Part shown: in pieces, positions 1 to 23,019 of the stretch
How the letters are laid out: every line of letters begins with the position of its first letter
Position numbering within the stretch: the first letter of the stretch is position 1
From: Octopus sinensis
Lineage: Eukaryota
Reading direction: 5' to 3'
DNA length: 23,019 nt
Assembly: GCF_006345805.1 (NCBI RefSeq)
Contig: NW_021836792.1
Coordinates: forward strand, 1 to 23,019
Program-made: the position numbers and the translations under genes
The notes under the pieces: model-generated
Seen by the model: the letters and a program-made list of their open reading frames with translations, nothing else
What the model was told of the DNA's origin: nothing
Database searches by the model: none

Positions 1-78
1 GGATCCAAAGCACATGGTCCTGCATTCAGTCCCACTCTGTGGTTACTTGGCATGTGTCTTCTGCGATAGCCTCAGACC
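1..78 (+). mobile_element. Fragment of an octopus-type tRNA-derived SINE (OR-like head/body), cut by the window edge
   Basis: CACATGGTCCTGCATTCAGTCCCACTCTGTGG...GTGTCTTCTGCGATAGCCTC matches the reverse complement of the SINE head at 13361-13470. The family name is from memory. Confidence 0.65.
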
Positions 79-213
79 AACTCGACTGAGGAAAGAAAAC
101 TCTGAATGACCCATCCTTGTTTTCTTTGTATCGACTATCTGGATGTTTGGTTGTCCCTTTTTTTGTATCACCTAACTGTCTGGATGTTTTGCATTATTGT
201 CGCATTTCGTATG

Positions 214-214
<1 letters not shown>

Positions 215-249
<35 letters not shown>
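215..249. repeat. (TA)n microsatellite
   Basis: Perfect TA run. Confidence 0.95.
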
Positions 250-253
<4 letters not shown>

Positions 254-996
254 TTTTGGTTATATGTTTATACGTTTATTGATACAAAAAATAAGGATTT
301 TTAATTACTATATTTGTTGATTATAATTTAGATACTTATTTAGATACTTAAATAATAAATACATAAAGTATTTATTATTTTATAATTATTATATGCGAAC
401 TAAAATCTAAAAATATTGATAGTGAATATTTTGTTAAATAATTTGGTAATTAAATATTGGAGTATAACTGGGTTAAAAATATTCTATATTTTATTAATGT
501 TTTTTTAAGCTAAATTATATCTTCACAGATAAATACATATTTCTATCTATTTACTCTATTTTTTTACCTTAAATATTTAACATAATAAATGTATCATAGG
601 AAACTGATCCTAATGTTTTAAGTTTCAAATTTTGTTAATGGAGTTTCTTCTATAAGAAAAATTATTATTTTATTTATTTTTTAAATAAATATTGTTTAAC
701 TCTATTTGCTTATTTATTTAACTATTATTGTTAACCTGAAGATTGACTATAATTTTAAATTGAATTCATTTCAATTAAATTTAATTGTAATTCGAATTTC
801 ATTGTAGCCATGAAACATGTAGTTTTTTTATTTATTTTATATTGATTATTCATTTTTATACTTTTTGAGATCTAGTTATATGTTTTATAAAAATATATAT
901 TATTTGTTATTTAAGTTTTGTTTTATGTCTATCACTGTTTGAGTTTCATAATAGTGGTTTTATCTCTAATTTATATTTTATATATATTTATATATA

Positions 997-1689
997 AATT
1001 CTATAATTATGAGTATAATTATAATTAGGGTTCAGCAAAATTTGCTTCACCACATACCGAAATTTAGAAATAGCAGTTAAAAACTACTATTCTACTACTA
1101 TAAGGTATCTCCCAGACAGCAATACTCAACAACTCACTCAGGTAAAGAGAAAAAATAACGAATCTACCTGGCTCTGATTAACTGTACATGCATTTCAGAG
1201 TTAGAGAGATGTGAAAAATGTAAAATCATATTTCTACTCACTCACTCTCCTCATCAGTACAGTAATTCAAATTTTAAATTTGAGAGCACTGATAATTAAT
1301 ATAAGTATTTGATCAAGTGACATCAAACAGCATATATCCAAAGACCAGTACTTCCGAATTCGAACAGATGAATGAGATATTGTATTCCTCCTCATTCACC
1401 CATGTGTGCCAATGAGTAAAAATCTGCAGAAACTGCATTTACTATCAGGGAGAGAATTATATTATCAATAATAATAAAGGGTAAAATTGATTAATAATCA
1501 ATAATTTTCCAAGTAGTTCAGTATGTTAAAAGAACCATTATCGGTAAACTTATTCAAAAATTCCGTAATTACGAATATAATTATAATTAGGGTTCAGCAA
1601 AATTTGCTTCACCACATACCGAAATTTAGAAATAGCAGTTAAAAACTACTATTCTCCTACTATAAGATATCTCCTAGACTGCAATACTC
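997..1689 (+). repeat. Pair of ~130-bp direct repeats (997-1127 and 1558-1689) flanking ~430 bp of unique sequence
   Basis: TATAATTATAATTAGGGTTCAGCAAAATTTGCTTCACCACATACCGAAATTTAGAAATAGCAGTTAAAAACTACTATTCT is shared exactly. The copies diverge after GCAATACTC. Confidence 0.9.
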
Positions 1690-1877
1690 GTTTCAGCTTT
1701 AAAGCACCACTATTGGTTTTGCTACACCTTCATGCACATCATGCAGGTCTCTCAGGTATTTTGGAAGGATATTGGAGAGCTGTGGGCCCTTGAAACCCAA
1801 GCTGTTGCAGTATCTGTCCTGTATTTTGATGGTGAATGTGGGGTATGCAGTGGCTATATAAGCAATGTATTTGGAGG

Positions 1878-1955
1878 CAAAAATGGGTTAGATGGGTGCT
1901 GATGAGAGGGCAAAAACCCCTGAAATATGGCATATAGACTTATTACCCATTTTTG
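1878..1955 (+). ncRNA. Type-I hammerhead ribozyme motif, copy 1 (probably impaired)
   Basis: Core CTGATGA 1899-1905; stem II AGGG/CCCT with CAAAAAC loop; GAAA 1922-1925; stem III ATATG-G-CATAT; AUA site with predicted cut after 1936. Stem I ATGGGTG/GACTTAT has a G.G mismatch at the first pair. Distal stem AAAAATGGGT/ACCCATTTTT. Confidence 0.65.
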
Positions 1956-2235
1956 TCTTCAATCTCATTGTTTGTTTACATCTGACGTCTCGTATACAAA
2001 ACAGTGTTGCAAAAGTCAGTGCTGGCTGTACTTTCTTAAAAATATCTGTAGAAATAACCTTAACAAAATAATGCAAAAAGCACTGCTAATGTAATAGAAC
2101 CTGGTATTGACTTATAAAAACATTTAATATACTTTATAGTATATTATGGTTGCATAACGAAATACATACTAATTGCTACATCCAATAACTTAACACCACT
2201 GTATGTGGTGGCTATATAAGCAATGTGTTTGGAGG

Positions 2236-2319
2236 CAAGAATGGGTTAGATGGGTGCTGATGAAGAGGCAAAGCCCCCCCCCCCCGAAATATGACATATA
2301 CACTCATTACCCATTTTTG
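2236..2319 (+). ncRNA. Type-I hammerhead ribozyme motif, copy 2 (largely intact)
   Basis: Stem I ATGGGTG (2250-2256) / CACTCAT (2301-2307), 7 bp; core CTGATGA 2257-2263 plus an extra A; stem II GAGG...CCCC with an expanded C run; GAAA 2286-2289; stem III ATATG-A-CATAT; AUA site with predicted cut after 2300. Distal stem CAAGAATGGGT/ACCCATTTTTG lies beyond a TAG/T internal loop. Confidence 0.78.
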
Positions 2320-2447
2320 TCTTTGATCTCATTATTTGTTTTCATTTGATGTCTCGATATGAAGCATAGCAAAAATCAGTGCTGGCTATAATTTCTATAG
2401 AATATCTGTAGAAATAACCGTAACAAAATAATTTGAAATTAATTAAG

Positions 2448-2980
2448 ATCAACAGGTTCTTGTTCTCTTTTAAAATTACTCTGCATTCAACAGCTGGAGT
2501 TTCTCCTGCTAAACTGCTGTTCAAACATCACTTGCAGATTGCTTTTCATTTACTGAAACTAGATACTTCTCATCAAATTCTTAGGGTTCAATATGATATG
2601 GAACAAAAGAGAAAAATATTGTGTTCTTGCACTGAATTTTGGAGCTAGTGAATGCTGGGTAAAAGGCACTGTGTCCAGATAGTTGGGTTATGTGTTACAA
2701 TCTGAAGCTTTGAACCCAGTCAGCTGAAGTATTGGCACTCATATTCCTACTGTTACAGTGGCTGGGGTTCTTGTTATTCCTGGAATGCCTACAGTTTCTA
2801 AGTTACCTGAAATGCCAGGTAAAGTTACTGAATTGCCTAAGGTGTCAATTACTGCTGATTCTCCTCTGTATAAATACTGTTGTTTCTCCCAGTACATCTA
2901 AAGTGCTGACTGGTCCCAAAGCTCATAGGTGATGTTACCAATGTCAACTGCCCTCTAGGTTTCATGATTACATATATGGA
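2448..2980 (+). mobile_element. Degenerate Ty3/Gypsy pol C-terminus (end of integrase core plus C-terminal region)
   Basis: NRFLFSFKITLHSTAGVSPAKLLF resembles the Gypsy motif RFLxxYRxTPHSTTGxSPAELLF. After a frameshift comes VLALNFGASECWVKGTVSR*LG, then a P/T-rich linker and a terminal LPSRFHDYI. Confidence 0.75.
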
Positions 2981-3348
2981 AAACATTAATTAATGGTGTT
3001 GGAGTTGTTGTACCAGCAAGAACATTGAAGCAGGAGAAACAATTTCAGTGTTAGTTGTCCAACTATCTATGCAATTCTCCAGCAGAGAAAAGATCTAAAA
3101 GGTGCTTGAAACTGACAGTGGGAGCTATCTTGAAGCATGACTAAGGACAAACAAAATTTGTGTTGAAGTTCCAGTATGCAGGCCTCACATTTAAATAAAC
3201 AACAGTTCCATGGCCATGTTAAGCAAATCTTATATTGCTTTGATCTATGGTTGATAAGGCAATCTCACAATCTTATTTTCCAAACTGGTTTCATCGTTAC
3301 TTTTTGAATGAGTCACTTATATTTCTCTCTTTTTCTAATGTTAATCAG

Positions 3349-3375
3349 AGGAAACAGGACATTGCACATGACACT
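3349..3375 (+). other. Candidate 27-nt cassette or alternative exon of SLC35C1
   Basis: Upstream pyrimidine tract TTTCTCTCTTTTTCTAATGTTAATCAG contains a CTAAT branch-like motif. Downstream donor is ACT|GTAAGT. No transcript evidence. Confidence 0.4.
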
Positions 3376-3602
3376 GTAAGTCCTTCCCAGACTGGTGAGA
3401 TAAAGGCAACCAAAGACAAGGTAGTGGTGTTCAAATATGCTGCATATTGGATCTATTGTCATTAATGTGTAAATACAACTTAGATTTCTAATTTTCTAGC
3501 TGTTCAAATATGTGTGTGTGTGTTTTTGTGTGCATATGTGTGTGTATGTAGGCATATATTTATATATGTGTTTATATATATATATATATATCTTTACCAC
3601 AG

Positions 3603-3663
3603 GTTCATCTCAATATCCATGGTGTTCATTAATAAATACTTATTAAGTAGCAAACAACTGAAG
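3603..3663 (+). CDS. SLC35C1: GDP-fucose transporter 1, internal coding exon (61 nt; begins with the last base of a split codon): (W)FISISMVFINKYLLSSKQLK
   Basis: Acceptor CTTTACCACAG and donor AAG|GTAAGT. The peptide matches the SLC35C1/Gfr TM1 region (human [22 protein letters not shown]) and joins in frame to 12425. Confidence 0.93.
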
Positions 3664-4154
3664 GTAAGTCATCTTCATCAGTTTTAGTTTCAGAACTTAA
3701 CATTATCATATTCCCCCTCTCCTACTAATCACTATACAGTGCACCCAACCACTACATTTAATATATCCAACCGTCAAACTGTTCCTCTGTTCTACTCAGT
3801 GTGTTTGCTTAATTAATTGCATGTCTACTCTGATATTTTCATTATTACTGGGTTTTCTTGGGGTGGTAGGGTATCAAAAACTAAACAAAAAGTAAGACAA
3901 AATATTTATATAATTTTTGCCAATTAATTGGAGATTAAATACATAGCCCATTTCTGTTCAAGCTAGTCCTTATACTAGGCAACCTACAGGTTGTTTTAAA
4001 AGCCCTAGCAAAATCAGTTATATATGAAAATAATAGTGCAAAATACATTTAACAACAAAAAATATGCCAGCTAAAAAAACTTGCCCACTCACTTTTTGTT
4101 GAAGTTGTATGAAATGTTCTTTCACCCATTTTTGTTGTTAATATTATATTAGAT

Positions 4155-4345
4155 AAGGTGGTGAGCTGGCAGAATCATTAGCATGCTTGGCTCCATTTCA
4201 TCCATCTTTATGTTTTGAGTTCAGATTCCTCCATGGCTGACTTTGCCTCTTGTCCTATCAAGATTGATAAAATAAGTACCAGTTTATGTAATCAACTTAT
4301 CCCCTCCCCCAAATTGCTGGCCTGGTGCTGAAATTTGAAATCAAT
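4155..4345 (+). mobile_element. Octopus-type tRNA-derived SINE (OK-like), decayed
   Basis: AAGGTGGTGAGCTGGCAGAATCATTAGC...GAGTTCAGATTCC...GACTTTGCC...GATAAAATAAGTACCAG. Same family as 13521-13690, 15507-15642 and (- strand) 12690-12890. Confidence 0.8.
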
Positions 4346-4544
4346 ATTGTGTCAGATACCTGTTTTTTTTTCTATATAATAAAATAGGGAAATGCTCATC
4401 AAAAATAATTCTTGTGTTATTGAATCAACTTTAATATATTACTTCTGATTCAGTTTCTTTAACCCCATAGGGAAAAAAATTGCAAAGATAGAAGCAATTT
4501 TGAACTGTATACAGGAAGTGTTGGGTGTAGATCAATATAGAATA

Positions 4545-5395
4545 ATAATAAAAATATTACTATGTGCAGGGGAAAACAGGAGAATAGCAGTGGAATAGTA
4601 TTATGCAATGGAGAAATAACAACAGAGCTAAAGGAAGCAGGATATAAGTACCTATGAGAACTGGAATTAAATGATATAATGTTTAGAGAGTTGAAGGAGT
4701 AAGTACAAAAGACCATTGATAGATTGGGTAAGATTAATTCTTAAAACTTTGTGTATGACATCAAAACCTGGGCTATGACTGTTGTTCGTTATGGTGTAGC
4801 CAGACTTGACTGGATGCTAGAGGAAATTGATGAAATGAACTGATGTACATGGAAATTGCTGCACAAATTCAAATTCTCCACCCATAAACAAATATATACT
4901 TGTTCATAGATTGAACACACAGCAGCAGGGACTTATTAGTGCATTGCAATGTGTTGCTGTAGAAAGGCGAATGCTGAAATTTTATCTTGTAAACAACTGA
5001 AGTTTCGATTAAATATGTTGCTAAGTTGGTGTGTTTGAAAGAGATTAAAACCAGATTCACACAAATAAATGGCCAGGGCAATTGAGCTAAGATGACCAAA
5101 CATTACATTGATGGTTAAAGAGTCCTACAAAACTTCCATTATTGTTATAGCAATCCCAGGTGACCATAATTAATAGCTGAAGTCAAAACGATTACTATCC
5201 TTGTAAAGGTGAAGATAAAACTAGAAAGAATGTGGAATACCACTACTAAAATTATTCCTGTTCTGGTAAGAACACTAGGGTCTGTCTAAGAAACTCTTAC
5301 AATTCCTTGGTCAACTTAAAATCGAATACAATATCAGCACTATACAAAAAACTGCCCTATTAGGCACTGTTCATATCATGATGGAGAGACCTTAA
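4545..5395 (+). mobile_element. R4/Dong-like non-LTR retrotransposon remnant (RT C-terminus plus restriction-like endonuclease), many stops and frameshifts
   Basis: SGIVLCNGEITTELKEAGYKYL; IKTWAMTVVRYGVARLDWMLEEIDEM; RLE-type IIVIAIPGD; terminal FLGQLKIEYNISTIQKTALLGTVHI. Confidence 0.8.
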
Positions 5396-5548
5396 AGAAA
5401 ATCAAGCCAGTTTTTAGACACCATGAGAAGCACAATGTTTAACTCTGTGTTGAATAAAGTTATAGGTTTGAATCCCTTGGCAGTGTCACTACTCCCCTGC
5501 TCACTCAACTGAGAATCCTCTCAGTCTGTTGCTACTTGAAGTAGACAA

Positions 5549-5800
5549 CTACCAAGACAGACGTGAATAAGTGTGGCATGTAGAAATATAGCTCATTGGG
5601 CAGACTATGCAATCTTTGTCAAACTGGCCAAGCTTATCCACCACTTCATCAGCAGAAATCAGATTTTCACAGTACTCAGTTCCCTGTCTAGTGGTGATTT
5701 CTACCACCAAGGCCCAATGGATTGCTTTTGTAGCTTCATGTTTCAGCACATGCAACCTAAGTTAGATATAATGCACCCTTTATGTTTCATGTTGAAGAAC
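5549..5800 (-). mobile_element. Possible BEL/Pao integrase remnant
   Basis: EATKAIHWALVVEITTRQG resembles the BEL motif ATKAIHLELVSDLTT...RRG, and YCENLISADE weakly resembles YSDN..FVGADRE. The match is short and requires deletions. Confidence 0.4.
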
Positions 5801-5806
5801 TGGTTG

Positions 5807-6108
5807 TTAGTTAGTTAGTTAGTTAGATAATTTGGCTCAAAAGCAAATAGCAAGGCCATGTAGGGGGACATGGAGTTAAGTACAGGGTGGTGTTCATGTA
5901 AAGAGTTCAGGCCACTTGAGGTCCAGGGAGGCTTTGAACAAAGCGGTCGTCAGCATCTTCACCATCTTGTCTGGCAGCTTGTTCCACGGATCCGCAACCC
6001 GGACGGAGAAAGCTCCTCTCCTTCGATTGAGATGAAATCGTCGCAGGTAGAGCTTTTCGGAATGACCCCGCAGCCGACGCTCCGGAGCAGGAGTGAAGAA
6101 CAGCTCTT
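5807..6108 (-). mobile_element. 5'-truncated CR1-clade LINE 3' end with (CTAA)n tail, young
   Basis: The - strand reads ELFFTPAPERRLRGHSEKLYLRRFHLNRRRGAFSVRVADPWNKLPDKMVKMLTTALFKASLD (CR1 ORF2 C-terminal RGH..K / FS.RV...WN.LP / FK..LD motifs). A short 3' UTR is followed by (TTAG)5 at 5807-5826. Many CpGs are retained. Confidence 0.9.
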
Positions 6109-6912
6109 GAGGACTATTCTTGCTTCTAGCACATCTTTTACAAAAATACTTTTTTTACTATTATTCTCTGCACTTATATTGTTGCCTAAACTAACAAATG
6201 TTTTTCTGATTTTTCCTTTTAGTGAAACTTATTACTTATTTTTGATGATGACTCCTATCAATTCTTGCTTAACTAGTACAGTAACCCAATATCTTAATGC
6301 TTTGTTCTCTGAAGGATGGATTTGTTTTCCAGTTACTGGGTCCTTGTCAATTTGTCTGTTCTAAATTGGCTGTAAAGTACACAAATTTGTGATCACCTAC
6401 CTAAACTATGAACAACTTATACAATGCTTAGCTGCTAGCCTGATGAAAAACCCTAAATACAATCTAGATGACTCATTGTAATTTCACCAAGCCTGCATTG
6501 GCACATTAGGGAAATCAAAGCAAAACCTTCAGTTGAAAATGCTTGCGAAGTTTTGCAAGGTTTTTGTATCCCACTCCCCTTTAGGCTATTTCCACTTAAT
6601 CATTGCATTCCAATCTTCTATTTATGAGAGGAGCCAAGCTTATTATATCTTCATCTGACTAGTTACTGATTATACACCCATAACATTTTGCATATTTCAT
6701 CTGCAATTTGTGCTTATTATGATTATTATGTAACTCCAGGCTTCCTGCAAGAGCTCTTGAGCTGTGAATTTATATATTTTCTTATCTTATTCTGTACTAT
6801 TCTGCATTTTTTGTACTCCATATTGGGTTGGCAAGAAAGTAATTTTGTTTTTTACAAAATAGAGTTCATTATTTACATTGGATGGATATGTGTCCTCATC
6901 TTGTTTTTTGTT

Positions 6913-6959
6913 ACTGCCACGTTTCGACTGATTTACTCACCAGCCTTCATCAGGTTTCC
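6913..6959 (-). ncRNA. Decayed minimal hammerhead motif
   Basis: The - strand reads CTGATGA-A-GGCTG(GTGAGTAAAT)CAGTC-GAAA-CGTG. Core and stem II are intact, but the cleavage triplet is GUG and stem I does not pair, so it is predicted inactive. Confidence 0.6.
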
Positions 6960-7029
6960 TGGTGGAATTTTGAACCTAACCCTGGCTTCTCATTCCTAAC
7001 GTATTTTTTTGCTGATGTTATTTATTCAA

Positions 7030-7100
7030 GGCACTGCCTGGAATTGAACTCAGAATCTTGGGGTTAGTAGCCCACACTCTTAACCACTATGCTATATGTC
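7030..7100 (-). promoter_or_regulatory. tRNA-like sequence with A and B boxes (Pol III/SINE-type head); not a functional tRNA
   Basis: The - strand reads TAGCATAGTGGTTAAGAGTGTGGGCTACTAACCCCAAGATTCTGAGTTCAATTCCAGGC: A box TAGCATAGTGG, B box GAGTTCAATTCC, and an anticodon-like arm. No intact acceptor stem. Confidence 0.65.
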
Positions 7101-8782
7101 TGTGGGCAATTATAGAGTGAATTTTAGGGCTTATAAACCCAGTAGTTTATCTTTTCTTAATACTAGTTCCCATATTCTACTCATATTTGCACTAGAGCTA
7201 CTAAGGTTATTGTGTCCTAGCATATGTGCTGCCTCTTCAGTTTTTGTATTTTCCAGTGGTGTTCTCTGTCTAGTATTTTAACTTCATTCCACAGGGGAAG
7301 ATGTTCTCTGTTCTTTAGAAGCAAATTGTGCATAATTTTGTTTACAGCTGTTAGTTCAGTGTCAATTTTAACATGGAGTGCAAAAACAAACATTTTCACC
7401 ATATTTTGATTTTTTATTTCCATAAAAGCAAGAAAGTTACTGAGGCTCACAAAGAGATATGTGAAGTTTATGGTGTTGATTACTTAACAGAATGCACATG
7501 TCAGAAATAGTTTTAAAAATTCTGTTCTGGAGTTTTTTCACTCAAAGATTACCAACATTCTAGTTGACCTACTGAAGTTGATGATGACTGAATCAAAGCC
7601 ATAAATGTGCAAGAGATTACAGAGAGATTAAATGTATCACTCACAACAATTGAAAATCACTTAAAATGTCTTGGACTCGTTAAGAAGCTTGATATTTGGG
7701 TTCCACATAAATTGAAACACAACAAATCAATATTTACAATATGCATCTCAAATGCAATGAAATCAAGTGTTTTTTTAAACAAATAATCACTGGTGATGGA
7801 AAATGGATTGTCTACAATAACATGAATCGAAAACAGTCATGGTCCAAGTATAATGAGCCAGCACAAACCACATTGAATTGAATCAAAAAGGTCATGCTGT
7901 CAATTTGGTGGGATTACAAAGGTGTTGTGTATTTTGAGTTGCTTCCAGGGAACCAATTATTCAATTCAGATGTTTACTGTCAGCAAGTAATGAAACTGGA
8001 AGAAGCAATCAAAGAAAAACTGTCAGAACTGACAAATCATAAAGGAATCGTGTTCCACCATGACAATGCTAGGTGACACACATCTTTGCTAACTGGTGAA
8101 AAATTATTGGAGCTTGGTTGGAAAGTAATGTTATATCCATCAATATAGCTCTGACCTTGCACCATTTATTTTAAAGTTTGCAAAATTCTTTGAATGTTAA
8201 AACTTTCAATAATGATGATGACCTGAACTTGTACTTGCTTCAGTTTTTGGCTGATAAGGACCAGAAGTTCTATAATCATGAAGTTGCCAGAAAGATGGCA
8301 AAAGGTCATCAAACAAAATGGAAAATATATAATTGTTTAAAGTTCATTTTTTGTATGACAAAAAAACTGATTTTTATTTCACACTAAAAAACTGAAATTA
8401 TCTTCTTGCCAACCCAGTATTTCTTTTAAGCCTAACTGTGTTTATCTCCATTACTACCTCTATATCTGCTTGATTTGGATTTCTCTTTGACAGTATGGTT
8501 AAGTCTAAGTCCTTTTAAGTACTACTATGTGTTTTCTATACTGAGCATTCCCAGCTCTCACTTATTGTCTGTATAATATATATTATTGATATGTATACTT
8601 ATATACCCATAATTCTCCTTTGCTCATGCGCAGGCAGATATAAACAAACATATATACACAGGTACCTGTGTGCATGCACTCAAACCTCCTTCAAAAGGTG
8701 GAGGTGAGGGAAGTCAAAAGTGTAATGGGAGTGAATTGAAATTGCATGATTGTGCATGACTAGTACCTCCTTCAAAATATCC

Positions 8783-9035
8783 TTGACAGGAATTAAAAAC
8801 ATATTTACCATTACTACTAGAGAGGCCCTCTACAAATATTTCTGACAGAAACTGAAAGTTATTTACTATTAATACTTATAAACTAGGTAGATTGAGTGAT
8901 AAAGAGCTCCTTAATCTCTGACAGAAATTGAAAGTAATTTACCAAAGTCCCTGTAAGAGAAAGAGATATAGATAGATCAGTAGACACAATTTATATGTCT
9001 GACAGAAATTTGGAGTTATATACCATTAATACTAT
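8783..9035 (+). repeat. Four degenerate copies of a ~35-bp motif with variable spacers
   Basis: TCTGACAGAAA(C/T)TGAAAGT.ATTTAC.ATTAATACT-like copies start at about 8783, 8841, 8917 and 8998. Confidence 0.7.
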
Positions 9036-9619
9036 AAGATATAGATAGAAAGAAAGATGGGTGATATTAGTATCCTTATGAGCTATTCAGTTCTGCTGGT
9101 GAAATTAGCAGGGAGAATCTGTAAGGTACTGAAGGAAATTTTTAAGGGAATGATTCAGTCAACATATATTACAAGTGACAACAATGGCAAATAGGCTCAA
9201 AAAATAAAATAAAATTACTTGCTTAGCTTAGCTTAGTGGGAGGTAGGCAGATCAACATGACAGATTCAGCTGCTCTGAGGTTAACATGGTTACAATAACA
9301 GGCATGCTAATGTCTCCACTGCTGATCTTACACTATACTCCAGCACTAAACCACATAAGTACATGCAACATGTAGTAAGGGTGCACTGGGTACATAGGTG
9401 GTGTGGGAGATGAAGAGTAAGGTGCTAAAACAAAGTTGGTGGGTTGTAGGCTGGCACCTGCAATGGTGAAGTCTCAAGTGGTTATGGCAAGTGGTGGTAC
9501 TGACTGCCCAGTAGCAAGTGGGGTGCACATGCTAAGGGTGGTGGTATTATTATCAGTTTTACCTAAGTTGTCAGGTGTAGATGTAGGAAGGGCCTCCCCC
9601 TATTGTGTGCTGACCTTCA

Positions 9620-10600
9620 AGTTTTAGCATATCAGAAGCTTTAGAGTAAGTCAGCTTGACCATGTTCTGATTAAATATTTGGTAGAATCTCAAGGATGTC
9701 AACTGCTGAATGGGAGGTTATATCAGATAAAGTTCCTGGAGCAGCCATGCTTGGTCCTGTGTCTATTAGGGCTAATTGGTATGCTGGAGGAAGGAGCAAC
9801 CTGATGGATGAGGTGTACACACCCAGTGGGGTTACCACCTACATCAGTGCTGGAAAGTGATGTACAAGCATGTCACCTACAAAAGCATCTACCTACTGTC
9901 CTTATTGTCACCAGTAGTAGTAAGATGGTGACTGGCCCTATGTGTGGCTTGAACAGCTTCACCACAGGCCACAGCAGGATTCAGATGTGGTCCCAGGATT
10001 GCATGTCAACACATGTACCTGGCCAGACAGGCCACACAACCACTCAAGTATCTTGACATCTGGGATTTTCCCACTTCTTTTCTATGTGGAGTGTACTCAC
10101 ACTTCTGGAGTGGGAATGTACTCTGGGGTGTGATGTGGTTGGTTGGCTACAAGGAAGCTTAAGGGGGATTTCAGGGTTAGTATTTAATCTTCTCAAAGAT
10201 GCTACAAGCTGGGGCCTCATTATAATCCTGAGAAGGAAGATCTACACATTGACCTAGAGATTAAAGGTTCTTATAGAAATGTTTTTCACTAGACTATTAA
10301 CTATGGATTTAGGAACAGGAGGAATGATGCATATAGTGTAATGATTCATTGGGTTTGTGGTATAGGGAATATCACCCTGCACGTAAGTCTAGGAAGTTAA
10401 TTAATTCTCTCCAAGGGGATTTAGGTATAATCTACTGTAGTGAGGCATGTATCATCCCTATAGGCACCCACTCTAAGGTCAGGTAAGTGGCAGCCCAGCT
10501 CATGCACAAGGTACAGGCCCACAAGGTCAGTTACTTAAGCAGAGTCTGAGGAACATGTGGTGATGTCAAAATGATCCATACATCCCTTCCTGCCTCACAG
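9620..10600 (-). mobile_element. Penelope-like reverse transcriptase remnant (YRDD type, possibly Naiad clade), heavily decayed
   Basis: The - strand reads FDITTCSSDSA*VTDLVGLYLVHELGCHLPDLRVGAYRDD (YRDD at 10451-10462), then PKSIVNSLVKNISIR, then the linker motifs NFI*YNLPFS and FYQIFNQNMVKLTYS. Confidence 0.75.
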
Positions 10601-10693
10601 GTGGTCTTGGAAGAAAACAAAGGTATTCCTTACAGCCTGGATAACCTATAACTCAAGTTTAGGAATCTCAGTGAACTTTCTAGTGTGTTTGCT

Positions 10694-11745
10694 TGAGGTA
10701 TGTTAAAAAATTATCTGACCTTTGGGCATAAAAAATACAGTTTTTATATTTCACAAATTTTATTTAATCACCTTTGAAATACTCCCTCTGGGAGTTCACA
10801 CATTTCTCCCTGTGGTTCTGCCACTGCTGGTAACACCTCAGGAATACCTTCTTTGGAATGATATCAAGCTCTACTGTCACTTTTCTCATAACTTCCCCTT
10901 GTGACTCAAATTGCTTCCTTTTCAGTTTAGGGAAGAGCCAGAAGTCACATGGTGACAAGTTTGGTTATTAGGGAGCCTGTCAAACAAGTAGTGTATTGTT
11001 CTTGACGAGGATTATGTAGGTGGAGTGAGTGTGCACGTTGTCATGGTGAAGTTGCCAATTTTTCACTACCCACGTCTTCCTGTTTTTGACACACACCTTC
11101 ACAAAGGTAATGCATAACTTCCAGGTAGTATTCCTTATTGATTGTTTGGCCTTGTAGTGCATATTCATGATATAAAATACTGTGGAAGTCAAAGAAACAC
11201 AATACCATGAGAGTCTGCTGCGAACCTGTCATGCCCTTTTGGGCCTTGGTGATGACAATTGCTTCCACTGAGGGAACTGGAACCTGGTTTCCGGGTTGTA
11301 ACCATAAACCCATGTCTCCTCAGCAGTGATGATGGTCTTCATGAAGTCTGGGTTGTGTTTTGCAAAATCAAACATATCAGTGATTTCCATGTGAAGTTGC
11401 TTCTGCTGCTTGGAGACAATTTTACCAAGGACATGCACAAACCTTCCATTGAAATGGAATGCACCGATCCTGTGCTTATTCCCACTTGGTGAACAATTTC
11501 CTGGATTGTTATGTGACTATTCACCAAACCTTCTCAATCAACTTCTTGTTTTGGCTTGTGGATGGCCTGCCTGAGCATGCCTCACTCTCTATTGAAGTGT
11601 GGCCATATTTGAAATAGTTTTACCACTCCTTGATCTGAGTTTTGCCCATGGCATCACCACCAAAGGCCTGCTGAATCTTCTGGATGGTTTGAGCTTGAGT
11701 ATTACCAAGCTTTTTGCAAAACACGATGCAATATCTCTGCTTGAT
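10694..11745 (-). mobile_element. Mariner transposon remnant (transposase pseudogene plus 3' TIR; 5' end missing)
   Basis: The - strand reads QRYCIVFCKKLG, GRPSTS, IITAEETWVYGYNPET, QGQTINKEYY, WQLHHDN and MSPCDFWLFPKLK. A TIR-like end TGAGGTATGTTAAAAAATTATCTGACC sits at 10694. Confidence 0.88.
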
Positions 11746-11751
11746 GCATTC

Positions 11752-12005
11752 AGCATCATGGTGTTATCAAATACCTGCAGGTTTAGCCCCCAAGGACATT
11801 CATGCTGACATGGTTGCTACATTAAGTGATGCTGCTTCAGTTTTATTAACTGTGCAACTGTGGGCAACTGAATTTAGGAGGGGAAGGAATGGCTTTGAAC
11901 TGGTTGATCACCCTCCCTATTCTCCTGATTTGGTCCCATCTGACTATCATCTGTTCCCCAAAATGAAAGAAACACACTTAGCTGGGAATCAGTATTGCAG
12001 TATAT
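11752..12005 (+). mobile_element. Internally deleted mariner (irritans/Hsmar2-like) remnant
   Basis: The N-terminal GLAPKDIHADMVATLSDAASVLLTVQLWATEFRRGR is fused directly to the C-terminal NGFELVDHPPYSPDLVPSDYHLFPKMK. Confidence 0.85.
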
Positions 12006-12424
12006 CTGTTGTTAGCAGGTCCATCAACCATGTAGAGGCTTCTTTGGCTTGAATAACATTAAATAGAGAGCGATACTGATATAAGATTAGAGGAATCAAT
12101 GTTGTAGTAGATCTCTATTCAATAAGGTGTCCAAAGGTATTGTTGCCAGACTCTGTTCTCAAAATGTTTTATTGTCCTTGACATTTTTTCTTTTTCACAT
12201 TGTTTGGACATTTTTGTATGTAAAAGGTGACTATTATTTTCCCATTCAGGGGCTTATTTGTAATTGACTTAATTTTCACTTAAATAATAAAATACTTATG
12301 TATTCAGTAATGATGCATCCAGCTTTAATCCAATACATCATATACATCATTCAAAACATATGTTTCTTTAAAATCTTATTGATTGCATTTAATAATCTAA
12401 TTTAATATTTCTTTTCTTTTTCAG

Positions 12425-12565
12425 TTAGATGCTCCATTATTCATCACATGGTACCAATGCTTTATAACTGTGATACTTTGTGCTGTTTTCAGCTTCATCA
12501 GTTTTTTTTTACCAAATCTCGTTAAATTTCCATCAATGAAACTTGAACTAAAGATATGCCGCAGT
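12425..12565 (+). CDS. SLC35C1: GDP-fucose transporter 1, internal coding exon (141 nt, phase 0-0): LDAPLFITWYQCFITVILCAVFSFISFFLPNLVKFPSMKLELKICRS
   Basis: Acceptor TTTCTTTTCTTTTTCAG and donor AGT|GTATGT. The peptide matches human LDTPIFVTFYQCLVTTLLC...VDFPSLRLDLRVARS and continues the 3603-3663 exon in frame. Confidence 0.95.
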
Positions 12566-12689
12566 GTATGTTAGTCTTCTTTTTGTTTTTGAACATTCCT
12601 GTTTACTTTTTATTGTTTTTCTCTTTTTTGTAATTATATATCCATGTAAATTGCATAAGTACACACTTACTGAAACTAATTTCTAACAT

Positions 12690-12890
12690 AGGCACAAAGC
12701 TTCAAGTTTTGTGGCGCAGGAACAGTCAACACCTTAGCACTTGGTAGCATATATTTTATCACACCTCCCATCCTCCAGAAATATTAAGTAGACATGATTA
12801 GGCAGAATTTGATGTCAGAAATGTATGAGAATATAACTAAATACCGCAAAACATTGTCCTTGCTCTATTAATTCTGCTAATTCACTGCTC
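12690..12890 (-). mobile_element. Decayed OK-like SINE
   Basis: The + strand AGGCACAAAG...GGCAGAATTTGATGTCAGAA...AAATACCGCAAAACATT...TTCTGCTAATTCACTGC is the reverse complement of the family seen at 4155 and 15507. Confidence 0.6.
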
Positions 12891-13014
12891 TAGAGTGCAT
12901 ACATACATGCACACACACACACACACACACAACAACACACGTGCACACATACACACACATGCTCACCAATAAGTAAAAGTAATAACTGAAATAATTTTAT
13001 TTCTCTATTTTCAT

Positions 13015-13110
13015 GCTAGCAGGTATTAGATGAAACTTTGAGACAAATTGTCTATGGCCAAATGCTATTCCTGTCACCAACCCTTACTTGTTCTTCAAGT
13101 AAAATATCTT
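13015..13110 (-). mobile_element. Fragment of a repeat related to the (GAT)n-tailed SINE-like family
   Basis: The - strand GGTTGGTGACAGGAATAGCATTTGGCC resembles GGTTGGCTTTAGGAAAGGCATCCAGCC at ~14990. Confidence 0.45.
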
Positions 13111-13224
13111 CCATTTCAGTGGTCCATCACACATCTGTTGAACAGATGGAGAAATTTAACATTGTCACCATCTTTCACCTTGCTGGTACTAAAGACATTG
13201 TTGAATTTATGCACACACTATGAG

Positions 13225-13234
13225 TCTCTCTCTC

Positions 13235-13302
<68 letters not shown>
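13225..13302. repeat. (CT)n microsatellite
   Basis: Near-perfect CT run. Confidence 0.95.
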
Positions 13303-13309
<7 letters not shown>

Positions 13310-13360
13310 ACTTCCTTGCAGTTTCCATCTACTGTTTTCATTTACAAAGGACTGATTAGC

Positions 13361-13470
13361 TTAGGGCTATTGTGGATGACACCTGCCCAAGGTGTCCCAC
13401 ATTGGGACTGAACTGGAAACCATGTGGTTGCAAATCAAACATCTTAACCACATAGCCATGCCTGCTCCAA
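13361..13470 (-). mobile_element. OR-like SINE head
   Basis: The + strand GGCTATTGTGGATGACACCTGCCCAAGGTGTCCCACATTGGGACTGAACTGGAAACCATGTGGTTG...CTTAACCACATAGCCATGCCTGC is the reverse complement of a tRNA-derived head. Confidence 0.75.
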
Positions 13471-13520
13471 TATGAAATGATGATAAGAATCATTTATTAC
13501 ACAAAATTAAAGATTGTACT

Positions 13521-13690
13521 GGGTGATGGATTGGCAGAATAGTTAGAAAGTTGGATAGTGAAGGGCCTTTACTTTCTTAGTTCATTTACTACTGAAGTCA
13601 ACTTTGCCTTTTATATGTGTAGGATCAAGGAAATGAGTATCAGTCAAGTACCAGAGTGAAATTAATTGACTATACTGGCCCCTAAACTCA
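13521..13690 (+). mobile_element. Decayed OK-like SINE
   Basis: GGTGATGGATTGGCAGAATAGTTAG...GAAGTCAACTTTGCCTTT...AAATGAGTATCAG aligns by eye to the copy at 4155. Confidence 0.55.
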
Positions 13691-14479
13691 GTGATAATTA
13701 AGATAAGTTCTTAAACAAGATCAAAAATACATAGAGTAGAGATAATATGCCAGAGTAAACTTTCTCGGTCATTGAGCATAAGAAAAGTTGTGGTCAGTGG
13801 ATCAAAGTGGGATGTGTCATTTCATTAGAGTGTCAGGGGAAAGTTGCAGATGGTTAGAGATAGGGGTCAGAGGTGGATATATTGAATGATGTGCAAGGAT
13901 GGTAGTACAGTTGGTGAGAAATATCTGTAAAGAGAGGGTGAAGTGAGAGAGATAGCAGTGGCTCAGGAAGGAGGATAGATCATAAGGTAAGGGGATTATG
14001 TGTAAGGTGTAGAAGTGACACAGAGGGAGATGTGGGGGTACATAAAAGTGTGTATACTAGTTAACGCATCTAAAAAATGTTCAGTGTTCTCTTCAAAAAC
14101 TGTATCTAGTGAAAAACTTGAGAATCTCTAACGAATTCATGAATTCAAGGAATGAGATTTTTTTCTGTGTGTCCATTTTTCAAGAAATACATCTAGCCGG
14201 AATTTAAAAGTAGACCAACAGACACTTAGTAAACCATTAACATCTGGTTTACATCTTGACATTGAATTATTGTAATGTTGGTTATCCCCATTGTTTTTCT
14301 TCTTGCCTTCTTTACAAGCATCTCTTGTTTAAATGTTATCTGTTCAAAAGACAACTGACAAACGGTTTTGGTTTCAGTTTGATAAATAGTGGAATAATTC
14401 ATTATTTCAACCAGGAAATCCTGGGTAGCTGTAATTACAAGATTTGTGGTTTTTTATTATAAGATTATCTTTACTCAAT

Positions 14480-15132
14480 TAGCTGTTGAGTGCTTTTCTA
14501 CCCGGCCCAGTTAAGAGTACCCCTAATGCGTCGTGTGATATGATATGCTTCAGAAGACCTGTTGAGTCAAGTAAAACCAATATCATAGCTGTGACCAGTG
14601 CCCCCTGACTGGCTCCCGTACCAGTGGCACATAAAAAGCACCATCCAAACATGGCTGATGCCTGAACACCCTAACTGGCCCCCATGCCAGTGGCACATAA
14701 AAAGCACTATCTAAATATAATATATATATATATTATATACATATACACATACACACACATATATATAGATATGTATATATATACACACATACACATATAT
14801 ATATAGATATGTATATATACACAGATGCACCTACACACACAAGCTGTTCCCTGCATTCCTCTTCAGCAGAGCAGTCCTAACCTTGCGGGCTTGTGGGTGC
14901 TGGTGACATATTAAAAGCACCTGTACCAGTGTCACGTAAATGCACCTGTGCCAGTGCTGTGTGAAAGCACCCATTACACTCTGTGGAGTGGTTGGCTTTA
15001 GGAAAGGCATCCAGCCATAGAAACCAAGCCAAAGCAAACATGGAGCCTGGGCAGATCTTCAGCTGGCTAACTCCTGTCAAACCATATGACCCATGCCAGC
15101 ATGGAAACAGGACGTTAAATGATGATGATGAT
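14480..15132 (+). mobile_element. SINE-like repeat pieces with a (GAT)n tail (RTE-type 3' end), split by a TA/CA microsatellite at ~14717-14835
   Basis: Repeated CCAGTGGCACATAAAAAGCAC modules (two ~66-bp tandem units at 14603-14716), then GGAGTGGTTGGCTTTAGGAAAGGCATCCAGCC and CCCATGCCAGCATGGAAACAGGACGTTAAA(TGA)n. The same tail recurs at 15955-16018. Confidence 0.7.
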
Positions 15133-15160
15133 TATATATATATACATATACATACACACG

Positions 15161-15225
<65 letters not shown>

Positions 15226-15450
15226 CCCACATACACACAGACAGAGATAATGGCATAATTCCACTATAACAATAAAAGAATTTTGCATGTGCGCATATGT
15301 GTGGTGCATGTTCACATACAAGAATGACATACATACATATACATACATAGCTACACACCTATACACATCCATAGACACATACACACACACATACACACAC
15401 ACATGAAAAACATACAATATATGTGTATATATATCTACACATATTCCCCT
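15133..15450. repeat. Compound TA/CA/TACA microsatellites
   Basis: Visible low-complexity runs; the overlapping ORFs are artefacts. Confidence 0.85.
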
Positions 15451-15506
15451 CATCTATGCTCCTGTGGCCAATAAAAAGTTATTATTATCATTATTATTAT
15501 TATTAA

Positions 15507-15642
15507 GGTGGTGAGCTGACAGAATTGTTAGTACACCAGATAAAATGCTTAGCAGTATTTCATCTGCCATTACGTTCTGAGTTCAAATTCCACCATGGTC
15601 AAATTTGCCTTTTGTCCTTTCAGGGTCAATAAACTAAGTACC
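15507..15642 (+). mobile_element. OK-like SINE, 3'-truncated
   Basis: AAGGTGGTGAGCTGACAGAATTGTTAG...ATGCTTAGCAGTATTTC...GTTCTGAGTTCAAATTCC...TTTGCCTTT...AATAAACTAAGTACC. Confidence 0.85.
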
Positions 15643-15644
15643 TC

Positions 15645-15945
15645 AGTTTTTCTGTGCTGCCCTGTAAATACTCTACTAGACTTTTTCTTTCCGACTATAC
15701 ACATTCTTCTACTACTATTAAGCCTCTTCAACCCTGATCTCTCCTCAAGTACAGCTGGTTGATATCAGATTTGGGATGGTGGGCTCCATACACCATCAAC
15801 AACTTCTTAGTTTTTTTGTCGAGTTTCTCTATGTTGTTTTTGGTCCAGTCTATAATTTCAACTCTATATCTGATTAATGGTACTGAGCTTCAATAAAATT
15901 TTTTGAATTCAGCTTTGATTGCAATAATTTTTTTATTCTCCTTGT
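15645..15945 (-). mobile_element. R4/Dong-like LINE RT C-terminal remnant
   Basis: The - strand reads IEKLDKKTKKLLMVYGAHHPKSDINQLYLRRDQG*RGLIVVEECV*SERKSLVEYL, matching the LDRKTRKLL..GA.HPK.D...LY..R..GGRGL pattern. Confidence 0.8.
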
Positions 15946-16207
15946 CCTCAGTCAAACTGTCCCACCCATGCTAGCATCGTTAGCGGATGTTAAATGATGA
16001 TGATGATCATGATGATAAATATATATATATATATATATATATTTGTTTTGCAAGATTTTTGATGTGAAATTGTGTGTTGAAACAGATATTGTTGTATTTA
16101 GGAATGGTCATTTTGCCAGTTTAGCCAATAAAAACACACGCACTATATATTTGGTGTTACTTTGCTTCAGCGTTATTTATTTTTTACATTAATCTTAATC
16201 TTATTTT

Positions 16208-16252
16208 GGCCAGAGTTCTTTCGTCACACTCCTGTAACCGCATCAGTGGTCC
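16208..16252 (-). ncRNA. Hammerhead-like fold with variant core CUGAUGC (left arm)
   Basis: The - strand reads GGACCA-CTGATGC-G-GTTAC(AGGAGT)GTGAC-GAAA-GAACTC-TGGCC. Confidence 0.4.
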
Positions 16253-16495
16253 TTTGCTTTCTTCTTTCTTATTTGTGTGTCTCTCCTTACTAACCTTCAG
16301 CCATTACATGAACGGATATAAACAGGAGATACAAATATTACAGACATTTCCCCTCCACACACACACACACACACTAACTAAACATAGATGCACATAGAGA
16401 TATACGCATGCGCAAATGAAGACACATACAATAGCAATACAAAATGGCCGACGGTTAGTAAGGAGAGACACACAAATAAGAAAAAAGAAAGCAAA

Positions 16496-16540
16496 GGATC
16501 ACTGATGCGGTCACAGGAGTGTGACGAAAGAACTCTGGCC
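16496..16540 (+). ncRNA. Hammerhead-like fold with variant core CUGAUGC (right arm)
   Basis: GGATCA-CTGATGC-G-GTCAC(AGGAGT)GTGAC-GAAA-GAACTC-TGGCC. Stem II is perfect (5 bp), the putative site is CUC at 16533-16535, and stem I is weak (3 bp plus a mismatch). Confidence 0.45.
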
Positions 16541-16703
16541 GAAATAAGATTAAGATTAATGTAAAAAATAAATAACGCTGAAGCAAAGTAACACCAAATA
16601 TATAGTGCATGTGTTTTTATTGGCTAAACTCGCAAAATGACCATCCTAAATACAACATATATATGTATACATACATACATATATGTATGTATGTATATAC
16701 ATA

Positions 16704-16975
16704 TATACAATAGCCTTAGGCTAAACAAAGCCTCCTGAGTGAAATTCGTACATGGAAACTGAAAGAAGACTATCGTATATATGTGGATATTTGTGTGTAT
16801 GTGCATCTGTCTTTCTATCCCCACCATCACTTCACAACCTATGTTGATACATATGCTGATGTGTTTATGTCTCCGTAACCTGGTAGTTCAGCAAAAGACA
16901 CCGATAAAAAAAAAGTACTAGGCTTACAAAAGCATGGCCACAGTGAAATGACTGAATCAAGTAAAAGAGTAAGAG
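16704..16975 (+). mobile_element. OR-like SINE body and 3' end (head missing)
   Basis: ATAGCCTTAGGCTAAACAAAGCC...GGAAACTGAAAGAAG...GTGTTTATGTCTCCGTAACC...GTACTAGGCTTACAAA...AAATGACTGAATCAAGTAAAAGAGT. Confidence 0.75.
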
Positions 16976-17009
16976 TATATATAAATATATGTATATATAT
17001 ATATATGCA

Positions 17010-17042
<33 letters not shown>

Positions 17043-17054
17043 ATATATATATGT

Positions 17055-18174
17055 ATAACGGGAAGCTTTATGAAAATAAACAAGACGAAGGCAGGTGGAA
17101 TACAAACAAACAATTGTATTAGTATGGCGCTCAGGAATATAAATAAACCAAGTCTTTTACGTTTCGAGCCTACGCTCTTCAACAGAAAGATACACAGAAA
17201 AGAAACAAGGAGAGAAAAAAAATGAGTGCAGAAGCTAGCGAATCAACATGGCGATCTGATTTCGGCCAGAAGTCAAAGATCAAACGTGAGATGCAAGAGC
17301 GAAATTAGGGGAGATAACAGGGTCAAATGACCTCGCCCCAACATAAGAGTGTGTGTGTGTATGAGAGAGTATGTAGTGCGTATGAGAGGTCTGGACGTGT
17401 GTATATATATATATATGATGTGATGTTCAAAGTCGTATGGTGTAGTGTAAAGAGAGGAGATGAGGGGAAGAGGGGAGGTAAGGGGGGGAGAGAGGAAATG
17501 AGGAGGGATAGAGTGGAGGGGGAGAGCGGAAGAGGGGGGAAGGAAAGAGAAGAGGAGGGAGAAGGGGAAAGGTGAGAGTGAGGAGGGGAGAAGAAAAGAA
17601 GGAAGGGGTGGTGAGATGAGATGAGGGTGGTGAAGGAAAGAGGAGGGAGGGGGAAGGGGGAGAAGGAAGGAGAGGAGAAGAGGAGGGAGGAGAGAGGGAG
17701 GGGGAGAGAGCGGGAGAGGGAGGGAGCAGAGAGAAAGAGGGAAGGGGAAGAGGGAAGAAGGGAAGAGGAGGGAAAGTGAGTAGGGGTGAAAGGATGAAGG
17801 ACTGAAGAGAAGTAGGGGTTGGGGAGGTTAGATGAGGAGGTGGGGAGAGTTGAAACCAAATGGCGTAAAAGAGCGAAGAGAGAAGATTAATTCCTGTTCA
17901 CGGCGCAAACAGGAATCCGGATGGCCTCTGTGCAAGGAGAAACCGAACACTGACAGGTGTTGCAAGAAGTGACCGGTGGAGCGGAAATGGCGTGAGACCG
18001 GTGTGTCGTTGGCAAGGCGGATGTCACGGAGGTGTTCTGCGAACCGGTCAGCCAAGTGGCGTCCCGTTTGTCCGATGTACAGGGAATGGCAGAGAGAGCA
18101 AATGACGCAAAAGATGATATTGCTGGAGGTGCAGGTGAAGGAGTTGATGATGGGATAGGGTCGATGATGGGTGA
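17055..18174 (-). mobile_element. Penelope-like element, 5'-truncated: GIY-YIG endonuclease end (~18160-17828), polypyrimidine 3' region and terminal HHR; CpG-rich (young)
   Basis: The - strand reads PIINSFTCTSSNIIFCVICSLCHSLYIGQTGRHLADRFAEHLRDIRLANDTPVSRHF...RREQELIFSLRSFTPFGFN (YIG at 18071-18079). Both sides abut TA/TATG arrays. Confidence 0.9.
17153..17190 (-). ncRNA. Minimal type-I hammerhead fold with variant core CUGUUGA
   Basis: The - strand reads TCTTT-CTGTTGA-A-GAGC(GTAG)GCTC-GAAA-CGTA|AAAGA: perfect 5-bp stem I, perfect 4-bp stem II, palindromic ACGU stem III and a GUA site. It lies where PLE HHRs are expected. Confidence 0.65.
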
Positions 18175-18621
18175 TTATATATAATATAATATATATATAT
18201 ATATATTATATATATATATATATATGTATTTGTATGTATGCATATATAATATGTATTTGTATGTATGCATATATATATGTATTTGTATGTATGCATATAT
18301 ATATATGTATTTGTATGTATGCATATATATATATATGTATTTGTATGTATGCATATATATATGTATTTGTATGTATGCATATATATATGTATTTGTATGT
18401 ATGCATATATATATATATGTATGTATTTGTATGTATGCATATATATATATATATGTATGTATTTGTATGTATGCATATATATATATGTATGTATTTGTAT
18501 GTATGCATATATATATGTATGTATTTGTATGTATGCATATATATATATGTATGTATGTATTTGTATGTATGCATATATATGTATGTATTTGTATGTATGC
18601 ATATATATATATGTATGTATA

Positions 18622-18654
<33 letters not shown>

Positions 18655-18706
18655 ATAATGTATATGTATGTATGTATGTATATAATGTATATGTATGTAT
18701 GTAATG

Positions 18707-18749
<43 letters not shown>

Positions 18750-19230
18750 TATATATGTATTTGTATGTATGCATATATATATATGTATTTGTAGTATGCA
18801 TATATATATATGTATTTGTATGTATGCATATATATATGTATTTGTATGTATGCATATATATATATATGTTTTGTATGTATGCATATATATATGTATTTGT
18901 ATGTATGCATATATATGTATGTATGTATGTATATATATATATATGTATGTATTTGTATGTATGCATATATATATATATATGTATGTATTTGTATGTATGC
19001 ATATATATATATGTATGTATTTGTATGTATGCATATATATATGTATGTATTTGTATGTATGCATATATATATATGTATGTATGTATTTGTATGTATGCTA
19101 TATATGTATGTATTTGTATGTATGCATATATATATATGTATGTATATATATATATGTATGTATGTATGTATGTATTGTATGTATGCATATATATATGTAT
19201 GTATATATATATATATGTATGTATGTAATG

Positions 19231-19268
<38 letters not shown>

Positions 19269-19312
19269 TATCTATATATATATAAAAATATATGTGTATA
19301 TAATATATATAT
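18175..19312. repeat. ~1.14-kb compound mini/microsatellite with higher-order unit TATGTATTTGTATGTATGCA(TA)n
   Basis: The unit recurs dozens of times with variable TA/TATG counts. All I/Y/M/C/H-rich ORFs here are artefacts. Confidence 0.95.
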
Positions 19313-19780
19313 TACTTCCGGTTTTCGAAGAGGAAAGACGCGTTTGCTTTTGCTCTGTGAAAAAACAAAAAGGTTTGCATAAATCGACGAAATAATCTAC
19401 TAAAACTAACAAAACGTAGAACTTGTTAACTCATAACGATCTACTAAAATACATTAATTAAAAATATATTAATTAAAAACGTGATATATTTCGCTTGAAG
19501 CCAAATATAATACATTAAAGTTAGTTACGCATGCTAGATTCTTCGCCGAAAAAGCACATGGTGGCAAGTCTTTAATTTATCTCCAGCCAAATGTAAGAAG
19601 GAAAAAGAATTGTTCTCTTTTCTGTTTTGAAAGAAAACTTCTTCATACAAGCACGAGGGTTTGGGCTGTACCTTTTACAATAAGTATCGTTTTCATTTGT
19701 TTGTTTATTATTCTTTTATTTTCCTTTAATGTAAGCTAACATCTCAGTTACGATTTACGACGCCATTTTTGTTTACATTC
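19313..19780. promoter_or_regulatory. CpG-retaining, promoter-like segment (ETS- and YY1-type motifs)
   Basis: About 18 CpGs counted in ~470 bp of AT-rich DNA. ACTTCCGG at 19314, ACGCGT at 19338 and CGCCATTTTT at 19761. No TSS evidence. Confidence 0.3.
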
Positions 19781-19827
19781 TGAGAATAACTTTCTTTCAA
19801 TTTCTGTTTCGCTTTCAATCTATCTTT

Positions 19828-20057
19828 CATTTCATCTCTATAAAACCAATATTTAAAAATTCTTTTCATTTGTTTATTTTCCTGTAGTTTAAGTTAACAT
19901 TTGAGCTACGACTGAGTTAGAAATATAATCGTAATTTTATTGTAATTTTATTATAATTTCATTTTATTTCTATAAAACTAATATTTAAAAATCTTTTACA
20001 TTTGTTTATTTTCCTGTAATTTAAGCAAACGACTGAGTTAGAAATATAATCATAATT
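19828..20057 (+). repeat. Imperfect tandem duplication, period ~132 bp (19828-19936 / 19960-20057)
   Basis: CTATAAAAC.AATATTTAAAAAT...CATTTGTTTATTTTCCTGTA.TTTAAG...ACGACTGAGTTAGAAATATAATC occurs twice. A weaker third copy lies at ~19693-19755. Confidence 0.85.
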
Positions 20058-20698
20058 AGTTAGAATTATATACTTCTTTCATTTCCTCATCTCTTCTACC
20101 TCTCTCTCTCCCCTTACATATATTCCCCCACTTCCAGCTCCTTTCTCCTTCCTTTATCTCTCTTTACGCTTACTCTTTCCCTCTCTCTTGCATATCTACT
20201 CTTTTTCTCATCTCTCTCCCTCCCTTTCATATCCTCTTCTTCTCTCATTTCTCTTTCCTTCCATCTCACATCTATCTCTCCTGTCATACTCTCACCCTCT
20301 CTCTCATATACTTCTCATTCACCCATTCTTCTCACTCCGTCTCTCACTCTCTCACATCCTTCATCCTGTCTCTCTTTCTCTTGCTATCCTCTCCCTCCCT
20401 TCTTGTTTCTCTTTCCTTCCCCTCTCTTCACTCTGCCTCTCTTTCTCTTTGACTCTTCTCCATCACTCTGTCTCTCCTTCTATTCACCTCCTCTCCCCCT
20501 CCCCTACCTCCCTCTATCTCTTAACAACCCACACCCTTTGCTTTCCTCCTATCACCCTCATGATTTCTTTCATAGAATCTATCTTCCTTAATCTCCCTCT
20601 CTTTCCCTATTTCCCCCTCTGTGTTTCTCCGTCTCTACCTCTCTCTATCGCTCATTACCTCTCTAGCCTCTACTCCCCCTCTGGACTTCAAAACAAAG

Positions 20699-21487
20699 AT
20701 GGCACCAAAGTGGGAAAAGAAAGAGTTAAATCTTCTGCTAAGAGCATGGACGATTGCTTGTGGTGATCTGCCGAACAACATCATCACTGCCGTGCTAAAG
20801 AACAATGGATTTCATAGACCCATTGACCAAATAGAACCAAAAAAAGGTGAATTTATCTGGTCTTACATGCTTATAAGACCACACATCAAAATATTGGATA
20901 GCATAATTGAAAATTATTGTGGCAAGGCTGATGAGGATGAAGAGGACGAAAAAGAGAAGGAAGCCGGAAGTCTCTGTGATCCAGGGGTTCCTCAGGAAAA
21001 TGGATCACCTACCCCGGTGAATGACCAGGTAGTGAAGGATAGGGAAGCCAAGGGAGCAGAAACTGGAAGCCCCCCTGTACCAGTGGTCCTACAAAGAAAT
21101 GAGAAATTAGAAAAAGAGAAGAAAAAAGGAAGGTCCAAAAACAAAAATAAGGAGAGAAAGGAAGGAAATGGAAAAACAACCAAAGCTGAAACCCCAACCC
21201 ATCACACAAACAGCAGAGAACCCCATGGAGGATTCAATGCCACCCAGTACACTTCAGGAAAGAAGAAATCTGGAAGGCACAGAAGAACCTGTAAATTCTA
21301 CTTGCAGGGCAAATGTTGGCATGGGGAGGATGGTAAAAACTGCCGATTCGCCCACCCGACACCCCGCCAAAACTTCAGGGGACTCAAAGAGAAGAGCTTT
21401 ACTGAGGGAAGACAAGAAATGTCTCCCAGGAAAACATTCAGAAAAGAATTGTGCTCCTCAGATGTTCTGCACAATGCAGCAGCTTAG
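20699..21487 (+). CDS. LINE ORF1-like protein (262 aa in this frame; acidic and basic tracts; CCCH zinc finger); C-terminus frameshifted
   Basis: ATG at 20699 (MAPKWEKKELN...). CKFYLQGKCWHGEDGKNCRFAH fits C-x7-C-x8-C-x3-H, and degenerate further fingers follow. Confidence 0.7.
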   Translation: MAPKWEKKELNLLLRAWTIACGDLPNNIITAVLKNNGFHRPIDQIEPKKGEFIWSYMLIRPHIKILDSIIENYCGKADEDEEDEKEKEAGSLCDPGVPQENGSPTPVNDQVVKDREAKGAETGSPPVPVVLQRNEKLEKEKKKGRSKNKNKERKEGNGKTTKAETPTHHTNSREPHGGFNATQYTSGKKKSGRHRRTCKFYLQGKCWHGEDGKNCRFAHPTPRQNFRGLKEKSFTEGRQEMSPRKTFRKELCSSDVLHNAAA

Positions 21488-21606
21488 CAAGAGTCTTTTT
21501 TGTGCATGGCACAAAGGATTGTCCAGCAGCTAACCTGGCTACACCAAGCACAGAGAAGAAACCCTGCCCACCACTATGCAAGACCACCACAGTCAACAGA
21601 CACGGG

Positions 21607-23019
21607 ATGGCCTCCCCTAACGCCTGCACAGCCGTCACCCCAATACTTTTACTAAATATTGGGGGTCTGTTGTATCAAAATAGAAACAAAATTTCTTTCC
21701 TGAGAGATCTTACTGCATGCAATCAAGCCCTATACATAACACTCGTGGAAACTCACCTCAGACCTGATATAGAGGATGCAGAAGTACACGCACCAAACTA
21801 TACCATACTGCAAACAGACAAGGGAAAGGAGCCATGGTGGAGTTGCTGTATACATCCGAGATGACATACTCAAATTTGGTATGTGACACTTTAATTGTAT
21901 ACATAAGACAACATAATATAGTCATATGCAATACATATTGCCCACCAGATGCCCCAAATCACATAGGCAAGTTTGAAGATTGCCTCACAAGAATTAAAGA
22001 AATCCTCATGAATCTGGAACACCACGTGACCATATTTCTTATGGGTGATTTCAACTTCCCCAACGTCAAATGGCCCGAAGGTCTCATACTCTCAGGAATG
22101 AATCATTGCAAGCAAGTACAGGTGGAGTCCCTGCTCAACCTCACCAATGCCTTATTCATGGAGCAAGTTGTACTCAAGCCAACTAGGGCGAATAACATTC
22201 TGGATCTCTGCTTCATGAACAATATGGACATCATTCATGATGTGAAAGTGACACCAACATTAGTTTCGGATCACAACATAACAGAGCTGTCTATGTTTGG
22301 GCCGAAAGTAACCAGAGACATACAGTCTAAAGGAAGCACCCAAAATCTCTCCAATCTAAACTTCCACAAAGCAGATTGGAAATCGATCCAAAAAGAGACC
22401 CTCAGAGAGGACTGGCCGGAATGTCTCTCCATACCAGACATTGACATGAAACTAGAATGTTTCATGTCTTCTGTGCAAGCCGTATACCAGAAATATGTCT
22501 CAGAGTACAAGGCCAAAACAAATAGGAGCAAGATTCCAAGAGACAGGAAGATCCTCATGAGATGACGGATGAAGGTTGCAAATAATCTCAACCAACATCC
22601 CAAAAGTAGCGAAATGTCCCACCTAAAAACAACACTGATGGAGATTGAAAAAAGGCTGCAACAATCCTATGTGAGGGAGAAAGCAGACAAAGAAGCCTGG
22701 ATTGTAAAAAACATTAAATCAAACCCAAAGGCCTTCTTTCATTACACGAAAGAAACAGTCTCAGTGCACTGCAAGATAGGACCCCTCCTCCAAAAGGATG
22801 GCTCCCTCACAGACAGTCAACTAAGATCAGTGAGATGCTGAATGACCAGTTCAAAAGTGTCTTTACCACCCCGTTGGAACACAGACAAGTGAACAAACCA
22901 GTGGACTTCTTTGCCGTCTCACCTATAACCAGCGAGGCAGTTACAATAGAATGTATTGACATTAGCGAAGATGTCCTACTAGTCATAGATGAAGTGGACA
23001 CAAACGCAACTACTGGTCA
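21607..23019 (+). pseudogene. LINE ORF2 apurinic-like endonuclease and linker, several frameshifts
   Basis: APE motifs LLLNIGGL, VETHL, GRSHGGVAVY (after a frameshift), TYCPP, GDFNFP, NILDLCF and SDHN. The linker contains NFHKADW, IPRDRKILMR and IKSNPKAFFHY...IGPL. Confidence 0.9.

Follow-up and report, generated by a model that had tools for sequence, protein, structure and literature searches.

Does the hammerhead-like motif at 2236-2319 in an Octopus sinensis contig represent a ribozyme that acts on a host gene, or does it belong to something that merely came to lie there? The window, meaning the whole stretch of DNA analysed here, covers 23,019 nucleotides of contig NW_021836792.1 (assembly GCF_006345805.1, positions 1 to 23,019 of the forward strand). 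An earlier note had described 2236-2319 as a near-intact hammerhead ribozyme (HHR) with an extended stem I and a run of 12 C in stem II, and had placed it on the transcribed strand of a probable SLC35C1 intron, where it could cut the pre-mRNA. We dissected this motif, hereafter copy 2, into the following parts, all read directly from the sequence.

2236-2319 (+): HHR copy 2, type-I topology
2236-2246 (+): distal 5' arm of stem I, CAAGAAUGGGU, 11 bp
2247-2249 (+): internal loop of stem I, UAG opposite U2308
2250-2256 (+): proximal 5' arm of stem I, AUGGGUG, 7 bp
2257-2263 (+): core CUGAUGA
2264-2285 (+): degenerate helix II region, AGAGGCAAAG (AGAGG-CAAAG), then 12 C
2274-2285 (+): the run of 12 C inside the helix II region
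2286-2288 (+): GAA
2289-2299 (+): helix III, AUAU/GAC/AUAU, 4 A-U pairs and a 3-nt loop
2300 (+): H17, A2300, with the predicted cut after 2300
2301-2319 (+): 3' arm of stem I, CACUCAU at 2301-2307, U2308, and ACCCAUUUUUG at 2309-2319

The elements follow each other in the order of a type-I HHR (5' arm of stem I, C3-A9, helix II, G12-A14, helix III, H17, 3' arm of stem I), and helix III is closed by A15.1-U16.1 on direct reading. The identification as a hammerhead-type motif with type-I topology and a full core was thus correct. Direct reading and RNAfold both returned the stem I that had been claimed, with 7 bp, a TAG/T internal loop and 11 bp (z = -2.8 for 2236-2319), and 7 further pairs are possible between 2229-2235 and 2320-2326. 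The reported 12-C run is likewise present at 2274-2285.

We assessed chance with a descriptor blind to helix II, whose requirements were the core and GAAA, no fewer than 4 bp in helix III, UH, and an uninterrupted stem I of 7 bp or more. This descriptor matched 2236-2319, and it found two matches in 2000 dinucleotide shuffles of the window on both strands, a rate of about 0.001 per shuffled window. Four other CTGATGA...GAAA strings, at 1231-1257 (-), 6922-6953 (-), 12487-12501 (-) and 20928-20951 (+), have neither stem I nor stem III and were rejected as chance occurrences; one of them lies antisense in exon 3 of SLC35C1 and one in a LINE ORF. Because matches in shuffled sequence are this rare and the other strings come without helices, a chance origin of the copy 2 motif is excluded and the observation is real.

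The motif does not stand alone. A second HHR, copy 1, lies upstream in the same orientation, and both are carried by a pair of direct repeats with the following parts.

1843-2072 (+): repeat copy A, about 230 bp, carries HHR copy 1; end-to-end homologue of the monomer in the read assemblies L002 and L003 (see below)
2073-2200 (+): spacer B, 128 bp, between the repeat copies
2201-2432 (+): repeat copy A', carries HHR copy 2; homologous to the L002/L003 monomer
1937-2300 (+): unit between the predicted cut sites, 364 nt, the RNA expected to be freed by cleavage at both sites
1878-1955 (+): HHR copy 1, paralogue of copy 2
1878-1898 (+): 5' arm of stem I of copy 1
1899-1905 (+): core CUGAUGA of copy 1, followed by an extra G1906
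1907-1921 (+): helix II of copy 1, AGGG/CCCU, with loop CAAAAAC
1922-1924 (+): GAA of copy 1
1925-1935 (+): helix III of copy 1, AUAU-GGC-AUAU
1936 (+): H17 of copy 1, A1936, with the predicted cut after 1936
1937-1955 (+): 3' arm of stem I of copy 1

Repeat copies A and A' are about 83-88% identical, and the repeat period is 358-364 bp, of which 1.64 units are present. The predicted cut sites A1936 and A2300 lie 364 nt apart. The element has a GC content of 33-37% (35% for the 364-nt unit), and its ORFs gave no Pfam match. Folding of the 364-nt unit gave z = -3.1, with the extended stem I predicted to close the molecule. Low GC (<45-50%), a non-coding sequence and a self-paired unit are traits of retrozymes, and all are found here. 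We found nothing homologous to spacer B in L002/L003 or in the rest of the window. Alignment scores for extending the repeat to the left of 1843 or to the right of 2432 stayed within the shuffle null, and no target-site duplication was visible around the element. Just upstream lies a second direct repeat of about 145 bp (983-1127 and 1545-1689, 91% identical, 562 bp spacing), whose sequence bears no relation to the hammerhead element; it probably represents either a local duplication or a further interspersed repeat.

How intact are the two hammerheads? Both window copies carry the full HHR core (C3 U4 G5 A6 N7 G8 A9, G12 A13 A14, A15.1-U16.1 and an H17 other than G), and the flanks of the core pair into an open helix I (7 bp + UAG/U + 11 bp). 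The G10.1-C11.1 pair directly after A9 is absent from both. In copy 2, helix II set flush with the core would begin with the mismatch A10.1xC11.1; if an extra nucleotide is allowed after A9, the series becomes G-C, AxC, G-C, G-C, followed by the C tract. Copy 1 has the extra G and then A-U, G-C, G-C, G-C, so that its closing pair is A-U and not G-C, and its 1.1-2.1 pair at the base of stem I is a G.G mismatch. Natural HHR variants with an extra nucleotide before helix II have been described in the literature. A standard descriptor that includes helix II accepted copy 1 and rejected copy 2. The predicted stability of the copy 2 helix III hairpin is 0 kcal/mol, and in both copies the HHR secondary structure is not the minimum free energy (MFE) structure and lies several kcal/mol above it. 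We searched Rfam 15, in which the hammerhead models at issue are Hammerhead_1, _3, _II, HH9 and HH10. The gathering threshold, applied to the whole window, returned no hammerhead family, and neither did a cutoff of E<=10 in 1700-2500 (801 nt), 1885-1950 (66 nt) or 2243-2314 (72 nt). The output consisted of weak snoRNA/miRNA noise arising from the long hairpin and the C/D-box-like UGAUGA. The wording "near-intact" is too generous for copy 2, because helix II is broken, the helix III hairpin has no stability of its own, the HHR fold lies above the MFE and Rfam finds no match.

The comparison of the two copies also bears on the suggestion in the earlier note that their differences reveal structural constraint. 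The differences themselves are as described: A1881 corresponds to G2239, which turns an A-U into a G.U pair, and loop III reads GGC in one copy and GAC in the other. The constraint drawn from them does not follow, because an A-to-G change opposite U always gives G.U, the change is one-sided and there are only two sequences. The HHR without helix II is 92% identical between A and A', against 82% for the rest of the repeat, and the most altered segment between the window copies is helix II. With two sequences, this difference is at best weak evidence for constraint on the HHR since the duplication.

The helix III sequence suggests how intact members of the family may have worked. AUAU-GNC-AUAU, which comprises helix III and its loop, is palindromic except for its centre. 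A helix III duplex between copies is predicted at -5.3 to -8.4 kcal/mol as against 0 for the hairpin. The explicit double-hammerhead pairing of the two window copies scores -48.7 kcal/mol, two monomer folds together -37.3 kcal/mol, and the extended helix III is part of the two-strand MFE structure of the window copies. Such double action has been described in most metazoan type-I hammerheads, in amphibian retrozymes and in the hammerheads of Penelope elements (PMC4209133, PMC7229834, PMC7761336). An unpaired nucleotide between A9 and helix II is typical of the Penelope-element hammerheads (PMC4209133); both window copies have this extra nucleotide, and the third copy described below is compatible with it, the register of its helix II being uncertain. 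Since the palindrome is predicted to be stable only when paired between copies, intact family members probably acted as double hammerheads. On the same folding predictions, cleavage by copy 2 alone is doubtful, and any remaining activity would more plausibly need both copies together.

A third copy came to light through a 59-aa ORF that reads through the hammerhead (1892-2068), which we used as a phmmer query against 1.84 billion representative proteins. The one true match, P0071 (72 aa, beginning MGADERA, with a common LIVCxHLTS stretch), is the translation of another copy of the repeat, and its DNA was found in two Logan read assemblies, L002 and L003, which represent the same locus at 99.8% identity. 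Both contain a single 230-bp unit that aligns end to end with the window repeat at 74-77% identity. There is no second copy within about 1 kb in L002/L003 and no homology to the spacer, and the L003 flanks showed no homology above the null to spacer B or to the window flanks. The core of the third copy fails at GAGA for GAAA (GAG for GAA), which leaves this hammerhead dead, and the copy has in addition a 2-nt insertion in loop III and an irregular helix II. Stem I is kept across the copies, with 95.7% of cells paired as against 38-61% in slid controls, and two of its pairs differ in both partners (C-G became U-A, and U-A became G.U).

Another phmmer match, P0070 (332 aa, E = 8e-9), was rejected as a spurious summation over repeats. 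Its source is a 53-nt tandem repeat that is unrelated to the element, has no HHR core and is translated as a 332-aa ORF at 3001-3999 of an ENA metagenome contig (L004); this case shows that tandem-repeat ORFs can inflate phmmer matches. We also scanned metagenome, prokaryote-genome and viral collections with exact and degenerate DNA patterns, with 0 matches. A word-based protein search with the 59-aa ORF returned nothing, and with the ORF of the third copy it returned only that ORF itself. A literature search on the SRA runs behind L002/L003 likewise gave nothing relevant. The evidence for dispersal thus consists of one additional locus, found through the protein search with the ORF. A 25-nt stretch (GGCAGTGAGCTGGCAGAATCATT-like, 92%) occurs at 4155-4179 of the window, at 933-957 of L002 and at 1027-1051 of L003, and is likely another interspersed repeat of cephalopods. 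Because window and contigs have this stretch in common, L002/L003 may come from a related cephalopod. The motif at 2236-2319 is therefore not a lone intronic ribozyme dedicated to the host: it sits in one of two repeats of about 230 bp, and a further copy exists elsewhere.

Where, then, does the element lie with respect to SLC35C1, which encodes a GDP-fucose transporter? Two coding exons of this gene are present in the window.

3603-3666 (+): SLC35C1 coding exon 2, whose first base completes a split Trp codon, (W)FISISMVFINKYLLSSKQLK
12425-12566 (+): SLC35C1 coding exon 3, encoding LDAPLFITWYQC...KICRS

The closest protein to exons 2-3 is the GDP-fucose transporter of Argonauta hians, itself an octopod, at 91% identity, which marks the window as octopod DNA. 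The first coding exon, which must end in the split Trp codon, was not detectable in 1-3602; in Argonauta it encodes 31 aa ending in ...ANYW and lies 5.3 kb upstream of exon 2. A candidate exon 1 at 3373-3450 (+) ('...KVVVFKYAAYW', KATKDKVVVFKYAAYW) was rejected, as it has no GT donor after the split Trp and fails to match exon 1 of the close relative Argonauta. Its ORF has a weak similarity to some SLC35C1 N-termini (E of about 0.07-0.09 over 44 queries), and its resemblance to an N-terminal exon is probably due to chance; if it did prove to be an exon, the hammerhead element would precede the coding sequence and intron 1 would not contain it. As exons 2 and 3 are on the forward strand, exon 1 falls outside the window and exon 1 of Argonauta lies 5.3 kb upstream, the element is likely in intron 1 of SLC35C1 on the sense strand, so that the intronic, transcribed-strand location in the earlier note can be kept as likely.

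We compared the Argonauta hians SLC35C1 locus (L001) with positions 1-3700 of the window. Only exon 2 aligned; the Argonauta locus has no homology to the element and no convincing HHR motif. As the element is absent from the orthologous Argonauta intron, the insertion is lineage-specific and does not represent a conserved intronic ribozyme. In Xenopus, 42-44% of the non-LTR retrozymes lie in introns, so that the intronic position of this copy is unremarkable.

Other mobile sequences surround the element. Intron 2 of SLC35C1 contains fragments of mariner/Tc1-type transposases at 11041-11313 (-) and 11714-12052 (+); one of them matches Pfam Transposase_1 (E = 6e-06), and the other carries the motif DHPPYSPDLVPSDYHLF. 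An ORF series of a LINE-type retrotransposon occupies 20621-22841 (+), and its 243-aa ORF at 21834-22565 matches Pfam Exo_endo_phos_2, 'Endonuclease-reverse transcriptase', with E = 1.2e-11. The introns around the element are rich in such mariner and LINE debris. A 75-aa ORF at 17828-18055 (-) (MADRFAEHLRDIRL...), without a Pfam match, may correspond to the C-terminal half of a Penelope-type (GIY-YIG) endonuclease. This ORF adjoins a 1.1-kb (TA)n-rich microsatellite (18176-19312) and a purine-rich tract (about 17330-17773). Naiad-clade members of the Penelope-like elements (PLEs) are reported to favour (TA)n as a target and to persist in cephalopods as no more than remnants. Directly after the second hammerhead repeat, an ORF at 2424-2645 (+) contains ...HSTAGVSPAKLLF..., which we assume to be similar to the integrase-core motif of Ty3/gypsy-type elements; this ORF also has no Pfam match.

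Three other explanations have to be weighed against a decaying retroelement insertion. If the host had exapted an intronic ribozyme, 2236-2319 would be under selection and would cut nascent SLC35C1 pre-mRNA after A2300, thereby regulating the gene, a role that has been proposed for the conserved HH9/HH10 ribozymes in amniote introns. The sense orientation in a likely intron 1, the intact core nucleotides, the long stem I and the slightly higher conservation of the HHR part between the copies (92% against 82%) are what such a ribozyme would show. That difference is small and comes from two sequences, however, and the motif is one of three copies of an interspersed repeat with no homologous sequence in the orthologous Argonauta intron. 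Moreover, helix II, which catalysis needs, is the most disrupted part, with a microsatellite-like 12-C expansion, and neither HH9/HH10 nor any other hammerhead model of Rfam gives a match. We regard exaptation as very unlikely. Even further from a credible account is the view that the locus is not ribozyme-derived at all and represents a locally duplicated A/T-rich hairpin that acquired CUGAUGA and GAAA by chance. The missing Rfam match and an HHR fold that is not the predicted MFE structure fit this view, but two copies have all core nucleotides in the right order at the right helix junctions, a shuffled window yields about 0.001 descriptor matches, known metazoan type-I motifs agree in cut-site context and in the palindrome of helix III, and the third copy keeps the architecture except for a single A-to-G change in the core.

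Less unlikely than these two, though still an unlikely explanation, is that the element is the remnant of a PLE. The 230-bp repeats would then be pseudo-LTRs, the PLE having been either autonomous or internally deleted, and the hammerheads would be of the PLE type and not those of a distinct retrozyme family. PLE hammerheads have two of the traits seen here, an additional nucleotide following A9 and a palindrome in helix III; the A-B-A arrangement at this locus and the solo copy with matching ends at another one resemble an LTR/solo-LTR pattern; and a 2026 preprint argues for the origin of animal retrozymes from PLE pseudo-LTRs. The helices argue against it: helix I here is at least 18 bp, helix II is short and a 4-bp helix III is present, and the reported minimal HHRs of PLEs have a short helix I, a helix II of 6-8 bp and little or no helix III. 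There are also only 128 bp between the repeats, with no reverse transcriptase or endonuclease ORF in or adjoining the element. The GIY-YIG-like ORF at 17828-18055 (-) would fit a PLE remnant, by a likeness that we presume and that has no Pfam match behind it.

The explanation that we prefer, with a probability of roughly 0.7, is that 1843-2432 is an old and decaying insertion of a short non-coding hammerhead retroelement of the metazoan retrozyme or Penelope-associated kind, in sense orientation and most likely in intron 1 of SLC35C1. Following the published retrozyme cycle, a transcript spanning two units would fold, and its hammerheads would cut, most likely as a double hammerhead through the inter-copy helix III. 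Cleavage would release the unit RNA with 5'-OH and cyclic-phosphate ends, as in that cycle. A tRNA ligase of the RtcB type could then circularise the RNA, and a Penelope-like reverse transcriptase could copy it into the genome in single or more-than-unit length. No Penelope RT/EN ORF was found in or adjoining 1843-2432.

At the present locus, copy 2 has the broken helix II and the 12 C, and copy 1 has the A-U closing pair and the G.G mismatch. As both ribozymes carry such lesions, they probably cut SLC35C1 pre-mRNA weakly or not at all, and an influence on the host gene, if there is one, would be incidental. A tandem reading of the insertion is opposed by the 1.6 units found here and by the third copy, a solitary monomer that consists of the 230-bp segment and has no spacer. 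These observations fall short of demonstrating a true tandem (A+B)n array, and an LTR-like A-B-A arrangement with solo copies, or two nearby insertions, fit equally well. A bolder version of the retroelement reading, which we consider quite improbable, is that both hammerheads still act as a double hammerhead on SLC35C1 intron-1 RNA and thereby produce a 364-nt circle and lower the amount of productive SLC35C1 mRNA, in an A-spacer-A, LTR-like architecture. If this version were true, the retrozyme would be using the promoter of a housekeeping gene and host transcription would yield a 364-nt circular RNA, and A-spacer-A with solo copies would form a link between the LTR retrozymes of plants and the tandem retrozymes of animals.

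Among known systems, we compared the proposed decaying retroelement with the non-LTR retrozymes of metazoans, which consist of low-GC repeats of 150-450 bp with a type-I HHR and a weak helix III that acts as a dimer (PMC7229834, PMC7761336, PMC4209133). Those of coral, mussel and axolotl (Cervera & de la Pena 2020, PMC7229834) are likewise short, low-GC, non-coding repeats with an HHR, and the 364-nt unit falls within their published range of 170-400 nt. A further likeness is that the unit pairs with itself and that stem I continues as a long helix, and the weak helix III that implies dimeric action is found in the retrozymes of amphibians. Molluscs are already known as hosts, since mussel has repeats of 350-390 bp (PMC7229834). 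In contrast to the 1.6 units found here, the known elements form longer arrays, and they are simple tandems whereas the present layout may be an LTR-like A-B-A. The hammerheads here also carry lesions.

The pseudo-LTR hammerheads of PLEs (Cervera & de la Pena 2014, PMC4209133) have the same type-I topology, the unpaired nucleotide between A9 and helix II, and a palindromic helix III/loop 3 from which dimers between the direct repeats are expected. In their minimal HHRs, G10.1-C11.1 is conserved, helix I has 4-5 bp, helix II has 6-8 bp, and helix III is rudimentary or missing (PMC4209133), whereas helix I here is long and helix II has 3-4 bp with a non-canonical closing pair; nor is there an RT/EN ORF between the repeats. 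The satellite HHRs of newt satellite 2, Schistosoma Sm-alpha and cave cricket (RF00163, Hammerhead_1) also place a type-I HHR within a dispersed or tandem repeat of a few hundred bp and have a stem I internal loop facing loop II. The Rfam model for them matches neither window copy, and because their loop sequences differ from those found here, the tertiary contacts cannot be assumed in the window copies. The amniote HH9/HH10 (RECK, CTCL, DTNB; de la Pena & Garcia-Robles 2010) are sense-strand intronic hammerheads as well. Unlike the present repeat family, which is decaying and absent from the Argonauta orthologue, they are single-copy, ultraconserved at orthologous positions and equipped with a stable helix III.

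The locus is thus most likely a decaying copy of a mobile element in a repeat-rich intron, and it gives no evidence that a ribozyme controls the GDP-fucose transporter. The element is of a known and ordinary kind, in a group in which it had previously gone unnoted; we found no report of hammerhead or retrozyme elements from cephalopods in the searchable literature. If confirmed genome-wide, cephalopods would join the animals with hammerhead-bearing, retrozyme-like repeats, and the combination of 230-bp HHR repeats, a short spacer and solo copies would bear on the proposed descent of animal retrozymes from Penelope pseudo-LTRs.
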